Shown here: positions 1-64,000 of the stretch, in pieces
How positions within the stretch are numbered: position 1 is the first letter of the stretch
Layout of the letters: the number at the start of each line of letters is the position of its first letter
DNA from: Escherichia phage PP01
Sequence record: NC_054930.1
Length of the DNA stretch: 64,000 bases
Reading direction: 5' to 3' (one strand)
The notes under the pieces: generated by a model
Database searches by the model: none
What the model was told of the DNA's origin: nothing
What the model saw: the letters and a program-made list of their open reading frames with translations, nothing else
Translations under genes and position numbers: made by a program

Positions 1-11
1 AATTTTCCTTA

Positions 12-2189
12 TTAGGCCGCAAGGGCCTTCATAGTTTTAGCGATTTGGGAAACTTCATCATCACTTAAAGAGTTGCGATAACCGATGAAGTCAGAAACAA
101 TACGGAATTTCTTGGTAAACTCAGCAACCATTTTATCACTGTTTTTTGAAGCATTATTTGATAATACATCAAAAAGATTAGTTACTGTCCAGATGTCATG
201 ACCGATGGTATCTTTTCCACCATTAAAATATACACCCTGTAATGAACTAACCATATTAGCGAGTCGTGTATATTCTTCAGAAACTTCATCTACACTGAAG
301 TACTTCATCATAAAATCTAATTCAGGATACTTGATAATTTTATCAATATATCGTTTAGCTGAACTTGAATAACCTACATACTTATCATAATCTACATCAT
401 CAAAAGCATCTACATATAAATCACGCAAAGCTTCAAAAATACATTGGCACTGACCGAGTTCTTTTACCTTTTTCTGTAAAAGCGGACGAATAACATAAAA
501 TTCATTAATGCCAATAAGATTAGCCATACGAATCAAAATATTCATAGATGGATGACAAAGAGATGTAGTACCATCCATAGAGAAAATATCAGAACGATGC
601 ATATACGCTACATAACCAGTAATTTCATCTGCTTCTGATGTGAGCGTAAATAATTCCTCTTTTTCCCACCGCCCGTCTTTAATTTCAAACTTAAATGCTG
701 TAGCAGCTTTAGGACAAGGAGCTTTACTTTTAACTACCTTTGGAATATAACTTTTTACTAAAGCTTCAATTTCTGACAAATAATGAATGTTAACTTCATC
801 ACTTTCAAACATCGCCATAATATCAGGAAGTAAATCAATCTGTGATTCTACTTCCGGATTAATAAACAGAAGACGCTCATTGTGATGAATATTTAAAGTG
901 TTATTAAATTCTTTATCATCTAACGCATGTGCTAATCCACGGACAATATTAACACGATTTTTAATATTATCAATAACGATATTAATTTTTGTTGTATTAA
1001 TACCAAACAGACGATAACTTGATGCAACGGCTGAAGTTTCATGACTTTGCTTAATGCGTTTCAGTCGAGGGTCAAGATTTACTTCATACACAACTCCTGC
1101 ATTGCATAACTTACTATCAGGTTCAAACATGCTTTGCATCTTCTTATATGACAGATTTTTAGTCGTAAATTTGACTGAATTACTAATCATATAATCTCGA
1201 GCAGAATACCCCATCTTCATCAATTCACGGTATGTGTGACGAGGAGATGTAGATTCTTTAAATCGTTTTACATCTTCATTAAATGCTTTCTCACTGAGTT
1301 CTTTAACTCGTTCAATAATATTTTTACGAGTACGATCATCCAGTGAAAGAGCCTCACGAGATGGAGCAATATCAAGTGAACCCATTGGAAACTTAATGTA
1401 ATTCACTTCATTGCGAATGCTTAGCCAGTTACGGTCTCTAATAACACCATCGATAGGATAAACAATACCGCCATAGATAGCATATAATCCACCACGATCA
1501 GGCCAGTATCTTTCTGGATTTACGCCATAATAATCATCAAAATCCGGAAAATAATCAATTTCGCGGTCAAGACCATTAATGATAGCCAAATCTTTGAACG
1601 GTCGCATGATATAAGAAACTTCATAAGCAAAGTTTCTAAAGTCTTTTTCTTCAACTGGAACTACGATTTCAATACCAGTTTTATCATCTGGACCCATTTC
1701 TTTTACGAATGTAGGTTTAATCTGTGGACCATCACCATCCATATAAGCTACATAACCACGAATTTCACCTTTATGGTATGAAGTAATACTAAACGTATCA
1801 GTATAACTAAATGGAGATTTAGAACCTAAACCAAATCCACCAATGAAATCGTTAGATTCAGCCTTAGATGAACTGAAGTATGAATTATACAGACCAGGAG
1901 AATTATCATCACCCTGAATATCAAAATCACTCATACCCGGACCAAAATCTCGACAAACAAATCGTGGATCTAAACGTCCAGGAACTTGTATGATAAATTT
2001 TTCAGGATTTCCATTGAGTGCATGGGCATCAATCATGTTAGTAATCAATTCACGGACTACTGCGCGAATTTTGTTTGTATACAAATCAGATGACAGAATT
2101 TTAAATACTTTAGGAGATGCTGTGATGCTAAATGCTTTTGATTTAGAACCATTACCAAGAATTGTTTCTTTTTCAGTGGTGATAATCAT
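12..2189 (-). CDS. rIIA: rIIA protein (lysis inhibition / rapid-lysis locus)
   Basis: 725-aa ORF; length, N-terminus and position at the window start match T4 rIIA. Confidence 0.93.
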
Positions 2190-2199
2190 AATTTCCTCA

Positions 2200-2403
2200 T
2201 TAATTCATATTGCGTTTAATAACTTCAGCAACTTCTAGTAGTTCATCTTTAGTTGCGGTGTCGGATTGAATTTTATCTCTAATATCTTTAAAGCGGTTTT
2301 TAAATTCTTCGGCTTCTCCCATATCGAAAAAGCGTTGAATGATTCTATATTCTCGATGAACTGCTTTATCAAAAAGTTCTAAATTTACTTTATATGATTT
2401 CAT
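2200..2403 (-). CDS. rIIA.1: rIIA.1-like small protein
   Basis: 67-aa ORF between rIIA and the topoisomerase gene; GAGGA Shine-Dalgarno upstream; early promoter at 2429-2458. Confidence 0.65.
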
Positions 2404-2428
2404 TTCAATATCCTCATTTGCCCAATTA

Positions 2429-2458
2429 ATTATACCACATCCTTGTGGTAAAGTAAAC
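2429..2458 (-). promoter_or_regulatory. T4-type early promoter (minus strand)
   Basis: Minus-strand GTTTAC, 18 bp, TATAAT preceded by GTGG; upstream of rIIA.1. Confidence 0.65.
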
Positions 2459-4278
2459 TACTGGCTCATCCATTCTTTGCGAAGGTCAGCATTATCTCCC
2501 ATGAGCATTTCAAAAAGCTCTTTCCAGTTCTCAGGAAGTTTAACAACATCATATACTGGATTTTGAATCATCTCACGATATTCAGATTTTTCCAAAGAGC
2601 CAAGTCCCTTAATATAACGGATGCTATGTTTAGGTAGAGCATCTTTGGCACTCTCATATTCAGCGACTGTATAAAACCATTCTTGTTTTTTACCGACTTG
2701 AGCGATGATTACAGGAGTTTTGACAAAGCGAATTCGTCCTTGCTCAAACAGTTCTGGCCAATTACTAAAAAATCCAAGAAGAGAAGGATAAATGCTTCCT
2801 AAACCATCATGGTCAGCATCGGTCATAATAGCAATATTATGATAATTCAAGTTTTCAGCTTTTTCACCAAGAACTAATCCAGTGATTGCGCAAATATCAA
2901 ATAGTTCTTTGTTTTTAAGCATATCAGCATATGACATACCCCAACTGTTGAGAACTTTACCGCGCAATGGATAACCACCGTGAAGTTCTTTATCACGAAC
3001 ATCAATAAGATATCCGATAGCAGAATCACCCTCAGTCAAGAAAAGAGTAGTGTCAGCATCTTTACCGCAAAGATTCGCTTTGATATGTTTATGAACCTTA
3101 GCTTTAGAAGCCTTTTTAGCTGCTTTAGTTTCTGCTGCTTTTTCTGCTGCCAATTTACGGGCCAAGGCAGCTTCAATAATTGGCATCAGAATTGCTTCAT
3201 TATTTAAAATAGCGCGTGAAATCTTTTTAGCATCAAGTTGAATATGACTACGAATTTCGCCAAATGGAGAAGTCAAACGCTCTTTAGTTTGAGAATCAAA
3301 TCGCATGTTTTTCATATCACGGACAAACATAACGATAGTCAAACATTCTTTGACACGTGCTTTAGTTACATCAATTTTGAACTTACGTTTGATTTGTGGA
3401 ATAAGGTCTTCACAAATATCATCCATAACACAGTCAATGTGATGGCCACCATTCTTAGTGTGAATGTTATTCACGTAAGTTAATTGACGAAATCCATCCG
3501 GTGAACGACCAACCGCAATAGAACAATTTTCTTGTTCTTGAACAATAGCATGTTCATCATATTGGCGTGCATATTTCTTAAAATTACCCTGAACCTTTTT
3601 ACCGTTAAAGGTAAATTGAATATCAGGATAAACTACTGCAAGTGTCTGGAGACGATCCAGTGTAATGTCAAGATAAACTTGAGATAGCTCATTAGTTTCA
3701 AATGACATAAAATCAGGAATGAAAGTAACGCGAGTTCCTTTCCATTTTCCAGGAATAGTTTCCCATGATTTATTTTCCATGCCATTTGAACAACGAACCA
3801 CAATATTATTTTGACCGTCGCCAGTTTCACCGACAAACATCACAGAAAAAATGTTAGTTAAACTAGAACCAACACCGTTCATACCGCCAGTGACGCGTTC
3901 TTTATCATCACCAAAGTTGCCGCCTGCTTTTGGAATAGTCCAGGCGGCAACAGGACCAGGAATTTCTTCACCAGTAGGTGTTTTAACCATCGCTTGTGGA
4001 ATACCGCGACCGTTATCTTCAACTGTTACTTGATTGTTTTTAATAGTAACATTAATTTTATTCGCGAATTTAAACTTAGTACGAATACCTTCATCTACTG
4101 AGTTATCGATAATTTCATCAATAAGCTTAACAAGACCAGGTACATACTGAACACTTTCCCATTTACCAAACAGAAAGCGCTCATGCATTTCATTAGCAGA
4201 AGAACCAATGTACATGCCGCTACGCTTTTTGATATGTTCAATATCGCTCAGAATTTTAATTTCATTCTTAATCATCAC
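2458..4278 (-). CDS. 39: DNA topoisomerase II large subunit (GyrB-like ATPase + Toprim), uninterrupted
   Basis: 606-aa continuous ORF; GHKL ATPase motifs (DNGRGIP), Toprim LTEGDSA; corresponds to T4 gp39 plus gp60 as one gene. Confidence 0.9.
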   Translation of the reverse strand: MMIKNEIKILSDIEHIKKRSGMYIGSSANEMHERFLFGKWESVQYVPGLVKLIDEIIDNSVDEGIRTKFKFANKINVTIKNNQVTVEDNGRGIPQAMVKTPTGEEIPGPVAAWTIPKAGGNFGDDKERVTGGMNGVGSSLTNIFSVMFVGETGDGQNNIVVRCSNGMENKSWETIPGKWKGTRVTFIPDFMSFETNELSQVYLDITLDRLQTLAVVYPDIQFTFNGKKVQGNFKKYARQYDEHAIVQEQENCSIAVGRSPDGFRQLTYVNNIHTKNGGHHIDCVMDDICEDLIPQIKRKFKIDVTKARVKECLTIVMFVRDMKNMRFDSQTKERLTSPFGEIRSHIQLDAKKISRAILNNEAILMPIIEAALARKLAAEKAAETKAAKKASKAKVHKHIKANLCGKDADTTLFLTEGDSAIGYLIDVRDKELHGGYPLRGKVLNSWGMSYADMLKNKELFDICAITGLVLGEKAENLNYHNIAIMTDADHDGLGSIYPSLLGFFSNWPELFEQGRIRFVKTPVIIAQVGKKQEWFYTVAEYESAKDALPKHSIRYIKGLGSLEKSEYREMIQNPVYDVVKLPENWKELFEMLMGDNADLRKEWMSQ

Positions 4279-4327
4279 TTATCCTCGTTTGGTTTCGGGA
4301 ATATTATACTCCGGTAATCATAAAGCT

Positions 4328-4345
4328 AAAGGCCCGAAGGCCTTT
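4328..4345. terminator. palindromic GC hairpin (AAAGGCC-CGAA-GGCCTTT)
   Basis: Perfect stem with CGAA loop between the lipoprotein gene and gene 39; the T-run is better on the plus strand. Confidence 0.4.
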
Positions 4346-4617
4346 TATTTAAAACGGATAGTCGAATCCTTGAAGAATAGACCAGAACATACTGTTCCTT
4401 CTACTTTCTGCCCGGTAGGTCCAATAGCACGAAATCCAGTATGCTGGAAATCATTTTCAGAGCAACCGAACCAGTTGTATCCAGTGATTTCAATATTAGT
4501 AAAACCGCTTGAAGACAAAATTTTGGTTGCATTATCAGCATCAGTACATCCTACTAAAGATACTGCTAATACTAATGCTGCGATAGAACGATTAACATAT
4601 TTCATAATTTCACTCAA
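4345..4617 (-). CDS. putative lipoprotein
   Basis: 90 aa; N-terminal signal peptide with lipobox LVGC. Confidence 0.5.
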   Translation of the reverse strand: MSEIMKYVNRSIAALVLAVSLVGCTDADNATKILSSSGFTNIEITGYNWFGCSENDFQHTGFRAIGPTGQKVEGTVCSGLFFKDSTIRFK

Positions 4618-4981
4618 ATTTAATGGCTTGAAGAAGACTAATAATTCTCAAGCGACTTCTTTCATCTTTAACTGTAAAAGAAAGAGGGTCGCCAGATTTC
4701 ATAGTGATAGTGCATTCAAAATCAAAATCTTCAGGAACTTCTTCGAAGAAGTCAAATTCTTCATCATAAATTAGAACATTACTCTGAAAACTGTGAAGAA
4801 TTTTTCCATCATTTCCAGATGCTGTACTAATCATTGTAACATTATGGCCTTTCATATCTTCAACGATAAATTCGCTTGTAGATATTACGGCATTAATAGA
4901 ACCATTCCTATAAATAGAAGAAAGCAGATATTTCTTTTCTTCACCTTCGCGAACACGATATTTCTTACCGATTTTAAACAT
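4610..4981 (-). CDS. hypothetical protein
   Basis: 123-aa ORF in the co-oriented early gene chain. Confidence 0.45.
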   Translation of the reverse strand: MFKIGKKYRVREGEEKKYLLSSIYRNGSINAVISTSEFIVEDMKGHNVTMISTASGNDGKILHSFQSNVLIYDEEFDFFEEVPEDFDFECTITMKSGDPLSFTVKDERSRLRIISLLQAIKFE

Positions 4982-4983
4982 AA

Positions 4984-5160
4984 TTACCCTTTAAGTAAGT
5001 CGTAAAAACCACCATTCACATGCTTAGGAGCAGAAGGCCGACGAGTAGACAAACGATGACATTTAGGGCAAACATCATTTTCTCGTTCAGAAATCTTTTT
5101 AATTTTTTCATATTCATGCCCGCAATCTTCGGATTGGCATTTATAATCATACATTGGCAT
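4984..5160 (-). CDS. small zinc-ribbon protein
   Basis: 58-codon ORF found by hand (below ORF-track cutoff); two CxxC pairs (CQSEDC ... CPKC); fills gap between flanking genes. Confidence 0.4.
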   Translation of the reverse strand: MPMYDYKCQSEDCGHEYEKIKKISERENDVCPKCHRLSTRRPSAPKHVNGGFYDLLKG

Positions 5161-5162
5161 AA

Positions 5163-5582
5163 TTATTCCTTAAAGTGTGCTTTCAACATCTGATACAAGG
5201 ACCATGCCTGTTCATTATTTTCAATAGTAACTTTCATGACAGGAAATTCTGTGAAATCTTCTATTTGTTCTTGCTCTTCCTGCTCTTGCTCTTCAGCTGC
5301 CTGATATGGATTTTCCACTTCATCAAAGAACTCAGCTTCGTTAGTAGAAAGCCAGATAAAGTTTTCATCAAGGATATCACCATGTTTTGCATATCCAATT
5401 GTGCCAGTAAATGACATAATTTTAGTAGGACGACCAAGATGGTCAGCATCTAAAATTTTAAAAGGATGCATACCTAAACGGCGTGCATAGATTCCGTTAT
5501 CAGTATGGTCTTTAATAAAAGCTTCTTGAGCCTGTTTATTTTTAAATTGATACCATTTATTAACTTCAAATCTAATAGCCAT
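5163..5582 (-). CDS. hypothetical protein with acidic [10 protein letters not shown] tract
   Basis: 139-aa ORF; strongly acidic stretch near C-terminus. Confidence 0.5.
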
Positions 5583-5797
5583 TAATAAATTTCCTTCCAG
5601 TAAGTTGTGCCATCTTCAGTAATTTCACGAAATACACCGTAAATTGGCTGTTTATCACCAACCTTTTCATACACATAAACCGAAGTCAAGTGAGTAAACT
5701 TAACAGTATGTTCCTTTTGAACCACTACCAAATCTGGATCGAATAATACATCTTCAAATTCGTCATTAGTGCATTTCTGAACAGTTTTACGTTTCAT
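5582..5797 (-). CDS. hypothetical protein (size and position compatible with T4 cef)
   Basis: 71-aa ORF; start overlaps upstream stop. Confidence 0.45.
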
Positions 5798-5810
5798 TAC
5801 AATTTCCTCA

Positions 5811-6080
5811 TTAATTGAACAGTGGAGCGATGCGTTTCAGAAGAGTGGCAGCACCTTTGGCGAATTTTACATCATGAAAAACAGTTTCTTCTTCCGTTAC
5901 AACACGAGCTTTAATGTTTTCACAATCCCAATTTTTACGAACAATCTTCAAAAGCTGCAGTAAATCTTTACATTCAGCAATATCGATAACACATCCATGA
6001 GAATCTTCCATTATCGCACGATAACCATAAGCCATACCATAATCGTTGAAAGACTGTTCGATGATAATTAAGTTTTCCAT
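5811..6080 (-). CDS. hypothetical protein
   Basis: ORF track gives 5811-6092 (MENKM start); the ATG at 6080 follows the GGAG Shine-Dalgarno of a repeated start cassette and is the likelier start. Confidence 0.45.
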   Translation of the reverse strand: MENLIIIEQSFNDYGMAYGYRAIMEDSHGCVIDIAECKDLLQLLKIVRKNWDCENIKARVVTEEETVFHDVKFAKGAATLLKRIAPLFN

Positions 6081-6187
6081 TTTATTCTCCAAGTTGTTTT
6101 CTGTATCAGTAGTTGATATTGATATAGTACCATAATCAACTACTGATGTATATAGTTTTATGAAAAAATTTTAAACTTTATGCAAAT

Positions 6188-6607
6188 TTATGCTAAAGCT
6201 GCTTCGCACCATTTTTTAATTTGGAATTCAGGAACTACCATGAACTGGCCTGCAAAAACAATATTGTAGAGCTTGACACCATCTTCTACCCAACGGTCCG
6301 AAATAAAACCAGCGACTTGATTCGTTGTCCATGGAGTTCCATCTGTTGCCGCCGCAATTGTGAATTTATGGTCTTTTACAACTAAAACTGAAGAACAAAG
6401 TTTCCATTTAAATGCGCTTTCTTCTGGCTCAATGAATTGGCTTGAGACATAACCAATGTTACCATCAGCGTCACGAACTTTAACCTCGTTACGACCAAAA
6501 ACTGGATCACTTACAGAAAGAACTTCAACCAGCTTTCCTGCAACTTTAGAACGAGAAGCAACGGATACATATACGTAATCACCAGTAGAGAGATTTACAA
6601 TATTCAT
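6188..6607 (-). CDS. MotB-like paralogue (KOW-like N-terminus)
   Basis: 139 aa; shares RSKxAGxLVEV and C-terminal WxEDGxxLYNxVFxGxF motifs with the next two ORFs. Confidence 0.5.
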   Translation of the reverse strand: MNIVNLSTGDYVYVSVASRSKVAGKLVEVLSVSDPVFGRNEVKVRDADGNIGYVSSQFIEPEESAFKWKLCSSVLVVKDHKFTIAAATDGTPWTTNQVAGFISDRWVEDGVKLYNIVFAGQFMVVPEFQIKKWCEAALA

Positions 6608-6616
6608 AATAATTCC

Positions 6617-7093
6617 TTAAGCTTTACGAGGAGAAGCATAACGAATGATTTCAGATTCTTCAACAACCCGGAAGTCACCTAAAAATACAATATTGTATAG
6701 CTTTTTACCATCTTCAATCCATTGGTCTGTAATGAAGCCACACATCCTATCAGTTTTACTTGGACCAGCGAAATCATCAATATAATCGAATTTTTCAGCA
6801 GTTACAAATTCAACGCCTTTGCACAACGGCCATTTAAATTGTGCATTAGACTTAGTGGATTCAACTTCTTTAACAGAAGCAAAATGAGCGCTAACATGAG
6901 TTTCCAGAAATTTAGGACTTACGTAAGCGTACTGAGTTTCAATTTTTCCAGAACTAGGAATGATTCGAACTTTAACTTCTTTAACACGACCAGTACCATT
7001 AGTACGAAGTCCTACCACTTCAACTAGACGACCTGCAGCTTTAGAACGGGATTTATCAGATACACGAGCAATTTCACCAATATTAATAATCAT
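6617..7093 (-). CDS. motB: MotB-like DNA-binding protein
   Basis: 158 aa, near T4 MotB size and position; KOW-like N-terminal motif; paralogous to neighbours. Confidence 0.45.
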   Translation of the reverse strand: MIINIGEIARVSDKSRSKAAGRLVEVVGLRTNGTGRVKEVKVRIIPSSGKIETQYAYVSPKFLETHVSAHFASVKEVESTKSNAQFKWPLCKGVEFVTAEKFDYIDDFAGPSKTDRMCGFITDQWIEDGKKLYNIVFLGDFRVVEESEIIRYASPRKA

Positions 7094-7137
7094 AGTTATC
7101 TCTCACTTGTTAAAAAGATTTTATACTCCGCGGGACC

Positions 7138-7167
7138 ATTATACTCTGGTCCCAAGAGTTTGTAAAC
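7138..7167 (-). promoter_or_regulatory. early promoter; -10 region embedded in an inverted repeat
   Basis: GTTTAC / TATAAT with 18-bp spacing; -10 lies in the loop of GGGACCA...TGGTCCC. Confidence 0.5.
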
Positions 7168-7169
7168 TA

Positions 7170-7712
7170 TTAATTTAAAATAGCTACCACAGCACTACGA
7201 GGTACTACACTAAAATCACCTGCATGAACAACGTTCAGAAGTTCAACACCATCTTCAACCCACTGGTCTGTTACCCAACCACAGACCGAAATAAATGGGG
7301 TCTTGATAGCTACAGCACGAGTTAGAAGGTCGGTAGGGTCTTGTTCTTCAACTTCTTGGAACAGGATGAACTCTGCTTCATAAACCAGGATTTTCTCCAT
7401 TTTGTTATTGTCTAAACGACGACCGTGGACAATATAAGATTTAGTAAACCATTTACTTTTTTCAAAGTCTTCAACGGTAAATTCGCCTTCGCCAAAAACA
7501 TCAGTCAAAGTTTTATGGCCGGAAATCAAGGCATTAGTTTTAATTTCAGGTTCAACCAGTTTGTAGGTTTTGCCGATTTCAATAGCAGTAGTCATAGTAG
7601 GTTCCTTAATTTCCAGTGGTTTAACAGGGCATACATAAGTGCTTACAACATCAAAATCAATCAGTTTAGCTACCGGATTTGGTGTGTATTCAGGATTATA
7701 ATTAAATTTCAT
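7170..7712 (-). CDS. MotB C-terminal-domain paralogue
   Basis: 180 aa; C-terminal QWVEDGVELLNVVHAGDFSVV matches the family motif. Confidence 0.45.
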   Translation of the reverse strand: MKFNYNPEYTPNPVAKLIDFDVVSTYVCPVKPLEIKEPTMTTAIEIGKTYKLVEPEIKTNALISGHKTLTDVFGEGEFTVEDFEKSKWFTKSYIVHGRRLDNNKMEKILVYEAEFILFQEVEEQDPTDLLTRAVAIKTPFISVCGWVTDQWVEDGVELLNVVHAGDFSVVPRSAVVAILN

Positions 7713-7714
7713 AT

Positions 7715-8218
7715 TTATCTCATTTCAATAAAATCTACGAGTTCAGCATGCGATTTACGGAACATTACTTGGTGTCCGCCAATTATAACTTCATCTTCAG
7801 GAACTTCGTATACAGCGAGATAAAATCCTTTGGAAGATAATTCTTCACGCTCTTCTCGAGTAAACCATCTCATCATATCATATTCACTAGCGAAAGCAAA
7901 ATGATAAAGAGCTATAAACCATCCTGGAATATAGTGATCTACGCCTACATATTCCTCTTTCTCAAATTTAGTATTAATTGCTATATTAGCATTTTTAACT
8001 AATAATTTGTCTTCGCGCGGAAGAGGAATTCTTTTGTTATCATTACTATGATGTGTAAAATTAGGTCTATCATAACCTACGTGTAATAACCACTCTTCGC
8101 TCCATGAATCTATTATACTCCTGTATGGCGTTATTTGAACACAAAGATTTCGACGTATTGTTATAGCATCTTCACAATTAAGAATACTAAACGATGATTC
8201 AACACGATAAATTTTCAT
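7715..8218 (-). CDS. hypothetical protein
   Basis: ORF track 7715-8257; start moved to the Met at 8218, which lies downstream of the early promoter at 8246-8275 and has a GAGGA Shine-Dalgarno. Confidence 0.4.
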   Translation of the reverse strand: MKIYRVESSFSILNCEDAITIRRNLCVQITPYRSIIDSWSEEWLLHVGYDRPNFTHHSNDNKRIPLPREDKLLVKNANIAINTKFEKEEYVGVDHYIPGWFIALYHFAFASEYDMMRWFTREEREELSSKGFYLAVYEVPEDEVIIGGHQVMFRKSHAELVDFIEMR

Positions 8219-8245
8219 TTTATTATCCTCAGTAGCTATGGTGTT

Positions 8246-8275
8246 ATAATACCACAACTAACCGAGGAAGTAAAC
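8246..8275 (-). promoter_or_regulatory. early promoter
   Basis: GTTTAC, 18 bp, TATTAT with GTGG extension. Confidence 0.5.
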
Positions 8276-8281
8276 AACTTT

Positions 8282-8965
8282 TTATCGTTTTGTTGGAAGA
8301 GAAAGAGGATCGCACTCTTCCTCTGACGGAGCATCTTCAAGACCCATAGCATATCGCAAAGCATACTTCATCATCAGGATGTCTTTCGCACAGTCATGAA
8401 TAGAATCATGTGCAACGAATCCATCTAAAGTTCCCTTTGGAAGAGGACACGTGGTCATATCACGAACAAGCAGAAGTGCTTCAATTCTGGTACGAATATC
8501 ACGTTGATTCCAGAATTTACATGGTTCTAACTTAAATGTGTCAAGTTCATTCTCAGAAACGCCGTTAAGACGCTGAATATCGCGAATGAGATCGACTAAA
8601 ATTGGAAAATCAAACGACATTCCACGGCACCAGCCTTGAGATTTCCAAGGATCGATGTTATGTGCATTGATGTAATCATTAAATTTTGCAATACCATCGA
8701 TAGTGCTTACATCTTCATCTGATGGTGCAATATTTTTTCGAGCTTCAGGAGACTGATTTTTCCACCATTCGATAGTGCTTTTAGTAAAAAGACGATGTCC
8801 TTTTTGGCTTTTTAAATCAAACTTGATTTTAATGCCGCGTGAAACTAATTCATCAAATGTTTCAACTACTTCTGGATTAGGGTCAAAGGCAATAACAGCC
8901 AAATCAATAACAGCTGCCTTTTCACCGCTTCCCATTGTTTCAAAATCTATAATAAAATCAAACAT
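8282..8965 (-). CDS. dexA: exonuclease A (DnaQ-like 3'-5' exonuclease)
   Basis: 227 aa as in T4 DexA; DEDD-type exo motif IIDFETMG. Confidence 0.85.
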   Translation of the reverse strand: MFDFIIDFETMGSGEKAAVIDLAVIAFDPNPEVVETFDELVSRGIKIKFDLKSQKGHRLFTKSTIEWWKNQSPEARKNIAPSDEDVSTIDGIAKFNDYINAHNIDPWKSQGWCRGMSFDFPILVDLIRDIQRLNGVSENELDTFKLEPCKFWNQRDIRTRIEALLLVRDMTTCPLPKGTLDGFVAHDSIHDCAKDILMMKYALRYAMGLEDAPSEEECDPLSLPTKR

Positions 8966-9240
8966 TAAATTTTCCTCGCTAAATCGCGAATTTGACCTAC
9001 AGTATAATCTTGGATATAAACTTTATTAATGGGCTCATCAATAAATTTTGCCATAGATTCAATATCTTTTTGTATCTCTTCAAGACTGTATACTATCTTT
9101 AAAGCTTTTTCGCGAATAGTAACATTATCAGGTCCTGAATTTTCTTGAATGACAGCTTTAACATTTGCCATAAGAGATTTAAACTGATGCAAACTTAATT
9201 CAATCATTAATAACCGCCTTATAAAGATGGCTAATTTCAC
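8965..9240 (-). CDS. small hypothetical protein (dexA.1 position)
   Basis: 91-aa ORF; C-terminus paralogous to the next ORF. Confidence 0.45.
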   Translation of the reverse strand: MKLAIFIRRLLMIELSLHQFKSLMANVKAVIQENSGPDNVTIREKALKIVYSLEEIQKDIESMAKFIDEPINKVYIQDYTVGQIRDLARKI

Positions 9241-9445
9241 CTAAAACATAATCACTGATTGTAACAGTTTTCACTTCACCGCAAAAGAATTCTAATGCAA
9301 TCAAATCTCGTTCAATTTCTTCCAATTGAAGCATTAACTTGCCCGATTCAATTTTCACGTTTTTGCGATTTTTACTATAAGCTATTTCATAAATTTCGCT
9401 CACTTTATCTTGAAGCAGATAAAACTGGTCTTTAGTTATTTCCAC
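9200..9445 (-). CDS. small hypothetical protein (dexA.2 position)
   Basis: 81-aa ORF; paralogous to 8965-9240. Confidence 0.45.
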   Translation of the reverse strand: MEITKDQFYLLQDKVSEIYEIAYSKNRKNVKIESGKLMLQLEEIERDLIALEFFCGEVKTVTISDYVLGEISHLYKAVIND

Positions 9446-9466
9446 GAATAGCTTCCTCGAATTTAA

Positions 9467-10786
9467 TCATACGTAAAACACATCATAACGACCACGAGTG
9501 ACACCAACATAAAGAAGCTGCTGAGCTAGTTCAGCATCTGCATAATGAATACAAGGCGTATAGATAAAAGCACGGTCTACAGACATGCCCTGAGCTTTAT
9601 GGAATGTTGATGCGGGAAGTGCTTTCACTTTACTAAACTGTGATTTAGCATCCCAAAAATCGCTCCACGGAGCTTTTCCACCTTTATTCCAATTTTTATA
9701 AGTTTCTGCCGTTTTACCTAAAAATAAGTTAAACTTATACAACTCTTCATCAGATGAAATTATTTTAATCTTTTCACGATAATATTCATCATCGCCGTAA
9801 GTTTCTACTGTTAAATCCCAATGACGAATTAGATATTCTCCAGAAACACCACGAGCTTTAACAAATGTTGATGTATACTCTGCTTCTATAATACGAACTA
9901 ATTGTCCGTTATTAAAAATAATTTCTGACACAGGCTTTCCATCAATTTTATATGTTTTAATTAATGGTTCCTGCATTACAATAATTTCACCAACGATAAA
10001 ATCTTTATCAGTTTCAAAAATCTTTTTGCGAATAATGCTATTTAACTTGTCAACGGATTTATTCGTAAATGCCATTACACGATTTTCAAACAAATCATCT
10101 AGCGATTTGACGATTGAAAAATAATTTACCATAAAATCGCGTAAAGCGGTATCACCAGTAAATCCACGTACTCCATGCCCGTCAACAATTTTATCATAAA
10201 TCCACTTACCATTACGAACATCAGTAGCTACATCAATAATAGGAGCATTACTACGTTTAACTTCAGTGAGTTCACACTGATAAAAATCTTTGTGTGTAAA
10301 GAATGGACTGATATAAGCAGTGTTTTCTCCTGGGTCAACAGGTCTAATTTGCTTATTATCGCCTATTCCAATTATAGTACACCATGGCGGGATAGTTGAA
10401 AGCAAAATTTTAGATAGCTTTCTATCATACATTGACACTTCGTCGCAGATTAATACCCTGCATTTAGCCAAATCCGGTACTTCTTTTTGCTCAAAAAGAA
10501 CGTTTTCTTCGTATGTTACTGGGTTAATTTTAAGAATACTGTGAATAGTACTCGCTTCTTTCCCTGACAGTTTTGAAAGAATCTTTTTAGCTGCATGAGT
10601 AGGAGCTGCTAAAATAATGCCAGTTTCGCCTGTAGATATTAAGGCTTCAATGATGAACTTAGTAAGAGTAGTCTTACCAGTACCAGCAGGTCCATTAATA
10701 GTTACATGATGTTTCTTTTCTTTAATAGCCCTCATAACGATGTTAAAGGCATTTTTCTGGCCTTCTGTCAAATCATCAAATGTCAT
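9467..10786 (-). CDS. dda: Dda DNA helicase (SF1)
   Basis: 439 aa as in T4 Dda; Walker A GPAGTGKT, Walker B LICDEVSM. Confidence 0.9.
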   Translation of the reverse strand: MTFDDLTEGQKNAFNIVMRAIKEKKHHVTINGPAGTGKTTLTKFIIEALISTGETGIILAAPTHAAKKILSKLSGKEASTIHSILKINPVTYEENVLFEQKEVPDLAKCRVLICDEVSMYDRKLSKILLSTIPPWCTIIGIGDNKQIRPVDPGENTAYISPFFTHKDFYQCELTEVKRSNAPIIDVATDVRNGKWIYDKIVDGHGVRGFTGDTALRDFMVNYFSIVKSLDDLFENRVMAFTNKSVDKLNSIIRKKIFETDKDFIVGEIIVMQEPLIKTYKIDGKPVSEIIFNNGQLVRIIEAEYTSTFVKARGVSGEYLIRHWDLTVETYGDDEYYREKIKIISSDEELYKFNLFLGKTAETYKNWNKGGKAPWSDFWDAKSQFSKVKALPASTFHKAQGMSVDRAFIYTPCIHYADAELAQQLLYVGVTRGRYDVFYV

Positions 10787-11094
10787 CGTAAATTCCCTGC
10801 AATTGGTATACTAACAATACGCCCAGTATCTAAAATTCGCCGATATAATCTTTGTGTGTCTACATCAGGCTTAACATGTTTAACTTCTATTTTATTAAAC
10901 CAAAACTTGCGTGGAGTCTCAACTAATCTCGGAATTCCCATACCTAAAGCTAGTCGATACTGCTCTTTAAGAGTTGTAAAAACTTTATCGGCAATCTCCC
11001 TTTCAAAAAATACAGCAGGACGATGTTCATCAAGAGGAACAGGCACCGCAAATCCATCTTTATCTCTATACACTATCGCATATACATAAAACAT
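10783..11094 (-). CDS. hypothetical protein (dda.1 position)
   Basis: 103-aa ORF overlapping dda start by 4 nt. Confidence 0.5.
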   Translation of the reverse strand: MFYVYAIVYRDKDGFAVPVPLDEHRPAVFFEREIADKVFTTLKEQYRLALGMGIPRLVETPRKFWFNKIEVKHVKPDVDTQRLYRRILDTGRIVSIPIAGNLR

Positions 11095-11095
11095 A

Positions 11096-11842
11096 TTATC
11101 CTCGGATAAGTTTAAAAATTGAACAATTTAGCGGGTATCCTCTTTTCAGTTTAAGTTTATCAATAAAAGACAAGTTTTGATACCGCTCTACACCTTGAAT
11201 AATTTTATCACACATATCATATTGCATTTCTGCTTCTGACAACTTTTTCACAGTTTTCCAATCCGAGCCTTTAAGAAGAACGTTCAATTTAACAACTTCA
11301 GCGCCTTCTGCTATACGAGAACCATCAATACGAGCTTTGAGTGCTATAATCGTTAGCTTAACGTCAGAAGTTTGTTTTGATTTAGAAAGCTGAGAAATGT
11401 GCTCAATTCGGTTTTCACGTTTTTTCTGTATAGCTTTAATTTGATTATAAGTCTTTTTGATTTTAGCCCATTTCTTTTCATCTAAATTTAGTTTATGAAC
11501 TTTTTTCGCAGATGAACGACCAATTCGCAAAGCAAATAAATCACGCTTTTCAATCAACTCTTCTAAAGTATAATCAGAACGAAATGTATTGTACTTTTTC
11601 TTTACTGCAATAACATTCCCTTTAATGTATCCAACGTTATTATCAAAACGTTCTAATGATAATTTCTCTCCTTCAATACGATTATCAAAAGGTTCTCCTG
11701 AGTAAGCGCAAACTTTCTGATCTAAAATGTTCTTAATGTAATTGAAGTCTAAGTTAAAATCTTTAGAACGTCTTTTGGCAGATGCCTGAGTATGCTCTAG
11801 ACGACGTTTAATTTTACGAATTTGATTATTAGACAGTTTCAT
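11096..11842 (-). CDS. srd: Srd-like protein
   Basis: 248 aa, basic; position between dda and modA as in T4. Confidence 0.5.
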   Translation of the reverse strand: MKLSNNQIRKIKRRLEHTQASAKRRSKDFNLDFNYIKNILDQKVCAYSGEPFDNRIEGEKLSLERFDNNVGYIKGNVIAVKKKYNTFRSDYTLEELIEKRDLFALRIGRSSAKKVHKLNLDEKKWAKIKKTYNQIKAIQKKRENRIEHISQLSKSKQTSDVKLTIIALKARIDGSRIAEGAEVVKLNVLLKGSDWKTVKKLSEAEMQYDMCDKIIQGVERYQNLSFIDKLKLKRGYPLNCSIFKLIRG

Positions 11843-11872
11843 ATTTTTCTCACGGACGGGTTAACTACTTAT

Positions 11873-11902
11873 ACTATAACATTTTTACTTCAGCTTGTAA
11901 AC
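11873..11902 (-). promoter_or_regulatory. early promoter upstream of srd
   Basis: GTTTAC, 18 bp, TATAGT. Confidence 0.5.
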
Positions 11903-11916
11903 AACTTTATGAAAAA

Positions 11917-11941
11917 TGCTTTAAAACTTTCATGGTATAAT
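11917..11941 (+). promoter_or_regulatory. plus-strand middle-promoter-like element (MotA box + extended -10)
   Basis: TGCTTTA then 12 nt then TGGTATAAT on the plus strand, between srd and modA. Confidence 0.35.
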
Positions 11942-11958
11942 GAATCTAAGTCCTTCCA

Positions 11959-12561
11959 TTATAGATTAAATCCTTCAAAATCAAGAGTATAGATAGTGTA
12001 TGTTGAATACTTTTTATACTCGTATCTATCCGCAATTCTAAATACACTTCCAGCTGGTATCATTACTTCCTGTTCATCTGAAACTAATTCCATATTACGA
12101 TAACGATGGCTATCCGGAAATTTAAAACTCGGACTATATTCTTTACAACGTAGAGCTTTTATAGCATACTCCTGAAAATTAAATACCATAGGAGCTTTAA
12201 ATTCAAAAATAACTTGTGTGTTATACTCTAAACCAGAAGCAAAATGTAGAGCTATATTTTTATCATATGAAGCTGATACTACTTTATCAAATGTAATAAT
12301 ATCAATTCCTTGATTTAACACTTGCTTAGTCTCAACTGGAACACCTCTCCAAAGAGGTTTATCGTTTGGAACCAAACGAGATTTGATTATTTCATTTAAC
12401 CAGGAATGATCGTCTGGCTTATTAGTAATACAATGAATTAAAAGTTCAATTTCAGATAAATTAAATCCTTCAGAAAGTAATTCTTCACGAATAGAAGCAC
12501 GCACCGATGCATCCATTGATTTGATTTTAAAATCTTTTAATTGCATTGCTGAATATTTCAT
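11959..12561 (-). CDS. modA: ADP-ribosyltransferase ModA
   Basis: 200 aa as in T4 ModA; R / S-x-S / E-Q-E ART triad pattern; paralogue of next gene. Confidence 0.75.
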   Translation of the reverse strand: MKYSAMQLKDFKIKSMDASVRASIREELLSEGFNLSEIELLIHCITNKPDDHSWLNEIIKSRLVPNDKPLWRGVPVETKQVLNQGIDIITFDKVVSASYDKNIALHFASGLEYNTQVIFEFKAPMVFNFQEYAIKALRCKEYSPSFKFPDSHRYRNMELVSDEQEVMIPAGSVFRIADRYEYKKYSTYTIYTLDFEGFNL

Positions 12562-13193
12562 TCAACTACCTCAATATCATACACTTTAAATGTTCCAAAT
12601 GAATCGTGTAATTTTTCTTTTGAAATAGAAGTTATTTTATACTTTCCAATTGGAATCATCCATTCTTGTTCATGTACAATCATCATTAAGTTATCAGTAC
12701 GTTCTGAATCTAATCCATCAGTATCTTCATATGTATACTTAAACTCAGTATTAGGAGAAGAAAGTATAATATCGCTGATATGGTCAGAGTAATTAAAAGC
12801 TTTATCCGTTTTTAAGCGAAGTACTATTTCAGTGAAATATTCAGCATAAGAAAAAGAACACGCTGTATGCAAACTAGTAGTAAATGAATCTACTCTGTTC
12901 GTTGAAAACACTTCTCCAACTTGTAAATCTTTAATGAGTTCTTTTGTCGATTTTGATATACCACGATATAGCTGATACGGCGATTTAGTTAAATGCTTTT
13001 TAACGATTTTATTCAACTGCCGATGAAGAGCTTCATTCTTTTTGGCTTCCATACATTGCCAAAGAACTGACTGCTCAAAGTCAGTAAATTTTTCACAGAC
13101 CTTTTTATACATGTCATATTGAAAATCGACACTTTCAGCTTTTATAGATAACTGTTCAACATCTGCGAGATTAATAATCATGATAGCCTCCAT
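12558..13193 (-). CDS. modB: ADP-ribosyltransferase ModB
   Basis: 211 aa; ART motifs (YRG, STN, EQEWMIP); tandem paralogue of modA. Confidence 0.7.
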   Translation of the reverse strand: MEAIMIINLADVEQLSIKAESVDFQYDMYKKVCEKFTDFEQSVLWQCMEAKKNEALHRQLNKIVKKHLTKSPYQLYRGISKSTKELIKDLQVGEVFSTNRVDSFTTSLHTACSFSYAEYFTEIVLRLKTDKAFNYSDHISDIILSSPNTEFKYTYEDTDGLDSERTDNLMMIVHEQEWMIPIGKYKITSISKEKLHDSFGTFKVYDIEVVE

Positions 13194-13207
13194 ATACTTC
13201 AGAAGCT

Positions 13208-13237
13208 ATCATATCATTGTTAGGAAGGAAAGTAAAC
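13208..13237 (-). promoter_or_regulatory. early promoter upstream of modB
   Basis: GTTTAC, 18 bp, TATGAT. Confidence 0.45.
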
Positions 13238-13248
13238 AACTTTTTGAA

Positions 13249-13431
13249 TTATTTTGCCCAGGGAGCCCAGGGCGGAGGGTCAAGATGGTATGAAGCTAGT
13301 TCTTCTAGAAGAGCATCTGGGGCTTCAATTCCATAATTCTGTAATACTATACGGTACTCTTTCTTATAATCACTAGAATCATTCTGGATATTCGTAGAAT
13401 GATTATCTTCTAACATCTCAAATAAATCCAT
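13249..13431 (-). CDS. small hypothetical protein
   Basis: 60-aa ORF; GC-rich 3' end. Confidence 0.4.
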   Translation of the reverse strand: MDLFEMLEDNHSTNIQNDSSDYKKEYRIVLQNYGIEAPDALLEELASYHLDPPPWAPWAK

Positions 13432-13439
13432 ATTAATTC

Positions 13440-13910
13440 CTAGCGATAAAAACCAAAATAACGATTAGTTTCAATAATCTTTCTTTCTTCTTCGGACATT
13501 CTCCAGCGTAGTCCAACATCAAAATGAGCCCAGACCATCTTAACAAATGCATTTATATCTTTAATATCTTCAATAATGAATGTTTTACTTTTAGAAGGTT
13601 GACTCGCTAATTTAACTTTATCGTCTTCAAACAGGTCAAAAAGACCATATTCATGAGCTCTTTTATAGCCTTTAATAGTTAAAGCTTCAGAAGAAGAAAA
13701 TGGTGAATCAGTATTCTGCAAAATATCTTCAGTATGCTTTATAATTAGAATAACATTTTCTGGATATTTTCTTTCTTTTATATCTTTAATTAAAATATCC
13801 GGATTTTCTGCTAAAGGAATAATTAATGAGCACTTTTTATCAAGTGTATTTACTGATTTACCTTCTTTGGACATAAATTCTATTGAATAATGTTTTGCTA
13901 CTTCAATCAT
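13440..13910 (-). CDS. hypothetical protein
   Basis: 156-aa ORF in early gene chain. Confidence 0.5.
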
Positions 13911-14063
13911 GTGATTTCCTCTTGCCTACTAATGGGCCGTCAGGAATTTTGTTTTCCTGGATATATTTCTCATTTTCTTCCATCATTTTACTGCCAATTT
14001 TAAGAAGCAAATCCAATGCTTCATTTGCTTTAGCCTTGGCCTCTTCTAGCGTCATATCTCTGT

Positions 14064-14267
14064 TCACGATTTATCCCCATAGATGTCTCTCATCAATTTA
14101 AGCGCTGAGCGTTCTAATTTCTTTTCTTTCTCAGCACTAATCATTGATTTCATCCATTCTTCTGATTCGTTCTGCATTTCTTTATTTGCTTGTTCAACCC
14201 AACCATCATCAATGTACATTGAGTTTGGTCTACTGAACCATTCAAGCATTTTCTTCAGAACTTTCAT
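14064..14267 (-). CDS. small hypothetical protein
   Basis: 67-aa ORF. Confidence 0.4.
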
Positions 14268-14739
14268 TTGTTTTACCTAAAACAACAGTAGGAGCATCAT
14301 CAAATTCATGAATTTTTAGCAAATTTGGATGTAAACTATTCCATACAGAAGAAATAAAGTATGATAAAGCATCTTCACTCACAATTATAAATTTATTTCC
14401 TTTATCTATTTTCCAGCTATATACTGAATCATACGAATAGAAAGATAAAGGTTTATCATTATATTGTTCTGCGCTAACATTAATGTATTCGGATTTAGTA
14501 AATGCTTCAATTGCTCTAAATGGAATATTTGGTACAGTTTCAATAATACCAATCTTTTTAAGTTTTATTTCAGCATCTTCTGGAACTGGCATTGAAACAA
14601 AATTTTCTACGAGATACATTGGGTCACAATAACCCTTATCAATCATTACTGCTACTGTAATTGGAACATCTTTAGCAAACGACATGCTATTACTGCTAAT
14701 ATACATTTCAAACAAAATCGCTTCCATAATTTTCCTCAA
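14242..14739 (-). CDS. hypothetical protein
   Basis: 165-aa ORF. Confidence 0.45.
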
Positions 14740-15077
14740 TCACAAGATGTAGATGAACAACTAGAATCGCAAGAACTTCCACACGAATCGCCCGTCCATA
14801 CATGAACAGGAACATTAGTGTCATATGAATCAGAACTAGACTGTGTATTCTGCGTATTAGATGATGTAGTAGGTGTTGACCAGCGCCAAGGATTTTTATA
14901 ATATTCTTGGGCTTCTTCATAAGTCATAGTAACTGCTTCTACTGTTCCATCTCCCATATAAACATACTCAACTACAGTTAAAGGGAGGTAGTCATTTGAA
15001 ATAGGAACTACACCTTCTCCGGGAGTTGTAGAGAAAAAATCCGTAAAGAAACTTTTAAACCAATTAAAGATAAACAT
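14736..15077 (-). CDS. hypothetical protein with Cys/Ser-rich C-terminal tail
   Basis: 113 aa; C-terminus [18 protein letters not shown]. Confidence 0.45.
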
Positions 15078-15283
15078 TACAAAAAGCCTCTCTTGAATTC
15101 GACTTGCTTTTCGCCATAATCATATCGAATCTCTGCATTAAATTCGACAGAACCATCTGCGTACATCATAAATGAGTGCACAACAACTTCTGTAGACCAT
15201 GGCTGCAGTTCATATTTCTTCATTACATGCCGTGAAATGATAATATCTAAATCTTCATTTGGTTTAATCCAACGATTTAACAT
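15077..15283 (-). CDS. small hypothetical protein
   Basis: 68-aa ORF downstream of early promoter at 15310-15339. Confidence 0.45.
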   Translation of the reverse strand: MLNRWIKPNEDLDIIISRHVMKKYELQPWSTEVVVHSFMMYADGSVEFNAEIRYDYGEKQVEFKRGFL

Positions 15284-15309
15284 AGTACTCTCCTCTATAA
15301 GATAATTCT

Positions 15310-15339
15310 ATTATACCATACTCATTTTGGAAAGTAAAC
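15310..15339 (-). promoter_or_regulatory. early promoter
   Basis: GTTTAC, 18 bp, TATAAT with TGG extension; just downstream of the soc terminator. Confidence 0.6.
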
Positions 15340-15349
15340 CAGTAAAATG

Positions 15350-15373
15350 AAAAAGGACTCCCGAAGGAGTCCT
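15350..15373 (-). terminator. rho-independent terminator after soc
   Basis: GGACTCC-CGAA-GGAGTCC stem followed by a T-run on the minus strand. Confidence 0.65.
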
Positions 15374-15378
15374 TGAAT

Positions 15379-15624
15379 TTATTCACCAGTTACTTTCCAC
15401 AAATCTTCGTTTGCAGTAATCCATTCAGTACGTTGATTTTCTTCATATACTGTAGAATATGCTGCTTTTTCTGAAGGGAATATCTGATAATGAGCGCCAG
15501 AAATTTTGTGAACGTCAGAATAAAGAGGGAAAGCTACAGAAATTTCCTTTCCTTCAATTTTCTTATTTCCATCTAATTTTTGCTCAAATGTTTTAATATT
15601 AACATAACCGCGAGTACTAGCCAT
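15379..15624 (-). CDS. soc: small outer capsid protein Soc
   Basis: Sequence MASTRGYVNIKTFEQKLDG... matches T4 Soc as recalled; late-promoter TATAAATA upstream; terminator downstream. Confidence 0.9.
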   Translation of the reverse strand: MASTRGYVNIKTFEQKLDGNKKIEGKEISVAFPLYSDVHKISGAHYQIFPSEKAAYSTVYEENQRTEWITANEDLWKVTGE

Positions 15625-15640
15625 GTAATTCTCCTTTTAT

Positions 15641-15850
15641 TTAAATTACATGACTATTTATAATAAATTCTTGCGGAACGTTAAAATACCCAATTTTAGT
15701 TAATATAACAACATCACCGTTAATAATTACCGGAGAATAATCGGCTGGAGCATTAAACTTCCAATGAGCTCTAATATTATATCCATCAGAACCAAATGCT
15801 CGACTAGCCGGTCTCCCGGCTTTTTGCCATGCATAAAAATCAAATTTCAT
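15641..15850 (-). CDS. small hypothetical protein
   Basis: 69-aa ORF; occupies the locus where T4 has segF. Confidence 0.4.
   Translation of the reverse strand: MKFDFYAWQKAGRPASRAFGSDGYNIRAHWKFNAPADYSPVIINGDVVILTKIGYFNVPQEFIINSHVI
15655..15662 (-). promoter_or_regulatory. late promoter upstream of soc
   Basis: Exact minus-strand TATAAATA about 31 nt upstream of the soc ATG. Confidence 0.6.
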
Positions 15851-16047
15851 TTTGAATGCTCTATAATTAATTTTAAGGCTTCTTCATGCACCTTACCTAA
15901 TTGTATATGTCCAGTTTTAATTGTGTAAGCTTTGTGGAGCTGATTAGATAAGAGCTCGTATGTGAGCTCCTTGTCATAATTTTTAAATAGCTGGTCAATA
16001 CGTTTCTTGTGGGCTTTCTTAAGCTGGCGTTTATTTAAACGAGCCAT
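15847..16047 (-). CDS. small basic hypothetical protein
   Basis: 66-aa ORF overlapping neighbours by 1-4 nt. Confidence 0.4.
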   Translation of the reverse strand: MARLNKRQLKKAHKKRIDQLFKNYDKELTYELLSNQLHKAYTIKTGHIQLGKVHEEALKLIIEHSK

Positions 16048-16565
16048 TAATAACCTCGGTCTTGACGAGCGAAGTTTTCAGCATTTTTCAGATAATAAAG
16101 TTTAAAGATTTCTTCAGCTGACATTCCAAGAGCAATGAATTTATTCATGAAAAAGTGAAATTGATCAATCAATTCAAATTTAATTTCAAGTTGATCTTCA
16201 GGAGATAAATCTTGAATTTTCTTGGATTGCATTTCAGAATAACGTTTCTTCCAAGGTTTCCATACAGCAGAAGCTTCTTTTTCGCCATTGCTCATACCAC
16301 CAAGAGAAGTATATAGCTCGCGAGTTTCGTCTGCGATATAATCGTCTTGGTTTCGCAGCCAAGCAAGAACTTCTCCCGCAGTTTCAAGCGAATCGGGGTG
16401 ACGATTCGTTTCTGGTTTATCATTAGCCAAACGAATCTGTAAATGCCGCTGCATATCAAGCATAACCTGCAGTGGGTCAATATTGTGCATAATATTCTCA
16501 GCATATGCACGATTTGCTTTATCAACACCTTCGATCAAATGAGCGCATTCATTAAAGTAAGCCAT
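16047..16565 (-). CDS. 56: dCTPase/dUTPase (MazG-like NTP pyrophosphatase)
   Basis: ORF track 16047-16658; internal Met at 16565 gives about 171 aa as in T4 gp56. Confidence 0.75.
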   Translation of the reverse strand: MAYFNECAHLIEGVDKANRAYAENIMHNIDPLQVMLDMQRHLQIRLANDKPETNRHPDSLETAGEVLAWLRNQDDYIADETRELYTSLGGMSNGEKEASAVWKPWKKRYSEMQSKKIQDLSPEDQLEIKFELIDQFHFFMNKFIALGMSAEEIFKLYYLKNAENFARQDRGY

Positions 16566-16636
16566 TATTTTTCCTTTCAATTCATGAGTTAGTAGATTAA
16601 TTATACAATAAATATATAAAGCAATAAGGAGGATAT

Positions 16637-16837
16637 ATGGTACAAAAATTAATGGCACTTGTTAATGCCATAAAAGGTAATAAAAAACGTATAGCTTTTA
16701 CTATTTCTGCTATGATAGGAATTTTACTCTGGAATTTTGTTTTATCGCCAATTGCTATTGCTCATGGTGTTAATATTCCAGTAATTACTCTTGATACATT
16801 CGTAGATTTAGCATTTGCTTTGGTTGGGTTAATTTAA
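16637..16837 (+). CDS. small hydrophobic membrane protein (plus strand)
   Basis: 66-aa ORF preceded by AAGGAGG 7 nt from ATG; lies between the divergent 56 and 61 ends; two hydrophobic segments. Confidence 0.5.
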   Translation: MVQKLMALVNAIKGNKKRIAFTISAMIGILLWNFVLSPIAIAHGVNIPVITLDTFVDLAFALVGLI

Positions 16838-17862
16838 ATCTTAGCATATTTAGATAGCCGCATTTTAGCCATCAACCCTTGAGCAATATTATTTTTCATA
16901 TATTCCATAATTTGTTCAGGGGTTGCACCTTCCTTTCTAATCATATCATTAACATCTTTTGATTTCCAGGGAGATTTGTCCCAAAACATAACCCTTTCTC
17001 CTGCATCAACTAATTTAGTCATTCGTTTAATAGTGTCAGGATGACGAGGTTCATTATCTAAAACCCACACACGTCTATCTTTAAATGGAACAATTTCTAG
17101 GTCTAATTGACCACCCGTAATAGCTATACCATTTTCAATAAAAAGCGAATCTATAGGTCCTTCTAGAACATATACATCGCCATCTTTAACCCGTTCAACT
17201 CCATAGATTTTTGTTGCCTCAGGATAAGCTTTGATGGTGATATATTTTTGAGGAGCATCTTTCTTTAACGCACGGCCTTGAAAAGACTCAGCTTTTCCAT
17301 TAGCATTATAAATTGGAATAACAAGACGAGGCTCAGGTATTTCCTTTTTGTATGTTCCTGGTGCTATGCTATTAACTAATTTAGGCCATTCGGTTGTAAA
17401 CCAAAGATATTTCCATTTATCCTTTGGAATACAGCGAGCTTTTACATATTTTATAATTGGATGGTCTTCCGCCAGTTTATCTAATCTAACGCATGACGGA
17501 AGAGATTTAATTATTTTCTTCTCAGGTTGTTTAGGAAGTTCTTTAGGTTTTTCTACTGGACGACTTTTACCTTTTTCTTTTCTTATTTCAAAGATATACT
17601 CACGATATAAATCGGGTTCAAACTCCTTTAAATATATTCCGATTGGTGCATGATAGTTGCAGTTATAACAATGAATATTTCCTTCATTATTATCGCCATA
17701 ATACCATCCACGGGCTTTATTTTGGTCGGTTTTTGAATCTCCACAAACAGGGCATCTAAACCGCAATTTAAAAGTTGAACTATTATTTACTTGTGTGAAT
17801 TTAGGTAAATGAGCCAATGCACGGTATGCAAACTCATTATCAATCCAAGGTATTGATGACAT
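16834..17862 (-). CDS. 61: DNA primase
   Basis: 342 aa as in T4 gp61; zinc ribbon CPVCGDS...CYNC; Toprim region. Confidence 0.9.
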   Translation of the reverse strand: MSSIPWIDNEFAYRALAHLPKFTQVNNSSTFKLRFRCPVCGDSKTDQNKARGWYYGDNNEGNIHCYNCNYHAPIGIYLKEFEPDLYREYIFEIRKEKGKSRPVEKPKELPKQPEKKIIKSLPSCVRLDKLAEDHPIIKYVKARCIPKDKWKYLWFTTEWPKLVNSIAPGTYKKEIPEPRLVIPIYNANGKAESFQGRALKKDAPQKYITIKAYPEATKIYGVERVKDGDVYVLEGPIDSLFIENGIAITGGQLDLEIVPFKDRRVWVLDNEPRHPDTIKRMTKLVDAGERVMFWDKSPWKSKDVNDMIRKEGATPEQIMEYMKNNIAQGLMAKMRLSKYAKI

Positions 17863-17864
17863 TT

Positions 17865-18029
17865 TTACTCTTCTTTTTCTTTAGATTCCTCTTTTTTCTT
17901 TTTAGGAATCTGTTCAGGACCTTTATTTACTGCAGCGCCTGACGTTGTTCCAGTGGAGATATTTTCAGGATTACCACCCGAATCTCCAGCTACCATATCT
18001 TCTTTGATAAATTCTTTATATGTTTTCAT
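17865..18029 (-). CDS. small hypothetical protein (61.1 position)
   Basis: 54-codon ORF found by hand (MKTYKEFIKEDMVAGDSGGN...); fills gap between 61 and the next gene. Confidence 0.35.
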   Translation of the reverse strand: MKTYKEFIKEDMVAGDSGGNPENISTGTTSGAAVNKGPEQIPKKKKEESKEKEE

Positions 18030-18030
18030 A

Positions 18031-18387
18031 TTAACCTCTATTCATAAAAGCATTAAAAATTTGGTCATCAATCGATGGAATAGCAACCTTTTCGGCATCA
18101 TTTAGCAAATCATTAATTTCATCAGATAGCATAACGCATGTACCTTTATTTCCTGTAATTGTTACTGCACAATTACGAACGTTTTCTTTATCAAATTTTA
18201 GGTTAATATTTTCGTAGTGAAAATCCTTTAATGCCGAATATATTTTTAAAATGAAATTGTCTTTTACTACAATAAACCCAACCTCACTATTAAAACGTGG
18301 TTCATGGAAACTGTAATAAACCTTTTCATCTATAAAATCGTATGAAATTTTTTCCATTTTTAAATATGAAAATTCAGAACTATACAT
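18031..18387 (-). CDS. hypothetical protein (61.2 position)
   Basis: 118-aa ORF. Confidence 0.45.
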   Translation of the reverse strand: MYSSEFSYLKMEKISYDFIDEKVYYSFHEPRFNSEVGFIVVKDNFILKIYSALKDFHYENINLKFDKENVRNCAVTITGNKGTCVMLSDEINDLLNDAEKVAIPSIDDQIFNAFMNRG

Positions 18388-18399
18388 ACTAACCTCTAA

Positions 18400-18693
18400 T
18401 TACTCACCTACCACTTCAGCGATGATATTTTTATTATTGAAGTTTTTATCACAATACAGAACGTAATTATACTGCATTACACCACCAGACTTAAGTTGTT
18501 TTTGCACTTCAGCTTTCATTTCAGGACGATCACGCTCAACGATATTCATAATATCCGCTTCAATTTGAGTTTCAACTTCAGTCTGATCTGCAGTCATAGA
18601 CCACTCACACAAATCTTTGTCATAACCCGCCATAGCAGGCTGAGCAGCGCAAGAAGATAAAGCAAAAATTGCAGCAAAGATAAATTTTTTCAT
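18400..18693 (-). CDS. sp: Spackle periplasmic protein
   Basis: 97 aa with cleavable signal peptide MKKFIFAAIFALSSCAAQPAMA; size/position as T4 Sp. Confidence 0.65.
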   Translation of the reverse strand: MKKFIFAAIFALSSCAAQPAMAGYDKDLCEWSMTADQTEVETQIEADIMNIVERDRPEMKAEVQKQLKSGGVMQYNYVLYCDKNFNNKNIIAEVVGE

Positions 18694-18719
18694 GATAATC
18701 TCCTCAGTAGTTTATGTTT

Positions 18720-18749
18720 ATAGTATCTCAATTTTCAACAAAAGTAAAC
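18720..18749 (-). promoter_or_regulatory. early promoter upstream of sp
   Basis: GTTTAC, 18 bp, TACTAT. Confidence 0.45.
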
Positions 18750-18796
18750 ACTAGTAGAAGCAAACAGACAAATTGCAATAATTGGTGATTTCAGTT

Positions 18797-18982
18797 TCAT
18801 TCTCCTCCTCCTCCTTCATGTTGATGAACATATTCTTTTTCAAGTCTAGAGCACAAGTTTTCATATTCAACTAATAAAAATGAATCAAGTGCGTTATTTC
18901 TATGCTGACACCGTTCTTGTAAAGAATCCATCTCTGAACGTTGTTCTTGTGTTAATAATTGATAACCTGATACTTTAGACAT
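18797..18982 (-). CDS. small hypothetical protein
   Basis: ORF track 18797-18994 (MENKM); second Met is the likelier start. Confidence 0.4.
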   Translation of the reverse strand: MSKVSGYQLLTQEQRSEMDSLQERCQHRNNALDSFLLVEYENLCSRLEKEYVHQHEGGGGE

Positions 18983-19046
18983 TTTGTTCTCCATTTACTC
19001 GTTTGTTTTGATAGGTCTATAATAACATGTTTAAAATAAAAGTAAA

Positions 19047-19301
19047 CTATTTTATTTCCTCAAGTTCGTTAATCAATAAAAGTTCTCTGACGCTAAAAAC
19101 AAAGAAAAATGTGTTCCCATCAACCAGAGCATGACCGCTAATAGAACACCCTCTGCGGAATTTAGAAACTTCACAATCTAGAACTGTAAAGGGTTTTAAT
19201 CCTATGACTTTAGCTGTGCGTCTATTCAGTTCACAACCACTCGCGAATTTTTCCAAATCTTCTTCTGATTTAAACTGATATTCTCTATTAACTAGCATCA
19301 T
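19047..19301 (-). CDS. small hypothetical protein (61.4 region)
   Basis: 84-aa ORF downstream of early promoter at 19333-19362. Confidence 0.45.
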   Translation of the reverse strand: MMLVNREYQFKSEEDLEKFASGCELNRRTAKVIGLKPFTVLDCEVSKFRRGCSISGHALVDGNTFFFVFSVRELLLINELEEIK

Positions 19302-19332
19302 TTTCTTTTCTCCGCGATTAGCTGATAGAATT

Positions 19333-19362
19333 ACTATAACACAACTCTATCAGCTTGTAAAC
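19333..19362 (-). promoter_or_regulatory. early promoter
   Basis: GTTTAC, 18 bp, TATAGT. Confidence 0.5.
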
Positions 19363-19364
19363 TA

Positions 19365-19607
19365 CTATTTTACTAGCATCAATAACTGTTTCTCTAACTT
19401 GACGATTTTACGAAAGTATCTTTTGCATTGGCGAATCTGCCGCTTCGTAGGGCGCACAGCAAACTTAATAAATTCCACTCGACCAAATGGAGGACTTTCT
19501 TCTGCTGGAATATCTAACACCAATTCCCACGTATCTGCAACAAGTGCTTTGAATTGAGTATTTTTCCTGACATTATACGGAGTAGGTTTAAATAAAACAA
19601 TATGCAT
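19365..19607 (-). CDS. small basic hypothetical protein
   Basis: ORF track 19365-19649; the Met at 19607 directly abuts the dmd stop. Confidence 0.4.
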   Translation of the reverse strand: MHIVLFKPTPYNVRKNTQFKALVADTWELVLDIPAEESPPFGRVEFIKFAVRPTKRQIRQCKRYFRKIVKLEKQLLMLVK

Positions 19608-19608
19608 A

Positions 19609-19791
19609 TTATCCTCGACAATCAACTTCACATACTTTCTTGTCATCAATGAAAGCTTTAATTAATGCTTTATTAACTTCAGCATATTGAGTAGTAGCCC
19701 ATTGAACGTCATCTTTCATCATTGTGATTTCTTTAGTAAACATGCTTTCATTCTTAAACCGCCCCATAAAAACTACCTTTACCAATTCCAT
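19609..19791 (-). CDS. dmd: Dmd-like antitoxin (inhibitor of RnlA/LsoA)
   Basis: 60 aa; position next to gene 41 and size match T4 Dmd. Confidence 0.6.
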   Translation of the reverse strand: MELVKVVFMGRFKNESMFTKEITMMKDDVQWATTQYAEVNKALIKAFIDDKKVCEVDCRG

Positions 19792-19820
19792 AACAATCTC
19801 CCCATTTAACCAACAAGACT

Positions 19821-19850
19821 ACTATACCATAGTCTTGTCAGCTTGTAAAC
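19821..19850 (-). promoter_or_regulatory. early promoter upstream of dmd
   Basis: GTTTAC, 18 bp, TATAGT with TGG; overlaps the gene 41 stop. Confidence 0.5.
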
Positions 19851-21277
19851 TAAAATTTTAATTCATTTGCCAAAGCATCTAACTGAGCTCGAGCCGATTC
19901 ATTTCTTTGATAGCGATTCTGCTCAGCTTGAATCTGCTGTGAACCTGCCACTTCGTTCACTTCAGTTGGAGTAGAATCTTGTTCAATTTCTACCCATTTC
20001 TGATTTCCTTTTTGAACACCCATCAAAAACTTATTCCATTTATTCTTATCACCATATCGTGATTTGATTTGCTTAATTAGTTGTTGTTCAGCAGCTGCTA
20101 ACTCCTCGGTTTCAATGACCGCAAGCATAAAATCGGCTGTTGCTGGAAGACCGGCAGATTCTGCAATATCGCTCATGTTAACATCAGAAGAATCCCAAGC
20201 TTGTTTACCAACCTGTGCTGCGGTCCAAAGAACAGTTTCGGTTTCAACAGCCAGAGCACGCAATTCTTCTGCGATGGCTTTAACAGTTGTGTAACTATTT
20301 TCTGAGTAAACTCTGATGCGGCAAGATTTACAAATACCTAGATAGTCGACAATAATGATTGTTGGAACAAAATTCTTCTTGAGCTTTAATTCATTTAAAA
20401 GCGACCGAAATGTATTAGCGTCTGCTCCACCAGTAGGATACTGTTTAACGATTAAACGTCCAAGAGTAGATTTCTCACGCCATTTTTCCATTTTTCCTTT
20501 ATATTCAGCGTAAGAAATATGCCCATCATCAATGTCATCAAGAGAAACGTCAAGCATATTAGCATCAATACGTTTAGCACAGACTTCTTCTGCCATTTCC
20601 ATGGAAATGTAAAGAACATTATGTCCGAGCTGCAAATAATCTGCTGCCAATGAACACAGACCTAATGACTTACCAACGTTAACACCAGCCATTAAAACGT
20701 TCAGTGTTCCAGTTTCAGCTCCGCCTTTAGTAATTTTATTTAGAATTTTGAGTTTAAATGGAACCTTACGAGCTTTATTCATATAAGATAGCCAACGTGC
20801 TTCGTAGTCATCCATCCAATCATGACCAACGTAGCTATCAAATGAAATTGATAATGCTTGGCGCATGATGTCAGGAATAGCACCTACATCTGGCATTTTC
20901 TTATTTCGTTTTTCCGGAGGAAGCTCAGCATTAGTTTGAATTTCAATTATTTTAGATGTGGCGTTAAACATCGCCCTTTGCTGAACATATTTTTCTGTTT
21001 CTTTTACTAACCAGCTATGGTCTTCCGGAGAATCGGCCAGTTTTGAAATAAGTGTTTTTACACCAGAATATTCTGTTTCAGTAAATGAACTATTTTCTAA
21101 CGCAACATTTAACGCATTAATAGATGGAACGCTATGATACTCGTTAACATGAGATTTAATTAATTTGAATGTATTTTTAGCTGGACCACTTTCAAAATAT
21201 TCTGAATCCATATATGGCCAAACTTTTGAAAAATAAGCTTGATCAAATATGAGATGAGAAAGAATAATTTCTACCAC
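19850..21277 (-). CDS. 41: replicative DNA helicase (DnaB-like)
   Basis: 475 aa as in T4 gp41; Walker A GVNVGKS. Confidence 0.9.
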   Translation of the reverse strand: MVEIILSHLIFDQAYFSKVWPYMDSEYFESGPAKNTFKLIKSHVNEYHSVPSINALNVALENSSFTETEYSGVKTLISKLADSPEDHSWLVKETEKYVQQRAMFNATSKIIEIQTNAELPPEKRNKKMPDVGAIPDIMRQALSISFDSYVGHDWMDDYEARWLSYMNKARKVPFKLKILNKITKGGAETGTLNVLMAGVNVGKSLGLCSLAADYLQLGHNVLYISMEMAEEVCAKRIDANMLDVSLDDIDDGHISYAEYKGKMEKWREKSTLGRLIVKQYPTGGADANTFRSLLNELKLKKNFVPTIIIVDYLGICKSCRIRVYSENSYTTVKAIAEELRALAVETETVLWTAAQVGKQAWDSSDVNMSDIAESAGLPATADFMLAVIETEELAAAEQQLIKQIKSRYGDKNKWNKFLMGVQKGNQKWVEIEQDSTPTEVNEVAGSQQIQAEQNRYQRNESARAQLDALANELKF

Positions 21278-21286
21278 ACTTACTCC

Positions 21287-21649
21287 TTAAAAGAATTTAA
21301 ATTTTTTCTTTGACCTTTTATTAAATGCATCTTGTAGTTGCATTGTAATACATTTTTCTACATGAGGAGCTAACTCAGCTTTTCTTTCTTGGTCAAGAAC
21401 AGCAAAGTCCATTACGACTTTTCCATCAACCCAATCTAATTTTGTCACATACACAATGTGTGTAGAACCGTCTTCTAGTTTAATGACAATCTCCTGGATA
21501 ACATTTTCCATGGCAGATTTAATTATCTTAAGAGATTCATTAAAAAGACGTTCTTTTCTTTCTTCTTCCCCCTCCGAAGAGGGGGATTCGTCGATAATTT
21601 CTAGATCTAAATCCAAATCATCTTTATTCATTAAATTCTTCCATATCAC
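21287..21649 (-). CDS. 40: gp40-like head assembly protein
   Basis: 120-aa acidic ORF between 41 and uvsX as in T4. Confidence 0.5.
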   Translation of the reverse strand: MIWKNLMNKDDLDLDLEIIDESPSSEGEEERKERLFNESLKIIKSAMENVIQEIVIKLEDGSTHIVYVTKLDWVDGKVVMDFAVLDQERKAELAPHVEKCITMQLQDAFNKRSKKKFKFF

Positions 21650-22805
21650 TTAACTGATCTAGGTCAGTTTCTAAATCAGCTGCTGATTTACTTTTACTTT
21701 CTGGAGATTTAAATTTTTCAACCTTTGAGTTAATCAATTCATCAACTTCAGCTTCAACAATTTCATTACTATCAATAGCACCTAACTGATAAGCGCGTTT
21801 AATAGCATCTCGGAATGGTTGATGCTTAAATAAAGGACCCCAGAATGTAGTACAGTTGGTATCTTTTGCACGCCAAGATTTTTCTTCGCGAATCATCTCG
21901 CCTGTTTCTTCATCAAGAAATTCACGAGCATACCAGCCATTTTTAGGTTTTACTACAAATCCTAATTCAAGAGCCATATCTAACAATCCAGAATAAGGAT
22001 CGATACCACCGTCAAATTTAACATCAATAAAGAATTTACTTTTTTCTTTAACGGTACGAGATTTTTCTACATTTAGAACAAATTGATACCCCTGAAGATC
22101 AGAACCATCTTTAATCTGACGCTTACCGATAATGAATACAGTATCAGCCGAATACATTACGCCTGTACCACCTGTCATCACGGTTTTACTAAACATTTCA
22201 ATTGTTTCAATTGTGTGGTTAACCGCAACACATGGAATGTTTTTAATACTAAAATAAGGAGTAACAATACGGAATAATGACTTCAGTGATTTAGCACGAG
22301 TCATATCTGCCACAGATTTTTCATTTAAGGCATCTTCCGTTTCTTTCTTGGAAGCCATATTACCAATTGAGTCGATGAATACAATAACCTTTTCACCACG
22401 CTCAATAGCTTCAAGCTGATTCACCATATCAATTTTCAGCTGTTCAACTGACTGAATCGGCGTATGAATTACTCGTTCCGGGTCAACTCCCATGGATCGC
22501 AAATAAGCTGGAGTAATACCAAATTCGCTATCATAGAATAGACAAACCGCGTCAGGATATTTGTTCAAATATGCCGCAACCATAGTCAAAGACATATTTG
22601 ATTTAAAGTGTTTAGAAGGACCCGCGAAAATAGTTAAACCAGACTGCATACCACCATCAATCGCGCCAGAAATAGCGATATTGAGCATTGGAATTTTTGT
22701 ACGGATTACATCCTTTTCATTAAAGAATTTAGATGTAGTCAGTTCAGCAGTCATTTTAGAAGTGGAAGCTTTAATCAAACGGGATTTTAAATCTGCAATA
22801 GACAT
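21624..22805 (-). CDS. uvsX: UvsX recombinase (RecA-like)
   Basis: 393 aa; matches T4 UvsX as recalled; RecA fold P-loop GPSKHFKS. Confidence 0.92.
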   Translation of the reverse strand: MSIADLKSRLIKASTSKMTAELTTSKFFNEKDVIRTKIPMLNIAISGAIDGGMQSGLTIFAGPSKHFKSNMSLTMVAAYLNKYPDAVCLFYDSEFGITPAYLRSMGVDPERVIHTPIQSVEQLKIDMVNQLEAIERGEKVIVFIDSIGNMASKKETEDALNEKSVADMTRAKSLKSLFRIVTPYFSIKNIPCVAVNHTIETIEMFSKTVMTGGTGVMYSADTVFIIGKRQIKDGSDLQGYQFVLNVEKSRTVKEKSKFFIDVKFDGGIDPYSGLLDMALELGFVVKPKNGWYAREFLDEETGEMIREEKSWRAKDTNCTTFWGPLFKHQPFRDAIKRAYQLGAIDSNEIVEAEVDELINSKVEKFKSPESKSKSAADLETDLDQLSDMEEFNE

Positions 22806-22882
22806 TCATTTTTTCCATAGGCATCATTATATTTTCCTCACTGGTTAAAGATAGAGTAATTATAACACAATAAATTTAGGCA

Positions 22883-23731
22883 TTAATCGACTGCTATTGG
22901 ATGAATAGCATTAAACTTATGAAACGCTTCTGATTTTTCTTTGCGCGAAACACACATGCGAAGAACCTTTAATGGCTCGTCTTCTTCACCTAATGATTTT
23001 CGTTTTTCAATATTAGAAGTTTTCCAACGAGCTTGCTCTGGAAACTCTTTATTGATTTGCTCAAGAGCTCTATTATGTTTTGAATTACTACGAATTGAAC
23101 TACATCCGCCTGGAGCTTGTGCTTTTCCAGACACAACCAGATATTTGAACAAAGCCAAATGCGGATAACCCTGATTAATTAAATTGAGAAATGCATACAT
23201 ATCTTCGCATAAATCAATTTTTCCATACCCAATTTGTTCTGTAGTAAGTTTTCCGAGGTCATACCATGTATTCGTGAATCCATATGAATTTTCACGATAA
23301 TTACCCCAAGATGAAGTAATTTTAAAAATAGGTAGACGAGCATGACCGTGATAATACCCGCAATCCATGGCATCTTCAACGTATTGAATCAATTCATAGA
23401 ACTGTTCACGAGTTAATTGATTAATTTTATCTACGCAGCGACGATCATCTTTCTTTCGCATTGAACTCATACGAATAGTAGTATCATCATCAATCATCCA
23501 AATTCGTTGACCTGCATACATATCAGTAATTGCTTTACGAGTTCCAGCAATTCCATTAACATCATCAGGAATAGTTATAATTTTAGCCCTAGACCCGTAA
23601 GCGTCATAATAAGCTTTTTCTTCATGTTCACGTACTACAATATGAGGTTCATAATCAGTCGGAAACATATCAAGGGCAGAAACTGCCCCTACGCGTTGAT
23701 AGCTTGGAATTACGAATTGAATCATTTCCAC
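22883..23731 (-). CDS. glycosyltransferase, GT-A fold (candidate beta-glucosyl-HMC alpha-glucosyltransferase)
   Basis: 282 aa; DxD motif WMIDDDTTI; occupies the beta-gt locus between uvsX and gene 42 but is unlike T4 beta-gt (351 aa). Confidence 0.5.
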   Translation of the reverse strand: MEMIQFVIPSYQRVGAVSALDMFPTDYEPHIVVREHEEKAYYDAYGSRAKIITIPDDVNGIAGTRKAITDMYAGQRIWMIDDDTTIRMSSMRKKDDRRCVDKINQLTREQFYELIQYVEDAMDCGYYHGHARLPIFKITSSWGNYRENSYGFTNTWYDLGKLTTEQIGYGKIDLCEDMYAFLNLINQGYPHLALFKYLVVSGKAQAPGGCSSIRSNSKHNRALEQINKEFPEQARWKTSNIEKRKSLGEEDEPLKVLRMCVSRKEKSEAFHKFNAIHPIAVD

Positions 23732-24462
23732 TCACCGTTATAATCTTTTTTCGCAATATGAGTTTCGCCAGTTTTCCACCAATGGTCAACCAAATAAAAA
23801 TGACGGGAATACACATGAAGGCTCCCGACATTCCATATAATGGAACCTGCTTTATACTGACGAGTTGAATCACCTGCATTCAAATCAGATACTAATTTAT
23901 CTAGTACATATTTTTGCCATGCATAATCATTACGGAATCCGAAGACCACGTCATTTGAACGCATGTTAACCACTGCATTAATTTTCTTATCACGAATCAG
24001 GTACTGTACTGTATTAGTACACATGAAATCCGACATGCCATCTTTATTGTAGTCAAACTGCATGGATGGACGAGTATAAATCATGATACCGCGTCGAGAA
24101 TCAGGATTTTGACCAAGTTCAGCTAAACACATATCATACTGGGCATAGTTATCTTCTGACCAGATGGCCCAACCATAATTCGAGTTAATTTCGCCTTTAG
24201 AAGATGCTACCTGCTGCCAAATCTTCGGCGTTTCACCTGGAATATCTTTAACAAACAAACTTTGAGACTTATACCATTCAAGTTCACGCTGAATGTATTC
24301 ATCATTAAGAGCGCCAAAAATAAAAGGTTCATCTGCTACAAATGATGCACCAATAATTTCAATAGTTTTAACACCGGTTTTATCAATTACGAAATCTTTT
24401 TCCTTTAATGCAAGACCCAAATCAAGACGGATTTCTTCAACTGTCATATAATCGTTAATCAT
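23722..24462 (-). CDS. 42: dCMP hydroxymethylase
   Basis: 246 aa as in T4 gp42; thymidylate-synthase-like fold. Confidence 0.9.
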   Translation of the reverse strand: MINDYMTVEEIRLDLGLALKEKDFVIDKTGVKTIEIIGASFVADEPFIFGALNDEYIQRELEWYKSQSLFVKDIPGETPKIWQQVASSKGEINSNYGWAIWSEDNYAQYDMCLAELGQNPDSRRGIMIYTRPSMQFDYNKDGMSDFMCTNTVQYLIRDKKINAVVNMRSNDVVFGFRNDYAWQKYVLDKLVSDLNAGDSTRQYKAGSIIWNVGSLHVYSRHFYLVDHWWKTGETHIAKKDYNGEWK

Positions 24463-24469
24463 TTAAACC

Positions 24470-24619
24470 TCAATTGATGCATTCATATTTAATTTGTAAC
24501 AGTAATAAACTCCAACCTATAATAAGTGGCGGAATCATAAGAGGAACTGTTACGCTATAGTATATACTTATTATAATCATCAAGATTAAAAGCAATACTG
24601 CTAAAATTTTGCTTTTCAT
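24470..24619 (-). CDS. small hydrophobic peptide
   Basis: 49-codon ORF found by hand (MKSKILAVLLLILMIIISIYY...); ATGA overlap with imm stop. Confidence 0.35.
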   Translation of the reverse strand: MKSKILAVLLLILMIIISIYYSVTVPLMIPPLIIGWSLLLLQIKYECIN

Positions 24620-24867
24620 TCCTTCTCTCTGATGATAATTACTTGATTTTGCTGTACAGATTTTTTAGTTTCACCCGCAATTGACCAAATAAATGTAATA
24701 AACCAACCAATGATTGACCAGTTAAACAGTAAAGATGTGAAAAAGATTCCTACTGTCGATTTTGACCCACGCATCAAGGCGATGAACCATGGAAGCATGT
24801 ATATAATAATAGCCAACACGCCTGAAACTAAAACCATAAAAATTGAACCTGCTACTAAAGTTTCCAT
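24616..24867 (-). CDS. imm: Imm superinfection immunity membrane protein
   Basis: 83 aa as in T4 Imm; two TM helices. Confidence 0.78.
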   Translation of the reverse strand: METLVAGSIFMVLVSGVLAIIIYMLPWFIALMRGSKSTVGIFFTSLLFNWSIIGWFITFIWSIAGETKKSVQQNQVIIIREKE

Positions 24868-24874
24868 ATTTTCC

Positions 24875-25255
24875 TCACTTAGTCAAATTTTTTACGCATG
24901 AATTATAAGAATTCACTACATACTCCATCGGAGCATTTTTACCTGTACGCCATTGGTAATTATTAGCCCAATTAGCCCAAAGCTCAGCGCAGTAGTTTTC
25001 AATTTTTTCTTCGCGTGTAATTACATCTGAATTACGATATGCTTGAGCAGATTCATCTGGGCGAATAGCTTCGTCAAAATTCGCCTGCATCTGTTCTACT
25101 GTCTGTTTTGGAGCTTCTTTATAACACTTGACGTTAGGATTATAAAATTTGCTTGAACAGTTTACAATTTTTCCTACATCAGACTGATTTACTACCGGTC
25201 CTTGAGCTACACATCCAGTAAGACCCAATACAATAACCAAAATAGCGATTTTCAT
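24875..25255 (-). CDS. putative lipoprotein
   Basis: 126 aa; signal peptide with lipobox LTGC. Confidence 0.55.
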   Translation of the reverse strand: MKIAILVIVLGLTGCVAQGPVVNQSDVGKIVNCSSKFYNPNVKCYKEAPKQTVEQMQANFDEAIRPDESAQAYRNSDVITREEKIENYCAELWANWANNYQWRTGKNAPMEYVVNSYNSCVKNLTK

Positions 25256-25265
25256 AATAATTTCC

Positions 25266-25502
25266 TCAAATACAAGTAGTAATTACTCCAGTAGTGCTTA
25301 TGCAGGTATTACCCATTTGCACACCTAAAGATCCATTTGTATTCACATGAAGATTATCATCAATTTTAACTGATATTTTACCATTAGTGTGAATAACGGT
25401 GCTAGATTTAATCACAGGTTGAGTATCATTTTCAACACTAACAAATGGAACTGCTACTAATGCAACTAAACAAACTGCTAAGCATCCCATAACAATTTTC
25501 AT
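25266..25502 (-). CDS. small secreted/membrane protein
   Basis: ORF track 25266-25514 (MENKM); hydrophobic N-terminus. Confidence 0.45.
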   Translation of the reverse strand: MKIVMGCLAVCLVALVAVPFVSVENDTQPVIKSSTVIHTNGKISVKIDDNLHVNTNGSLGVQMGNTCISTTGVITTCI

Positions 25503-25539
25503 TTTATTCTCCAAATCTGTATCAGTAGTTGATAGTTGT

Positions 25540-25569
25540 ATAGTACCACAGAAGAACAGTCTTGTAAAC
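25540..25569 (-). promoter_or_regulatory. early promoter (repeat cassette)
   Basis: GTTTAC, 18 bp, TACTAT preceded by GTGG; about 45 nt near-identical to 52368-52407. Confidence 0.5.
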
Positions 25570-25650
25570 AGTTTTGTGAAAATTTTTTAGGGAATTCTAA
25601 AGGTCCAGAATCATCTGTTTTTCATAAGTATAGATTTATATTACTTGTAT

Positions 25651-25672
25651 GAAAAAGGGACCCGGAGGTCCC
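25651..25672 (-). terminator. rho-independent terminator after gene 43
   Basis: GGGACC-CGGA-GGTCCC stem plus minus-strand T-run. Confidence 0.6.
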
Positions 25673-25685
25673 TAGATTTATTCTA

Positions 25686-28382
25686 TCAGCCAAACAGGAA
25701 GTCTAACGAAGCTTTTTCTTCATAGTCCATACCAGCCGATTCACACATGCCTGCAAGCGGTTTAACAAACGATTTTTGGAACAAAGTTGAGTAGTCAATC
25801 CAAGATAGTACGTCAGAACGAATTTCTTTTGGAAGTTCCGTACCCGATGGCCAAGCAATGCACTTGTCACCAAATGGATTTCCTTCACGTAATGGAAGAA
25901 CCATTACCTTATTTCCATCCAAAATTGGAGCTACACCTAAACCACTAACAGCTCGACGATAAGTTAACACACCACGAATATGGAACGGGCATTTAAATCC
26001 TGGCCAACCTTTATCGTCATATTTCGCTATATCGTTCGCGGTTTTTACTTCAGCAATAACTTTATAGTCAAGTTGACGATATTCTTTCTCAAAGTTCTTG
26101 TAGTATTCTTGGACAGACTCTTCGCCTTCCTGAAGAATACGACGAATACTTTCTTCGAGAGCTTCTTGTACTGCTTTTGGTGTTGAACTCTGCTGAGTTT
26201 CCATACCCATGATTTTTAGATGTGGTTCAGCAAATCGCTTATCTTCCATATCATAAACGTTCAGAGCATAACGCTTTTTCGCTTTCCAAAATCCACCAAC
26301 ACCCTTTGAACCAAGTGGAGGGCAAGAAATAGCTTCACGGTCCATATGCATCAGATGCTCGCGGTTATTCATATAATCACATAACTCACGATATGCAACA
26401 TCAATCATAGGTTCCATCTTTTTCTTACCGAACTGATTCATGAATTCAACTAAATCGTTCTGCTCTTTGAATCGGTCAAGACCTACTTTTTCAATTACTT
26501 TATCTACACAAACATATACCGAATCAGTATCACCTGCTGCGATGAAATCTTCGCCATTAGTTCCGCATACTTTATTCAGATACTCATTAATTTTACGAGC
26601 AATCCACTGAATACCAACTTGGCCGAAAATTGTGATAGCAGTAGCATTTCGCAAATCATAGTAACGGAAATGAATATTACCAAGAGCACCATAAAGACTG
26701 TTAATAAGAATTTTACGGTTCAGCTGATTTGTGTTAGCAAGTGTAGCTGCTTTTTCACATTCTTCGATCAGACTATTAAGAACAGATTCAGTATAATTCG
26801 ATAGTTCATTTAAGAAATCATCACTGAACTTAACATATCGTTCAACTTCAGGTTTAGTTGAACAAGACCCTGCGCCTTTCATAATAATCTTTTTAATAGC
26901 TTCGGCATTCATTTCTTCAGCGAACATTTTCTTTTTCCAATCTTTACGCTGGAAAAATACTTTAGCGATTTCCTTTGGAATGATACCTTCTTGATGCTTA
27001 TCGTACATCCATCCATTCGGAGAACAAGAATATTCATCACTTGGCTTAGGAGCTGTTCCTGCGATATATTCATGAATTGGATGAACTTTAAACTGCCCAC
27101 GAATAGTCTCAGGACTAATGTTAACCTGACGAATAATGCTAGGATACAGAGACGTCAAGTCAAAACTCATAATGTATCGACGAGCAATCGGTTTAGGTTC
27201 AAACACAAATGCACCTGGAAAACTCTGTTTAACGTGCGAACCTTGTTGAGGAATAACCTTATGTTCACCTTTCAGTGAGTTAAAAATAATAGCATCCCAA
27301 GTTTTAATAGGACTCATTACACCAGAAAAAGGCATTTTAGCATAATAAGACATACTTAAAACTAGATCGATAAACCCACGAATTTTATCAATTGCTTGAA
27401 CTGATTCTACGTCAATGATGTTATAACTAATGTATCGTTGATGATTAGTCTCACGAAGTTTATTAATAGGACCATCGTACGGCAATTTACCTTTTTTGGT
27501 TTCGTGCTGAGCAACTGATTCCAAAGAGAATGATGGCAAATTAGTAAATGCGAATTTTTTGTACAAATCTAAATAATCAAGAATAGATACGCCATCAATC
27601 GAATAAATTTCTTTGCTACCGTACATATTTTGAATTAGTTTAGATTTTACTCGACCGATTGGAGAGAAACGTTTCATACTGCGTTCACCTAGAATCATTT
27701 TAACACGATTCATGATATACGGAACGTCAAACCCCTCAATATTCCAACCAGTAAAAATAGCAGGTCGTTTCTGTTCCCAGAGATTGATATATTCCATGAG
27801 CATATCACGCTCATTATCGAATGGCATATAAATTACTCGGTCAAGAATTTCTTGAGGAACTTCATCACCACCTTCACAGTCAAGCTTAGCAGCTAACTTT
27901 GCATCCCATTTTGATACTGAACCGTACATTGAATTCAAAAGGTCGAAAACATAAAAACGATCGTCAATTGAATCGTAATGAGTGATAGCATCAATTTCAT
28001 ATTCTGCTTTCATTGGGTCAGGAAATTTATCACCAGTAACCTCAATGTCACAATTAGCTACACGAACAAATTTTCGGTCATAAACAATTTCTGAACCATA
28101 TGTATCACTAATATAAGCGAGTTTAAAATCGTTCATACCGAGAGCTTCGAGACCGATGTCTTCCATTCGCTTCATCCAATCTCGAGCATCTTTCATTGAT
28201 GGAAATTTTTGAGGAGCGCAGTTTTTACCATAGATGTCTTTGTATTTTGACTCTTCCTTACAATGCCTAAACATAGTTGGAAGATATTCTACTTCACGGG
28301 TACGTTCCTTTCCATTTTCATCAATATAACGTTCAACAATGTTATTTCCGACTGTTTCAATAGAGATATAAAATTCTTTCAT
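25686..28382 (-). CDS. 43: DNA polymerase (family B)
   Basis: 898 aa as in T4 gp43; exo and pol motifs (DIE, YGDTDS). Confidence 0.95.
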   Translation of the reverse strand: MKEFYISIETVGNNIVERYIDENGKERTREVEYLPTMFRHCKEESKYKDIYGKNCAPQKFPSMKDARDWMKRMEDIGLEALGMNDFKLAYISDTYGSEIVYDRKFVRVANCDIEVTGDKFPDPMKAEYEIDAITHYDSIDDRFYVFDLLNSMYGSVSKWDAKLAAKLDCEGGDEVPQEILDRVIYMPFDNERDMLMEYINLWEQKRPAIFTGWNIEGFDVPYIMNRVKMILGERSMKRFSPIGRVKSKLIQNMYGSKEIYSIDGVSILDYLDLYKKFAFTNLPSFSLESVAQHETKKGKLPYDGPINKLRETNHQRYISYNIIDVESVQAIDKIRGFIDLVLSMSYYAKMPFSGVMSPIKTWDAIIFNSLKGEHKVIPQQGSHVKQSFPGAFVFEPKPIARRYIMSFDLTSLYPSIIRQVNISPETIRGQFKVHPIHEYIAGTAPKPSDEYSCSPNGWMYDKHQEGIIPKEIAKVFFQRKDWKKKMFAEEMNAEAIKKIIMKGAGSCSTKPEVERYVKFSDDFLNELSNYTESVLNSLIEECEKAATLANTNQLNRKILINSLYGALGNIHFRYYDLRNATAITIFGQVGIQWIARKINEYLNKVCGTNGEDFIAAGDTDSVYVCVDKVIEKVGLDRFKEQNDLVEFMNQFGKKKMEPMIDVAYRELCDYMNNREHLMHMDREAISCPPLGSKGVGGFWKAKKRYALNVYDMEDKRFAEPHLKIMGMETQQSSTPKAVQEALEESIRRILQEGEESVQEYYKNFEKEYRQLDYKVIAEVKTANDIAKYDDKGWPGFKCPFHIRGVLTYRRAVSGLGVAPILDGNKVMVLPLREGNPFGDKCIAWPSGTELPKEIRSDVLSWIDYSTLFQKSFVKPLAGMCESAGMDYEEKASLDFLFG

Positions 28383-28394
28383 AGATATTCCTTA

Positions 28395-28425
28395 GTTTAT
28401 AGCCCGAGTTATTAGGCTCTTGATA
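28395..28425 (-). promoter_or_regulatory. gene 43 translational operator hairpin
   Basis: Minus-strand AGCCUAAUAACUCGGGCU stem-loop just 5' of the gene 43 Shine-Dalgarno; matches the T4 gp43 autoregulation operator as recalled. Confidence 0.5.
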
Positions 28426-28437
28426 TATTATACTCCA

Positions 28438-28458
28438 AATAAGGGGCCGAAGCCCCCT
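28438..28458 (-). terminator. terminator hairpin after regA
   Basis: GGGGC-CGAA-GCCCC stem with TTATTT on the minus strand. Confidence 0.5.
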
Positions 28459-28460
28459 GC

Positions 28461-28829
28461 TTAATTACCAATCGTATATTTAGGAACGAGTTTCCATTCA
28501 TGTTTTTGTTTAAAAGAAATAACTCGGAAGTTATTAGTTAAATCTTTCATAAAAGTTCTTTGACCAGGAACGATTTCAATCAGTCCCCAATCTTCTAATA
28601 GCCATGCAATCGAATCACGACGAACTTCATCTTCTTCTGTCATTTCAACTTGACGACCATCCATACGAAGCATTTCTTTAAAATGAACGATATAGTATAG
28701 TCCTTTTTTCTGAAGAATATGACAGGACTGATACAGAACTTTATCTTTATTATTAGCAATTCCCATACGAGTCAAAGTTTCTTTTACTTTCAGAAAATCT
28801 TCAGGTTTTTTAAGAGTAATTTCAATCAT
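28461..28829 (-). CDS. regA: translational repressor RegA
   Basis: 122 aa as in T4 RegA; position upstream of 43. Confidence 0.85.
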   Translation of the reverse strand: MIEITLKKPEDFLKVKETLTRMGIANNKDKVLYQSCHILQKKGLYYIVHFKEMLRMDGRQVEMTEEDEVRRDSIAWLLEDWGLIEIVPGQRTFMKDLTNNFRVISFKQKHEWKLVPKYTIGN

Positions 28830-28830
28830 T

Positions 28831-29394
28831 TTACCATTCCAATGCTAGTTTTTTGAGTTGTTTCTGTTCTTTTACATTCTTAGTCACTTCTTTTAAAAAA
28901 TCATCCGTGACTAAACCTTTTAGTTCTTTTAATACTAAAGGAAGTTTTCCATTTTTAGTAAGAATTGATTTATAGTTAATTGCATCATTTGTATTAACTT
29001 GATACCGCTTAGCAAGTAACTTAATAATCAATACTTCAGTAGAATCTTCGACCAGTTTTGCCCATTTACCACATCTTTTACCCCGAGGAACAGCAGCCAT
29101 CAGGTAATTAAAATGGGCTTCATCGCTTAAACCTGATCCAATTAAATTCATAGCATATACAGCTGGCATGCATTCAGGAAATTGTGATAATGCATTCTCA
29201 ACCATGTATTTTGAATAATCTTTTTGAGCAATAGAGCATTTAGTTTTATTATTAATAGCTCCAATTATTTCAAAAAACTCATTTTCAGCTTTTTCTTTAA
29301 AAGAATCAGCAGCAGATTGGACAGCTGTCCAATCTTTTGAATACCAAGCAACTTGATGCTCGTTTAATTGAATATCATCTTCAAATAAGCTCAT
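28831..29394 (-). CDS. 62: clamp loader small subunit
   Basis: 187 aa as in T4 gp62. Confidence 0.85.
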
Positions 29395-29395
29395 A

Positions 29396-30355
29396 TCACT
29401 TCCACTGCATTTCGCATGCCAATTGAATGAAAAGATATGCTAAATGTAATTCCGTATTAGCCGCAATTCCGTGATACTGGTTATTTTCACCAACAATTTC
29501 ATACATACGAATAATACTTTGTGGAGTTACGCGTGTATAGATTTCTTCGGCAAGTTTACCTACGAACCACGAATAATCAGCTGCATATTTTGGTGCTAAA
29601 GCTCTGAGCTGTTTAACATCTTTATTTTTGAGAGATTCAAGAACATCATCAATAGCACCACGATCGTTAGTAACCAGTGATAAAATACCAGCATCCAAAA
29701 CACCTTTAGACGAATAACTATCGAGCTCGCCAATAGTTTTACGAAAATCAGGAAAATTCTTTTTAACCAAAGCTGCTACAACTTTCATATCAGCTATAGC
29801 AATTCCTTCATGCTTACAGATTTCAGTCAATCGGCGAATCATCTGCTTCATCATTTCAATTTTATCTTCATCGGTTGGTTGACCGAACGTAATAACTCGG
29901 CAGCGTGACTGAAGCGGTTTAATAATACCATCAATATTGTTAGCAGTAATAATAATACTACAGTTTGAACTATAAGCTTCCATAAAGGAACGAAGATGTC
30001 GCTGAGACTCTGCTAACCCTGAACGGTCAAATTCATCAATAACGATTACTTTTTGACGACCATCAAATGAAGCTGCACTAGCAAAATTAGTTAAAGGACC
30101 ACGAACGAAATCAATTTTACAATCTGACCCATTCACAAACATCATATCAGCATTTACATCATGACACAATGCTTTTGCTACAGTTGTTTTACCTGTTCCT
30201 GGAGAAGGAGAATGAAGAATAATATGTGGAATCTTACCTTTACTTGTAATAGATTTAAAGGTTTCTTTATCAAAGGCGGGAAGAATACATTCATCGATAG
30301 TAGATGGACGATATTTCTGTTCAAGAATGTGTTCTTTTTCATTTACAGTAATCAT
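29396..30355 (-). CDS. 44: clamp loader ATPase subunit (AAA+)
   Basis: ORF track 29396-30370; Met at 30355 gives 319 aa as in T4 gp44; Walker A GTGKTT. Confidence 0.9.
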
Positions 30356-30384
30356 AATTTCCTCATTCAAGTTTTAGTGTAAAT

Positions 30385-30403
30385 TATAAAGGGCCGAAGC
30401 CCT
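30385..30403 (-). terminator. terminator hairpin after gene 45
   Basis: GGGC-CGAA-GCCC stem followed by TTTATAATTT on the minus strand. Confidence 0.5.
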
Positions 30404-30406
30404 CTA

Positions 30407-31093
30407 TTAAAAATCGTGGGTAGAATCAGCTTCAAGAGCTACTACATAATTCGCATGTTCACCTTCAAATTTAGCAGCGCCTTGTTTACCTTTTGCCCAG
30501 AGAAGAAGTTTATAATTTCCTGGTTGCATTTTCATATTTGCCATATTGATAATGAAATTAAATGTATTTTCACCATCATAATCACCAAGAGTCAAAGAAT
30601 ATTTAACACGGGTCAAAGCAGAATCTTCTACTTTGTTAAAACCGTTAATTACAATTTTACCTTCTTTTACTGTGATAGCAATTGTATCAATCTGCAGACC
30701 GCGAGATACACGCAACAGCTGTTGAAGGTCTTCAGCTTTAATTTCAGTAACAACAGATGCTACCGGGAATGGAATTGGTTTATTAGGAGCAACTACTGTA
30801 CTCGGATCAGCTGCTGGCCAAAAAATTGTTGAACGGGCATCAGCAATTTTAATATTACCATCTTCTGACTGGGAAATTTCTGCATCATCATTAACGAGAG
30901 ACAGAATACCAAGAAAACCGTTCAAATCGTAAATCGCTACATCAAAATCAATAGTGTCAGAAATATTTGCTTCTGCATAAGTTGTACCATTAACCGCGCG
31001 AGTCATAATAAATTGACCGGATTTAAGCATAATACCAGAGTTAATAGTAGCGAAATTTTTGAGCAGAGCAGTAGTATCTTTAGACAGTTTCAT
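30407..31093 (-). CDS. 45: sliding clamp
   Basis: 228 aa as in T4 gp45. Confidence 0.9.
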   Translation of the reverse strand: MKLSKDTTALLKNFATINSGIMLKSGQFIMTRAVNGTTYAEANISDTIDFDVAIYDLNGFLGILSLVNDDAEISQSEDGNIKIADARSTIFWPAADPSTVVAPNKPIPFPVASVVTEIKAEDLQQLLRVSRGLQIDTIAITVKEGKIVINGFNKVEDSALTRVKYSLTLGDYDGENTFNFIINMANMKMQPGNYKLLLWAKGKQGAAKFEGEHANYVVALEADSTHDF

Positions 31094-31148
31094 GTAATTT
31101 CCTTCAATTCAAATGAGATTTAATTTTATAACTAATTTAATAAAGCAA

Positions 31149-31538
31149 TTAACGATTAAAATCAGCAGCAATTGTTTCCGCAACAATTTGAGCAGCAACA
31201 ATTAGACGTTCATCTGCATTACCACAATAACCATCTTCAAGACGTTCACCACATGAAGTCATAATAAATTTAGCACCAGCATTTAGAGATTCTGCCGTAT
31301 GTTTGCGCATCAGTTCAATCCATTTATCACTCACTTCACGATCGATAGCTTCATAATACGCATGACGAGCAGGTGCAGATTTAATTTTGTTCTGAATAAC
31401 TTCCATTGCGTTATCAGAAAGAGACAAAACCCATGCTCGACGAATTTTATTTTGGTTTTGTGGATTTGAATCAGAACGCACGTGTTTTGGTTGAATATCT
31501 TTTACATCAACAGTATAATTCACAGTAATTTTAGTCAT
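31149..31538 (-). CDS. rpbA: RNA polymerase-binding protein RpbA
   Basis: 129 aa; position downstream of 45. Confidence 0.65.
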
Positions 31539-31547
31539 AATACACCT

Positions 31548-31736
31548 TTAGTCATAATAATCAGTAACAGTCCAAGCTTCATTTCTGTTGGACATTATTT
31601 TCGTATATTCTGATTTAAATGCATTCTTAAGCATAGATTCAGTAACTATATGCTCTTCATTAGAAAAATTATTTCTCAGAATATATCGTTTTATTTCAGG
31701 AATAGTTAATAGATGCTGTCCAGTTGAATATTCCAT
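31548..31736 (-). CDS. small hypothetical protein
   Basis: 62-aa ORF. Confidence 0.45.
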   Translation of the reverse strand: MEYSTGQHLLTIPEIKRYILRNNFSNEEHIVTESMLKNAFKSEYTKIMSNRNEAWTVTDYYD

Positions 31737-31749
31737 GTTTTTCCTCCAT

Positions 31750-31785
31750 AGAGATTATACTCTAATAAATTAAAGTATAATCTCT
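31750..31785. promoter_or_regulatory. perfect 11-bp inverted repeat carrying TATAAT in both orientations
   Basis: AGAGATTATAC ... GTATAATCTCT separated by 14 nt, between gene 46 and the 45.2-rpbA-45 block. Confidence 0.4.
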
Positions 31786-31791
31786 TATAAA

Positions 31792-33474
31792 TTAAACCAT
31801 TACAGTAAATCGACCAACTTTCTTCATTTGAAGATGCTGACCATATGCTTGCGGGTCATGGTCTCTGTGTGAAATAACAAAAACATTAGTATTTTTTAAA
31901 CTATCTAAAATAGTTGAAATAGCTTTTACACCTTCAACATCGGTTGCTGAATCAAAAACTTCATCAAGAATTAATGTGTTTATTTTAACACCTGAAACTT
32001 TTTCAGCAATATCACGCCAAGTAAATAAAAGAGCAATATCAATTCGTGCTTTTTCACCTTGACTAAATGAAGCATAACTAAAATCTTCACGACCACGGGA
32101 TTTAATTGTCTCATTAAATTCTTCATCTAATGTAAACACATAATCCGCTTCCATTATTTTAAGATAATGGTTAATCTGCTTATTAAATAATGGAATGTAC
32201 TTTTTAATAATAGCACCTTTAATACCAGAATCTTTGAGCATATCAGTCAAAATTCCTCGGTGGTATTTTTCCATTACTAAATTAGTTTTTGTCTTAACAA
32301 TTTTATCAAGTTCTTCTTGAAGCAGTGCTATTTCATCAGCATGGTCAATAAACTCAGAAGATGCTTTTTCTATAGCCGCTTTAACCTTTTTAGCTTTATC
32401 TACCGTCGTGATTAGAGATTGCTTTTTATTGCGAATATCATTTGCCAACGACTGTTGGGTTTTAATATTATCTCGGTATTCATCAACAAGAACTTTTAAA
32501 TTATCACGATGTGTTGAAAGCTGTTCAAACGAATGCGTACATTCAGAAACTTTATCTTTAATTTTAGAAACAACTTTATCACCGGAACTTAATTGTGACA
32601 AACAGGTTGGACATAATCCACCTTCGTGATACATATTAATGACTTTATTATACGAGTCAATTTTTGATTTAATTAAAACTGCTTCTTGACCGATTTTATT
32701 AAATGCATCAGTAGGGTCTTCATCTAAAACAATATTAACTAATCTTTCGTTAGCTTCTTCTATTTCCGATTTTAGCGTTCTAGCTTCTTTTGCCAAATCA
32801 TCATACATATTTTGCAGACGAGTAAGGTTGTCACCCGTTAATTTTTTCTGGCGTTCAACGTTATCATTATATATTTTAATTTGTTGGATAATACTATCTT
32901 TTTTAACATCAAGCACTTGGTTCTGCGAATTTAATTCACGTATTAGTGCTTTATTAAGCTTATCCATTTCAGCTAATGTTCCTACCTCAAGCAAGTCTTC
33001 CACAAGCTTTCTTCGTGCAGGGGTCGACAAACCCATGAAAGGGGTATACCCTGCTGTACCAAGAACAACAATCTGCTTGAAACTGGCATATGACATTCCG
33101 ATAAGCTGTTCAAATTCTGCTTGGAAATCTTTACTGCTGGCAGATTCATTAAGACGTGTACCGTTAACGGTGATTTCGAAAACGTTTGGTTTTTGTCCTC
33201 TTTTGATATAGTACTTTTTCTCATCATATTCCATCCACAGTTCAACTAAAAGTTCTTTCTTATTTGTGCTGTTTATTAATTGACCTTTCTTTACATCACG
33301 AAATGGCTTGCCAAAAAGCCCAAATGTGATGGCTTCTAGCATAGTAGACTTACCACCGCCATTTCGCCCAGTAATAAGAGTTTTTTGAACCTTATCTAAT
33401 TGAATGTCAACTCCATTTTGACCAACTGACATTATATTTTTATATTTTACTCTATTAAGTTTAAATGATTTCAT
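31792..33474 (-). CDS. 46: recombination endonuclease subunit (Rad50/SbcC-like)
   Basis: 560 aa as in T4 gp46; Walker A GRNGGGKST, coiled coil, CPTC zinc hook. Confidence 0.9.
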   Translation of the reverse strand: MKSFKLNRVKYKNIMSVGQNGVDIQLDKVQKTLITGRNGGGKSTMLEAITFGLFGKPFRDVKKGQLINSTNKKELLVELWMEYDEKKYYIKRGQKPNVFEITVNGTRLNESASSKDFQAEFEQLIGMSYASFKQIVVLGTAGYTPFMGLSTPARRKLVEDLLEVGTLAEMDKLNKALIRELNSQNQVLDVKKDSIIQQIKIYNDNVERQKKLTGDNLTRLQNMYDDLAKEARTLKSEIEEANERLVNIVLDEDPTDAFNKIGQEAVLIKSKIDSYNKVINMYHEGGLCPTCLSQLSSGDKVVSKIKDKVSECTHSFEQLSTHRDNLKVLVDEYRDNIKTQQSLANDIRNKKQSLITTVDKAKKVKAAIEKASSEFIDHADEIALLQEELDKIVKTKTNLVMEKYHRGILTDMLKDSGIKGAIIKKYIPLFNKQINHYLKIMEADYVFTLDEEFNETIKSRGREDFSYASFSQGEKARIDIALLFTWRDIAEKVSGVKINTLILDEVFDSATDVEGVKAISTILDSLKNTNVFVISHRDHDPQAYGQHLQMKKVGRFTVMV

Positions 33475-33489
33475 TTTGTATCCAATTGT

Positions 33490-34344
33490 TCACAATGAAG
33501 AAAATTCTTTAACTAAAGCCTGTAATGAAGCCTCTATTGGATATCCATTCTTAACTAACATTTTCCTAAACATTACATGTTTAGGACGATTATATGATAT
33601 CCACAATTCATACAATTTATCTTTATTATCCCAATGATAGCCTTTTCGTCGAGATGCTATATGAGCTTTTCTAATCTCCGGATTTTTCCAACTAGCAGCT
33701 ACTGAATTTGATATAGCTATTTTATATTCAGGTTTTGATAAAGCAGCACGAACAGCCTTTTGGTGTTTAATTTTATTTTCTTCGTTATTAAACCATTCCC
33801 TTGAAGCCATTGAAATTTTTTGTTTTGTTTTAAAATTATTTAATCTTTCTTTATTATCTTTCCTATTTTTTGCTACTGAAAAATATTTTAATGCCCTTTC
33901 TCTAGCAGCATTTCTATTTTGCGGATTTGAATAATACTGTTGAAGCCTTTTTGATATTGTGTCACTTACATCTTGTTTTATAAAACTATATTCAGCAGCT
34001 ATTAAATCAACTTCGGCTAAAGATAAATTTTTATATGTTTTTCCTGACATCATTCTATTTAAAGCATTTAACATTTTTCCATTTTTACCTTTTGCTAATA
34101 AGAAGTGTGCTTTAAAATGATTAAAATGACTTAAATTAACTAAATTCCATGTAGATTTTAAATATTCAGGAAATATTGATTTAGGAAGCACGTGGTGTGC
34201 TTCCGTTTTACCTGGAGTTTTAACAGTTGAATTCACAGAAATAAAATTAATGTAAGACTTGGCGTCTTCTTCACTCAACGCTAATTTTTCAACTAATTCC
34301 TTTATTAAAAATTCATCATTAATGTCAAGTTTAAAATTCTTCAC
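33490..34344 (-). CDS. free-standing HNH homing endonuclease
   Basis: 284 aa; HNH motif EAHHVLPKS...NLVNLSHFNHFKAH; basic repeat-rich C-terminus; GTG start. Confidence 0.7.
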   Translation of the reverse strand: MKNFKLDINDEFLIKELVEKLALSEEDAKSYINFISVNSTVKTPGKTEAHHVLPKSIFPEYLKSTWNLVNLSHFNHFKAHFLLAKGKNGKMLNALNRMMSGKTYKNLSLAEVDLIAAEYSFIKQDVSDTISKRLQQYYSNPQNRNAARERALKYFSVAKNRKDNKERLNNFKTKQKISMASREWFNNEENKIKHQKAVRAALSKPEYKIAISNSVAASWKNPEIRKAHIASRRKGYHWDNKDKLYELWISYNRPKHVMFRKMLVKNGYPIEASLQALVKEFSSL

Positions 34345-34604
34345 AAAAGATTCCTTTTAATGTATCTTTTAGACCATTCTATCATATCATCATAATCTAA
34401 AAAGTATTCATCAAATTCAGCCATGCAAACAACACCTTGTGCTGTTTTTGATGTAATATAAATTATTCCAACATATCTAGAATCTTCTTCGGTATAATCA
34501 ATGTTTGCTATGAATTCATCATTAATGTCAAATGTCGAAAACTTCACAGTATGCATCCTTAATACAAGATACAGCCATATCTCGCAATGATTTAGGTGTG
34601 TCAT
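34341..34604 (-). CDS. small hypothetical protein (46.1/46.2-like)
   Basis: 87-aa ORF; contains FDINDEFI duplicated from the HNH gene N-terminus. Confidence 0.4.
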   Translation of the reverse strand: MTHLNHCEIWLYLVLRMHTVKFSTFDINDEFIANIDYTEEDSRYVGIIYITSKTAQGVVCMAEFDEYFLDYDDMIEWSKRYIKRNLL

Positions 34605-34791
34605 TATCTAAAATGTTGAAGTTAAAAGATACAGCCCAGTCAGTGCAGACCGTAACCTTTTTAATACAATTATCTTCAACCTCTAGCGGTTCAAACCAAT
34701 ATTCAATAATTTCTTTATGCCCAATATCATCTTTTACTTCGCATTCAAAATGCTGACTCATCATAACATTTTTAAATTCATCAAAAGTCAT
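34528..34791 (-). CDS. small hypothetical protein
   Basis: 87-aa ORF overlapping the gene 47 stop and the previous ORF. Confidence 0.4.
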   Translation of the reverse strand: MTFDEFKNVMMSQHFECEVKDDIGHKEIIEYWFEPLEVEDNCIKKVTVCTDWAVSFNFNILDNDTPKSLRDMAVSCIKDAYCEVFDI

Positions 34792-35807
34792 TGTGTTGCC
34801 TCTACATATAACTGATTTGCATATTGAATAAGTGCTTCGCGGTCAGAATCAGTGATGTCTGGAATTGCATTAATATATTCTTCCATCAACGTTTGAAGAG
34901 ATTGAACTTCAACTTCTTCACTATCATCTGACTCGACAGAGTTATCAATCTTTGACACAACTCGTAATGAATGCACAACTTTTTCTAGTTCAGATTCGAA
35001 CTTCGTTAGATTTTTGTCTACTTCAGTTACTATAACACGTACTGATAGATTTGTAAAATCTTTATAGTCAATTTTTCCTTTAAATGGATAATGAATTCTA
35101 CGATGCCAGGTAGTATTGTTTGGAATAAATTCCATTCGTTCTGTTTCTGTATCAAACATCCAGAACCCGCGAGGGTCATTCTCGTCACCTGCAGTTAGTG
35201 TCCATGGTGTCCCAATATATCTGACGTTTGCAGCCTCAGAAATAGTATGGAAGTGACCAGACCACACTTCTTTATAAGTCTTAAGGAAATCAGGTTCAAG
35301 ACCGTGAGATTTCATTCCTTTATAAAAATAAAATCCATTCAGTTCCCAGTGACCAACACAAAAAGAAGCAGATGAAGTTTTGATGTGTTCAAGAATTTCA
35401 CCAGTATTTTCTTCGCACATCCAAGGAATTAAATCAATCAAACATCCGTCAAAATCTACTGTAGTAGGCTTATCATATACTTTAACATTAGGATATTTAG
35501 CCAAAAGCTCAGTAGAAGCATTTGGAGTTAAAGTATTTTTAAAGTGCATATCATGGTTTCCTACAACAGTATGTAGGGTAATACCAGCATCATCAAGCAT
35601 TTGAACTATTTCACGAGCGAACTCCATAGTTTTATGCGTGATTGCTTTTCGCACATCAAAAATATCGCCGTATTGAATCCATGTAGTAATTCCGTTTTTC
35701 TTAGAATATTCTATTGCTTGTTTAATTCCATCCAACTGAATGGATTGAACCCACTCATCATCGGCTTTAACACCTAAATGCCAATCACCTAAATTTAAAA
35801 TTTTCAT
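34788..35807 (-). CDS. 47: recombination nuclease subunit (Mre11/SbcD-like phosphoesterase)
   Basis: 339 aa as in T4 gp47; metallophosphoesterase motifs GDWH, GNHD. Confidence 0.9.
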   Translation of the reverse strand: MKILNLGDWHLGVKADDEWVQSIQLDGIKQAIEYSKKNGITTWIQYGDIFDVRKAITHKTMEFAREIVQMLDDAGITLHTVVGNHDMHFKNTLTPNASTELLAKYPNVKVYDKPTTVDFDGCLIDLIPWMCEENTGEILEHIKTSSASFCVGHWELNGFYFYKGMKSHGLEPDFLKTYKEVWSGHFHTISEAANVRYIGTPWTLTAGDENDPRGFWMFDTETERMEFIPNNTTWHRRIHYPFKGKIDYKDFTNLSVRVIVTEVDKNLTKFESELEKVVHSLRVVSKIDNSVESDDSEEVEVQSLQTLMEEYINAIPDITDSDREALIQYANQLYVEATQ

Positions 35808-35966
35808 ATATCAAGAACCGTCATTGAAATGCAAAATAAAATTATTGAAATAAATCCATCTGGAGTACTAAAGAACCCAATCCAACATGCTCTGGTGAAT
35901 AGATAAAACGCTAGAAAAAGTATCACATATCCAAGAAATATCATTATATCAAACTCCGTATAAAGC

Positions 35967-35984
35967 TAAAGGGCCGAAGCCCTT
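35967..35984. terminator. palindromic GC hairpin between alpha-gt and gene 47
   Basis: AAAGGGC-CGAA-GCCCTTT; same architecture as 4328-4345. Confidence 0.45.
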
Positions 35985-37186
35985 TATTTTGTAATAATGT
36001 CAAACTGTTCTTTAAAGCAGAAGCTTGAATCTTGATGCTGATACAAAAATTCATAAGCTTTTTCGCGTTCACGGTCATAAAGAGCTCGGTCAGATGACAG
36101 TTCTTTAATACGCTCAAATGTTGATTCCATGTCATTTTCATCAAACCAAACGATACCGCTATCATGAGAAATTAACGGAGTATTATCAACACGGAATTTT
36201 AAATTTTCGCCAGTAGATTTCCAAAATACCGGAATTGTTCCACACGCACCAAGCTCGAGATGAGTATATTCTAAAGAACGCTGTAGATATTTTTTATCTA
36301 ATTTACTCAGCTGATAACCAAATCCGGATTTACTCATGCGTTCAAGCATTTCGCTATTTACATAACGGTCGAGAATTTGCGTTGGCAAATTAGGAGCAAT
36401 TTTAATTTGGTCTACTTGATGAAGACGATAATACTCGTATGGAATTCCTTTTTCTTTAATAGGAATGAACGCTGGAGAACGTTCCAGACCTTCCATAACA
36501 GTACTTAGTCCTGCAGGTTTAAGATGTTTTTCGTGAAAATCAAACATCTGATAAAAGCCTTTCCATGTAGTAGTACGACCAATCCAACGGTTGATATTCA
36601 TGTTAATTTCAGAAACATCTTTCCAGTAAGTTGATCGAACCTTCGCAATATCCATAGGAGGCTGAAAGTTATATACGGTCGGTGCTTCTTCAATATCATC
36701 AAACAAAGAAACTGTTTCTGGATACCATTCTTTCATTAAAACTTTATTAAAATCACCATTATCAGAATGGCTAAAAATAACATCAGCTCGACGAACAGTT
36801 TCTTCTAATCCCAAATTTCGGCGCAAAGAAAGAGAAGAATGGTCATGTTGATAAACTACAACACGAACCGAAGGTTTAATGTTATCAATAATTTTTTTAT
36901 AGTTATTAATCGTGTCTTCTTCAACTGAAGTAGCAGGAACTGAATTGATAATTAGAATATCACAATCATTTACCAACTTAAGTGTTTTATCGTATTCTTT
37001 TGCCAATAAAACCGGAATTGAAAATGACTTATAATCATGTGCGCAATTACGAGTAAATGATTTATCTTTAGCATAAACCAAAGTTACTTCATGACCATTT
37101 TTAATAAACCAATCACGTTGCTCAAGAGAAAATTTAGTTACACCACAACCTTCAAGACCTCGAGCCATAAAAATGCATACTTTCAT
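35984..37186 (-). CDS. a-gt: alpha-glucosyltransferase
   Basis: 400 aa as in T4 alpha-gt; position after gene 47. Confidence 0.85.
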   Translation of the reverse strand: MKVCIFMARGLEGCGVTKFSLEQRDWFIKNGHEVTLVYAKDKSFTRNCAHDYKSFSIPVLLAKEYDKTLKLVNDCDILIINSVPATSVEEDTINNYKKIIDNIKPSVRVVVYQHDHSSLSLRRNLGLEETVRRADVIFSHSDNGDFNKVLMKEWYPETVSLFDDIEEAPTVYNFQPPMDIAKVRSTYWKDVSEINMNINRWIGRTTTWKGFYQMFDFHEKHLKPAGLSTVMEGLERSPAFIPIKEKGIPYEYYRLHQVDQIKIAPNLPTQILDRYVNSEMLERMSKSGFGYQLSKLDKKYLQRSLEYTHLELGACGTIPVFWKSTGENLKFRVDNTPLISHDSGIVWFDENDMESTFERIKELSSDRALYDREREKAYEFLYQHQDSSFCFKEQFDIITK

Positions 37187-37238
37187 TTAATATCCTCATT
37201 GTTTTGGTTTATTTTACCAAAAATTTATAAAGCAATAT

Positions 37239-37254
37239 AGGAGCCGAAGCTCCT
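37239..37254 (-). terminator. terminator-like hairpin
   Basis: AGGAGC-CGAA-GCTCCT. Confidence 0.4.
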
Positions 37255-37426
37255 ATCCACATAATACACCATACAGAGGCTCATTAGAGCTTCTAAATTT
37301 TATGCGCTTATATGTTATAGTTCCTTCTGCTTTAGCTTTATCATGAGACTCTTTAAAGCGTCTCATCATTTCTACTTTAGAGGAACGAATTTTATTATAA
37401 TCTATTTCAGAAGTCTGGGCGTTCAT
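37253..37426 (-). CDS. small hypothetical protein
   Basis: 57-codon ORF found by hand; starts 5 nt after the upstream stop; ends in a terminator hairpin. Confidence 0.35.
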   Translation of the reverse strand: MNAQTSEIDYNKIRSSKVEMMRRFKESHDKAKAEGTITYKRIKFRSSNEPLYGVLCG

Positions 37427-37429
37427 CTT

Positions 37430-37636
37430 TCACAGTTGCCACCATTTTTTGACTTGATAAGAATCAACCCACACTTTCATATTAGGGTCTGCTCTTACAA
37501 TAGGAGGATTAACTTCTTTGATTGAACTATCATGGTATTCTTTTTCAGAAATTTTCACGCAAAGATGACCATTCAAAGATTCAGTAAATCCTGCATTAAT
37601 TTTAAGACGCTTGAATTTTACGTGTGTAAGCATCAA
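37430..37636 (-). CDS. small hypothetical protein
   Basis: 68-aa ORF. Confidence 0.4.
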   Translation of the reverse strand: MMLTHVKFKRLKINAGFTESLNGHLCVKISEKEYHDSSIKEVNPPIVRADPNMKVWVDSYQVKKWWQL

Positions 37637-37919
37637 TCATATCCTCAATCTGCGATCTAGTAGTCTTCCAAAGAATACTAATAAGTTCATCGTTATATGG
37701 CTGTTTTAGAATATCCCGACTTTTCTTGATAGCATATTCGTATTGAGCAAAATTATTGTTTTCAGCTGCAATCTGAGCGTGCTTGTAAAGACGGTTCAGT
37801 TCGCGTTTGTTTTTAGACAATAACTTATTTGCTTTTCTTTCTGCTTCAAGACGGTTCTTTTCTTCAATAGAAGAAATAAGCTTTTCCACTTCATCATTAA
37901 TTTCGGGTTTATCAGTCAT
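37602..37919 (-). CDS. hypothetical coiled-coil protein
   Basis: 105-aa ORF. Confidence 0.45.
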   Translation of the reverse strand: MTDKPEINDEVEKLISSIEEKNRLEAERKANKLLSKNKRELNRLYKHAQIAAENNNFAQYEYAIKKSRDILKQPYNDELISILWKTTRSQIEDMIDAYTRKIQAS

Positions 37920-37920
37920 A

Positions 37921-38139
37921 TTATTTCTCTAATATAAAATAAAAATCATCATCTGTTAAATGATACCGATAGTTTAATTCTACACCATTAGATTTAAAAG
38001 CGGTATCATACGGATTTTCTGGATCAATATCAATGTCAAGAGCTAAAACTTCCCTGAGATACATTTTAAGTAAATAGGGAATAGCTTCAACTTCAGGTAT
38101 TTCTTCCAAGAATCCGGAGAGGTTAATCGTTAGCCTCAT
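37921..38139 (-). CDS. small acidic hypothetical protein
   Basis: 72-aa ORF. Confidence 0.45.
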
Positions 38140-38680
38140 ATAAAAAATCCAAACTAGGAGAATCGTCTACAACACTTTTCTTTTCAGCCCCTGGTGTTCT
38201 ATAGGTTGATTCTTCGTAATGCGTCATTTTATCGTAGATGTCTTGAATAAAAGTTTCATCTACTAACGCAACCATATCGTCGTCACGACTGTCATAGACA
38301 TTGTGAACGAAGTAACTATATTTCTTTGCAACTTCCTTACGTTCTTTTTTAATACGTTGGACGAATGCATTAAAACAAGCTTGAGTTATATATGCATGTG
38401 GGTTTTTATATTTCGTTTCATCAAAATTATGAAGCCCCTTAATAGAAGCTTCTATACCATCTGCAATCATTTCTTGTTTCCAAGACTGGGTGTATCCTGA
38501 AAAGTTGAAACGTTTAGATAAGCCTTCTGCAATAAGCATAATGGCTAATCCGATGGTATCATTCTGACGAACTACTTTATTTGGGTCTTTATTATTTGCT
38601 AATTCTGTTTTCCAATCAATAATAGCTTGTAAAAGCTCTTTATTGTTTACGTAATTATATTTAGGCTTAGTTTCTGACAT
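38123..38680 (-). CDS. 55: late-transcription sigma factor
   Basis: ORF track 38123-38686; Met at 38680 gives 185 aa as in T4 gp55 ([17 protein letters not shown]...). Confidence 0.88.
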
Positions 38681-38758
38681 TTTCACCTCTTAGCTCAATT
38701 CATAGATCTATTATATCATAATATTTGAAGATCTATCTTAAAGCATAGAGGATATCAG

Positions 38759-39028
38759 TTATCTAAGTAAACAGTATGCTTGGAATACTTTCTCCATCAT
38801 CTTTTTAAATTCATGAATATCTATATAATGACTAGTTAGATCAGCATGATATAAAAAGTCTAAAAACTTTTCATGTGTACTAACATATTCACTTTCATTT
38901 AATTCAGAAACATGGCTTTCCCAATATCCAACACCAGTCTTATTTGGGAAAAATGAAATTTTCATGTATTGGTCAACATAGAAAATGCCATAATTTTCAA
39001 TAGTAATAGAAATATTAATAAATTTCAT
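38759..39028 (-). CDS. hypothetical protein
   Basis: 89-aa ORF. Confidence 0.45.
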   Translation of the reverse strand: MKFINISITIENYGIFYVDQYMKISFFPNKTGVGYWESHVSELNESEYVSTHEKFLDFLYHADLTSHYIDIHEFKKMMEKVFQAYCLLR

Positions 39029-39240
39029 ACATTCATCAACTTAGCCGCTTCGAGAGCTGCATCTAGTGAATCAAATTGATCGACATATTCAATCAGTTTG
39101 CCGTAATTAGCGTATAACCACCATTGGCTAAATTCATACTCAAGGATAAATCCATTTCCTTCAATTTGAGTTAAACCAATGCCATTTGTATTTACTTCAT
39201 ACCCAGCAAGACGTAAATCGTTAATAAGAGCTTCGTTCAT
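39025..39240 (-). CDS. small hypothetical protein
   Basis: 71-aa ORF overlapping neighbour by 4 nt. Confidence 0.45.
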   Translation of the reverse strand: MNEALINDLRLAGYEVNTNGIGLTQIEGNGFILEYEFSQWWLYANYGKLIEYVDQFDSLDAALEAAKLMNV

Positions 39241-39242
39241 AA

Positions 39243-39569
39243 TTATACCTTAGTAATTTTCAGGTCTGCAAATTTTTTCTTGCGTTGATTTTTCATACGA
39301 CGAATAGTTTTATCGGAAATTTCATGCTTTTGATAAGCTTTAGATTCTACACCAAAAGCTTTAACATCAAATTCTGACAAGATATATTGAACCAACAATT
39401 CACGGACAGTATTTCGTCCAATTTTCTGATCATTCTGTTTCATCGTCTGATGAAGCTCTTTTTCCCATTTATCCAAAATTTGAGGAGTTACAATATCGCC
39501 TTTTTCTAGCAAAGAAACTACTTTATCATATGCGTAAGAATTGATGGCGTTTTTAATTTGAATAGTCAT
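39243..39569 (-). CDS. hypothetical protein
   Basis: 108-aa ORF. Confidence 0.45.
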   Translation of the reverse strand: MTIQIKNAINSYAYDKVVSLLEKGDIVTPQILDKWEKELHQTMKQNDQKIGRNTVRELLVQYILSEFDVKAFGVESKAYQKHEISDKTIRRMKNQRKKKFADLKITKV

Positions 39570-39604
39570 ACATTATCCTCAATTACGTTAAAATTTTATT
39601 ATCC

Positions 39605-39621
39605 AAAAAGGGCCGAAGCCC
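39605..39621 (-). terminator. rho-independent terminator
   Basis: GGGC-CGAA-GCCC stem followed by TTTTT on the minus strand. Confidence 0.6.
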
Positions 39622-39822
39622 TTAGCTAAACTGTTTGGCACCCTTCCAGCCTTCGTACATCATTGCGACTGACAATGACAAAGCTCCTTCGCATGCTGCA
39701 TACTTATTATTCCAGAACCAATTTAGAAAAACTTCATCCTCAATACCATTGTGTTTCATGTTCTGGAAAAATTTGGCGCGTTCTTCACGAAGCTTTTGCG
39801 ATAACATAGATTCAGGATTCAT
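39622..39822 (-). CDS. small hypothetical protein
   Basis: 66-aa ORF followed by terminator. Confidence 0.45.
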   Translation of the reverse strand: MNPESMLSQKLREERAKFFQNMKHNGIEDEVFLNWFWNNKYAACEGALSLSVAMMYEGWKGAKQFS

Positions 39823-39961
39823 TTAAATTTTCCAGTTACCGTTTTCATCAATAAATTTAATCCAGTCATTTACTGACCACTTAGTTGTATCGCCTTTTGG
39901 AGTAACATTTAAAGTATATAGCCCTTGCTTAAAAAGCATTCGTTTGATATTCATATTTTCC

Positions 39962-40294
39962 TCAGCTGTAACGATAGCACTCGTTTGATTTACGCTTAGC
40001 AACTAGTTGAGAAGTATTATAATCAAAATCATCGTCAATGTAAACTGATTTTTTCAACTTTCTTACTTCACCACGTAATTGGCGATTTAGCTCATCTTTA
40101 ACTTCTGAATCAATACCTTTCATTCTACGCCATTTATCTGAGCGAAAAATGTTTTCAACCATATCTTTATGACTTACACCGTCTGGAGCTTTACGCTTTC
40201 CAAAATAGTCATAATCACGCACTTTTAAGTCTTTACGACGATACGTTTTACCCATGGAGTTTAATTTCCTTAGCAACTGAACTAAATGCAGCAC
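39962..40294 (-). CDS. basic hypothetical protein
   Basis: 110-aa ORF (likely start at internal Met 40255). Confidence 0.4.
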   Translation of the reverse strand: MLHLVQLLRKLNSMGKTYRRKDLKVRDYDYFGKRKAPDGVSHKDMVENIFRSDKWRRMKGIDSEVKDELNRQLRGEVRKLKKSVYIDDDFDYNTSQLVAKRKSNECYRYS

Positions 40295-40430
40295 GATCGC
40301 AAATCATGCGTTTATGTAACTTGAGTATAATATAGCAAACTTCAAAACTATTTACATGAGTAACACGAACAGCATTACCATTAATGAGATAATACTGTCC
40401 CTTTTTAATTTCTTTATCAACCACAACCAT
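40248..40430 (-). CDS. small hypothetical protein
   Basis: 60-aa ORF downstream of early promoter at 40461-40490. Confidence 0.35.
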   Translation of the reverse strand: MVVVDKEIKKGQYYLINGNAVRVTHVNSFEVCYIILKLHKRMICDRAAFSSVAKEIKLHG

Positions 40431-40460
40431 ATCAAATCCTCAAAGGCAATTCATATGTTA

Positions 40461-40490
40461 ATAATACCACGGTTTGAACTTGTTGTAAAC
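40461..40490 (-). promoter_or_regulatory. early promoter
   Basis: GTTTAC, 18 bp, TATTAT with GTGG. Confidence 0.5.
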
Positions 40491-40569
40491 AACTTTGTGA
40501 AAAATATTTTAGGGAATGACAAGAAGGGAACGATAGCTTAGAATGGTAATATACAGAATGCGAGAAAGA

Positions 40570-40586
40570 AAGGCCCAGAGGGCCCG
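40570..40586 (-). terminator. terminator-like hairpin after nrdH
   Basis: GGCCC-AGA-GGGCC stem with T-rich minus-strand tail. Confidence 0.45.
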
Positions 40587-40588
40587 TC

Positions 40589-40912
40589 TTAATCTTCTAT
40601 GATATCTCTATCATATCCAAGTGAAATGAGAGTTTCTTTGAAGTGTTTAATGTTCTTTTGTCTAGAATCATTAATGAAAATGACTGGATAACGAATGTTA
40701 AGAGATGTGAATCCAGCGCGTTTAGCAAGAGATACAATCAGCGGACGATCATACTCAATCTTACCATTATTTGTAAGAACTTTATAGAAAGTAAAAGGAG
40801 CATTGAGCTCCTTTAGAAGTTTTGTAACTGATTGACATCCAGGACAACGACCTACTTCATCTGGAATTCCATAGACTTCAATCTTATTCTTTAAGTTCGA
40901 GTTTTGTTCCAC
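40589..40912 (-). CDS. nrdH: NrdH-like glutaredoxin
   Basis: CPGC redox motif; ORF track reports 40589-41041 but probable GTG start at 40912 with AGGA upstream (about 107 aa). Confidence 0.55.
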   Translation of the reverse strand: MEQNSNLKNKIEVYGIPDEVGRCPGCQSVTKLLKELNAPFTFYKVLTNNGKIEYDRPLIVSLAKRAGFTSLNIRYPVIFINDSRQKNIKHFKETLISLGYDRDIIED

Positions 40913-41195
40913 GAGAAATAATTCCTTGGTAAGCCCAATAAGGAGGATTAACAGAATCCTCACCAGAGTTTTCTTCAGGAAAATAAACCTGGATAACGAA
41001 GCCGGATTCATCAAAGGTAAAATAAACCGTAGGCAGTTCACCTAACAAATCGGCACGAGCGTTGATTTCTTCGAGGTCTTGTTCACGTCCAGCCCAGAAG
41101 CTTGGGTTCAGACTACATTCATAGAAATAATAGTCATTACCGAACATATCAAAACCATTCCAACTCTCTACTACATACCGCTCAAAACTAATCAT
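40884..41195 (-). CDS. hypothetical protein
   Basis: 103-aa ORF. Confidence 0.45.
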   Translation of the reverse strand: MISFERYVVESWNGFDMFGNDYYFYECSLNPSFWAGREQDLEEINARADLLGELPTVYFTFDESGFVIQVYFPEENSGEDSVNPPYWAYQGIISRGTKLELKE

Positions 41196-41197
41196 AA

Positions 41198-41413
41198 TTA
41201 AGCCTTTTTATCAAGAACAGCATTCAGCTTATTAGTAATTTTATCCAGACGCTCATTGAACTCACTAGAAGATAGTCCTTTTTCTGGAGAAATCAAACTA
41301 ATCACGAAAAATATAGCAATAAAAGGAATAAGGAAAATAGCTCCAACTGCCATAAACAAAAAGAATGTTACGGTTGTAAGAAAATCAGCTAAACCTTTAC
41401 GAAATTTATACAT
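41198..41413 (-). CDS. small membrane protein
   Basis: 71 aa with hydrophobic helix. Confidence 0.45.
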   Translation of the reverse strand: MYKFRKGLADFLTTVTFFLFMAVGAIFLIPFIAIFFVISLISPEKGLSSSEFNERLDKITNKLNAVLDKKA

Positions 41414-41528
41414 ATTTTACCCTTAATTAATTAACCAAGCATTGATAAGCACTAAACTATATTGGGAATAAAATTCTGGACCAAAATGAAAAATCATATC
41501 ATTTATAGTATCCATAATGTAATTCAAT

Positions 41529-41999
41529 TTAATCATGTTTCCACACCCCATCGGTATTTGACCAAAGTCGCTGATTATCTGATCCTCGCCACAGCTTTTT
41601 GGTCGGAAGATTTTTCTCATACTTCCCATCAATAATAACATCAACATATTTAAGCATTTCTAGTTGTTTAATATCTTCAAACTTATATCCTGTCCACAAC
41701 CAAATGCTTTTATTTGGATAAAGATTTTTTACTGTTTGAACAATGCAATGAACAACATCTCGGTTATCAGGATAGAGAGGGTCTCCTCCAGTTATAGTTA
41801 ATCCTTCTATATAATCATTATTCAAACATTCAATTAATTGTTCCAGCGTTTCACCAGTGAATGGAATGCCATTTCTAGCATTCCATGTTGATTTATTATA
41901 ACACCCTTCACATTTATGCAAACAACCTGTAACGAAAAGAACGACCCTGCAACCAGGGCCATTCACAAAGCAGCACGGGTATATTCTGTCATAATTCAT
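41529..41999 (-). CDS. nrdG: anaerobic ribonucleotide reductase activating protein (radical SAM)
   Basis: CxxxCxxC radical SAM cluster motif (CLHKCEGC); start at Met 41999 (about 156 aa). Confidence 0.85.
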   Translation of the reverse strand: MNYDRIYPCCFVNGPGCRVVLFVTGCLHKCEGCYNKSTWNARNGIPFTGETLEQLIECLNNDYIEGLTITGGDPLYPDNRDVVHCIVQTVKNLYPNKSIWLWTGYKFEDIKQLEMLKYVDVIIDGKYEKNLPTKKLWRGSDNQRLWSNTDGVWKHD

Positions 42000-42826
42000 A
42001 ATAATATCCAATTTTTCCAAGCTTCATCAGTAGAATTACAGCGTTTTAGTATAAGATGTCTAGAAACTTTTATGGCATTTGAGCACTTTTTAATTGAATC
42101 ATATTTAATACCGTCAACTGAAACGGTTTTGCTAGTTGGAGAAATTTTTCCATACATTGGATTTTTTGAACCAACTTGAAGTCCTTTTAAAGCTTTTGAA
42201 AGCTTTTGTCTAGATTCCAATGACATGGGAGAATTCTTTTTACCTTCAATAATTCGCTTGCGATGAAGTTCGCGTTCTTCTTCACTCAAAGAATTGTAAT
42301 ATTTTTTAACACCGTTTGATATAGATAATTTATCTTTCTCAGACCGCTCTCCAGCTAATTTACTTCTAACATCTTTTCGCTTCATAGCTATGCTTACGGC
42401 TTTATTTAAATTTGCTTGATGCTCTGGCGTACGTTTATATTTCTTTAAAGCACGTGAAATAGCTATTTTAGTTTCTTCTGTTCTCTTTTTACCTTTATTT
42501 GCTAAACTATTTTTGCGGCGATGTTCAAGTGTCTGTTCATAGGCAGTTCCACCTTTTCCACCAGGTTTAATATTATATGTATTTTCTTTTAGACAATACT
42601 CTTCGGTTACAAGTTCAGCTTCTTTATCATACATTTGTTTTTCATTATCAAAAACATGTAAAATTTCTTTATTAAAATTTTTTCTACCATATTTTAATAA
42701 AGCGGCACGAATCAATGTTCCTGACCCCATATAACCGTCATTTATGTTATCGGTGCTATGCGCACCGATATATTCCTTTGAATTAATTATATTTGTTATT
42801 TTATAAATTATATAATACCTATGCAT
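41996..42826 (-). CDS. free-standing GIY-YIG homing endonuclease (Seg-like)
   Basis: 276 aa; GIY-YIG motif YIIYKITN...KEYIGAHS; basic C-terminal DNA-binding repeats; inserted between nrdG and nrdD. Confidence 0.7.
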   Translation of the reverse strand: MHRYYIIYKITNIINSKEYIGAHSTDNINDGYMGSGTLIRAALLKYGRKNFNKEILHVFDNEKQMYDKEAELVTEEYCLKENTYNIKPGGKGGTAYEQTLEHRRKNSLANKGKKRTEETKIAISRALKKYKRTPEHQANLNKAVSIAMKRKDVRSKLAGERSEKDKLSISNGVKKYYNSLSEEERELHRKRIIEGKKNSPMSLESRQKLSKALKGLQVGSKNPMYGKISPTSKTVSVDGIKYDSIKKCSNAIKVSRHLILKRCNSTDEAWKNWILL

Positions 42827-44636
42827 GTTTTACTCGTTTTACCATTTCTTTCATTTTACCTAAATTCCATGGAACAACGCTAGGAGTTCCAAGATAACCG
42901 CATGTTCTTCTTATGGTGTTCATCTTTTTAGGATCAGTTTCTCCACAAATAGAACAAACAAATCCGTTTTCAGTAGGAGTCATTTCATGGGTACTTCCAC
43001 ACGTAAAACATTTATCTACCGGCATGTTAACACCAAAATAATCTAAATGTTGTGCAGCATAATCCCATACGGCCTCAAGACCCTTTAAGTTATTTTTCAT
43101 ATCAGGAAGTTCAACATAAGAAATGTGACCGCCTGTCGCAATGAAATGATATGGCGCTTCACGAGAAATCTTTTCAAACGGAGTAATATTTTCTTCTACT
43201 GAAACATGGAAACTGTTAGTGTACCAGCCTTTATCGGTAACATCTTTTACGCTTCCATATTTTTCTGTATCGAGTTTACAGAAGCGATAACAAAGGTTTT
43301 CAGCAGGAGTAGAATACAAGCTAAAAGCAAAACCGGTTCTTTCAGTCCACTGCTTAAGACGAGCATTCATTTTAGTCAAAATTTCCTGTCCAATATCACG
43401 ACCGACAAGAATATTCAATTCGTGAATACCAATGTATCCTAGGGACACTGAACTTCTACCGTTTTTAAATAACTCAATTATGTCGTCATCAGGTTTAAGA
43501 CGAACCCCGAATGCACCTTCTTGGTAAAGAATAGGAGCAACAGTCGCTTTAACTCCTTTTAAGGAACTAATTCTACACATCAAAGCTTCAAAACACAAAT
43601 CCATACGTTCATTGAATAATTCAACAAATTTCTGTTCATTGAACTGTGTTCCAATATAAGAATCTAACGCGATGCGAGGAAGATTCAGTGTTACAACACC
43701 AAGATTATTACGTCCATCAAGAATTTCATTACCAGTCGAATCTTTCCATACGCTCAAGAAACTACGGCAACCCATTGGAGAAACAGGAACAGATGAACCA
43801 GTGATAGCTTTATTGTTCTTAGCTGAAATAATATCAGGATACATCCTTTTGCTTGCACACTCTAGAGCAAGCTGCTTAATATCATAGTTCGGATCGTCTT
43901 TATAAAGATTAACACCTTCTTCAACGAACATAACAAGTTTAGGGAAAATAGGAGTTATCCCATCACGACCAAGACCTTTAATACGATTTTTCAGAATTGC
44001 TTTCTGAATCATTCGTTCAGTCCAGTCAGTTCCCGTACCAAATGTAATTGTTACAAAAGGCGTTTGTCCGTTTGAACTAAAGAGAGTATTTACTTCATAT
44101 TCATAAGCTTGGAACGCATCGTATACGTCTTTTTCTGTTTTAGATTGGGCATAATTCAACGCGTCAGCGATTTGCCATTTTTCTGCATCCTCAATATGTT
44201 TTGCATAGGTGCGTTTAACATAAGGAGAAAGGACTTTATCTACATTCGCAAAAGTCGTTCCACCGTATTGATGGGAAGCAACCTGTGCAGTAATTTGTGC
44301 CATAATTGCAGTAGCAACACCGATTGATTTAGGAGTTTCAATCTGTGCATTACCGAGCTTAAATCCGTTCTCAAGCATTCCTTTTAAATCTACTAAACAG
44401 CAATTAGTAAATGGAAGAGCAGGGGAATAATCAATATCATGGAAATGAATAATTCCGCTTTCATGCGCTTTCATAATAAAAGACGGGACCATATTTTTGG
44501 CAATGTGTTTAGACACAATACCAGCCATAAGGTCCCGTTGAGTTGGAAAAACACGAGAATCTTTATTAGCATTCTCGTTTAAAAGGTCTTTATTAGTTTT
44601 ATGAATCAATCCTTCAATTTCTTTTTCAATTGTCAT
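42819..44636 (-). CDS. nrdD: anaerobic ribonucleoside-triphosphate reductase (glycyl radical enzyme), intron-less
   Basis: 605 aa continuous ORF; C-terminal glycyl radical motif RTCGYLG; Zn ribbon CFTCGS...CSICG. Confidence 0.92.
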   Translation of the reverse strand: MTIEKEIEGLIHKTNKDLLNENANKDSRVFPTQRDLMAGIVSKHIAKNMVPSFIMKAHESGIIHFHDIDYSPALPFTNCCLVDLKGMLENGFKLGNAQIETPKSIGVATAIMAQITAQVASHQYGGTTFANVDKVLSPYVKRTYAKHIEDAEKWQIADALNYAQSKTEKDVYDAFQAYEYEVNTLFSSNGQTPFVTITFGTGTDWTERMIQKAILKNRIKGLGRDGITPIFPKLVMFVEEGVNLYKDDPNYDIKQLALECASKRMYPDIISAKNNKAITGSSVPVSPMGCRSFLSVWKDSTGNEILDGRNNLGVVTLNLPRIALDSYIGTQFNEQKFVELFNERMDLCFEALMCRISSLKGVKATVAPILYQEGAFGVRLKPDDDIIELFKNGRSSVSLGYIGIHELNILVGRDIGQEILTKMNARLKQWTERTGFAFSLYSTPAENLCYRFCKLDTEKYGSVKDVTDKGWYTNSFHVSVEENITPFEKISREAPYHFIATGGHISYVELPDMKNNLKGLEAVWDYAAQHLDYFGVNMPVDKCFTCGSTHEMTPTENGFVCSICGETDPKKMNTIRRTCGYLGTPSVVPWNLGKMKEMVKRVKHA

Positions 44637-45106
44637 TTTAAACTCTTTCTAAGCTGCTTCTTAAATGAAGCTATTAATTGTGTTTTAGTGTCAGATTCAT
44701 TATATTCAAATCCTCTTTGAAGCATCTCAGCCATCATTTCCTCTTTTCCTAAACGAGAAAATTCCTTTGATTTATCTCCAACGAAGTTAGGGTGAATATT
44801 ATTTTGGGTGTAATCGGATTTTAAATAAGTAAGTAAATTTTCTAGCCATTCAAGATAATCAACACCTTGTCCCTTTAAGCCAGAACGATTGAATTTATGC
44901 TTCATTTGACCTTCTGCAGCATTACAGAGATTACATAGCAACCCACGTACCTTTCCTGCTTTTGGTCCATTTAATTCATGGTCATGGTCAAGGTGATTAG
45001 CTTGAACATCAGGATTTAGTTCTCGTTGGCAAATTAAGCATTTACCGTTTTGTGCATCATAAAATTTCTGTTTTTCTTCTTTGTATAATTTGCCAGTCAA
45101 TAACAT
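44633..45106 (-). CDS. 49: endonuclease VII (Holliday junction resolvase)
   Basis: 157 aa as in T4 gp49; Cys-rich Zn site and HNH-like core. Confidence 0.88.
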   Translation of the reverse strand: MLLTGKLYKEEKQKFYDAQNGKCLICQRELNPDVQANHLDHDHELNGPKAGKVRGLLCNLCNAAEGQMKHKFNRSGLKGQGVDYLEWLENLLTYLKSDYTQNNIHPNFVGDKSKEFSRLGKEEMMAEMLQRGFEYNESDTKTQLIASFKKQLRKSLK

Positions 45107-45145
45107 AATAAAACCCTTACCTTGAATAGATAAGGGTATTTATTA
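45107..45145 (-). promoter_or_regulatory. hairpin abutting the gene 49 translation start
   Basis: CCCTTA...TAAGGG stem immediately 5' of the gene 49 ATG; T4 gene 49 is known to be controlled by RBS sequestration on the early transcript. Confidence 0.45.
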
Positions 45146-45148
45146 TTT

Positions 45149-45325
45149 TCAAGTATTGTAAAACATTCGATGCAATCGCTTATATTGTCGAATCATCTTT
45201 TTAGTAGGACGAGAATAAGTTCCTATACAAGTGGTCATATTAGGGTCAGTAGGACTTCCTTTAATAAAAAGTTTCCAAACCTTACCGCCATTTAACTTTT
45301 CAGTATAAATTAATTCGGTTTTCAT
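45149..45325 (-). CDS. small hypothetical protein
   Basis: 58-codon ORF found by hand; TAATG overlap with upstream stop; followed by hairpin. Confidence 0.35.
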   Translation of the reverse strand: MKTELIYTEKLNGGKVWKLFIKGSPTDPNMTTCIGTYSRPTKKMIRQYKRLHRMFYNT

Positions 45326-45789
45326 TAAAACGCTCGGTCAGAAAAAGAAATTTGAGTTTCAAGCCATTCAATATATTCTGCCGCAGCTTGCATCAAATTT
45401 CCTTCATAACCATCGTTATTTTCTTGTGCAGCTAATTTAGCTAATGCATATGAAATGCGTTCACCTTGAAAAGCGGCTTTAGGTTTATGAATAACTTGAT
45501 CAACTCGTTCTACGACCTCTTCAATTTCGCCATTTTCTGTGGATTCAGTATTCCACAAGCACCAATACGTAATTGGCTTATCATAGATGTTAATAATCTT
45601 TCCATCAGAAAGTTCAATTTCAATAATTCCAGTATCAGGTTCTATATCATCTTCGCATTCTTTTGCAAGTTCACGAACTTTAAAGACAGTACCTGCACTA
45701 AGTTCCGGCCAGTAATTACACAGCCCTTTATCAGCACGATTAATTCTAAACCACTTATCTACTGTAATCATGTCCCATCTCCATATCAA
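45325..45789 (-). CDS. hypothetical protein (pin-region)
   Basis: 154-aa ORF (probable start at Met 45771). Confidence 0.45.
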   Translation of the reverse strand: MIWRWDMITVDKWFRINRADKGLCNYWPELSAGTVFKVRELAKECEDDIEPDTGIIEIELSDGKIINIYDKPITYWCLWNTESTENGEIEEVVERVDQVIHKPKAAFQGERISYALAKLAAQENNDGYEGNLMQAAAEYIEWLETQISFSDRAF

Positions 45790-45894
45790 TTAAGTCATTT
45801 ATCGTTGGTTCATTATATACTGTTTCTTCATCAGTGTAAACCGGTTCTTCCGGCTCTGGCTCTACAGTTTCCCATCTAGCCGCCCACCAGGGTT

Positions 45895-46215
45895 TTATAG
45901 CGTAATCCATTCTCGTATTGTCTGAGTTACTACGCGTTCACGAGGCTCGACTAGTTCAACAGTTGGAACTGCATAATACCAGTCAGAATGGTAAGAACCT
46001 GAGCGAGATTCATTTACGGAAACATGTACATTATGTTTCGGACTAAAATAAACGCACTGCCGATATTGGCATTTGCCATCTTGTACCCAATCTTCTATTT
46101 CGACAGGTTTAAGATAATCCGAAAAATCGAAATCATAATTTTCTGAAAATGCATCATGGTCTTCGATGATTTCACTCAGAACTGCATCAACATCTAATTT
46201 ATTTTCAATAGTCAT
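45895..46215 (-). CDS. hypothetical protein
   Basis: 106-aa ORF. Confidence 0.45.
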   Translation of the reverse strand: MTIENKLDVDAVLSEIIEDHDAFSENYDFDFSDYLKPVEIEDWVQDGKCQYRQCVYFSPKHNVHVSVNESRSGSYHSDWYYAVPTVELVEPRERVVTQTIREWITL

Positions 46216-46226
46216 TTGTCACCACT

Positions 46227-46436
46227 TTAATTTCGCAATTTATTAAGTTCTTCATAATCAATCCAGGATTCTAATCCTGATGGCAAATCAGATTCAATTT
46301 CCCAAAGAAGCTCTTCAATTTTCTGAAGACGATCTAATTCTTCGGCAGGAATAGTAACCATTGACGGAGTTCTTGATACACTAATATCGTAAATCATATT
46401 TACCCCAGTTTGACCATGCAATCGCCATATTTCCAT
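46227..46436 (-). CDS. small hypothetical protein
   Basis: 69-aa ORF. Confidence 0.4.
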   Translation of the reverse strand: MEIWRLHGQTGVNMIYDISVSRTPSMVTIPAEELDRLQKIEELLWEIESDLPSGLESWIDYEELNKLRN

Positions 46437-46615
46437 TTAGAAATAGACTTTTCACCGTTAGAATAATAAACTTCGAGTTTAGCACGATTATTTTTAATTT
46501 GAATAACCTTTGCTGTCATCAAAGTTCCATACCCGTAATAAACTGCAACCTCATCACCTACATATACCGCGCTTCCGCGGTAGTCATGGATATAATCAGT
46601 TCCTTCGAGCATCAT
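46400..46615 (-). CDS. small hypothetical protein
   Basis: 71-aa ORF overlapping the nrdC stop. Confidence 0.4.
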   Translation of the reverse strand: MMLEGTDYIHDYRGSAVYVGDEVAVYYGYGTLMTAKVIQIKNNRAKLEVYYSNGEKSISKWKYGDCMVKLG

Positions 46616-46875
46616 TTAAAGTATTCCCGCAATTGGTCAAATCCACCAATATGACTTCCATCAGGAGCAAATACTTGTGGCATTGTCAACCCAATTTGAG
46701 TATCACGACCTAGTTTCGTCAGAAGCTCAGCGATTTTCTCATCATCAAAAACACCTTTTTCCGGCATAATGTTGATAAATTCAAATGGCTGTTTCTTCAC
46801 AGTCAAGAGACGTTTTGCATTATCGCAATACACACATTTATGGATGCTGCTATCATAACCATATACTTTAAACAT
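46612..46875 (-). CDS. nrdC: thioredoxin/glutaredoxin NrdC
   Basis: 87 aa as in T4 NrdC; CVYC active site. Confidence 0.88.
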   Translation of the reverse strand: MFKVYGYDSSIHKCVYCDNAKRLLTVKKQPFEFINIMPEKGVFDDEKIAELLTKLGRDTQIGLTMPQVFAPDGSHIGGFDQLREYFK

Positions 46876-46876
46876 A

Positions 46877-47119
46877 TTATTCCTTAATTCCTAGTACTTG
46901 TTTAAAAGTCTCGTCGTAATCAAGACTTTGACCTGTTTGTTCTTTATGTTTGTATATAATATCACTTACTTCTGATAGCATATTTTTATATGAACGAGTT
47001 AAAGCAGATTTAAGCACGCTATATCTATCAGGAAATTTACCGTGTTCATTATAATACGCTATTGCTAATTCACGGACTGCCTTTTCAGCAGTCTCCATAT
47101 ATTCTTTACGCTTTGTCAT
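46877..47119 (-). CDS. small hypothetical protein (nrdC.1 position)
   Basis: 80-aa ORF. Confidence 0.45.
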
Positions 47120-47402
47120 TTTCTTCTCGGTTAAATCGGTGTTTGCAATGACGGCATTTATAACGAAGATTACTAGTCTGCCAATGAACTAATTGTACCT
47201 GTTCGGTACCACATTCAGGACAATTAGGAACGTTTTTAGAAGCCCTTTCGCGACGTTCAACCATAGCCATAATGGCATCCCAAGCTGGAGGTTTAAAATC
47301 TAAATCGTCAGTAACTAGCAGTCCTTTATCAAACCCAGCGCATGGAGTCCATTCAGGAAAATCTGAAGCTTCGGCAATATCTTCTAATAAACGCTTTTTC
47401 AT
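47106..47402 (-). CDS. zinc-ribbon protein
   Basis: 98 aa; CPECGTEQ...CRHCKH. Confidence 0.45.
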
Positions 47403-48325
47403 TTCAGTACCTCAATAGCATCACGTAAACCATTTGCTTTGGCGGTTAAAGCCTTAATAACTTTAGTATGCTCTTCAATCTGTTTTTCAACTTCAATCAA
47501 ACGAGCACTGAGATATTCGCGTTCTTCTTTCATAGTATCATTCCCATGATTAGGCTTTGGCGTAGGTTTAAATTTACTAGGGTCCTTTAACTTAATAACA
47601 ACTTTAGTTTCAAACAGTGAAAGACCATAATTCGTATTATCATCAAAGGATTCAACTACGTCCATTTTAGACAATAACGTGCGAAGATTATAAGTCAAAG
47701 AACGAATCGTTTTATTATGTTTATTAGCTTCACATGGTTTCATATATGGAAGATTTTTATATATTTCATGTGGAGCACAAACAATAATTGACAATTCAAA
47801 TGGTCCATTCTGTGATGATGGAATGAATTTAGCCGTAACCCAATCTTTTACATTTACATTAATAGTACGGTCATCGCCATGACAAAACAGTCTACGAGAA
47901 TGCTTAAAAAGCATATTCACATTATTATTAAATTCATGTGAAAACTCACTAGCAAATTTTTCTTTACTATTTTTAGAAAACCATTCTTCTAAATAAGTTC
48001 TTTTCACGTCATTAATAATATTAAATGTAACAACATTAGCATTTGATACATTAGTCTCAATGTAGCTTGGATACATAAATTTTTTAACATTATTAACAGC
48101 TATCACAGAAGATAGTAATCGGGAACGTTTGAACCACTCTAGCAAAGAACCAAGAGAATGTGAATACGCATTTTGTGTATCTTTACAAATATGGTTTTCC
48201 CATCCAATATAGTCTAAAAAATCACGAAGAATATTATTGATTACTGCTCTATGTCCTATCTGATAATTACGATGTTTAGTAATAAGACTGTCAAAATAAT
48301 CAATATAATGTTTACGAGTTTTCAT
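47399..48325 (-). CDS. hypothetical protein with C-terminal coiled coil
   Basis: 308-aa ORF; last about 40 aa heptad-like. Confidence 0.5.
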   Translation of the reverse strand: MKTRKHYIDYFDSLITKHRNYQIGHRAVINNILRDFLDYIGWENHICKDTQNAYSHSLGSLLEWFKRSRLLSSVIAVNNVKKFMYPSYIETNVSNANVVTFNIINDVKRTYLEEWFSKNSKEKFASEFSHEFNNNVNMLFKHSRRLFCHGDDRTINVNVKDWVTAKFIPSSQNGPFELSIIVCAPHEIYKNLPYMKPCEANKHNKTIRSLTYNLRTLLSKMDVVESFDDNTNYGLSLFETKVVIKLKDPSKFKPTPKPNHGNDTMKEEREYLSARLIEVEKQIEEHTKVIKALTAKANGLRDAIEVLK

Positions 48326-48377
48326 GTTCTTCTCACTTGGTTAATGATTTATACTCCGAGCCATCCTTGGCTTTAAA

Positions 48378-49379
48378 TTACTTAATTAACTGTAAAGCTT
48401 GTTCCAAACGATCAAGGCGATTAACAGATTCTTCCCAAATCCTTTTAGCCTTCTCATATTCTTTCTGCGCTTTATTAGAAATTTCTAGAACTTCTTTATA
48501 AGCTTTTTCTAGTGCAATAACTTCTGGACGAATTTCTATCGGTTCAGGCGAATCGTCAAGACATTCCATTAGTTCTTCAAGGGTAGTTTCTTCTTTAGGA
48601 GTATTCACAATTTCATCACATTTTTGTTGGTAAATTTCTTTATCAGTCGGTGAGTACGTACGTTTCACTTCACGAAGGCTAATTATAATTTTATATCCTT
48701 CCCAACCACACATATTTTTGAAAGGATATGTATGAATACTTTTTACGGTTTCCATACAGCCCAAAGCCGCCTCTAATTGATAAGTTATAGTGCTAGCAAT
48801 TGAGAAAAATTTATTAATATTCTTTTGGTTAGCGTTTGGTGTAAAAAATCCATAATTCACAAAAATAGCTACTTTATTTTTATCAAGCTCATATTCTTTT
48901 ACGATAATCATATCAGAAGCCAAAGGATGAATTTGACGATAATCGCCATAACATAATTTAGAAGCTGATTTTAGAATCTGTCCTTTGAAAAGCCTGAAAT
49001 TACTAATCCAACGACGAGTAAAAATATTCTCAGGGTCTTCTTTATTATTAAGATGATAAGAATTAACATCACCGAACCAATTATATCCTACTACATCTTT
49101 AGTTCGTTTAATTTCTTTCCCAAATTTACCAAGAATATCTCTGTTGACTAAGTATGAAAGAAGACGAGACCCTTTAAAGGTTTTCTTAATGTCATCTTTA
49201 TCTGTACGACTAGAAATTTCACGAACTTCGTGAATAAATCTGCTGGAAGAAACAATGCTTACATCAATATTATTGAGCCATTGATTGATAATAGAAAGAA
49301 CACTATTCTGACTAGACATAGGTTTAACTTTATCATCAATAACGCTATTGAATGATTTGATATATTCGTTACGAGTCAT
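48378..49379 (-). CDS. hypothetical protein with C-terminal coiled coil
   Basis: ORF track 48378-49430; start moved to Met 49379 (GAGGAG Shine-Dalgarno, downstream of promoter 49408-49437). Confidence 0.5.
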   Translation of the reverse strand: MTRNEYIKSFNSVIDDKVKPMSSQNSVLSIINQWLNNIDVSIVSSSRFIHEVREISSRTDKDDIKKTFKGSRLLSYLVNRDILGKFGKEIKRTKDVVGYNWFGDVNSYHLNNKEDPENIFTRRWISNFRLFKGQILKSASKLCYGDYRQIHPLASDMIIVKEYELDKNKVAIFVNYGFFTPNANQKNINKFFSIASTITYQLEAALGCMETVKSIHTYPFKNMCGWEGYKIIISLREVKRTYSPTDKEIYQQKCDEIVNTPKEETTLEELMECLDDSPEPIEIRPEVIALEKAYKEVLEISNKAQKEYEKAKRIWEESVNRLDRLEQALQLIK

Positions 49380-49407
49380 ATTAATCTCCTCAGTAGAAAG
49401 TAAGAAC

Positions 49408-49437
49408 ATTATACCACATCCTTGTGGCAAAGTAAAC
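49408..49437 (-). promoter_or_regulatory. early promoter
   Basis: GTTTAC, 18 bp, TATAAT with GTGG; near-identical to the 2429-2458 promoter. Confidence 0.6.
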
Positions 49438-50327
49438 TAGTTTAGTGCATTTAGTGCATTGTTCAGTTTAGAACGTTGCTTCGTGAGATTTTTGACTTTT
49501 TCTTGAGCTTTTTCTAGCATCTTTTCAGCTTCTAGCACTTCATTAGTTGCTTTAACGAGTTCATCATCTACTGCCTTGATAGACTTCTCAATCGCATCGG
49601 CATGCCATTTTTCAACAGGTTTAAGACTCGGATTTTCAACAGGAAGAAAATTCACTTTATTGAATTTCCATGCATCCTTATTACCTGAACTATACATCCA
49701 AAATTTAGGATCGTTTGATGAGTAATTGGATAAATTTAAATTTAAGTTATCTTGCACTTCTTGCTTTTTCTCTTGCGTGACTTCGTCCTTTCTCAAAAAT
49801 TCATATTTAAATGAAACGATCATATCAAGTTCATATGTTGTTGTGTCTAATTTAAATCGTTCGAAATGTTGTGAAATCTTAGACTGAACAGCAGCAACAA
49901 CATCCATATACTTAAATGCTTCTGTCAACTGCGATTTAAGACATTCGCAAATTGAAAGAGAATTTTTTGTATTAGGTTTAAAGCTAATTCGTGCAGTTCT
50001 GTTATTTTCTTTTAATGGTCTTACTTCCATCTGAAGAGTATAACCGTCAAATTTCAGGTTCTTTAAGTTAATGTCAGAACCTTTTAATCGACTAGCCGTC
50101 GACAAAATTTGCTTTAATTGTCTACGGAACAGAGCAATAAATCTCCATTCAATACGATAATGATTTGGATTGAAAAATCCAGATGATAAATCGACCTTAC
50201 TTTGACCAACGCCTTGAACAAATAGAGGATTTTTATAATCAATAGTTTTACAGAAATCGGTGAGTTGCTCACGAGCAGTCATTTGTGTAATATACCCCCG
50301 CTTTACTAAAATGACGTAACCATTCAC
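49437..50327 (-). CDS. hypothetical protein with C-terminal coiled coil
   Basis: 296-aa ORF. Confidence 0.5.
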   Translation of the reverse strand: MNGYVILVKRGYITQMTAREQLTDFCKTIDYKNPLFVQGVGQSKVDLSSGFFNPNHYRIEWRFIALFRRQLKQILSTASRLKGSDINLKNLKFDGYTLQMEVRPLKENNRTARISFKPNTKNSLSICECLKSQLTEAFKYMDVVAAVQSKISQHFERFKLDTTTYELDMIVSFKYEFLRKDEVTQEKKQEVQDNLNLNLSNYSSNDPKFWMYSSGNKDAWKFNKVNFLPVENPSLKPVEKWHADAIEKSIKAVDDELVKATNEVLEAEKMLEKAQEKVKNLTKQRSKLNNALNALN

Positions 50328-50463
50328 TGCTATTCATATATTTAAAGTGAATATCACGATTAACTTTATCAGGGTCTAAATTATTTTGGCACAAAAATGT
50401 CATAACATCACGAGTATAGCTGGCATTACGAACCATATCTTCAATTTGAGAACGAGTTTTCAT
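50269..50463 (-). CDS. small hypothetical protein
   Basis: 64-aa ORF. Confidence 0.4.
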   Translation of the reverse strand: MKTRSQIEDMVRNASYTRDVMTFLCQNNLDPDKVNRDIHFKYMNSSEWLRHFSKAGVYYTNDCS

Positions 50464-50471
50464 GGTGTTCC

Positions 50472-51305
50472 TTAAGATTTAAGTAAATCAACAATTTTAA
50501 TTAACTTTTCACGCTCAGATTTAGCTTTACTACTCAATCCAGATAGTCTGAAAATTTCATCGTCATATTGTTGAATAGAAATATTCAGCTCTTCAATCTG
50601 CTTATTAAAATAATCAATTTGTTCAGAATGTTTTTCGTTACTACGAACTGGTACAGGTTTTGTAGGCAATTTAGTTGAACTGGATTCATCCGGGCGATAA
50701 ATTAAAATACAACTTGAACCAATAGGGCATTTTGCACCAGATGAATATTCTAATGTTCCAGCTTCTTTTAAAACTTCAAAAGCTAAACAGAGATGATGCC
50801 CCATATTAACATAATCTGTAGAGTGAGCTCTGATGTAATAATCATCGCCACGAATACTAAATTTAAAGCATTTAAGGTCTTCTGTATTATTGGTCTTAAA
50901 AATCATTTGTTTATCTAGACCTTTAGCTAATCGAGCGCCTAATGCTAATAATCGGCGTTGATTTTCCCACAAATCCGCAATCATTTGATCGAATGATAAT
51001 TTTGGCATCAGTCGACCATAAAGGTCATATCCTTTATTATAATTACGAAGAATTTCACTCGCATTAATACGAGACAACGCTCCAATTTTATTAAGGGCTT
51101 TCATAATACGATTAGATAAACTCATTCCAGACCCGTTTGTTCGCTGTAAATGTTTTTCTAATCCAAATCCAATATCAACTTTAAACTTATCTAAAATTTC
51201 TGCATGAACATCTCTGTCGATAACATTCAAATCCAAAGTTGAGTTAAATCTATGAAAAAATTTATCTGGCTCTGCACTGCGAAATACAGTCCATTCATTC
51301 ATCAT
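50472..51305 (-). CDS. hypothetical protein with C-terminal coiled coil
   Basis: 277-aa ORF. Confidence 0.5.
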   Translation of the reverse strand: MMNEWTVFRSAEPDKFFHRFNSTLDLNVIDRDVHAEILDKFKVDIGFGLEKHLQRTNGSGMSLSNRIMKALNKIGALSRINASEILRNYNKGYDLYGRLMPKLSFDQMIADLWENQRRLLALGARLAKGLDKQMIFKTNNTEDLKCFKFSIRGDDYYIRAHSTDYVNMGHHLCLAFEVLKEAGTLEYSSGAKCPIGSSCILIYRPDESSSTKLPTKPVPVRSNEKHSEQIDYFNKQIEELNISIQQYDDEIFRLSGLSSKAKSEREKLIKIVDLLKS

Positions 51306-51368
51306 TTTTTATTAACTAAAGATTTAATTACTGCATTGACATTATTAATTACTACTGACATATTTTCC

Positions 51369-51776
51369 TCACTCAATTTCAATTTTACTAAATACACAGA
51401 ATATGATTGAACAGACTACATAAGCACCACACACAGATTGAACTAATACCATCCCAAAGAACCAAACAATATTATCAAACAATGTTTGTTTTACGTCGAA
51501 AGGACGTAAACTTACAGTAATATTATCACCTTTTTCTATTGAAGAATACATCTCTGGGGAAATATATTCACTAAATCTATAACCGTCTTTGAGTTCATAT
51601 ACGGCAATAAACGATAAACTAGACCCTTTTCCTTGTGTTCCTGTAATGGTATTAACTACAGTAACATCATAATCTTTATAATGCATATAATCATTAATTG
51701 CGTAATAACCGTATGCAACTACTACACATAAACAACATATCAATAAATTCAATCTTTTAATTATCAACTGTTTCAT
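51369..51776 (-). CDS. membrane protein
   Basis: 135 aa; N-terminal and C-terminal hydrophobic helices. Confidence 0.5.
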   Translation of the reverse strand: MKQLIIKRLNLLICCLCVVVAYGYYAINDYMHYKDYDVTVVNTITGTQGKGSSLSFIAVYELKDGYRFSEYISPEMYSSIEKGDNITVSLRPFDVKQTLFDNIVWFFGMVLVQSVCGAYVVCSIIFCVFSKIEIE

Positions 51777-51831
51777 AATAATCTCAATTAAAAGGGCTTA
51801 GAACCATTATACCATCCTTGGTATAAAGCGG

Positions 51832-52359
51832 TTATGCGAGTGCCGTCTTTAACCGTTCTTCAAACTTCCGAAGAGTATTTTGGCGTTCAGCTCTTTGCTT
51901 TTTGTAAGTTTCAATACGCTCTGAAATGAGAGTGTATCGTTCATTTACTGATTCTTTCATAAAATCAGGAATTTCACGAGAAGCTTTAATCTCGTCAAAT
52001 TTATCAATAACAGCTTGCTCTTCAGCAATTAAGTTATCATACATTAAAATATCTTTCTTGATGAACTCAATATCTTCTTGAGTTACACGAGATAATTTAG
52101 ATGCTTTATCCTTTTTGTACTGTTCGTTAGTATCACGAGACCAATGTAATGTACGATTTTTATTCGTATTCTTGTAAATTTCTACAATACCAATCTCATC
52201 AATAATAACGATCCAATTCCAGCGGGATTTGTAAATTTGTCCTCCATCAACAGCGATTTCACCTCCGATTGAGATGTCGTTAAAGAACTTGCTTTGTGCT
52301 TCAGATTTAAATTTACCATCGTTGTAATTTACTAAGTTGAAAATATCTTTAGCGTTCAT
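51832..52359 (-). CDS. hypothetical protein with C-terminal coiled coil
   Basis: 175-aa ORF downstream of promoter 52378-52407. Confidence 0.5.
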   Translation of the reverse strand: MNAKDIFNLVNYNDGKFKSEAQSKFFNDISIGGEIAVDGGQIYKSRWNWIVIIDEIGIVEIYKNTNKNRTLHWSRDTNEQYKKDKASKLSRVTQEDIEFIKKDILMYDNLIAEEQAVIDKFDEIKASREIPDFMKESVNERYTLISERIETYKKQRAERQNTLRKFEERLKTALA

Positions 52360-52377
52360 TTTCTGTTCCTCCGTAGT

Positions 52378-52407
52378 TGATAGTTGTATAGTACCACAGA
52401 GGAACAG
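52378..52407 (-). promoter_or_regulatory. early promoter (repeat cassette)
   Basis: GTTTAC, 18 bp, TACTAT. Confidence 0.5.
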
Positions 52408-52419
52408 TCTTGTAAACCA

Positions 52420-52734
52420 CTAAAAGAAACTTCTTTCACAATTTTTTCCACTGAACCATGCGCTCACTGCTTTCTTAGTCTCAGGAGCAGTGTTATCCAT
52501 AAACCATTCAAAGGCAGCCTTTTTATGATTCTGGAGGGCTTCTCGGGCTTTAATCTGCTCACGGTCTATTAACACTAACATGTGAGCCTTTCTTGTCACC
52601 ATGGGCTTCTTATGATTTTTTGAATACTCCCAGTCATTTGTCCATCGCATTGTTGTTGCGAACTGAAATACTGCTTCTTTAATTTTAGTTTCGTAAATTT
52701 CATGAGCCTTTGAGTATAACATCACTACCTCCAT
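52420..52734 (-). CDS. hypothetical protein
   Basis: 104-aa ORF. Confidence 0.45.
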   Translation of the reverse strand: MEVVMLYSKAHEIYETKIKEAVFQFATTMRWTNDWEYSKNHKKPMVTRKAHMLVLIDREQIKAREALQNHKKAAFEWFMDNTAPETKKAVSAWFSGKNCERSFF

Positions 52735-52823
52735 TCACCAGTTTAATTCTAGTCATCTTTTTAATGGCAGTCCATATAATCTATTTCTGAACTGCCTTTT
52801 TGTCATAGAAGTCCTCTTATGAA

Positions 52824-53792
52824 TTATTTCAGAAGAGTAACCTCAGCAATTTCTTCCCAACCGTTTTTGTCGGTCATAATAAAGTCAGCAAGATAAAGAG
52901 CAGTACGCAGTGAAACATTGCGTAAACGATTAACATTAACTTTCATCCATGATAATGCTTTATAAGTTTCTTCATCAGAAAGACCGCGCTTTTGCATCAT
53001 GTCAGTTGAAAGAATAACATCTTCAACCCTGACCATAATTTCTTCATTAGTGTGAACACCCAAATCTAAATAAACCGAGCGGGACACTAATGCTTGTAAG
53101 TGTGGAGCAAGTTTAGTACCACGGTCTAATTCGCGGTCAATGTCAACGTTTGTGATAAAAACAATCGTTCCTTTAAATTCAAACTCACGGTCAATGCCTT
53201 TTTCTTCTAAGTAAGAAGATGCAGTGCTCCAGCAGACTTTACGGGTCTCTCCAGTGTCCAGAGCGGCTTTTAGAAGATTAAGAATGTCCATATCAGAGAA
53301 AACATCCACATCATCAATCAAAAGGACAGAATTCTCTTCACGATTATTCCAAAGCTGCTCATAAAGACCAATACCAGAGATTTTACCATTAATGCTTTTA
53401 TATTCAATGTATCCGTTATCATTTGCTTTATTTAAAGCTTTATCTAAAGAATACGTTTTACCAATACCTGCTGCGCCAGAGATAATTAATGAACGAATAT
53501 TTCCATTAATAATACCATTCGTCATCATTCCCATAACATTAAATCTTTTATTAATGCGGGTTTTCATATCTTCATACGATTCTTTAACTTCTTCAACTTT
53601 TACACCATCATATGAAATATCTGATTTGTAAACCCAAACACCGCGACGTTTACCGTCAATTTCAACAAAAACTTTACCATCTCCTTGTGCATCTACCGGA
53701 GCATTATCTGGGAACCATTCGCCTAAGAGCTCAAAAGTTCCAGAGATTTCTTTACCGAAGTAGATACCCTTATTGATAGTTACAGTTTTCAT
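52824..53792 (-). CDS. P-loop NTPase (AAA-like)
   Basis: ORF track 52824-53804 (MENKM); Walker A GAAGIGKTYS, Walker B VLLIDDVD. Confidence 0.6.
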   Translation of the reverse strand: MKTVTINKGIYFGKEISGTFELLGEWFPDNAPVDAQGDGKVFVEIDGKRRGVWVYKSDISYDGVKVEEVKESYEDMKTRINKRFNVMGMMTNGIINGNIRSLIISGAAGIGKTYSLDKALNKANDNGYIEYKSINGKISGIGLYEQLWNNREENSVLLIDDVDVFSDMDILNLLKAALDTGETRKVCWSTASSYLEEKGIDREFEFKGTIVFITNVDIDRELDRGTKLAPHLQALVSRSVYLDLGVHTNEEIMVRVEDVILSTDMMQKRGLSDEETYKALSWMKVNVNRLRNVSLRTALYLADFIMTDKNGWEEIAEVTLLK

Positions 53793-53826
53793 TTTATTCT
53801 CCAAATCTGTATCAGTTGATAGTTGT

Positions 53827-53856
53827 ATAGTACCATAAAGCTTTATGCTTGTAAAC
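53827..53856 (-). promoter_or_regulatory. early promoter (repeat cassette)
   Basis: GTTTAC, 18 bp, TACTAT; follows terminator 53881-53903. Confidence 0.5.
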
Positions 53857-53880
53857 CGTTTTGTGAAAAATTTTTGAAAT

Positions 53881-53903
53881 AAAAAGGGAGCCCGAAGGCT
53901 CCC
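53881..53903 (-). terminator. rho-independent terminator
   Basis: GGGAGCC-CGAA-GGCTCCC stem followed by TTTTT on the minus strand. Confidence 0.7.
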
Positions 53904-53906
53904 TTA

Positions 53907-54920
53907 TCATTTATAATAACTTCGGTGGTTTTCAAGATAAACCCTCTCAAGGAAGTCATCCCAGAAACTCATGTCTACTTTTTGCTGCATACCGTTCTTA
54001 GAAGCTTCAATGGATGCTGCTTCTACTTGATCGACCACATCTTCCAAAAACTCTTGAACAGTTTTAAATGGATGCTTACCCAACTTCACGTCGAGAATAA
54101 ATGAAGCATCTTGGAGTGGATAAACCAAGTCACCAGTTTTGTAAATTTCCAATAGTTGGAGTCCACCACGACAAGCATGGCTCAAAGCTTTCCAGTCAAT
54201 GCCCTCATTCGCTTCAGCTTTACGAGCGCGTTCACCGTATTCGGCATCAAGTTTATTCAATGACTGCTTGAGCTCTGTAATTGATAACGTTGTTTGGTAC
54301 TTACGTCCAAGAACAGTATAGAACGTTTGCGGGCCTGTTTTCTCATGATTATGGAACACCCATTCACAGAACTCGTTTTCAGGGAGTCTGTGTTTGATAT
54401 CTTCTACTTTAGTACGACGAAGTCTATCAGGGATTCCTTCTTGATAATCAACCCACTGGTCAGGGATTTGATTAACTACTTTCAATACATCACGTAATGC
54501 GGCCAAACGAGAACCCTTGACACCGTATTTAGAAGCTTGCTTGCGGACATATCCTAAATAGGATTTCATGTTAGTTGTATAAAACCGTGAACGATTGTCT
54601 TGGATAAATTTCCATACATCAGGCAAATCAGATTTAACCACTAGTTCAGGCGGAGTGTGAAGCATATCCAATGCTACAGTTTCACCATCTGCTGCTAATT
54701 TAAAGAAATACTTAAGACTGTATAGTTCATGGTCAATATCATCTTTAGTGTTTTTAGATGATGTGTTGTTAGTGTTTTTACTCATATGCTCTTTAACATT
54801 TCCGATAAGAATATCGCGAGCACGAGGAACAAAGATTTCTTTAAAATCTACATCAGATTCTGGAGTAGAAGTTCCATAAAGATGACTACCAAAATAGCTT
54901 TTCATTACTGTTTTCATCAT
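53907..54920 (-). CDS. nucleotidyltransferase-fold protein (Pol-beta superfamily)
   Basis: 337 aa; N-terminal GS-x9-DVD motif (GSHLYGTSTPESDVDF) typical of minimal NTases. Confidence 0.55.
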   Translation of the reverse strand: MMKTVMKSYFGSHLYGTSTPESDVDFKEIFVPRARDILIGNVKEHMSKNTNNTSSKNTKDDIDHELYSLKYFFKLAADGETVALDMLHTPPELVVKSDLPDVWKFIQDNRSRFYTTNMKSYLGYVRKQASKYGVKGSRLAALRDVLKVVNQIPDQWVDYQEGIPDRLRRTKVEDIKHRLPENEFCEWVFHNHEKTGPQTFYTVLGRKYQTTLSITELKQSLNKLDAEYGERARKAEANEGIDWKALSHACRGGLQLLEIYKTGDLVYPLQDASFILDVKLGKHPFKTVQEFLEDVVDQVEAASIEASKNGMQQKVDMSFWDDFLERVYLENHRSYYK

Positions 54921-55378
54921 TCAGCCTTATATTCAATAACAGGACATACTTTAGCTTTACGCGCTTTTAAAAATTCGACGATAATAGATTTCTTGGGTTG
55001 AATAGGAGGTAAGCCTTTATACGCCCTATCAATATTTTCTACATGTAAAGCATAATCCTTTTTCCATTTATAATCTTTATATTTTTCATGCAGTTGTGCA
55101 GGAATAACAAATGAACCGATAATAAGTAAAACAACCAAAAGCGCAAGTATAAATGCTGATGGAAGAAGAGTCCATAAACTACCGAAAATAAGCCAACGTT
55201 GTAGGCTTTCTGCACAAATAATTGTTAGCCCTACGAGTATAGTACACCCAAAAATAGAAACGAAAAATGTAGGAATGGCAATAGACCAAAAATATGCGCA
55301 TAGTGTCTTAGGTCGTTGCCATTCATCGTTAAACAATTTGAATAATTTATAGTGCCAAGAGTTTTCATTAATAATCAT
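54917..55378 (-). CDS. membrane protein
   Basis: 153 aa; 3 predicted TM helices. Confidence 0.5.
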   Translation of the reverse strand: MIINENSWHYKLFKLFNDEWQRPKTLCAYFWSIAIPTFFVSIFGCTILVGLTIICAESLQRWLIFGSLWTLLPSAFILALLVVLLIIGSFVIPAQLHEKYKDYKWKKDYALHVENIDRAYKGLPPIQPKKSIIVEFLKARKAKVCPVIEYKAE

Positions 55379-55380
55379 AA

Positions 55381-55902
55381 TTATCCTTTCATTGAAGGCG
55401 TAACGGTTGTTAAATACTTAATCATCGCTTCAGCTTCTGATTTTGATAATGAAATTTCTCCATTGTTTTGACGAATAGAAATAAAATCCGGATGACGGTC
55501 ACCACCAGCTTTTAAAACACACATATAAGTATCAGTTTCATCTTCAATATTTGAAATGATTGAAGCAGTTCCGCATGAATGCGGTTTTTGATAAATCAAT
55601 ACAGCTTTTCTTCCGCCATTTGACTGTTCATAAACTTTTAATACATCAAACAAATCACTTCTTTTATCAATAGCTAAAATGTTATTTTCATCTTCAATGT
55701 TAAATCCTTCGGATACTTCATAAAGTGTTACCCATAAATCACCGATGTCAATAACAGCATTTACTTTTCCACGGCTTTCAAGAGTATGACAAATTTTCTT
55801 GATTTCGTCATAACTCATTTTAATAATATCATCTCCTTGACTAAGAAAGATGTCATTTTTAAATTCAACACGAATTAAACCGCTTTCACTTGAAATAAAC
55901 AT
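55381..55902 (-). CDS. hypothetical protein (paralogue pair A)
   Basis: 173 aa; C-terminus similar to next ORF. Confidence 0.45.
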   Translation of the reverse strand: MFISSESGLIRVEFKNDIFLSQGDDIIKMSYDEIKKICHTLESRGKVNAVIDIGDLWVTLYEVSEGFNIEDENNILAIDKRSDLFDVLKVYEQSNGGRKAVLIYQKPHSCGTASIISNIEDETDTYMCVLKAGGDRHPDFISIRQNNGEISLSKSEAEAMIKYLTTVTPSMKG

Positions 55903-55908
55903 ATTTCC

Positions 55909-56451
55909 TCACTTTGAAATCATAGTTGGAATAACAGAATCAAGATAAGTCTTTAGTGCAATAGCTTCGTCTTTGGTAAATGTGACAATATGCGATCGAA
56001 AATCATCAATTTGACGAATAGTTAAGACATCTCCATCTTCATAACATTTTGATACGTTTAAAACAGTTTCATCATTCTGATTGCAAGCGTTAGTAATAAT
56101 AGCATTGCAATTTTTAAACCATTTTAAACTATGTTTTCTTTCATTAGAATAATAAAAATATTTAATCTTAGTTATAAAATTATCCCAATTATTAATTGAT
56201 AAGCATATTGACTCGCTTTCAATATTAAATCCTGGGCATAAAGAATAGAAATGAATTTTATGCTCATCATTAATGCTTACAATTTTATCAGTATAAGAAT
56301 TTTCAATTTGGGTTAAACGAACAATTTCGTTAGGCGTAAAATATAGCATATCGTCTTCTTGTGTCAAACGATACATATTATTTACTTTTTCTATAGCCAA
56401 TTCACCAAAAAGTGAACTAACTTCTAATACTAATCGTTTCGCCTCACTCAT
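55909..56451 (-). CDS. hypothetical protein (paralogue pair B)
   Basis: ORF track 55909-56454 with GTG; ATG at 56451 has GAGGAG Shine-Dalgarno. Confidence 0.45.
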   Translation of the reverse strand: MSEAKRLVLEVSSLFGELAIEKVNNMYRLTQEDDMLYFTPNEIVRLTQIENSYTDKIVSINDEHKIHFYSLCPGFNIESESICLSINNWDNFITKIKYFYYSNERKHSLKWFKNCNAIITNACNQNDETVLNVSKCYEDGDVLTIRQIDDFRSHIVTFTKDEAIALKTYLDSVIPTMISK

Positions 56452-56585
56452 CACTGTATACTCCTCTGAATCATATCAATAATGTTGTTCACCAGATTAT
56501 AAGTAAACATTGGGTAATTATATTGAATCATCACATACACAACAAACAAAATTTTCATTCTCTTCTCCTTGACAGTTGACAAGAT

Positions 56586-56615
56586 TACTATACCATAACC
56601 TTGCCAACTTGTAAA
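56586..56615 (-). promoter_or_regulatory. early promoter
   Basis: GTTTAC, 18 bp, TATAGT. Confidence 0.45.
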
Positions 56616-56781
56616 CCATTAAATGACGTTTTCAATAAAATTCTGAAGCTTTGTGTGAGCATCAACCATGATTTTCATTTCTTCTTTTGCGAAAGCTGTA
56701 CCTCTTTCCCGAGCAGAATACTCATAGTCAGAAACTGCATTAGCATATTCTTCAATTAGTTTCATTAAAAACATCTGCTTT

Positions 56782-56976
56782 TCAGTTTTCATTATTCCAC
56801 CTAATCATTTCAAGATATTGAACTAACTTAGCTTTAGATTTATCCAAATCCTTTTTAGCTGCTTCTATACCGTCGTATGAATATCCTTCACAATGCTCAA
56901 CTGCTAATTGATATGAATCTATTTCAATATCACGTGCTAATTTAATGATTTTTTCAAACTGTTCGCGTGTTAGCAT
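56782..56976 (-). CDS. small hypothetical protein
   Basis: 64-aa ORF. Confidence 0.4.
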   Translation of the reverse strand: MLTREQFEKIIKLARDIEIDSYQLAVEHCEGYSYDGIEAAKKDLDKSKAKLVQYLEMIRWNNEN

Positions 56977-56978
56977 AC

Positions 56979-57218
56979 TTAAACTCTCGTATTATGATCG
57001 ATAATTTCATCAAGAAACATATCTAACGCTTCTAAAGCATTATCAACTTTAGCTTCAAGTTCATCAATACCTTTATTTGCAATGCCTGACGAAAACCAAG
57101 CAAAGTCACTAAGTTCCTCATCTGCTTTACGAATTAAAGCTACCAATTCTTTAATCTTATCCGCTTGTTCGATACTAATCATTATTCCACCACATATGAA
57201 AGAGAGAATATTGCACAC
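56979..57218 (-). CDS. small hypothetical protein
   Basis: 79-aa ORF. Confidence 0.4.
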
Positions 57219-57370
57219 GCCATGTGAGTTGCAACTTCATCACACATATTATAACGTTTCTTAAGAAGTTCTACAAGTTCTTCACTAGTAACTTCATCCA
57301 TGTCGACGAAAAAATCACCATTAATGATGACGTAGATATTTCCTTCTTGATTAAGTGCTTCAATTTTCAT
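57182..57370 (-). CDS. small acidic hypothetical protein
   Basis: ORF track 57182-57415; start moved to Met 57370 (GAGGAG Shine-Dalgarno, downstream of promoter 57399-57428). Confidence 0.4.
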
Positions 57371-57398
57371 GATGTTCTCCTCTTTATCCGATGGTTGT

Positions 57399-57428
57399 AT
57401 AGTACCACGGCTCAAACGAAAAGTAAAC
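57399..57428 (-). promoter_or_regulatory. early promoter
   Basis: GTTTAC, 18 bp, TACTAT; follows terminator 57438-57460. Confidence 0.5.
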
Positions 57429-57437
57429 CGGTAAAAT

Positions 57438-57460
57438 GAAAAAAGTCTCCCGAAGGAGAC
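57438..57460 (-). terminator. rho-independent terminator
   Basis: GTCTCC-CGAA-GGAGAC stem followed by TTTTTTC on the minus strand. Confidence 0.7.
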
Positions 57461-57465
57461 TAATG

Positions 57466-57852
57466 TTATTCGAGGGAAAGAAGATACTTACTCTGGTAAA
57501 ACATCCCAGTAATATCATCTATCGTGCTTTGAATGGCTGGAGGCATTTCTTTATAAATGCTATTAGATTGGTCTAGTATGCGATCAATCATTTTAATTGT
57601 GTCGGTAGGAAGTTTACTGGCATCTGGAATTAAAGGTGTGTATTTTCTACCAGAATACCCCAAATATTGCTCACCAAATTTATCAATCAAATCTGGCAAC
57701 TCGGAGAAAATAAAATCGTATGCTTTGTGTCTAGCATAACTTTTAGTTTCAAAATGCGCAGAATGAAAATAAGCTTGTGCAGCCATTAATAAACCTAAGT
57801 ATTCATCTGCCTTTGAAGGTTTTCCACTTTGTGAAAAGTCGCTGAATTTCAT
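57466..57852 (-). CDS. hypothetical protein (rI.-1 position)
   Basis: 128-aa ORF followed by strong terminator. Confidence 0.5.
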
Positions 57853-58142
57853 TCAGTCTCCAATTTAATGTTCATAATTCTAGCGTATGATTGTGCCATC
57901 TCCGCGCCTCGTTCTATACATTCAAAATCAGAAGAGCACGGGTCATTTTTATAGGTCGTTCTCATAAAACTATAGAACTGTTCAGATGATTCTACGCTTT
58001 TATTTTCAAAAAGCATATAAACATGTCTAATACCAGATTCCATAAATTTATCAAAATGAGGATCGACATTCGCTTCAATCGATGGAGATAAAACAAATGA
58101 CAATCCTAGCATGGCAAATAGTGCCGTTGCTTTTAAGGCCAT
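57849..58142 (-). CDS. rI: lysis inhibition regulator RI (periplasmic, signal-anchor)
   Basis: 97 aa; N-terminus MALKATALFAMLGLSFVLSPSIEA matches T4 RI as recalled. Confidence 0.75.
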   Translation of the reverse strand: MALKATALFAMLGLSFVLSPSIEANVDPHFDKFMESGIRHVYMLFENKSVESSEQFYSFMRTTYKNDPCSSDFECIERGAEMAQSYARIMNIKLETE

Positions 58143-58154
58143 AAAGGCCTCCTA

Positions 58155-58367
58155 TCATTTTTGTCCTGTATTTACTTTATGCCGATGCACGGCCTTAACT
58201 TTATCAAGGTATTTTTCAAAATTTCGCAATCTAGTATAGTCTGCCGGAGATTGGTTGAGTGATACTTCTCGACGCAAAGCTGAAATGATATTTCCAACTT
58301 CCCTACGAATTTCATCTAATTGAAGCACAGTAAGATTGCGAAGTTGCTTTTCAGTTAATTGTAGCAT
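58155..58367 (-). CDS. small hypothetical protein (rI.1 position)
   Basis: 70-aa ORF. Confidence 0.45.
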
Positions 58368-58409
58368 ATATACCCCTTTAGTTAGATAAACCTATTTATA
58401 ACTTTTGCA

Positions 58410-58991
58410 CTAACCGAGCTTTTTAGTTAATTCATTCCAATGTTTTCTACACAAAGAAACATAAATTTCATCACCTATACAGATTTGATTACCTTCTTTA
58501 ACTGGTGTTCCATCTTCCATTAATCGAGCTGTCATGATCGCTTTTTTGCCGCAATGACAAACTGCCTTTAGTTCAATAAGTTTATCTGCAATCGCTAAAA
58601 GTTCTTTAGAACCTTCAAATAATTTTCCAGCGAAATCAGTCCTTAATCCATAAGCCATAACAGGAACATTATATGTATCAACAATTCGGCTCAATTGATG
58701 TACTTGTTCAGTTTTTAAAAACTGAGCTTCATCTACAAATACGCAATGAATATCTTTTTGTGCTTCAGCCCATTTATAGAATTCGAAAATGTCCATATCA
58801 TCTGTAATAATATTCGCTTCCTGCTTAATTCCAATGCGAGAAACGACTTCACAGACAGAATCGCGAGTATCAATAGCAGGCTTAAGAACTAATACACTCA
58901 TTCCACGTTCTTTATAATTATGTGCAGCAGTCAAAAGAGAAGCAGATTTTCCAGCATTCATTGCTGCATAAGTAAAAATTAAACTCGCCAT
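58410..58991 (-). CDS. tk: thymidine kinase
   Basis: 193 aa as in T4 Tk; P-loop AAMNAGKS; Zn-binding CHCGKK. Confidence 0.9.
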   Translation of the reverse strand: MASLIFTYAAMNAGKSASLLTAAHNYKERGMSVLVLKPAIDTRDSVCEVVSRIGIKQEANIITDDMDIFEFYKWAEAQKDIHCVFVDEAQFLKTEQVHQLSRIVDTYNVPVMAYGLRTDFAGKLFEGSKELLAIADKLIELKAVCHCGKKAIMTARLMEDGTPVKEGNQICIGDEIYVSLCRKHWNELTKKLG

Positions 58992-59000
58992 ATCACCTTC

Positions 59001-59186
59001 TTAAAGCGTATTCACATAAGCTATTAATTCGTTTTCTTTCTTATCAAACCGGTCAGCAAATTCTTCTTGTTGTTCGGGAGATAGCGGGCCGTATTCATCA
59101 TAAAAGGTGTTTGCTTCTGCATGCTCATCTAGAAGTTCATGGATAAGCTCAAACAATTTATCTTTTTGTTCTTTACTCAGACTCAT
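59001..59186 (-). CDS. small acidic hypothetical protein (tk.1 position)
   Basis: 61-aa ORF. Confidence 0.45.
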   Translation of the reverse strand: MSLSKEQKDKLFELIHELLDEHAEANTFYDEYGPLSPEQQEEFADRFDKKENELIAYVNTL

Positions 59187-59352
59187 ATATTAATTTCCAG
59201 GAGTTTTAAAATAATTCGCTTTTGCTTAAATATTTCCGTAGTTAAATGGTCAGTATCTTTTTGACCGATTCCAATGGCAAAACCTTTATTAACAGCGAGT
59301 TCAATTAAATTATCAAGCTCACGTAACACTTCATATTGTAACTCAAAATTAT

Positions 59353-59580
59353 TCATTTTGGTTTACCTTCTTTAACGAAATCAGGATAAGGATAAAATCC
59401 TGAATAAAATCCTTCACCTTTATGATTGATGCATCCTTTATTAGAACAATAGCACCAATAATCGAAATCACAAGCCATTTCATCATTACATAAAGCAAAA
59501 ACAACTGGCCATTCACACTTTTCGCAGTGGGCATTTTTAAGAATACTAGTTTGGCTCATAACCATGTAACCTTTAAACAA
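59353..59580 (-). CDS. Cys-rich small protein (putative zinc binding)
   Basis: 75 aa; HCEKCEW...CNDEMACDFDYWCYCSNKGCINH. Confidence 0.45.
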   Translation of the reverse strand: MFKGYMVMSQTSILKNAHCEKCEWPVVFALCNDEMACDFDYWCYCSNKGCINHKGEGFYSGFYPYPDFVKEGKPK

Positions 59581-59768
59581 TATTCTTCTACGTGCTGTTT
59601 ACGACCTTTCTTATCAATAAAGGTATATTCAACGAATGTTCCAATATAGTCTTTATCTACATCATGAGGACTATTAATTGGGCATTTAGTACGGCAAATG
59701 CGTTCCCATTGACGAATAATTTCCACTTTGTTTTTAGGATCAAACGGATGCGGGTAATGTACTTTCAT
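59556..59768 (-). CDS. small hypothetical protein
   Basis: 70-aa ORF. Confidence 0.4.
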   Translation of the reverse strand: MKVHYPHPFDPKNKVEIIRQWERICRTKCPINSPHDVDKDYIGTFVEYTFIDKKGRKQHVEEYCLKVTWL

Positions 59769-60219
59769 AATCCACCACTATTAAATCAATATCAGGAGTA
59801 AACATGTCGATTAATTTAGAAACCTTATCCCAATCACCGCCAGCAATACCACAACCTATGCGTGGAATGTAAATTACTGGTTTAAACAAAAGGGTCTCTG
59901 CCTGTAGATTTAATTCTATCATGCAGTTTACTAAAGCACCATAATCAAGATTAGGACCCGGTTCGTATTGCGTATACAGGTTATAGCACATACTAAATCC
60001 TGTAGGATTATGTTTAAAAACAATAGACATATCGCCTAATTTATCACGAGAACCGTACTCGGTAGTAGTTTTATCTATTTCTAAAATTTTGGGATAGGCT
60101 CTTGCTAATTGACCCGCTACACCAGAGCCCATTGTGTGGAAGCAGTTGCATCCGTGCGCAATAATATTACCTTGAAGAAATAGGGCGACAATATCGCCCT
60201 TGATATATTTTACAATCAT
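59740..60219 (-). CDS. macro-domain-like protein (putative ADP-ribose binding/hydrolase)
   Basis: 159 aa; GDI...IAHGCNCFHTMGSGVAGQLA resembles the macro-domain nucleotide-binding core. Confidence 0.45.
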   Translation of the reverse strand: MIVKYIKGDIVALFLQGNIIAHGCNCFHTMGSGVAGQLARAYPKILEIDKTTTEYGSRDKLGDMSIVFKHNPTGFSMCYNLYTQYEPGPNLDYGALVNCMIELNLQAETLLFKPVIYIPRIGCGIAGGDWDKVSKLIDMFTPDIDLIVVDYESTLPASV

Positions 60220-60557
60220 CTAGTACTCAATCCTCGATTATAAGAATCTACCAAACGGTCAACCATTGAATGACAAGCGGCTTTATCTTTCTCCTCCGCA
60301 ACTGAACATTCTAAGGTATTCCACTTTTTAGCATATCGTTTTAACAATGTATCATTTTTATATCTGCTTGATTTATCTCTTTCTCCGTCTTTATATGCAT
60401 ATATTAATTTCTGCGCAAATTCAGCTTGGCATGCTTTATTTTTCCCACAATAATCCGCGGCAGTACGGTTTACATACTCTCTAATTTCAGTATATGATGT
60501 ATCTGCTAACGCAGAAAATGAAATTAATCCTATACATAAAACCAAAATTTTAGTCAT
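60216..60557 (-). CDS. secreted small protein
   Basis: 113 aa; cleavable signal peptide MTKILVLCIGLISFSALA; four Cys. Confidence 0.5.
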   Translation of the reverse strand: MTKILVLCIGLISFSALADTSYTEIREYVNRTAADYCGKNKACQAEFAQKLIYAYKDGERDKSSRYKNDTLLKRYAKKWNTLECSVAEEKDKAACHSMVDRLVDSYNRGLSTR

Positions 60558-61095
60558 TTACTATTTCCAAAAGTTTATTATTTTTAAGGTAATTAGCCTT
60601 TTCTAGGACTTCAGAAGCATATTTAGAACCTGCTTTAACATTCCATCCCGAATTATAAGAGGATATCGCCTTTCTTATATCGCCCTTATGTATATTTAAC
60701 CAATAAGAAAGTTCAATGTACGCCCAGGAAGCTGAATTGGACCGTTTATTCAACATTCTTTTTATTTCAGCATCGGTCATATTATAACCAAGTTCCTTAA
60801 CTCTTGCTCGCATAGTCGGCAAATAATTTTGGAACATTCCATAGGCATGATGCTTTGGTTTAGATTTTAAATTAACTCCGGCAGAGCTTTCTTGCCATAA
60901 AATAGCAGCCATTATATGACCTAATCCGCTCTTATGGATATTTTTGTGTGTTTTATATTTTCCATCCTTAGAAAATTGTTCCCCGAATTGATACGCGTAA
61001 CGCATGTTATCGAGTTGGACATTACTGAAAGTATGCTCGGAGCTATGTGCCATCATAGAAATGGCCAATAGACCAGCGAGTAGTGCTTTTCTCAT
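60550..61095 (-). CDS. secreted lytic transglycosylase-like protein (SLT domain)
   Basis: 181 aa; signal peptide; catalytic E-S motif LWQESS...YGMFQ. Confidence 0.5.
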   Translation of the reverse strand: MRKALLAGLLAISMMAHSSEHTFSNVQLDNMRYAYQFGEQFSKDGKYKTHKNIHKSGLGHIMAAILWQESSAGVNLKSKPKHHAYGMFQNYLPTMRARVKELGYNMTDAEIKRMLNKRSNSASWAYIELSYWLNIHKGDIRKAISSYNSGWNVKAGSKYASEVLEKANYLKNNKLLEIVND

Positions 61096-61102
61096 GCTTA
61101 CC

Positions 61103-61564
61103 TCATTGAGTTTTAATTACTGCTTTAGAAGCCTTTCCTGGTAAACGACGACTGTTAATAATTGCCATCCTGCATTGAAGCGACGGGTCTTTGAACTTCG
61201 CATTAGGTTTACAAACTGTAAATCCAAGCCAAAGATTTCCATCTGTGATTTCTAAACGCCCAGGACGATATTCAACCCCATCAATAAAATCCTCGTCAAT
61301 GTCAGGACGCGGAGGCATACTCAGGAATTCATTAACTTCTAAAACATGGTCTTTTATTTTATGGAATAATTCAAAAACATATGTCTCATCAATCTCCCGT
61401 TGAATTGCACGATCAAGAAGATGTTGAGAATATTTTAGATGAAACGATGAGACCCCTGCTGCTTTTGATGCCTCACGAATCTCATTGTTAATTTGACGAA
61501 ACTCCGACTCAAAGTGACGACGGAGCTTATTTCGACGGATAAAAACTTCTATGTTGATAGTCAT
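61103..61564 (-). CDS. regB: RegB endoribonuclease
   Basis: 153 aa as in T4 RegB; basic; early promoter at 61592-61621. Confidence 0.65.
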   Translation of the reverse strand: MTINIEVFIRRNKLRRHFESEFRQINNEIREASKAAGVSSFHLKYSQHLLDRAIQREIDETYVFELFHKIKDHVLEVNEFLSMPPRPDIDEDFIDGVEYRPGRLEITDGNLWLGFTVCKPNAKFKDPSLQCRMAIINSRRLPGKASKAVIKTQ

Positions 61565-61591
61565 GTTATTCTCCTCTTAACTGATAGAAAA

Positions 61592-61621
61592 ATTATACCA
61601 CAGTCAAGAGGAAAAGTAAAC
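61592..61621 (-). promoter_or_regulatory. early promoter upstream of regB
   Basis: GTTTAC, 18 bp, TATAAT with TGG. Confidence 0.6.
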
Positions 61622-61623
61622 AG

Positions 61624-61944
61624 TTATTCTTTAAATCTAATCAATTTATTCATAGACTTTGAAACTTCTGCACGAACCTCATGTAGGTTTTTAAGCTGTT
61701 CAAGACGCTGCTCATAGTAAGCAATTTCATCTTCTTCGAGACAGTCCTGCGAATCTTCTTTAAGATAACGTGCATAGTCCTGGAAAGCTTTACGGACTAC
61801 TTCCTGGAAGTCATCAAGACTTTGAATTTTCTTAGGAGCAACAGATACACGACGAGGGGCAGTATAATATTCATAACCAAACCCTGCGCTTAATTGAGCC
61901 ATTAATATTTTTCCTCTGGTTGGAACACAGCACGACAAGCCCAC
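61624..61944 (-). CDS. hypothetical protein (vs.3 position)
   Basis: 106-aa ORF (likely start at internal Met). Confidence 0.4.
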
Positions 61945-62168
61945 ATACTGGCTTCTTTGAGTTTCGTTTTAGCAATAGTTAACTGATCGAGGCTTTCAGC
62001 ATAATTCTTTGCGAATTCACAGTCTTCACAATTATCTAGTGCTTCCCAGAATTCATCATACAAAGCATCAAAGATAAGTCCTAAACGAACTTCAGCATCT
62101 TTGATAGCATTCACTTTACCGATTTTCTCTTCAGTGTGCGGCTTATAACCTTTAATGTCTTCAATCAT
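61902..62168 (-). CDS. small helical protein (vs.4 position; candidate Acb2-like nucleotide sponge)
   Basis: 88-aa ORF; position counted from regB; identity inferred only from size and synteny. Confidence 0.4.
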
Positions 62169-62382
62169 ATTTTACTTCCTCGCCAGTACATAAATCATAT
62201 TCAACTAAACGAATAGGTTCATGAATGCCATATCCCTGAACAGAAATTTCTGTCGTAGGATAAATTCCACTAATATCACCCATGTTCCATGCTTCATTAA
62301 ATTGCTGTTCGCCTGAATTACTAAACCACTCGGCGAAAGCATTTAGCACATCTTTAGAACCTTCAATAATTATCTTTGCCAT
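62161..62382 (-). CDS. small hypothetical protein
   Basis: 73-aa ORF. Confidence 0.4.
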   Translation of the reverse strand: MAKIIIEGSKDVLNAFAEWFSNSGEQQFNEAWNMGDISGIYPTTEISVQGYGIHEPIRLVEYDLCTGEEVKYD

Positions 62383-62756
62383 TACAAGCTCTCAGTAAAG
62401 GTACGAGCGATAACGTCGCGCTGCTGTTCCGGAGTCAGAGAGTTAAAGCGAACTGCATAACCTGATACACGGATGGTCAGCTGCGGATATTTTTCCGGAT
62501 GCTTAACTGCATCTTCCAGAGTTTCACGACGCAGAACGTTAACATTCAGGTGTTGACCACCTTCAATTTTAACCGTAGGCTGTGGTTCAATTTCAATTTC
62601 ACGGGCATGCAAACCGTAGAAAATTTCCGGGTCTACAAAAGAGTCCTCTTTAAAGGTTTTAGAGACAATAATTCGTGCTTGAATACCATCTTCAAAATAA
62701 ATAGTACCTTTATGCGTGCCTTCAAGAATTTGATATGCTTTCATATAACCTCTCAA
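62382..62756 (-). CDS. autonomous glycyl radical cofactor (GrcA/YfiD-like)
   Basis: 124 aa; C-terminal 70 aa match the E. coli GrcA/PflB glycyl radical domain as recalled (RVSGYAVRF); locally GC-rich host-like codons. Confidence 0.8.
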
Positions 62757-63133
62757 TTAGAAAATAAATTTATCCAAGATTGCTCTTTAATTAAAAATGG
62801 CTCAGAATCATATGCCATTAAACTTTGGGTAATTAGTCCTTTAAAAGGCCCATCAATAAATTCCATGGTAAAATATGGAATTTTATTCATTAATCTTGCA
62901 TTAGGAGCCGTGCACAAAACTCTGCATCCTTTGAATACACCTTTTTGTAATTTGTATTGCTTAGGATAAAATTCGCTCAAGACGTTGTTATTTGCCAAAA
63001 TTTCAAAATGATTCACCAATTTATTTTTAATAGTTTTTGGCGAAAAATAAAGATATTCGAAAAGTTGCGTATCTGTCATCATTGCATTCCAATTACGAAA
63101 AACTGCGGACGAGTAATACCACCAATGCAACAT
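62753..63133 (-). CDS. hypothetical protein
   Basis: 126-aa ORF. Confidence 0.4.
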
Positions 63134-63618
63134 TTACTATTGCAACAGTAATGCACAGTTTCAATATGAATATCGTAAATTTTATCCATATCAGGAGCTT
63201 TAACAGGCTCATCAATTATATACAAAATTCGTGAAAGCGATAAACCTCTGAACTTACTTCCTTTATTGCCAATAAAACTACGCACAGAATCAGTAAATAA
63301 ACGAAAACGTATATCATCATTAGAATAACGCGAAAATTCCTTTTTAATGTTATTTGCAGAAATTTTAGCGTAAGCTGAAGTGTTAGAAAGAACAATAACT
63401 GTTCCACCATCATACAGCCAATTAGCAGCAAAGTTAGTCACAGCAGTTGATTTACCAGATTGACGTCCACCATCTAGTCGAAGTGTGCAATACTGTTTGA
63501 GTAAGTCTTCAAATGGTGGGATATAATCGTTTTTACAAATTTCTTCTACTCTAGCATCAGAATGGTGTGTAAAAGCATTCATCAGGGATAGATAAGGACC
63601 AGTTAAAAATGTTCTCAT
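63079..63618 (-). CDS. small P-loop NTPase
   Basis: 179 aa; Walker A GRQSGKST, Walker B LYIIDEP. Confidence 0.5.
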   Translation of the reverse strand: MRTFLTGPYLSLMNAFTHHSDARVEEICKNDYIPPFEDLLKQYCTLRLDGGRQSGKSTAVTNFAANWLYDGGTVIVLSNTSAYAKISANNIKKEFSRYSNDDIRFRLFTDSVRSFIGNKGSKFRGLSLSRILYIIDEPVKAPDMDKIYDIHIETVHYCCNSKCCIGGITRPQFFVIGMQ

Positions 63619-63770
63619 TTCTTCTCTCTAAATTTGGGCCATTCCGTGGCGCATGAATTGTCCATTTCTGTATTTACCCATTACCGCACTTGGGCTCGAC
63701 CTTATTACAGGTTGGCGGGAATCCCTCACAGAACCATGAGGTCCAGCTTGTTCCCATATTTCTTATTTGC

Positions 63771-64000
63771 TTATTTGAACGATTTAACGTACTGAATAGA
63801 ACCTTTACTATTCACAAAGGCAATTTTACCATTTTTGTTATACATGGTAGCAGTACGTTGATAGCCATAAGTTTGTTTACCAGATTGATAACCAACTAAT
63901 GCAAAATTATCTTCACCCATTTTATTCTGTTTAGCGCGAATGCGTTCATGACCATGTGCCATAAGAACCTTAGCATCACCAGTTGCAATGGATCGACGAG
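63771..64000 (-). CDS. hypothetical protein, 5'-truncated by window end
   Basis: Reading frame is open to the window edge; C-terminal 63 aa seen. Confidence 0.4.
   Translation of the reverse strand, partial: RRSIATGDAKVLMAHGHERIRAKQNKMGEDNFALVGYQSGKQTYGYQRTATMYNKNGKIAFVNSKGSIQYVKSFK

Follow-up and report, generated by a model that had tools for sequence, protein, structure and literature searches.

The large subunit of the type II DNA topoisomerase is encoded in two different ways among the T-even phages. In T4 the gene is split into genes 39 and 60 with mobA between them, and its annotation reads 39, mobA remnant, 60.1 and 60, with a 50-nt translational bypass at T4 positions 2803-2852. A one-piece gene 39 has been known in T2 and T6 for decades. 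Cleavage by MobA in this system was reportedly the subject of earlier work by Bonocora in 2011. The T6 enzyme has been purified, relaxes DNA, and has had its structure solved by cryo-EM (PMC11461880, Nat Commun 2024). Sequence comparisons among related phages have revealed multiple recent, independent MobA insertions into parental genomes that are otherwise 96-99% identical (Manning & Atkins 2022). The ‘homR’ segment borne by the element is 67-81% identical to the corresponding parental sequence (Manning & Atkins 2022).

We have analyzed the equivalent locus in Escherichia phage PP01, using a window of 64,000 nucleotides from sequence record NC_054930.1. A first-pass annotation of this DNA had recounted the split T4 gene and its 50-nt bypass, in agreement with the T4 annotation, and had proposed that PP01 instead carries an uninterrupted gene. 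We hold with high confidence that the minus-strand interval 2458-4275 of PP01 is an ordinary, intact Tequatrovirus gene 39, which resembles that of T2 and T6 rather than that of T4 and constitutes the uninvaded allele of the MobA insertion site. No feature of the sequence speaks against this assignment.

Extent and control signals of gene 39

The open reading frame list contains a single frame at 2458..4278, which spans 606 codons when counted from a GTG and whose sole stop codon is the terminal one, at 2458-2460. The first-pass description of a ‘606-codon uninterrupted ORF’ was therefore right in that there is one frame without an internal stop, and we add that the frame lies on the minus strand, which had been left unstated. 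Its length, however, needs to be corrected, because translation almost certainly begins at the ATG at 4275, which yields 605 codons rather than 606. The in-frame GTG at 4278-4276 is probably not used as a start. A putative Shine-Dalgarno sequence (GAGGA) is separated by 6 nt from the ATG (4275-4273) but by just 3 nt from the GTG, and the gene 39 annotations of T4, T2 and T6 all begin at the equivalent ATG. On the basis of this spacing and these annotations, we assign the gene to the interval given in Table 1, and its translation would be entirely conventional, proceeding from the ATG at 4275 to the stop codon. Terminator-like and promoter-like elements are also listed in the table.

On one side of gene 39 lie rIIA (12..2189) and rIIA.1 (2200..2403), and a 39.1-like ORF (4345..4617) lies on the other. 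T4 and PP01 share these neighbors, the gene order and coordinates are those with which the T4 reference genome begins, and the coordinates of the two genomes agree up to position 2806. No homing endonuclease gene appears in the ORF list within or adjoining gene 39, and the intergenic gaps that border it measure 54 and 66 nt.

Table 1. Features of the gene 39 locus in the PP01 window
Feature	Position	Strand	Basis
Gene 39 (also annotated ‘gp60plus39’), DNA topoisomerase II large subunit, uninterrupted	2458..4275	-	605 codons + stop; ORF list, protein identity
TOPRIM_C tail domain	2464..2721	-	Pfam PF16898, E = 4.2e-7
Equivalent of T4 take-off/landing site: GGT (Gly491) followed directly by TTA (Leu492)	2800..2805	-	Sequence and codon comparison
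Empty MobA-cassette site, codons 474-491 (ENLNYHNIAIMTDADHDG); replaced in T4 by ~1.1-kb element	2803..2856	-	Alignment breakpoints, codon comparison
Toprim core, E415 (EGDSA) to D486/D488/D490/G491 (DADHDG), continuous	2803..3033	-	Motif positions by inspection
Transducer domain DNA_gyraseB with QTKERL loop	3124..3528	-	Pfam PF00204, E = 1.5e-13
GHKL ATPase domain (HATPase_c; N-box EIIDNSVDE, DNGRGIP, GGMNGVGS)	3829..4137	-	Pfam PF02518, E = 1.9e-9, above cut-off
In-frame GTG adjoining the ATG on its 5' side; ORF-finder start behind the count of 606 codons	4276..4278	-	Sequence
Putative Shine-Dalgarno GAGGA	4282..4286	-	Inference, read from sequence
TATAAT, promoter-like	4308-4303	-	Read from sequence
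GGCCTTCGGGCC hairpin followed by T's, terminator-like, end of preceding gene	4342-4331	-	Read from sequence

The gene product is a complete type IIA large subunit

The 605-amino-acid product matches, with 100% identity, proteins annotated as the topoisomerase large subunit in phages Ozark, Sf23, PYps15T, FL23 and EC.W14-2, and gp39 proteins that are at least 99% identical to it occur in 447 phage records. The ATP-binding motifs EIIDNSVDE, DNGRGIP and GGMNGVGS are located at residues 54, 87 and 130, respectively, and the QTKERL loop of the transducer domain is at residue 329. Pfam reports no separate Toprim match in PP01 gp39, only TOPRIM_C; nevertheless, the acidic E...DxD metal site of the Toprim fold (E415, D486 and D488) is present on one polypeptide, and these three columns are invariant in an alignment of six phages. 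The metal site reported for T6 Topo II is made up of the same residues (PMC11461880). Whereas T4 has its Toprim core split between gp39 and gp60, that of PP01 is unsplit.

Homology to known enzymes extends over the full length of the protein. T6 gp39 matches over residues 1-605 (1388 bits), human TOP2A and TOP2B match over residues 10-603 (E about 1e-59), and ParE matches over residues 6-603 (E about 4e-48). PP01 gp39 thus combines the ATPase, QTK transducer, Toprim and full-length homology that characterize type IIA B-type subunits (GyrB/ParE/T-even gp39). Likewise, the earlier proposal that the ATPase, Toprim and C-terminal regions reside on one protein is borne out by the HATPase_c, DNA_gyraseB and TOPRIM_C matches together with E415, D486 and D488.

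The closest structurally characterized relative is T6 gp39 (PDB 8YLU chain C; YP_010067157), which shares 604 of 605 amino acids with the PP01 protein, the sole difference being Q526H. The T6 structures (PDB 8YLU, 8YO1, 8YO5 and 8YOD) exhibit the same domain order and the same E415/D486/D488 metal site. At the nucleotide level, T6 gene 39 is 1818 nt long, has no indels relative to PP01, and is 96.8% identical, with 58 silent or near-silent nucleotide changes accompanying the one amino acid difference. Beyond gene 39 the T6 genome is unlike that of PP01, with about 96% identity across the first 6 kb. T2 gene 39 is also uninterrupted (605 codons, 1818 nt) and free of indels relative to PP01, from which it differs by two amino acids (F70L and T173D) at 95.5% nucleotide identity.

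Because PP01 gp39 shares all but one residue with the active T6 protein, we infer that it too is enzymatically active. In the phage type IIA topoisomerase it is predicted to act as the GyrB/ParE-like subunit, contributing the GHKL ATPase, transducer, Toprim and tail domains. Gene 52 falls beyond the 64 kb of the window; with its product, gp52, PP01 gp39 would assemble into an A2B2 enzyme for the relaxation of DNA in replication.

The site of the T4 insertion is empty in PP01

Alignment with T4 39/mobA/60 and with T2 and T6 gene 39, which had been suggested as a check on the uninterrupted gene, leaves about 1.1 kb that is found in T4 only and requires no indels for T2 or T6. Specifically, PP01 1-2806 aligns with T4 1-2806 (97.7% identity) and PP01 2858-4607 aligns with T4 3911-5661 (96.0% identity), such that the roughly 1.1 kb of T4 corresponds to 51-54 nt of PP01. 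Within the shared portions of the gene, nucleotide identity to T4 is 96.3% (1366/1418) and 97.1% (335/345). In the protein, T4 gp39 residues 1-473 match PP01 residues 2-474 (98.3%) and T4 gp60 residues 27-160 match PP01 residues 473-606 (95.5%), with PP01 residues numbered here from the GTG of the 606-codon frame. The T4 insert comprises a 43-amino-acid C-terminal extension of gp39, the mobA pseudogene with 60.1, a 30-amino-acid N-terminal extension of gp60, a recoded 45-nt homR and the 50-nt coding gap, all of which are absent from PP01.

The 5' junction of the empty site falls after GEKA, between positions 2856 and 2857, and the 3' junction is at Gly491 or a few nucleotides past it. Read codon by codon, PP01 encodes GEKA-ENLNYHNIAIMTDADHDG-LGSIY. 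T4 gp39 departs from this sequence after GEKA, and T4 gp60 joins it again at NYANVAIMTDADHDG, which is followed by the gap and then by LGSIY. The insertion bounds in the cassette-free ‘parental’ Topo2L genomes, after amino acid 473 and at G491, match those of PP01 (Manning & Atkins 2022). These genomes (for example, in the RB14 numbering, D490/G491) are 96-99% identical to their cassette-bearing relatives, and we see no difference of substance between them and PP01, which is one more example of the same state.

The stretch of PP01 equivalent to the 45-nt homR matches the T4 element-borne copy at only 33 of 45 positions (73%), in line with the published 67-81%, but it matches T2 at 44 and T6 at 42 of the 45. 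As a result, we consider this stretch to be host-type sequence.

No signals for bypass or hidden recoding

At its take-off and landing sites T4 has GGA-UAG, 47 nt and then GGA-UUA, whereas PP01 simply has GGT-TTA and lacks the UAG. The sequence GGATAG is not found anywhere in PP01 gene 39, either in-frame or out-of-frame, and the T4 take-off hairpin has no match within the 64 kb even when up to three mismatches are allowed. Moreover, there is no excess of RNA structure at the site: a 100-nt fold gives z = -0.36 relative to shuffled sequences, as compared with z = -2.2 for the T4 counterpart and z = -3.7 for the 41-nt core of the T4 hairpin. These data agree with the first-pass statements that the gene has no hairpin or take-off element and no homing endonuclease gene, and inspection for the GGA-UAG take-off site revealed no frameshift or bypass element.

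Other parts of the cassette are equally lacking. Searches of the 64 kb by tblastn with two MobA proteins, those of T4T and of a Salmonella phage, revealed no orthologue of MobA; the sole match, at about 40% identity over about 80 amino acids of the HNH region, is to an unrelated Mob-like gene at 33490-34344. Furthermore, the insert-derived extensions of the T4 proteins (gp39 474-516 and gp60 1-26) have no significant blastp match in PP01. In sum, PP01 has no ~1.1-kb insert, no C-terminal or N-terminal extensions (CTE/NTE), and no 50-nt gap with its signals.

In principle, gene 39 might only seem intact, with a cryptic frameshift, bypass, read-through or assembly error masking a split or defective gene. 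Several observations speak against this reading. First, the frame runs unbroken through 605 codons. Second, the protein is the same, residue for residue, in independently sequenced phages. Third, the T6 protein, which is expressed, active and structurally solved, differs from it by one residue. Fourth, GGATAG, the hairpin and excess RNA structure are all absent. We found nothing in favor of a masked split, and the chance that it is correct is so negligible that we regard it as effectively refuted.

Other differences from T4 in the 64-kb window

Mobile-element loci elsewhere in the window also mostly differ from those of T4, including segF, segA, mobB, mobC, the nrdD intron and mobD, and PP01 carries two homing endonuclease genes that are missing from the corresponding positions in T4. 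All of these arrangements, along with the T2/T6-type glucosyltransferase gene described below, are shared with dozens of phages that have been sequenced.

The Mob-like gene noted above (33490-34344, minus strand) encodes a 284-amino-acid HNH/Mob-like homing endonuclease (phrog_655, E = 8e-45) and separates gene 46 from the 46.1/46.2 homologues, a position that is empty in T4. Of the T4 paralogues, MobD is the best match (30% over 243 amino acids), and the resemblance of the PP01 protein to MobA is confined to about 80 amino acids of the HNH region. The insert is present at a coverage of at least 80% in 69 phage records, such as EC121, Aplg8 and CM8. Between nrdG and nrdD, in the place of T4 mobC, is a gene for a 276-amino-acid GIY-YIG endonuclease (41996-42826, minus strand) with NUMOD3, I-TevI DNA-binding and SegE-like domains, which shares 46-50% identity with T4 SegA and SegB in their N-terminal parts. 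Identical copies are annotated as SegH (69 records), and we take this gene to be the known MobC/SegH replacement. The adjacent nrdD gene (42819-44636, minus strand) is a single ORF of 605 codons that we consider intronless because T4 44815-45849, a 1035-nt segment that harbors the group I intron along with its endonuclease ORF, has no counterpart in PP01.

At 37177-37202, T4 mobB (T4 37885-38679) is absent, with 24 nt of PP01 corresponding to 861 nt of T4. In the place of T4 mobD (PP01 54917-55902, minus strand) are genes for a 153-amino-acid predicted membrane protein (phrog_944) and for a 173-amino-acid y05I-like protein (PF24449, PF24448), the latter apparently a paralogue of the neighboring mobD.1 homologue. 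Two small ORFs (15641-16047, minus strand) of 69 amino acids (DUF7422) and 66 amino acids replace T4 segF, which is absent. Nearby, at 16606-16625, T4 16826-17724 containing the dam methyltransferase gene lacks a counterpart at this position (20 nt versus 899 nt), and in the adjoining region of gene 56 the identity to T4 falls to 73.5%.

A gene at 22883-23731 (minus strand) for a 282-amino-acid beta-glucosyl-HMC-alpha-glucosyltransferase (phrog_842, E = 1e-89; Pfam TAGT) stands in for T4 segA and the beta-glucosyltransferase gene (beta-gt), and its predicted product points to T2/T6-type (gentiobiosyl) DNA glucosylation. Finally, closer to gene 39, a 123-amino-acid ORF (4610-4981, minus strand; phrog_622) with weak goF-like similarity at its N-terminus occupies the interval between the homologues of 39.1 and 39.2. 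This ORF is not found in T4, relative to which it constitutes a 371-nt insertion, and T6 annotates one at the same place (AP018814 4600-4971).

Distribution and ancestry of the uninterrupted gene

A 2.5-kb query surrounding gene 39 retrieved 521 phage records, 504 of which have one contiguous match covering at least 80% of the query. A 261-nt query that spans the empty site aligns without a break in 453 records, three of which match it at 100% identity. The T4 insert occurs in only 43 records (T4 isolates, RB55, RB59, HY01, HY03 and others), and the cassette is absent from about 92% of Tequatrovirus-like records. At the protein level, an unsplit gene is seen in 1835 of 1950 phage records, among them Mosigvirus (RB69), Jiaodavirus, Acinetobacter, Aeromonas and Vibrio phages, Ackermannviridae, and other genera of Straboviridae.

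The same condition prevails at the insertion point itself. Five distant homologues, from RB69 and from Klebsiella, Acinetobacter, Aeromonas and Vibrio phages, are collinear across residues 466-495, where PP01 has no extra residues, and bacterial ParE and human Topo II align through the insertion site in a single stretch. Because these outgroups carry a one-piece gene that is collinear at the insertion point, the conclusion from sequence comparison that the uninterrupted gene is ancestral and that the split gene was derived by insertion is well supported. This accords with the first-pass view of the locus as an ‘ancestral, pre-insertion state’.

A one-piece gene could also be a derived condition if an ancestor of PP01 had borne the MobA/bypass cassette and then lost it scarlessly, whether the element was precisely excised and the gene re-fused or an uninvaded phage supplied the intact allele through recombination. 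T-even phages exchange DNA freely by recombination, and the PP01 window is mosaic relative to T4. In addition, there are reports of clades in which the gene has been re-fused and the element progressively lost (Manning & Atkins 2022), and ‘hit and run’ loss has been proposed for some Aeromonas phages. However, the re-fused genes described so far retain insert-derived CTE and NTE residues, of which PP01 has none by blastp, and the region contains no extra residues relative to the five outgroups. The 45-nt stretch is also of the host type, as judged by its 44/45 and 42/45 matches to T2 and T6 versus 33/45 to T4. The missing CTE/NTE scar and the host-type stretch argue against an imprecise ‘hit-and-run’ loss only, since recombination with an uninvaded phage would erase the cassette without a trace and would yield an identical present-day state. 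Overall, we judge secondary loss to be very unlikely. If it did occur, it would represent the complete ‘cure’ of a homing element rather than a new kind of biology.

The description of PP01 as a ‘non-T4 T-even’ also holds: its shared segments are about 96-98% identical to T4, it is unlike T4 at many mobile-element loci, and its gene 39 is collinear with those of T2 and T6. As a marker of not being T4, the absence of the cassette is valid yet weak, because lacking the cassette is the rule.

A probable homing site for MobA

With nothing interrupting its target stretch, PP01 gene 39 is probably open to invasion. T2 is an experimentally used recipient for MobA homing, and the 54-nt stretch of T2 that corresponds to the one replaced by the cassette is identical to that of PP01 at 53 of 54 positions. 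The one difference is silent (ACC in PP01, ACT in T2, at gene nucleotide 1455), and the codon that follows the stretch is TTA in PP01 and CTA in T2. MobA reportedly nicks T2 inside these 54 nt (Manning & Atkins 2022, recounting Bonocora et al. 2011). Nicking is not blocked by the homR polymorphisms alone, whereas the 50-nt insert does block it (Manning & Atkins 2022 on Bonocora et al.). Given the near identity to the T2 stretch, PP01 gene 39 is, by analogy, probably a live, unprotected homing site that MobA can cleave. In a mixed infection with a MobA-bearing phage, PP01 gene 39 could probably be nicked and converted to the split form.

Significance

An uninterrupted gene 39 is the usual state among T4-like phages and is already documented (Manning & Atkins 2022; Nat Commun 2024, PMC11461880), and so the finding matters little beyond correct annotation. 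Its practical value is that PP01 can be recorded as a T2/T6-like Tequatrovirus rather than T4, with the start codon of gene 39 fixed, a product of 605 amino acids, and a putative unprotected MobA homing site. Although this site does not represent a new kind of biology, its intact state would make PP01 a convenient natural recipient in which MobA homing could be measured.

Follow-up and report, generated by a model that had tools for sequence, protein, structure and literature searches.

Seven genes below a 60-amino-acid cutoff in the early region of a T4-like phage, with a paralog of the toxin inhibitor TifA among them

Seven compact minus-strand ORFs of Escherichia phage PP01 (NC_054930.1) are very probably real accessory genes, small and translated, in the part of a T4-like genome that is transcribed early. 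We refer to them as ORF1 to ORF7 (Table 1), and by the window we mean the whole stretch of DNA that was analyzed, 64,000 nucleotides of this record. The ORFs exist, with conserved frames on which purifying selection acts, and each falls into a known family. All seven are already catalogued in PHROGs/Pfam and annotated in relatives; the finding is correct and ordinary, carrying little weight as a discovery and some practical value for annotation. One lead worth an experiment is ORF5, a member of the family of the T4 toxin inhibitor TifA, which could widen the known set of phage inhibitors of toxin-antitoxin defense.

The window covers the left arm of a Tequatrovirus (T4-like) genome and shares ~95-98% identity with known isolates. 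It starts with rIIA (12-2189, minus strand), and its gene order is collinear with those of T4 and phage ime09. A 2.5-kb piece around 4984-5160 matched 701 phage records at a best identity of 98.5%, nearly all of them T4-like phages of Escherichia and Shigella. For a 24-kb piece, no match in the phage collection was better than ~95.8%, on which basis the window reads, as a sequence, as a mosaic Tequatrovirus. The large subunit of topoisomerase II (2458-4278) is encoded by one fused 60plus39 gene of 606 aa that lacks the gene 60 split, the 50-nt translational bypass, and the mobA insertion of T4, and the same holds for ime09 and RB69.

Frame conservation was assessed by tblastn of each ORF against 50,697 phage records, and identities were assigned by tblastn and record annotation with T4, ime09, RB69, and JS98 as reference genomes. 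Codon alignments were constructed from orthologs in T4, ime09, RB69, JS98, VR7, an Erwinia phage, and IMG/VR contigs. Because IMG/VR scans returned just 5 loci for ORF3 and 6 for ORF5, relatives were instead drawn from the collection of annotated phage genomes.

All seven ORFs are present where the initial annotation placed them, with ATG starts and stop codons, apart from the start of ORF7. The same annotation described stop/start overlaps with neighboring genes, which we find for ORF3, ORF5, ORF6, and ORF7, whereas ORF1, ORF2, and ORF4 are set off by gaps of 1-3 nt; the overlaps range from 1 to 17 nt. Shine-Dalgarno motifs are weak for ORF4, ORF5, and ORF6. At the 34% G+C of the window, the probability that one particular frame stays open for 49-58 codons is ~1-2%, so seven gap-filling ORFs on the same strand are not expected by chance. 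The non-coding plus strand of the window holds 52 ATG-initiated ORFs of >=49 aa, which makes ORF length alone weak evidence. The decisive evidence for the seven genes is conservation, not ORF length.

Table 1. Small genes, the tifA ortholog, and the alleles of the pin-gene 49 junction (coordinates are those of the window unless a segment is named)
Feature	Coordinates	Strand	Description
ORF1 = 39.2	4984-5160	minus	58 aa, FmdB-family zinc ribbon
ORF2 = 61.1	17865-18029	minus	54 aa, hydrophilic
ORF3 = 42.1 (RB69ORF054c)	24470-24619	minus	49 aa, very hydrophobic
ORF4 = a-gt.2	37253-37426	minus	57 aa, basic
ORF5 = RB69ORF087c / RB32ORF078c type	45149-45325	minus	58 aa, TifA family (DUF7279)
ORF6 = 49.1	45755-45910	minus	51 aa, acidic
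ORF7 = mobD.2a	56619-56792	minus	57 aa, DUF7438
tifA (61.4) ortholog	19365-19646	minus	adjoins dmd; DUF7279, 71.3 bits
modA.4	13903-14067	minus	~51-54 aa; phrog_2681, E=1.7e-37; conserved in T4, ime09, JS98
47.1	35804-35944	minus	46 aa, predicted membrane protein; phrog_6693, E=1.5e-31; 100% identical to T4 47.1
mobD.2 type	56451-56582	minus	downstream of ORF7; phrog_3515, E=9.8e-22 (residues 9-42); conserved in T4, ime09, RB69
phrog_3452 member	59183-59356	minus	57 aa, tk region; E=4e-33, full length; 4-nt overlap with both neighbors
Window allele of pin-49 junction			pin, then ORF5
ime09 allele of pin-49 junction	segment L002 43300-43440		ORF5 cleanly deleted
T4 allele of pin-49 junction	segment L004 16850-16990		in-frame deletion; last 15 ORF5 codons fused to pin
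Allele of one IMG/VR contig	segment L010 430-830		pin with that tail, plus full ORF5

The tblastn search for broken frames in relatives found the frames kept, in 366-1381 records per ORF. Most matches are near full length, and the genera represented include Tequatrovirus, Mosigvirus, Dhakavirus, Gaprivervirus, Winklervirus, and others beyond them. In all seven ORFs, variation is in excess at the third position of codons, and nearly every comparison gives a dN/dS of ~0.1-0.4; for pairs from different genera, dS has reached saturation and dN is low. Each ORF matches a PHROG (E from about 7e-12 to 3e-38), and four of the seven score above the gathering threshold of a Pfam family (Zn_ribbon_8, DUF5486, DUF7279, and DUF7438). 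An NCBIfam search of the seven produced a match for ORF1 only, and a PADLOC search with all seven produced none. ORFs 2, 4, 6, and 7 each combine a profile match with a T4/RB69-like gene neighborhood, and both sequence (79-100% identity with T4 or ime09) and synteny make them orthologs of T4 61.1, a-gt.2, 49.1, and mobD.2a, respectively. All seven genes have been annotated in RB69 since its original record. The view that such micro-genes are often real thus stands for these seven, with conserved frames, purifying selection, known families, and named counterparts in relatives, and it is only by the 60-aa cutoff that they were missed.

Frames are broken in single lineages, each time by a one-base insertion: T4 39.2 (+1 T), T4 mobD.2a, and ime09 42.1 (+1 A). 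These frameshifts, together with the deletion of ORF5 on at least two occasions, indicate that none of these genes is essential. For 39.2 and mobD.2a, the T4 reference carries minority alleles with frameshifts, which makes T4 a poor template for both.

The seven genes would sit on long minus-strand polycistronic early transcripts, and their tight gaps and overlaps would let ribosomes that finish an upstream gene re-initiate; we infer translational coupling, as we do every biochemical function proposed here for the seven. Time-resolved omics of T4 recorded early RNA for 39.2, 61.1, a-gt.2, 49.1, and mobD.2a (PMC9697503, supplementary files 4 and 6). Two of these, a-gt.2 and 49.1, fall into the class "early RNA, late protein," meaning that their products were seen; mass spectrometry neither classified nor detected the proteins of 39.2, 61.1, and mobD.2a, and 42.1 lies outside the annotation used in that study (PMC9697503). 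Our search of the literature on T4 ribosome profiling of small proteins returned nothing specific, and a T4 structural-genomics paper (PMC8076793) mentions none of the seven genes.

ORF1 (39.2) is flanked by goF and an RB69ORF005c-like gene, with a 2-nt gap on each side, and is annotated in ime09, RB69, JS98, and T4. It had been called a zinc ribbon from its sequence, and the assignment is borne out by scores above the curated cut-offs for both PF09723 (45.7 bits; cut-off, 34.4) and TIGR02605, the FmdB-family zinc ribbon (44.9 bits; cut-off, 31.3), and by four cysteines (Cys8, Cys13, Cys31, and Cys34) that are invariant in the window, ime09, RB69, JS98, and T4. The ORF1 frame occurs in 884 of the phage records, near full length in 850, with a dN/dS of 0.12. 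ORF1 shares its locus (goF to the 39.1-region genes) with T4 39.2 and its four cysteines with T4 39.2 and the FmdB zinc ribbon, and it is 93% identical to RB69 gp39.2; its first knuckle is C-x4-C, in contrast to the C-x2-C of the FmdB family. A PDB sequence search with ORF1 found no solved relative (best match, E=0.78). The protein is a predicted four-cysteine FmdB-type zinc ribbon and probably a small nucleic-acid- or protein-binding adaptor, and the name "transcriptional regulator" attached to 39.2 is a label inherited from annotation; we found no experimental paper on such a regulatory role. The window encodes the full 58 aa, including the conserved tail SAPKHVNGGFYDLLKG; in the T4 reference, the +1 T shortens the product to 45 aa. 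Hundreds of relatives keep the 58-aa form, and the T4 gene (segment L001 5655-5845) is a cut-down minority allele.

The products of a-gt.2, 49.1, and mobD.2a would be conserved soluble peptides. ORF4 (a-gt.2) begins 3 nt past a-gt.3, matches DUF5486 at 133.8 bits, and has its frame in 832 phage records with a dN/dS of 0.12-0.43. It starts at a different ATG than in T4, giving 57 aa in the window versus 63 aa in T4. A terminator-like hairpin (37237-37256, minus strand), with the tetraloop stem GGAGC-UUCG-GCUCC, lies over the ORF4 stop codon. ORF6 (49.1; pI 4.05) overlaps both of its neighbors, 49.2 (16 nt) and pin (17 nt), matches phrog_2382 (E=1.1e-33), and is found in 575 phage records. Its protein is 100% identical to those of T4 and ime09, and all nucleotide differences are synonymous.

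ORF7 (mobD.2a) overlaps mobD.3 by 11 nt and has its frame in 641 phage records. It had been placed with a start at 56774 (51 aa), and the upstream in-frame ATG at 56792 is likelier. An AGGTGG Shine-Dalgarno motif lies 5 nt upstream of the ATG at 56792, while the ATG at 56774 has none. The 57-aa form that begins at 56792 matches DUF7438 at 59.8 bits over profile positions 1-56 of 57 and phrog_2758 from end to end (E=3e-35), and the annotated lengths of mobD.2a are 57 aa for ime09 and 59 aa for RB69. The Shine-Dalgarno motif, the end-to-end profile alignment, and the lengths in ime09 and RB69 together make 56792 the most likely start. The gene is intact in the window, in contrast to the frameshifted 38-aa copy in T4. 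That copy (segment L004 27996-28165) is a truncated minority allele, and hundreds of relatives keep the 57-aa form.

Of the seven genes, ORF3 (42.1) alone is often overlooked by databases; the T4 reference annotation still lacks it, as do the records of most relatives. The start codon of ORF3 overlaps the stop codon of imm (ATGA), gene 42 begins 7 nt downstream, and the ORF3 frame is found in 497 phage records. The ORF had been described as hydrophobic, in agreement with a GRAVY of 1.59 and a continuous hydrophobic stretch at residues 5-41 that is broken by a proline-rich P-x-M-I-P-(T/P) kink and followed by a conserved C-terminal KYEC(F/I)N. A homolog is named 42.1 in VR7, and RB69ORF054c carries the remark "similar to T4 42-imm intercistronic region." ORF3 is the Tequatrovirus ortholog of RB69ORF054c and VR7 gp42.1, with the same length class and motifs and the same placement, with the gene 43-imm region on its upstream side and the DNA-modification genes on its downstream side. 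Its neighbor is imm, whereas a GutQ-like isomerase gene takes this place in RB69 and Winklervirus. The product would be a 49-aa inner-membrane peptide, and any link to superinfection immunity is speculation.

ORF2 (61.1) lies directly upstream of primase gene 61 and would encode a conserved soluble peptide. It matches phrog_1823 (E=1.5e-32), has a dN/dS of 0.08-0.35, and carries the conserved core DMVAGDSGGNPxxIxxGTTSGAVVNKGPEQIP. The gene is annotated in T4, ime09, RB69, and JS98, and its frame is found in 1381 phage records, including those of Klebsiella, Acinetobacter, and Aeromonas phages.

ORF5 is flanked by pin and gene 49; its start overlaps the pin stop (TAATG), and it encodes a basic protein (pI 10.2) that matches Pfam PF23945 (DUF7279) at 62.2 bits (cut-off, 24.5). 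The same profile matches T4 gp61.4 (TifA) at 72.7 bits and RB69 gp61.4 at 72.1 bits. T4 TifA is a protein inhibitor of ToxN, the endoribonuclease of toxIN (Srikant et al. 2022, PMC9391042), and its Pro-Thr cap and basic C-terminal helix (P53, T54, K55, R56, and R59) are needed for RNA binding and ToxN neutralization (Guegler et al. 2024, PMC10853763). The C terminus of ORF5, RPTKKMIRQYKRLHR, resembles RPTKRQIRQCKRYFR of T4 gp61.4, and in an alignment P40, T41, K42, K43, and R46 of ORF5 are the equivalents of these five TifA residues. The two proteins have the motif Arg-Pro-Thr-Lys-(Lys/Arg)-x-Ile-Arg-Gln-x-Lys-Arg in common. An AF2 model of ORF5 (pLDDT, 88) contains three strands and a helix at residues 42-55, right after Pro40-Thr41, so that ORF5 would resemble T4 TifA not only as a DUF7279 member but also in its predicted layout of beta-strands and a C-terminal helix. 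A Foldseek search of the model against BFVD returned no match at E<=0.001, the best being weak matches to small uncharacterized proteins of the T4-like phages S16 and Merlin, so the connection to TifA is based on the Pfam profile, the motif, and the secondary structure predicted for ORF5 rather than on fold similarity.

ORF5 differs from T4 TifA in its locus, in its length (58 aa versus 85 aa), and in a sequence with ~30% identity outside the motif. A motif scan of the window revealed only two DUF7279 members, ORF5 and the gene beside dmd, whose likely start is an internal ATG giving MHIVLF.... We ruled out ORF5 as the tifA ortholog: the true ortholog adjoins dmd in the window, and ORF5 is thus a paralog. 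RB69 carries three DUF7279 genes (segment L016 47771-47950, 48375-48491, and 19750-19962), two of which flank pin, and JS98 likewise carries three (segment L018 16951-17172, 17963-18202, and 42011-42196). The clade of the JS98 orf29 type was represented in the experiments of Guegler et al. by "tifA vB_EcoM_005," which neutralized no toxin. Their panel comprised ten homologs and did not include the ORF5 clade, and four of six additional, more divergent TifA homologs tested on plasmids, including those of a different paralog clade, neutralized no ToxN/TenpN homolog (PMC10853763).

We tentatively propose that ORF5 may be a second, functionally distinct TifA-type counter-defense protein, a small RNA-binding protein directed against an RNase toxin or defense other than the ToxN that TifA inhibits. 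RNA binding would most likely reside in its basic C-terminal helix with the Pro-Thr cap, and the protein would neutralize a host RNase-type toxin other than, or besides, ToxN. If this is true, T-even phages carry an arsenal of paralogous DUF7279 inhibitors, of which RB69 and JS98 have up to three each and the window has two, and the loss of ORF5 (T4 and ime09) and its retention (366 genomes) mirror the defenses of local hosts.

A DNA alignment of the pin-gene 49 junction (45100-45420) distinguishes four alleles (Table 1). The T4 deletion fuses 15 ORF5 codons onto pin, so that the T4 pin product has 161 aa rather than 148. ORF5 is absent from T4 and ime09 through independent deletions, and the junction sequences mark it as a dispensable accessory gene that has been gained and lost. 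Presence/absence variation is typical of anti-defense accessory genes, and the pattern of gain and loss fits a counter-defense role. By tblastn, the ORF5 frame is full length in 366/366 matching phage records; its conservation extends over the genera Tequatrovirus, Dhakavirus, Gaprivervirus, and Mosigvirus, at a dN/dS of 0.12-0.27. A terminator-like hairpin with a 10-bp stem (45113-45137, minus strand) lies between ORF5 and the gene 49 start codon.

The same junction could also be taken to mean that ORF5 is a decaying or selfish remnant of duplication and recombination, one that serves no function for the phage and is being lost. Such a history would account for the four alleles, with their two independent deletions and one partial duplication, and for the presence of ORF5 in only 366 of ~700 related records. 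We nevertheless consider it unlikely, since all 366 carriers keep the gene at full length under purifying selection over four genera, and ORF5 retains the functional PT-basic motif of TifA within a confidently predicted fold; its patchy distribution is itself what anti-defense accessory genes typically show. A more general doubt, that some of the ORFs are chance open frames over conserved DNA that is regulatory or non-coding (for instance promoters, RNA structures, or spacers), bears above all on ORF3. Open frames of ~50 codons are not rare across an AT-rich genome, as those on the plus strand illustrate; 42.1 carries the +1 frameshift in ime09; neither NC_000866, where the gene is intact in T4 (26230-26376), nor ime09 NC_019503 has anything annotated at this position; and ~13 of 20 sampled full-length matches have only imm annotated beneath them. 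The alignment of 13 homologs of 42.1 from five genera argues strongly for a protein instead, with 47-52% identity, similar lengths, and invariant IYW, P-x-M-I-P-T, GW, and KYEC(F/I)N. Within the genus, the dN/dS of ORF3 is 0.19-0.63, and between genera dS is saturated versus a dN of 0.3-0.5. The gene has a PHROG to itself (phrog_3610; full-length match, E=1.9e-24), and its start is coupled to imm by ATGA. In RB69 and Erwinia phage Virsaitis27, the homologs adjoin a GutQ/arabinose-5-phosphate isomerase gene and imm is not adjacent; 42.1 is thus kept where imm has moved or is not adjacent, which indicates that it is conserved as a gene and not as the 3' region of imm. A non-coding origin is accordingly very improbable.

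A different function has to be weighed for gp61.1, namely that it is an internal peptide packaged in the capsid, with its N terminus MKTYKEFIKE serving as a capsid targeting sequence to be cut by the prohead protease after Ile-x-Glu, as in IPI-III. The role of the capsid targeting sequence has been described (PMC3012670). The gp61.1 decapeptide (18029-18000) is identical at 8 of 10 positions to MKTYQEFIAE of T4 ipII (IPII) and ipIII (IPIII), is the sole N terminus of that type in the window, and ends in an Ile-x-Glu site of the prohead-protease type; some records even name the 61.1 homolog a "major capsid domain-containing protein." However, the part conserved throughout the family is residues 10-42 and not the N terminus. 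The equivalent stretch is degenerate in JS98 (MKSFKEVMNE) and is internal in the 92-aa protein of RB69 (KEIFKELPLFE), and for the latter reason we give the capsid-targeting reading low weight. In addition, 61.1 sits in an early replication operon and produces early RNA in T4, and our literature search found no paper linking 61.1 to a capsid targeting sequence. The JS98 and RB69 sequences led us largely to reject a working capsid targeting sequence in gp61.1, and packaging of this peptide is unlikely.

The list of small genes with which the analysis began proved incomplete, since the window contains at least four more conserved genes of <60 aa (Table 1). A 60-aa ORF cutoff drops at least eleven real genes in this 64-kb window. 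The ORF at 59183-59356 gave no tblastn match in T4, ime09, RB69, or JS98. A 33-aa ORF (56518-56619) that overlaps the ORF7 stop has no PHROG match, and we did not count it as a gene. The conserved part of the mobD.2-type gene is ~34 aa, and its true start is probably internal.

Follow-up and report, generated by a model that had tools for sequence, protein, structure and literature searches.

MotB of bacteriophage T4 is a DNA-binding protein. According to Patterson-West et al. (2018, 2021; PMC6070864 and PMC7827196), MotB is toxic in E. coli, binds DNA tightly and irrespective of sequence, whether modified or unmodified, co-purifies with H-NS and StpA only when DNA is present, changes the H-NS footprint, raises the expression of H-NS-repressed host genes, and doubles the burst size. 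The protein is composed of a KOW N-terminal domain (NTD) and a putative OB-fold C-terminal domain (CTD) (Patterson-West et al. 2021, PMC7827196). MotB.1 proteins have the CTD in common with MotB, while their NTDs differ, and several phages encode more than one copy, e.g., two motB genes, one motB.1 gene, and a 29-aa CTD peptide in RB69 (PMC7827196). [quoted passage not shown] 2025, PMC12152347). The N-terminal hallmark of this family is a bent, five-stranded antiparallel beta-sheet (SH3/LSm-like).

The genes described here, P1, P2, and P3, are consecutive in the window, i.e., the whole 64,000-nt (64-kb) stretch of Escherichia phage PP01 DNA that was analysed. An earlier note had interpreted them as a tandem triplet of MotB-like paralogues, suggestive of the diversification of a DNA-targeting factor. 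Based on homology, architecture, synteny, purifying selection, distribution, and charge, we consider it probable that the trio represents three functional early genes joined by a promiscuous CTD module and encoding MotB (P2), its old paralogue (P1), and MotB.1 (P3), with the coating of DNA by P2 only. The trio and its shared CTD are already described, widespread (approximately 200 sequenced phages), and ordinary; GenBank labels already read "MotB-like" for the trio genes (three times in pSe_SNUABM_01). The trio itself thus adds little, as the domain shared by MotB and MotB.1 and the multi-copy phages have been published.

The motB Region and Its Expression Signals

The 2.8 kb around the trio shows 99.1% DNA identity to Escherichia phage vB_EcoM_SA21RB (OL960580, Tequatrovirus ime09), at near-equal genome coordinates in both phages, and 713 phage records match this 2.8-kb region. 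The window is assigned to Tequatrovirus, its motB region being ime09-like. Every gene of the region is carried on the minus strand. The order of genes, by ascending coordinates, is goF-like (5163–5582), cef (5582–5797), a 93-aa ORF (5811–6092; phrog_3720, function unknown), P1 (MotB-like, 139 aa, 6188–6607), P2 (the MotB orthologue, 158 aa, 6617–7093), P3 (the MotB.1 orthologue, 180 aa, 7170–7712), a motB.2-like gene (7715–8218/8257, 87% identity to T4 MotB.2), dexA (8282–8965), and dda (9467–10786). The trio is thus held in the cef-dexA interval of Tevenvirinae, in synteny with T4, RB69, and SA21RB; in T4, this interval consists of cef, motB, motB.1, motB.2, and dexA. The 93-aa ORF between cef and P1 has no T4 counterpart at that position, and its comparison with MotB.2 revealed no relationship. 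Together with P1, it accounts for the DNA by which the region exceeds that of T4.

A promoter scan and the OL960580 annotation both indicate two putative early-type promoters on the minus strand. The first, TTTACA-17-TATAAT with 11/12 matches (7138–7166), precedes P2-P1 and is overlapped by a GGGACC...GGTCCC hairpin (7125–7159, −20.5 kcal/mol, z −3.5) that encloses its −10 box. The second (8246–8274) precedes the motB.2-like gene and P3, whose ATG lies 2 nt past the stop codon of the motB.2-like gene. P1 starts 9 nt past the stop codon of P2, which is itself overlapped by an AAGGA Shine-Dalgarno sequence. P1 would be transcribed together with P2, and its translation is probably coupled to that of P2. 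Downstream of P1 there is a 13-bp perfect inverted repeat capable of forming an RNA hairpin (6105–6147, minus strand, −20.2 kcal/mol, z −5.7), annotated as a terminator in OL960580, which, although it has no T-run, is likely to mark the end of the P2-P1 transcription unit. A simple terminator scan returned no site and flagged neither of the two strong hairpins (6105–6147 and 7125–7159). The promoter consensus and synteny point to the trio being early genes.

Homology and Age of the Three Genes

Across the six-frame translation of the 64-kb window, the motif W.[ED]DG..L.N.V..G.[FY].V[VI] has three matches, all within the trio (6233–6292 in P1, 6662–6721 in P2, and 7203–7262 in P3), and the conserved block G-x-[IV]-[ST]-D-x-W-x-EDG-x-x-L-x-N-x-V is present in P1, P2, and P3 and nowhere else in the window. 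All three proteins exceed the gathering score of 25 for the Pfam family PF17613 "motB", with 72.1 bits for P1, 150.5 for P2, and 35.1 for P3. The profile is covered in full length by P2, mainly at positions 89–160 by P1, and only at positions 120–153 by P3. The motif RSKxAGxLVEV has two matches in the 64-kb window, in P1 and P2 only, and the N-terminal KOW-like barrel with SRSKxAGxLVEV, a mark of the MotB family, was found. Both the C-terminal block common to the three genes and the KOW-like motif common to two of them, as claimed in the earlier note, are therefore confirmed.

The similarity clearly exceeds that of random ORF pairs, as tblastn comparisons between the paralogues gave E-values from ~6e-24 to 8e-8 (~6e-24 to 1e-23 for P1/P2, 3e-8 to 8e-8 for P1/P3, and 2e-9 to 4e-9 for P2/P3). 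The identity is 46%–49% for P1/P2 and 31% for P1/P3 (46% and 31% in the multiple alignment). The dS between P1 and P2 is saturated (1.2), hence the duplication must be old. A recent triplication does not fit these data, since the trio consists of MotB, a MotB-like paralogue, and MotB.1; nor is the expansion a local or new event, as a pair of CTD genes exists in T4 and orthologues of P1 occur in 206 of 772 phage records, RB69 among them. The notion of three MotB-like paralogues is correct insofar as the genes are homologous via the shared CTD, but P3 is an orthologue of MotB.1 and has a different NTD. Pairwise dN/dS values against orthologues are 0.13–0.16 for P1, 0.32–0.35 for P2, and 0.25–0.35 for P3, and purifying selection acts on all three genes.

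P2 and P1, the Proteins with KOW-like Domains

P2 (158 aa) is 48% identical to T4 MotB (162 aa; E 1e-49) and matches PHROG 1671 over its full length (phrog_1671, E 5e-66). By sequence and position it is the MotB orthologue, and the match in size and location proposed previously holds. The likeness to T4 MotB extends to the length class, the KOW-like NTD followed by the CTD, the location between cef and motB.1/dexA, the early-type promoter, and the basic charge (pI 9.0 versus 9.2 for T4 MotB), which in P2 is concentrated in the KOW-like NTD (pI 10.2). In the AF2 model (mean pLDDT 80.9, alignment of 52 sequences), the predicted layout comprises a KOW-like N-terminal barrel (residues 1–64), a disordered linker (67–83), and a small C-terminal beta-barrel (85–155) with strands at 93–106, 110–127, 130–137, 140–145, and 149–152. 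The shared CTD, as delimited by the alignment, corresponds to residues 85–158 (6620–6841, minus strand).

P2 differs from T4 MotB in being a divergent allele. The 48% identity of the MotB proteins compares with 87% for the adjacent MotB.2 (7715–8257), and the P2-type allele resembles the MotB of RB69 (78%–82%) more than that of T4. These identities mark motB as an allelic hot-spot.

P1 belongs to the same PHROG (phrog_1671, E 1e-50). Its identity to T4 MotB is 37%, and that to the second "motB" of RB69, RB69p010, is 87%. P1 is classed as a paralogue of long standing that matches P2 in architecture (KOW-like NTD and CTD) but has a shorter linker; the shared CTD comprises residues 66–139 (6191–6412, minus strand, from the alignment). 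P1 shares this architecture with T4 MotB too, but the linker is shorter, the basic charge of the KOW domain has been lost, and T4 has no counterpart of P1. The pI of P1 is near-neutral to acidic (5.4; 6.1–6.6 in orthologues), and that of its KOW domain is 5.2 versus 10.2 in P2.

P1 orthologues with at least 80% identity are present in 206 of the 772 phage records searched; none of these records showed identity of 60%–80%, and 566 had a distant MotB match only. Concomitantly, the P2-type MotB CTD (at least 60% identity) was found in 202 of 776 records. The near-equal totals of P1 and P2-type records (206 versus 202), from which the association is deduced, together with the rows with "three places" and the arrangement in RB69, which has the same P1-P2 pair, suggest that P1 and the P2-type allele form a two-gene cassette that moves as a unit in some Tequatrovirus phages and in RB69-like Mosigvirus. 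P1 would thus be inherited with the P2-type allele, also in the latter group. For T4 specialists, it may be of use that P1 would travel with one MotB allele as a cassette common to Tequatrovirus and Mosigvirus. The motB region of RB69 resembles that of the window in the P1-like/MotB/MotB.1 order, with 87% identity for P1 and 78%–82% for P2; however, motB.2 is located downstream of the P1-like gene in RB69 and upstream of motB.1 in the window.

P3, the MotB.1 Orthologue

P3 matches phrog_2333 (E 4e-84), a PHROG other than that of P1 and P2 (1671), and its residues 44–125 match phrog_622 (E 3e-6), the family of the goF-like proteins of the window. Its resemblance to MotB is limited to the last ~55 residues (PF17613 on 142–175), while the comparison with T4 MotB.1 gave a BLASTP E-value of 1e-14 and 52% global identity to the 143-aa protein. 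P3 is accordingly identified as a full-length MotB.1 orthologue, in which a GoF/LSm-like N-terminal barrel appears fused to a MotB-type CTD. Its reading as a MotB duplicate was rejected on the basis of PHROG 2333, the GoF-family NTD, and the MotB.1 alignment. As in T4, the gene is placed directly upstream of motB and downstream of motB.2, the NTD matches the GoF family, and the CTD is of the MotB.1 type (Categories 2–4, PMC7827196). Unlike T4 MotB.1, P3 has an N-terminal extension of 39 aa, predicted to be disordered, and a complete CTD, which the 119-aa T4 reference protein lacks through a one-base frameshift.

In the AF2 model of P3 (mean pLDDT 70.2), residues 1–41 are predicted to be disordered, the NTD lies within residues 44–120, carrying a helix at 60–73 in its 49–120 part, and a five-stranded CTD occupies residues 133–177 (strands 133–137, 142–153, 156–163, 166–171, and 175–177). 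The shared CTD spans residues 125–180 in the alignment (7173–7340, minus strand). P3 is strongly acidic (pI 4.8; 4.6–5.1 in orthologues), its CTD even more so (pI 4.3).

An alternative start codon, M40 (ATG 7595–7593), is preceded by an AAGGA Shine-Dalgarno sequence, and the PP01 annotation corresponds to the 141-aa form. With such a strong Shine-Dalgarno, translation possibly starts at M40. The treatment of the first 39 codons (7593–7712) as an over-extension of the annotation is disfavoured by their pN/pS of 0.30 and the conservation of the ORF. Some P3 homologues, of 246–251 aa, have an additional LSm-like barrel on the N-terminal side of their P3-like part. In P0190 and P0231 (246–250 aa), the extra barrel replaces residues ~1–15 and precedes the same linker motif, LIDFDV...; in P0235 (251 aa), that motif is followed by two LSm-like barrels. 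A scan of IMG/VR with P3 yielded 11 loci, too few for a census.

Disrupted motB.1 Genes in the T4 and RB69 Records

The motB.1 gene of the T4 reference genome (NC_000866.4, 7291–7650) encodes 119 aa and ends with ...GWVTDQWI-GRWR*, inside the shared CTD. The next reading frame continues LEDGVELLNVVHAGEYSVVPRSAVVAILN*, equivalent to the C-terminus of P3. The frameshift is caused by one extra G, TGGATTGGAAGATGG instead of TGGATTGAAGATGG. Its distribution was determined by exact-match searches with a 62-mer containing GG and a 61-mer with a single G. The former was 100% identical only in AF158101.6 and NC_000866.4, the latter in 13 other, closely related records, i.e., eleven T4 records (T4T, KJ477684-6, MT984581, MZ375356, OL964735/45, OZ209023/57, and OZ035787), RB55, and RB59. 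Over the 1631 nt from motB.2 to motB, the extra G is the sole difference between the reference and MT984581, in which MotB.1 is annotated as a 143-aa protein with a full CTD. The 119-aa MotB.1 of the T4 reference hence appears to be a one-base artefact, the intact protein having 143 aa.

Neither PMC7827196 nor PMC12152347 mentions this frameshift. The expression constructs of Kim et al. were obtained by gene synthesis; the sole T4 sequence cited is NC_000866.4, for the amber-mutant plasmids, and MotB.1 was reported at 13.8 kDa (PMC12152347). The synthesised constructs, the single cited sequence, and the size of the protein together indicate that the MotB.1 expressed in that work probably had no CTD. 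The sole functional study of MotB.1 thus probably tested a protein without its conserved domain.

In the RB69 record, two indels break motB.1 into three reading frames (4377–4873 of the NC_004928 stretch compared), while all three genes of the window are intact. The 29-aa RB69p012 is the tail of the RB69 motB.1 CTD, i.e., the "Category 3 peptide" of PMC7827196.

Such disruptions might suggest that one or two copies are non-functional duplicates in the course of decay, the more so as the region is dispensable in T4 and the motB.1 CTD is disrupted in both the RB69 and T4 reference records. We regard this as very improbable: dN/dS is 0.13–0.35 for all three genes, intact ORFs are found in hundreds of records, and the T4 frameshift is restricted to the two reference records, AF158101.6 and NC_000866.4, the RefSeq copy of the former.

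The Shared C-Terminal Domain

The CTD query matched 776 phage records at 1579 places, i.e., two or three copies per genome. The search of 1.84 billion representatives with the CTD profile returned 30 clusters, ~27 of them real; P0246 (10 stretches), P0252, and P0255 were rejected as false positives arising from repetitive sequence. All the real clusters consist of small proteins ending with the CTD, which is preceded in each case by a KOW, LSm-like, or double LSm-like N-terminus. The module of ~45–70 aa would be best viewed as a small SH3/Tudor-like beta-barrel, always C-terminal and fused to differing small N-terminal barrels.

The fold assignment comes from the P2 and P3 models. Their common top fold hits, obtained with whole models so that NTD and CTD matches are inseparable, and the order of strands and helix, with a short helical turn between CTD strands 4 and 5 and none between strands 3 and 4, suggest that the domain is a small barrel of the SH3/Tudor-like kind more than a canonical OB-fold. 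Searching the PDB by sequence with the family profile gave no match at E ≤ 1.

If the CTD were nevertheless a nucleic-acid-binding OB-fold, all three proteins could be nucleoid- or DNA-targeting factors diversified in specificity or timing. The OB-fold assignment is HHpred-based and either domain of MotB could bind DNA (PMC7827196), IF5A/EF-P-type proteins are among the fold hits, and the CTD is the best-conserved part of the MotB family. The position of the helical turn in the models, however, fits the SH3/Tudor-like fold better, the invariant core of the domain, TDQW-x-EDG, is acidic, and so are P1 and P3 overall, down to the pI of 4.3 of the P3 CTD. Moreover, burst size and latent period were unchanged in T4 delta-motB.1, and the overexpressed MotB.1, probably truncated, left the reporter assay unaffected (PMC12152347). 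This reading thus seems doubtful, although it deserves more credit than the other alternatives considered here.

Possible Roles of P1, P2, and P3

The explanation that we prefer, functional early genes sharing a CTD module, assigns MotB-like DNA coating to P2 only, since P2 is basic and P1 and P3 are acidic. By analogy with the experiments on T4 MotB, P2 would be made early and in abundance, coat DNA irrespective of its sequence, and alter how H-NS sits on it, leading to a better burst size. The part contacting DNA would most plausibly be the basic KOW-like NTD. P1 and P3, being acidic, are themselves unlikely to coat DNA. The earlier suggestion of three diversified DNA-targeting factors therefore has only partial support, P2 alone being basic like T4 MotB. 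The charge that a DNA coater should have is seen in the MotB orthologue alone, which turns the role of the CTD into a sharper, testable question. The CTD present in all three proteins would more likely serve as a surface for a shared partner or for oligomerisation than as one for DNA binding.

P1 and/or P3 might also act as modulators of MotB, by forming hetero-oligomers via the common CTD or by competing for a MotB partner, so that the DNA-coating protein is tempered in its toxicity or timing or an RNA-binding LSm-like barrel is recruited to the same site. The apparently constant linkage and co-transcription of P1 with the P2-type allele, the acidic character of P1 and P3 versus the basic P2, the high toxicity of T4 MotB when expressed alone (PMC6070864), and the migration of MotB.1 as a monomer and a dimer (PMC12152347) would agree with such a role. 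It is pure inference, though; T4-type phages manage without P1, and the dimer was seen in non-reducing SDS-PAGE (PMC12152347), with a protein probably devoid of most of its CTD. We consider the modulator role unlikely.

The more specific proposal, that the shared CTD is a docking or oligomerisation barrel that does not bind DNA and through which the acidic P1 and P3 partner or antagonise the toxic MotB, is more speculative still and rather improbable. If true, the locus would be a small regulatory module and not a set of three parallel DNA binders, and the published negative results for MotB.1 would need repeating, as the protein expressed probably had no CTD.

Other Features of the Region

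The window differs from its closest relative near dda: with dda running from 10786 down to 9467, ~230 nt of SA21RB are absent from the window at 9200–9470. In SA21RB, a further small ORF, SA21RB_017, is annotated between dexA.2 and dda (record 9433–9693; 5434–5694 of the OL960580 stretch compared). Just downstream of the trio, two members of the GoF family (phrog_622) are encoded at 4610–4981 (E 3e-29) and 5163–5582 (E 2e-40). Counting the NTD of P3, the window has three GoF/LSm-like barrels in a span of 3 kb.

What the first reader, a model, noticed from the sequence alone, without database searches (positions are those of the whole stretch)
14736..15077. Protein with a Cys/Ser-rich C-terminal tail
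The last 18 residues ([18 protein letters not shown]) form a low-complexity Cys-Ser repeat, unusual for a cytoplasmic phage protein and suggestive of metal binding or a modified tail; a Ser/Thr/Asn-rich linker precedes it.
Basis: seen in the sequence. Interest (0 to 1): 0.4.

Follow-up and report, generated by a model that had tools for sequence, protein, structure and literature searches.

The report
Conserved two-cysteine tail on T4 Mrh.1
The flagged protein is the uncharacterised early protein Mrh.1 of a T4-like phage, and its acidic, serine-rich tail with two invariant Cys-Asp units is conserved across related phages, so it is a real functional element of untested chemistry, most likely metal or thiol based.

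Summary
Window 14736-15077 (minus strand) encodes a 113-aa protein ending [18 protein letters not shown]. It is T4 gene mrh.1 (Pfam DUF7206, function unknown) in a Tequatrovirus genome. It sits in an early operon, mrh.2-mrh.1-mrh, just after the soc terminator.

All 112 full-length family representatives, down to about 26-30% identity, end ...YDSGS(S)-C-D-S-x(4-10)-C-(D/N)-COOH. Only two of the four T4 cysteines (C103, C112) are family-wide. Each is followed by Asp, and the last Cys is always penultimate. C99 and C107 are extras of the T4 lineage. Synonymous codon changes show selection on the protein.

AlphaFold2 predicts an N-terminal amphipathic helix, a small beta-hairpin (YMGDG..EEV) and a disordered linker and tail. 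No structural or sequence relative has a known function, and no paper mentions the gene.

My best guess, at low confidence, is a flexible thiolate/carboxylate arm that ligates a metal ion, either free or inside a host protein. The arm is probably tethered near the membrane by the N-terminal helix. A redox or decoy dithiol arm is the main rival. A RiPP-like modification is unlikely because no modifying enzyme is encoded nearby. Interest is moderate.

The parts
14736..15077 (-). mrh.1 coding sequence (113 codons plus TGA), a member of Pfam DUF7206 / phrog_2031
   Evidence: ORF listing. PF23836 scores 103 bits against a cut-off of 25.6, and phrog_2031 matches. The gene is annotated mrh.1 in phage ime09.
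15033..15077 (-). Residues 1-15, [15 protein letters not shown]: an aromatic amphipathic N-terminal helix. The family motif is [FW]-[LIV]-K-x-[LF]-F with net positive charge. It is the proposed membrane or partner anchor (inferred).
   Evidence: AF2 predicts a helix at residues 4-15 and at 3-8 in P0014. The motif is present in 106 of 112 members. The hydrophobic moment is 0.56-0.61 against a control 95th percentile of 0.53.
14922..14978 (-). Residues 34-52, [19 protein letters not shown]: a beta-hairpin with a GDG turn. It is the most conserved block of the family (consensus [KR]E[YW][VI]YMGDGMMEEV).
   Evidence: Invariant residues Y40, G42, D43, G44 and E47. AF2 predicts strands at 34-40 and 46-52 with pLDDT 77-87. 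The mean fraction of sequences sharing the commonest residue per column is 0.71.
14805..14894 (-). Residues 62-91: a Ser/Thr/Asn/Gln-rich disordered linker, not conserved in sequence or length
   Evidence: pLDDT is below 50 from residue 71 on. The mean fraction sharing the commonest residue per column is 0.08, with 87% gaps. The distance from the hairpin to the conserved Cys ranges from 44 to 110 residues across the family.
14739..14804 (-). Residues 92-113, [22 protein letters not shown]: the pre-tail aromatic residue plus the acidic Ser-rich C-terminal arm.
   Evidence: Searches give the sequence. The mean fraction sharing the commonest residue per column is 0.66 in the tail. The arm is disordered in both AF2 models. 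Mean net charge of the last 25 residues is -3.5.
14769..14771 (-). Cys103 codon (TGC): the upstream family-wide conserved Cys, followed by Asp104
   Evidence: S102, C103, D104 and S105 are nearly invariant (at least 90%). The residue after this Cys is Asp in 102 of 112 members.
14742..14744 (-). Cys112 codon (TGT): the invariant penultimate Cys, followed by the C-terminal Asp113
   Evidence: C112 is invariant. The terminal residue is D in 110 and N in 2 of 112 members. TGT/TGC and GAT/GAC alternate among homologues.
14781..14783 (-). Cys99 codon: an extra Cys specific to the T4 lineage
   Evidence: It is absent from all non-Tequatrovirus homologues, which have 2 tail Cys, except P0053 with 3.
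14757..14759 (-). Cys107 codon: an extra Cys specific to the T4 lineage
15310..15338 (-). Sigma-70-type (T4 early-like) promoter, GTTTACT-17-TGgTATAAT, upstream of mrh.2. It is the inferred promoter of the mrh.2-mrh.1-mrh operon.
   Evidence: A 10-of-12 consensus match with an extended -10 TG. The sequence is shown.
15353..15374 (-). Intrinsic terminator hairpin that ends the late soc transcript and separates soc from the mrh.2-mrh.1 unit
   Evidence: A 9-bp stem with 5 GC pairs followed by a T run.
15077..15283 (-). mrh.2 (68 aa, phrog_1873, function unknown). Its stop overlaps the mrh.1 start (TAATG), giving translational coupling.
14242..14727 (-). mrh (161 aa from the ATG at 14727, T4_MRH family). 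Its Shine-Dalgarno sequence GAGG overlaps the mrh.1 stop codon.

Best explanation
Mrh.1 is a non-essential early host-interaction protein of T4-like phages that infect Enterobacterales. It has four parts: an N-terminal aromatic amphipathic helix, a tiny conserved beta-hairpin (YMGDG..EEV), a disordered linker of free length, and a flexible acidic Ser-rich C-terminal arm.

The working end of the arm is two Cys-Asp units, the second being the very C-terminus (...S-C-D-S...S-C-D-COOH). I propose that this arm acts as a flexible thiolate/carboxylate ligand for a soft or borderline metal ion (Zn2+, Cu+, Fe2+ or an Fe-S cluster). It could capture or hand over free metal, or reach into the metal centre of a host protein. 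The N-terminal helix and hairpin would provide localisation, at the inner face of the membrane or on a partner protein.

Shown by the data: gene identity, the early-type promoter, family-wide conservation of the two Cys-Asp units under protein-level selection, predicted disorder of the arm, and amphipathicity of the N-terminus. Inferred only: metal ligation, membrane tethering, and any host target.
For: - Identity and context. The window is 99% identical to Tequatrovirus genomes. The gene is annotated mrh.1 and matches DUF7206. An early-type promoter lies directly after the soc terminator.
- Conservation. All 112 full-length representatives end C-[DN]. Asp follows the upstream Cys in 102 of 112. 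Cys is almost absent elsewhere, with 7 Cys in 10,882 residues outside the last 25. A third invariant Asp sits in the YDSG motif.
- Selection acts on the protein. TGT/TGC, GAT/GAC and all six Ser codons interchange. Within Tequatrovirus, tail differences are synonymous apart from T95A.
- The linker is free in sequence and length while the tail is fixed.
- Both AF2 models leave the tail disordered, as expected for a ligand arm.
- Some lineages add extra Cys (4 in the T4 group, 3 in P0053). That fits a role in which the number of thiolates matters.
- The tolerance to variable Cys spacing, together with an acidic neighbour at each Cys, fits chelation better than an enzyme-recognised redox motif.
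- The same module sits on two unrelated small phage proteins, one of which carries a zinc-ribbon N-terminus.
Against: - No metal-binding experiment exists.
- There is no His and no CxxC, CxC or CC motif.
- Only two Cys are conserved, and their spacing ranges from 4 to 10 residues. Two thiolates alone give modest affinity unless Asp residues or dimerisation contribute.
- There is no sequence or fold similarity to any known metal-binding protein.
- The tail is strongly acidic and Ser-rich, which also suits other roles such as phosphorylation, mimicry or solubility.
- No gene with a metal-related function is linked in the neighbourhood.
Confidence: 0.3

Rival explanations
1. The tail is a redox-active dithiol arm. 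The two Cys cycle between dithiol and disulfide, or carry a persulfide or mixed disulfide. In that way they would resemble the C-terminal Cys-pair tail of class Ia ribonucleotide reductase R1 or the DsrC/TusE arm. The tail would act as a substrate, decoy or trap for host thioredoxin or glutaredoxin, a sulfur-relay enzyme, or another Cys-dependent host protein.
For: There are two invariant Cys in a disordered C-terminal tail, and the last is penultimate. That matches DsrC/TusE, which I recall from memory. T4's own NrdA ends in an acidic Cys-pair tail...ADDCAACKL, so such arms are in use in this phage. A disulfide loop tolerates variable spacing.
Against: Known redox arms keep a fixed spacing: CX2C in T4 NrdA, and CX4C in E. 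coli NrdA and CX10C in DsrC from memory. Here the spacing is 4-10. An acidic residue directly after each Cys should raise the thiol pKa and make it a poor redox nucleophile. The tail ends C-D rather than C-K-L/I. There is no homology to the RNR or DsrC folds.
Confidence: 0.2
2. The tail is a thiol 'warhead' that inhibits a host zinc enzyme. The N-terminal amphipathic helix places Mrh.1 at the inner membrane. The terminal -Cys-Asp-COOH (a thiol plus carboxylates, like captopril-type inhibitors or the cysteine switch of metalloprotease pro-domains) plugs the catalytic zinc of a membrane metalloprotease. FtsH is the candidate because it controls sigma-32. This is a specific sub-case of the best explanation.
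For: The N-terminus is amphipathic and basic. The penultimate Cys sits beside a terminal acidic residue. The gene lies in an operon with mrh and srh, which are annotated as modulators or decoys of sigma-32. PMC8076793 summarises the Mrh-rpoH link. Small amphipathic-helix peptides (lambda CIII, SpoVM) are known FtsH inhibitors, which I recall from memory.
Against: The case is purely circumstantial, with no interaction data. In the Cronobacter phage the gene has no mrh neighbour. The upstream Cys-Asp unit would be unexplained.
Confidence: 0.07
3. The tail is a site of post-translational modification. Candidates are RiPP-like chemistry (lanthionine or thioether, azoline), S-acylation, phosphorylation of the Ser/Tyr run, or conjugation through the C-terminal Asp. 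The modified form would be the active species.
For: The Ser/Thr/Cys-rich C-terminal core composition resembles RiPP core peptides. There is a weak composition-driven hit to the FxLD lanthipeptide precursor family (TIGR04363, 14 bits against a cut-off of 30). The terminal residue is restricted to Asp or Asn.
Against: No cyclodehydratase, lanthipeptide synthetase, radical-SAM enzyme or other modifying enzyme is encoded next to the gene in Tequatrovirus, Karamvirus, a Cronobacter phage or an unclassified contig. The TIGR04363 and PF25184 matches are below threshold. At 96-201 aa with a folded hairpin, the protein is unlike a leader-core precursor.
Confidence: 0.08
4. The tail is a generic acidic disordered region (a solubility tag, entropic bristle or nucleic-acid mimic), and the cysteines are incidental.
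For: The composition is low-complexity (S 44%, D 17%, G 14% of the last 20 residues). The tail is predicted disordered.
Against: An incidental Cys would not be invariant at two positions in 112 of 112 representatives while Cys is nearly absent from the rest of the protein. The C-terminus would not be fixed as C-D, and YDSGS-C-D-S would not be preserved through synonymous codon turnover.
Confidence: 0.05

Closest known systems
T4 Mrh.1 / Pfam DUF7206 (PF23836), phrog_2031
   Same: The window protein is this family. It is 97-100% identical to Mrh.1 of T4-group phages, gives a full-length HMM match, and sits at the same genomic position between soc/56 and mrh/modA.
   Different: Nothing differs. 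However, the family has no assigned function, and no paper in the searchable library mentions mrh.1 or DUF7206.
C-terminal Cys-pair tail of class Ia ribonucleotide reductase R1 (NrdA)
   Same: Both are flexible acidic C-terminal tails with two Cys close to the terminus. T4 NrdA ends ...ADDCAACKL. E. coli NrdA ends ...CESGACKI, from memory.
   Different: The RNR tails have fixed CX2C or CX4C spacing and end C-K-L/I. They are attached to the RNR catalytic subunit and serve as a thioredoxin/glutaredoxin shuttle. Mrh.1 has 4-10 residues between its Cys, an Asp after each Cys, and an unrelated 10-kDa body.
DsrC/TusE sulfur-carrier arm (from memory)
   Same: Both have a penultimate Cys on a flexible C-terminal arm, with a second Cys upstream.
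   Different: DsrC has a strict CX10C spacing and a conserved globular fold. There is no sequence or fold similarity to it here.
Small Cys/Ser/Gly-rich metallothioneins, for example the Neurospora Cu-MT GDCGCSGASSCNCGSGCSCSNCGSK (from memory)
   Same: The composition of the T4-lineage tail (G, D, S, C; 4 Cys in 15 residues) is similar.
   Different: Metallothioneins rely on many Cys in CxC or CxxC arrays. Family-wide, Mrh.1 keeps only two Cys with variable spacing. No homology was detected.
Membrane-targeting amphipathic helices (MinD ...FLKRLF..., FtsA) and the FtsH-inhibiting amphipathic peptide lambda CIII (from memory)
   Same: The N-terminal [FW]-L-K-x-L-F motif is amphipathic and basic and is predicted helical.
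   Different: Here the helix is N-terminal rather than C-terminal. Membrane binding is untested, and there is no homology.
RiPP precursors and the Ser-rich C-termini of class IIb microcins (from memory); YxzE-like putative bacteriocins (PF25184)
   Same: All have a Ser-rich C-terminal segment. P0123, a protein that carries the same tail module, gives a sub-threshold PF25184 hit (34.6 bits against a cut-off of 40).
   Different: Mrh.1 itself does not match PF25184. There are no modification or export genes nearby. YxzE's 'bacteriocin' label is only an in-silico BAGEL prediction.

Membership tests
Pfam DUF7206 / T4 Mrh.1 | HMM match above the curated cut-off over the full length | tested here: met
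   PF23836 scores 103.1 bits against a cut-off of 25.6, covering residues 3-113 and profile positions 1-107 of 107. phrog_2031 matches at E 3.7e-33.
Pfam DUF7206 / T4 Mrh.1 | Conserved genomic position between soc/gene 56 and mrh/modA in Tevenvirinae | tested here: met
   The window, ime09, CC31 and Cronobacter phage vB_Cdu_VP8 all place it there.
Metallothionein-like Cys-rich metal-binding tails | A dense, conserved array of Cys in CxC, CC or CxxC motifs | tested here: not met
   The T4 group has C-x3-C-x3-C-x4-C, but only 2 Cys are conserved family-wide, with spacing of 4-10 residues. No CxC or CxxC motif is present.
Metallothionein-like Cys-rich metal-binding tails | Demonstrated metal binding | not testable with these tools
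   This needs ICP-MS or spectroscopy on purified protein.
Redox-active C-terminal Cys-pair arms (RNR R1 tail; DsrC/TusE) | Cys pair at fixed spacing within the family | tested here: not met
   The spacing distribution is 4 (3 members), 5 (4), 6 (56), 7 (18), 8 (27), 9 (3) and 10 (1). T4 NrdA is CX2C.
Redox-active C-terminal Cys-pair arms (RNR R1 tail; DsrC/TusE) | Cys at or next to the C-terminus on a flexible arm | tested here: met
   Cys is penultimate in 112 of 112 members. The tail is disordered in the AF2 models.
Redox-active C-terminal Cys-pair arms (RNR R1 tail; DsrC/TusE) | Homology of the protein body to RNR R1 or DsrC | tested here: not met
   No PDB sequence match. The best Foldseek E-value is 1.8, on a low-confidence model.
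RiPP precursor peptides (lanthipeptide, LAP, ranthipeptide) | A cognate modifying enzyme encoded in the same locus | tested here: not met
   The neighbours are mrh.2, mrh, srh, soc, modA/B and gene 56, or small unknown ORFs.
RiPP precursor peptides (lanthipeptide, LAP, ranthipeptide) | Match to a precursor family model above its cut-off | tested here: not met
   TIGR04363 scores 14.1 bits against a cut-off of 30.
YxzE-like putative bacteriocin (PF25184) | HMM match above the cut-off | tested here: not met
   Mrh.1 gives no hit at E<=1. Only the unrelated tail-bearing protein P0123 gives 34.6 bits, below the cut-off of 40.
Peripheral membrane proteins with an amphipathic-helix membrane-targeting sequence | A terminal amphipathic helix with a hydrophobic face and basic residues | tested here: met
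   AF2 predicts a helix at 4-15 and at 3-8. The median maximum hydrophobic moment is 0.61 against a control 95th percentile of 0.53. The motif is present in 106 of 112 members, and the first 15 residues carry a mean charge of +1.7.
Peripheral membrane proteins with an amphipathic-helix membrane-targeting sequence | Actual membrane association | not testable with these tools
   This needs fractionation or imaging of a GFP fusion.

The most novel reading that the evidence does not exclude
The C-terminal block (Tyr/Thr/Pro-rich stretch - SYDSGSS-C-D-S...C-D-COOH) may be a portable thiol/carboxylate 'warhead' cassette. Unrelated phages would attach it to different targeting modules: the DUF7206 helix and hairpin in T4-like phages, a zinc ribbon in P0122, and a short basic peptide in P0123. 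The cassette would plug or strip the metal centre of a host enzyme. In T4-like phages the target could be the membrane zinc protease FtsH, which would tie the gene to its sigma-32-modulating neighbours mrh and srh. This would be a previously undescribed class of phage-encoded, tethered metal-site inhibitors.
Probability: 0.07. Interest if true: 0.75.

Novelty: new variant of a known kind. Interest (0 to 1): 0.4.

Why it matters
About half of T4's genes still lack a function, and mrh.1 is one of them. It lies in the early host-takeover block next to the ADP-ribosyltransferases and the sigma-32 modulators.

This work shows that the protein's only strongly conserved features are a tiny hairpin and a disordered arm ending in two Cys-Asp units. 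That gives experimenters precise point mutations to make: C103S, C112S, D104N, D113 deletion and tail truncation. It also gives them a short list of chemistries to test: metal content, thiol redox state and intact mass.

If the arm proves to be a metal-site ligand or a thiol decoy aimed at a host protein, it would be a new way for phages to interfere with host metallo- or thiol-enzymes. If not, it remains a well-defined but ordinary accessory protein.

Tried and rejected
- Literature. Searches for 'mrh.1', 'DUF7206' and combinations with mrh.2, soc.1 and modA.2 found no phage paper. The only relevant paper, PMC8076793, treats Mrh but not Mrh.1.
- Structure. Both AF2 models have low overall confidence (mean pLDDT 59 and 61). 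Foldseek against the PDB gave nothing with E<=0.001. A PDB sequence-profile search found only a chance hit at E=0.4. Tail-only searches of PDB sequences found nothing.
- Tail-only searches of the large collections.
  - A 42-aa tail profile recovered only two proteins at E>1, because composition-bias correction removes most of the score. It therefore cannot show how widespread the tail module is.
  - The search for related loci with tail alignments gave either no usable block or 40 SYDSGSSC matches, none confirmed by tblastn. By my own estimate, about 30 such matches would be expected by chance.
- Relatives of P0122 and P0123. None were found in the phage records, IMG/VR or GTDB genomes. The single metagenome hit was RecR's zinc finger, a false lead.
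- The YxzE 'bacteriocin' lead. The match is below threshold, and the label is only a BAGEL prediction. I rejected it as evidence.
- Mimicry of the RNR R1 tail. T4 NrdA ends DDCAACKL. It is similar in kind but differs in spacing and terminus, so I kept it only as an analogy.
- Other negative screens. No Rfam RNA family overlaps the region. There is no PADLOC match and no tandem DNA repeat.
- A conserved partner gene. The gene upstream of the CC31 homologue is not detectably related to mrh.2. The downstream gene is only weakly Mrh-like (21.8 bits against a cut-off of 24.4). The Cronobacter phage has Mod directly downstream. No obligatory neighbour was found.
Full report
OBSERVATION. The ORF at window 14736-15077 is on the minus strand and encodes 113 residues. 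A Ser/Thr/Asn/Gln-rich stretch precedes the tail. Among 157 ORFs of at least 60 aa in the window, no other has a comparable C-terminus: this one has 4 Cys, and 12 of its last 18 residues are Cys or Ser. Background frequencies are Cys 1.5% and Ser 6.9%. There is no tandem DNA repeat and no Rfam element in the region.

IDENTITY AND CONTEXT. The surrounding 2 kb is 99% identical to Shigella phage Shfl2 and matches 561 phage records, most of them from Escherichia, Shigella and related enterobacterial hosts. In phage ime09 the gene is annotated mrh.1. Reading from upstream to downstream on the minus strand, the order is gene 61, gene 56, soc.2, soc.1, soc, mrh.2, mrh.1, mrh, srh, modA.4, modA.3, modA.2, modB, modA. 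The protein matches Pfam DUF7206 (103 bits against a cut-off of 25.6) and phrog_2031, and both have unknown function.

The mrh.2 stop overlaps the mrh.1 start (TAATG), and the mrh Shine-Dalgarno sequence overlaps the mrh.1 stop. The late soc gene has its TATAAATA promoter at 15655-15662. It ends in a strong hairpin terminator at 15353-15374. Immediately after that comes an early-type sigma-70 promoter, GTTTACT-17-TGgTATAAT, at 15310-15338. I therefore infer that mrh.1 is an early gene in the host-takeover block.

No paper in the searchable library mentions mrh.1 or DUF7206. The one structural-genomics paper on this region covers Mrh only.

CONSERVATION OF THE TAIL. An exhaustive phmmer search of 1.84 billion representatives found a few distant relatives at 34-60% identity. 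A profile search then gave 136 family members.

All 112 full-length representatives (96-201 aa, down to about 26-30% identity) end in C-D (110) or C-N (2). They also carry a second Cys 4-10 residues upstream, most often 6. That upstream Cys is followed by Asp in 102 of 112 and preceded by a YDSGS(S) motif. Outside the last 25 residues there are only 7 Cys in 10,882 residues.

In window numbering the family-wide pair is C103-D104 and C112-D113. C99 and C107 are additions of the T4 lineage, and one other lineage (P0053) has three Cys. The tail-less hits (P0005-P0009, P0063, P0069) are fragments or frameshifted copies. The search could therefore detect tail-less proteins, yet it found no intact one.

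The mean fraction of sequences sharing the commonest residue per column is 0.71 for the hairpin, 0.66 for the tail and 0.08 for the linker, which is 87% gaps. The distance from the hairpin to the conserved Cys ranges from 44 to 110 residues.

At the DNA level, Cys uses TGT and TGC, Asp uses GAT and GAC, and Ser uses all six codons. Within Tequatrovirus the tail differs almost only synonymously. Selection therefore acts on the peptide, not on the DNA or on the downstream ribosome-binding site. The Cronobacter phage homologue has a 57-nt gap and a different downstream gene, yet keeps the same ending.

DISTRIBUTION AND SYNTENY. Homologues occur in T4-like phages of Escherichia, Shigella, Salmonella, Yersinia, Citrobacter, Klebsiella, Enterobacter, Cronobacter, Serratia, Erwinia, Edwardsiella and Kosakonia. 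They always lie at the same place, between gene 56/soc and mrh/modA. No neighbour is obligatory. The upstream gene in CC31 is not detectably related to mrh.2. The downstream gene there is only weakly Mrh-like. The Cronobacter phage has Mod directly downstream.

ANATOMY. AlphaFold2 with a 60-sequence alignment gave the following for the window protein:
- a helix at residues 4-15;
- a beta-hairpin at 34-40 and 46-52, with the invariant MGDG in the turn (pLDDT 77-87);
- a short helix at 53-61;
- no structure from about residue 62 to the end, with pLDDT below 50 for most of residues 71-113.

A Mosigvirus-type member (P0014) shows the same N-terminal elements. It also has a long linker helix and a short hydrophobic helix (TTSIVVTAAAV) before the disordered tail.

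The N-terminus carries a [FW]-[LIV]-K-x-[LF]-F motif in 106 of 112 members. Its hydrophobic moment (median 0.61) is above the 95th percentile of control segments (0.53). The first 15 residues have a mean net charge of +1.7, and the last 25 residues have a mean net charge of -3.5. There is no Sec- or Tat-like signal peptide (direct reading of the sequence). No fold or sequence relative exists in the PDB.

THE TAIL AS A MODULE. A tail-only profile has little statistical power, but it recovered two small proteins that lack the DUF7206 hairpin.
- P0123 (66 aa) has a basic N-terminus and ends ...PVYTPIYVDTSSSYDSGSSSSCDSGGGSDGGGGGGCD.
- P0122 (71 aa) has an N-terminal CxxC...CxxC zinc ribbon and ends ...SSYDSGSSSCDSGSSDSGGSCDSGGSF.

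hhalign of the family alignment against each aligns only the tail block, at 95-96% probability. A caveat is that this is low-complexity sequence.

P0123 lies among replication genes (SNF2 helicase, PD-(D/E)XK nuclease, DUF927). Its SNF2 helicase neighbour is most similar to helicases of Pseudomonas, Acinetobacter and Xanthomonas phages, and the gene set is unlike a T4-type genome. Both proteins are singletons, and no relatives were found elsewhere. This is suggestive of a portable module, but not conclusive.

MECHANISM. Four things are shown. The protein is an early accessory protein. Its conserved parts are an amphipathic N-terminal helix, a tiny hairpin, and a disordered acidic arm with two invariant Cys-Asp units. 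The last unit is the C-terminus. Everything between the hairpin and the arm is free to vary.

The rest is inferred. I favour a flexible thiolate/carboxylate ligand arm that binds a soft or borderline metal ion, either free or within a host protein (confidence 0.3). My reasons are these:
- Each Cys has an Asp partner, and a third Asp is invariant in YDSG.
- Lineages add further Cys.
- Spacing is tolerant, as expected for a floppy chelating loop.
- An acidic neighbour is unfavourable for a reactive redox thiol.

The main rival is a redox or decoy dithiol arm like the RNR R1 tail or the DsrC arm (confidence 0.2). T4's own NrdA ends ...ADDCAACKL. That shows the principle at work in this phage, but with fixed spacing and a different terminus.

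A specific and more novel sub-hypothesis is a membrane-tethered thiol warhead against a zinc protease such as FtsH (about 0.07). It would fit the sigma-32-related neighbours.

A RiPP-like or other modification is unlikely (0.08), because no modifying enzyme is linked in any genus examined and the model matches are below threshold. A purely generic acidic tail (0.05) does not explain the invariant Cys.

COMPARISON AND NOVELTY. Membership in DUF7206/Mrh.1 is met on every test, so the gene itself has long been catalogued. It fails the defining tests of four other groups: metallothioneins (no dense conserved Cys array), RNR/DsrC-type arms (no fixed spacing, no homologous body), RiPP precursors (no enzyme, no model match) and YxzE-like peptides (no match).

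It works most like the general class of flexible C-terminal Cys arms, but with its own signature: (Cys-Asp) twice, an obligatory C-terminal position, and a Ser/Asp/Gly/Tyr context. To my knowledge and in the searched literature, this signature has not been described. I rate it a new variant of a known kind, of moderate interest (0.4). It is a clean, testable motif in a model phage, but it does not yet bear on a major open question.

Noticed in passing
window 17865-18029 (-): Gene 61.1 (54 aa) begins MKTYKEFIKE. From memory this closely resembles the capsid-targeting sequence MKTYQEFIAE of the T4 internal proteins IPI, IPII and IPIII. The small Lys/Glu-rich protein might therefore be packaged into heads.
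   Followed up: no
window 16637-16837 (+): A 66-aa strongly hydrophobic ORF lies on the opposite strand between genes 56 and 61. The equivalent ORF in ime09 is annotated RB69ORF029w-like hypothetical protein. It is a likely small membrane protein, transcribed against the local direction.
   Followed up: no
window 13440-13910 (-): modA.3 is a clear paralogue of Mrh (PF24070, E 3.4e-38; phrog_1234). The region therefore carries two Mrh-family genes.
   Followed up: partly
P0003 (Escherichia phage 235Ecol030PP; cluster of 17): This is a T4-type mrh.1 with a 51-aa insertion in the linker. The inserted sequence (MEEIIRQPEKAGNVGAGALPLNSKKLKEHLDSRR...IDTAPIITATAVSSW) matches the JS98/Mosigvirus-type linker. 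It is a mosaic made by recombination between genera, and the four-Cys tail is retained.
   Followed up: partly
L010:2095-2425; also P0006 and P0009: These are frameshifted or truncated copies of mrh.1 in some contigs and genomes. They are consistent with a dispensable gene or with sequencing errors in the low-complexity part.
   Followed up: no
L004:1-153 (Cronobacter phage vB_Cdu_VP8): A phage gene with a ribosome modulation factor (RMF, PF04957) domain lies a few kb from the mrh.1 homologue.
   Followed up: no
window 15310-15374 (-): The soc late transcript ends in a strong hairpin terminator. Within about 15 nt it is followed by a near-consensus early promoter for mrh.2-mrh.1-mrh. This is a compact late-to-early transcription boundary on one strand.
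   Followed up: partly
L023:4840-5040 (P0123) and L024:1235-1450 (P0122): Two small proteins from metagenomic phage-like contigs that are not T4-like carry the same SSYDSGSS-C-D-SG...C-D tail on different N-termini, one a basic peptide and the other a zinc ribbon. Both are singletons with no relatives found.
   Followed up: partly
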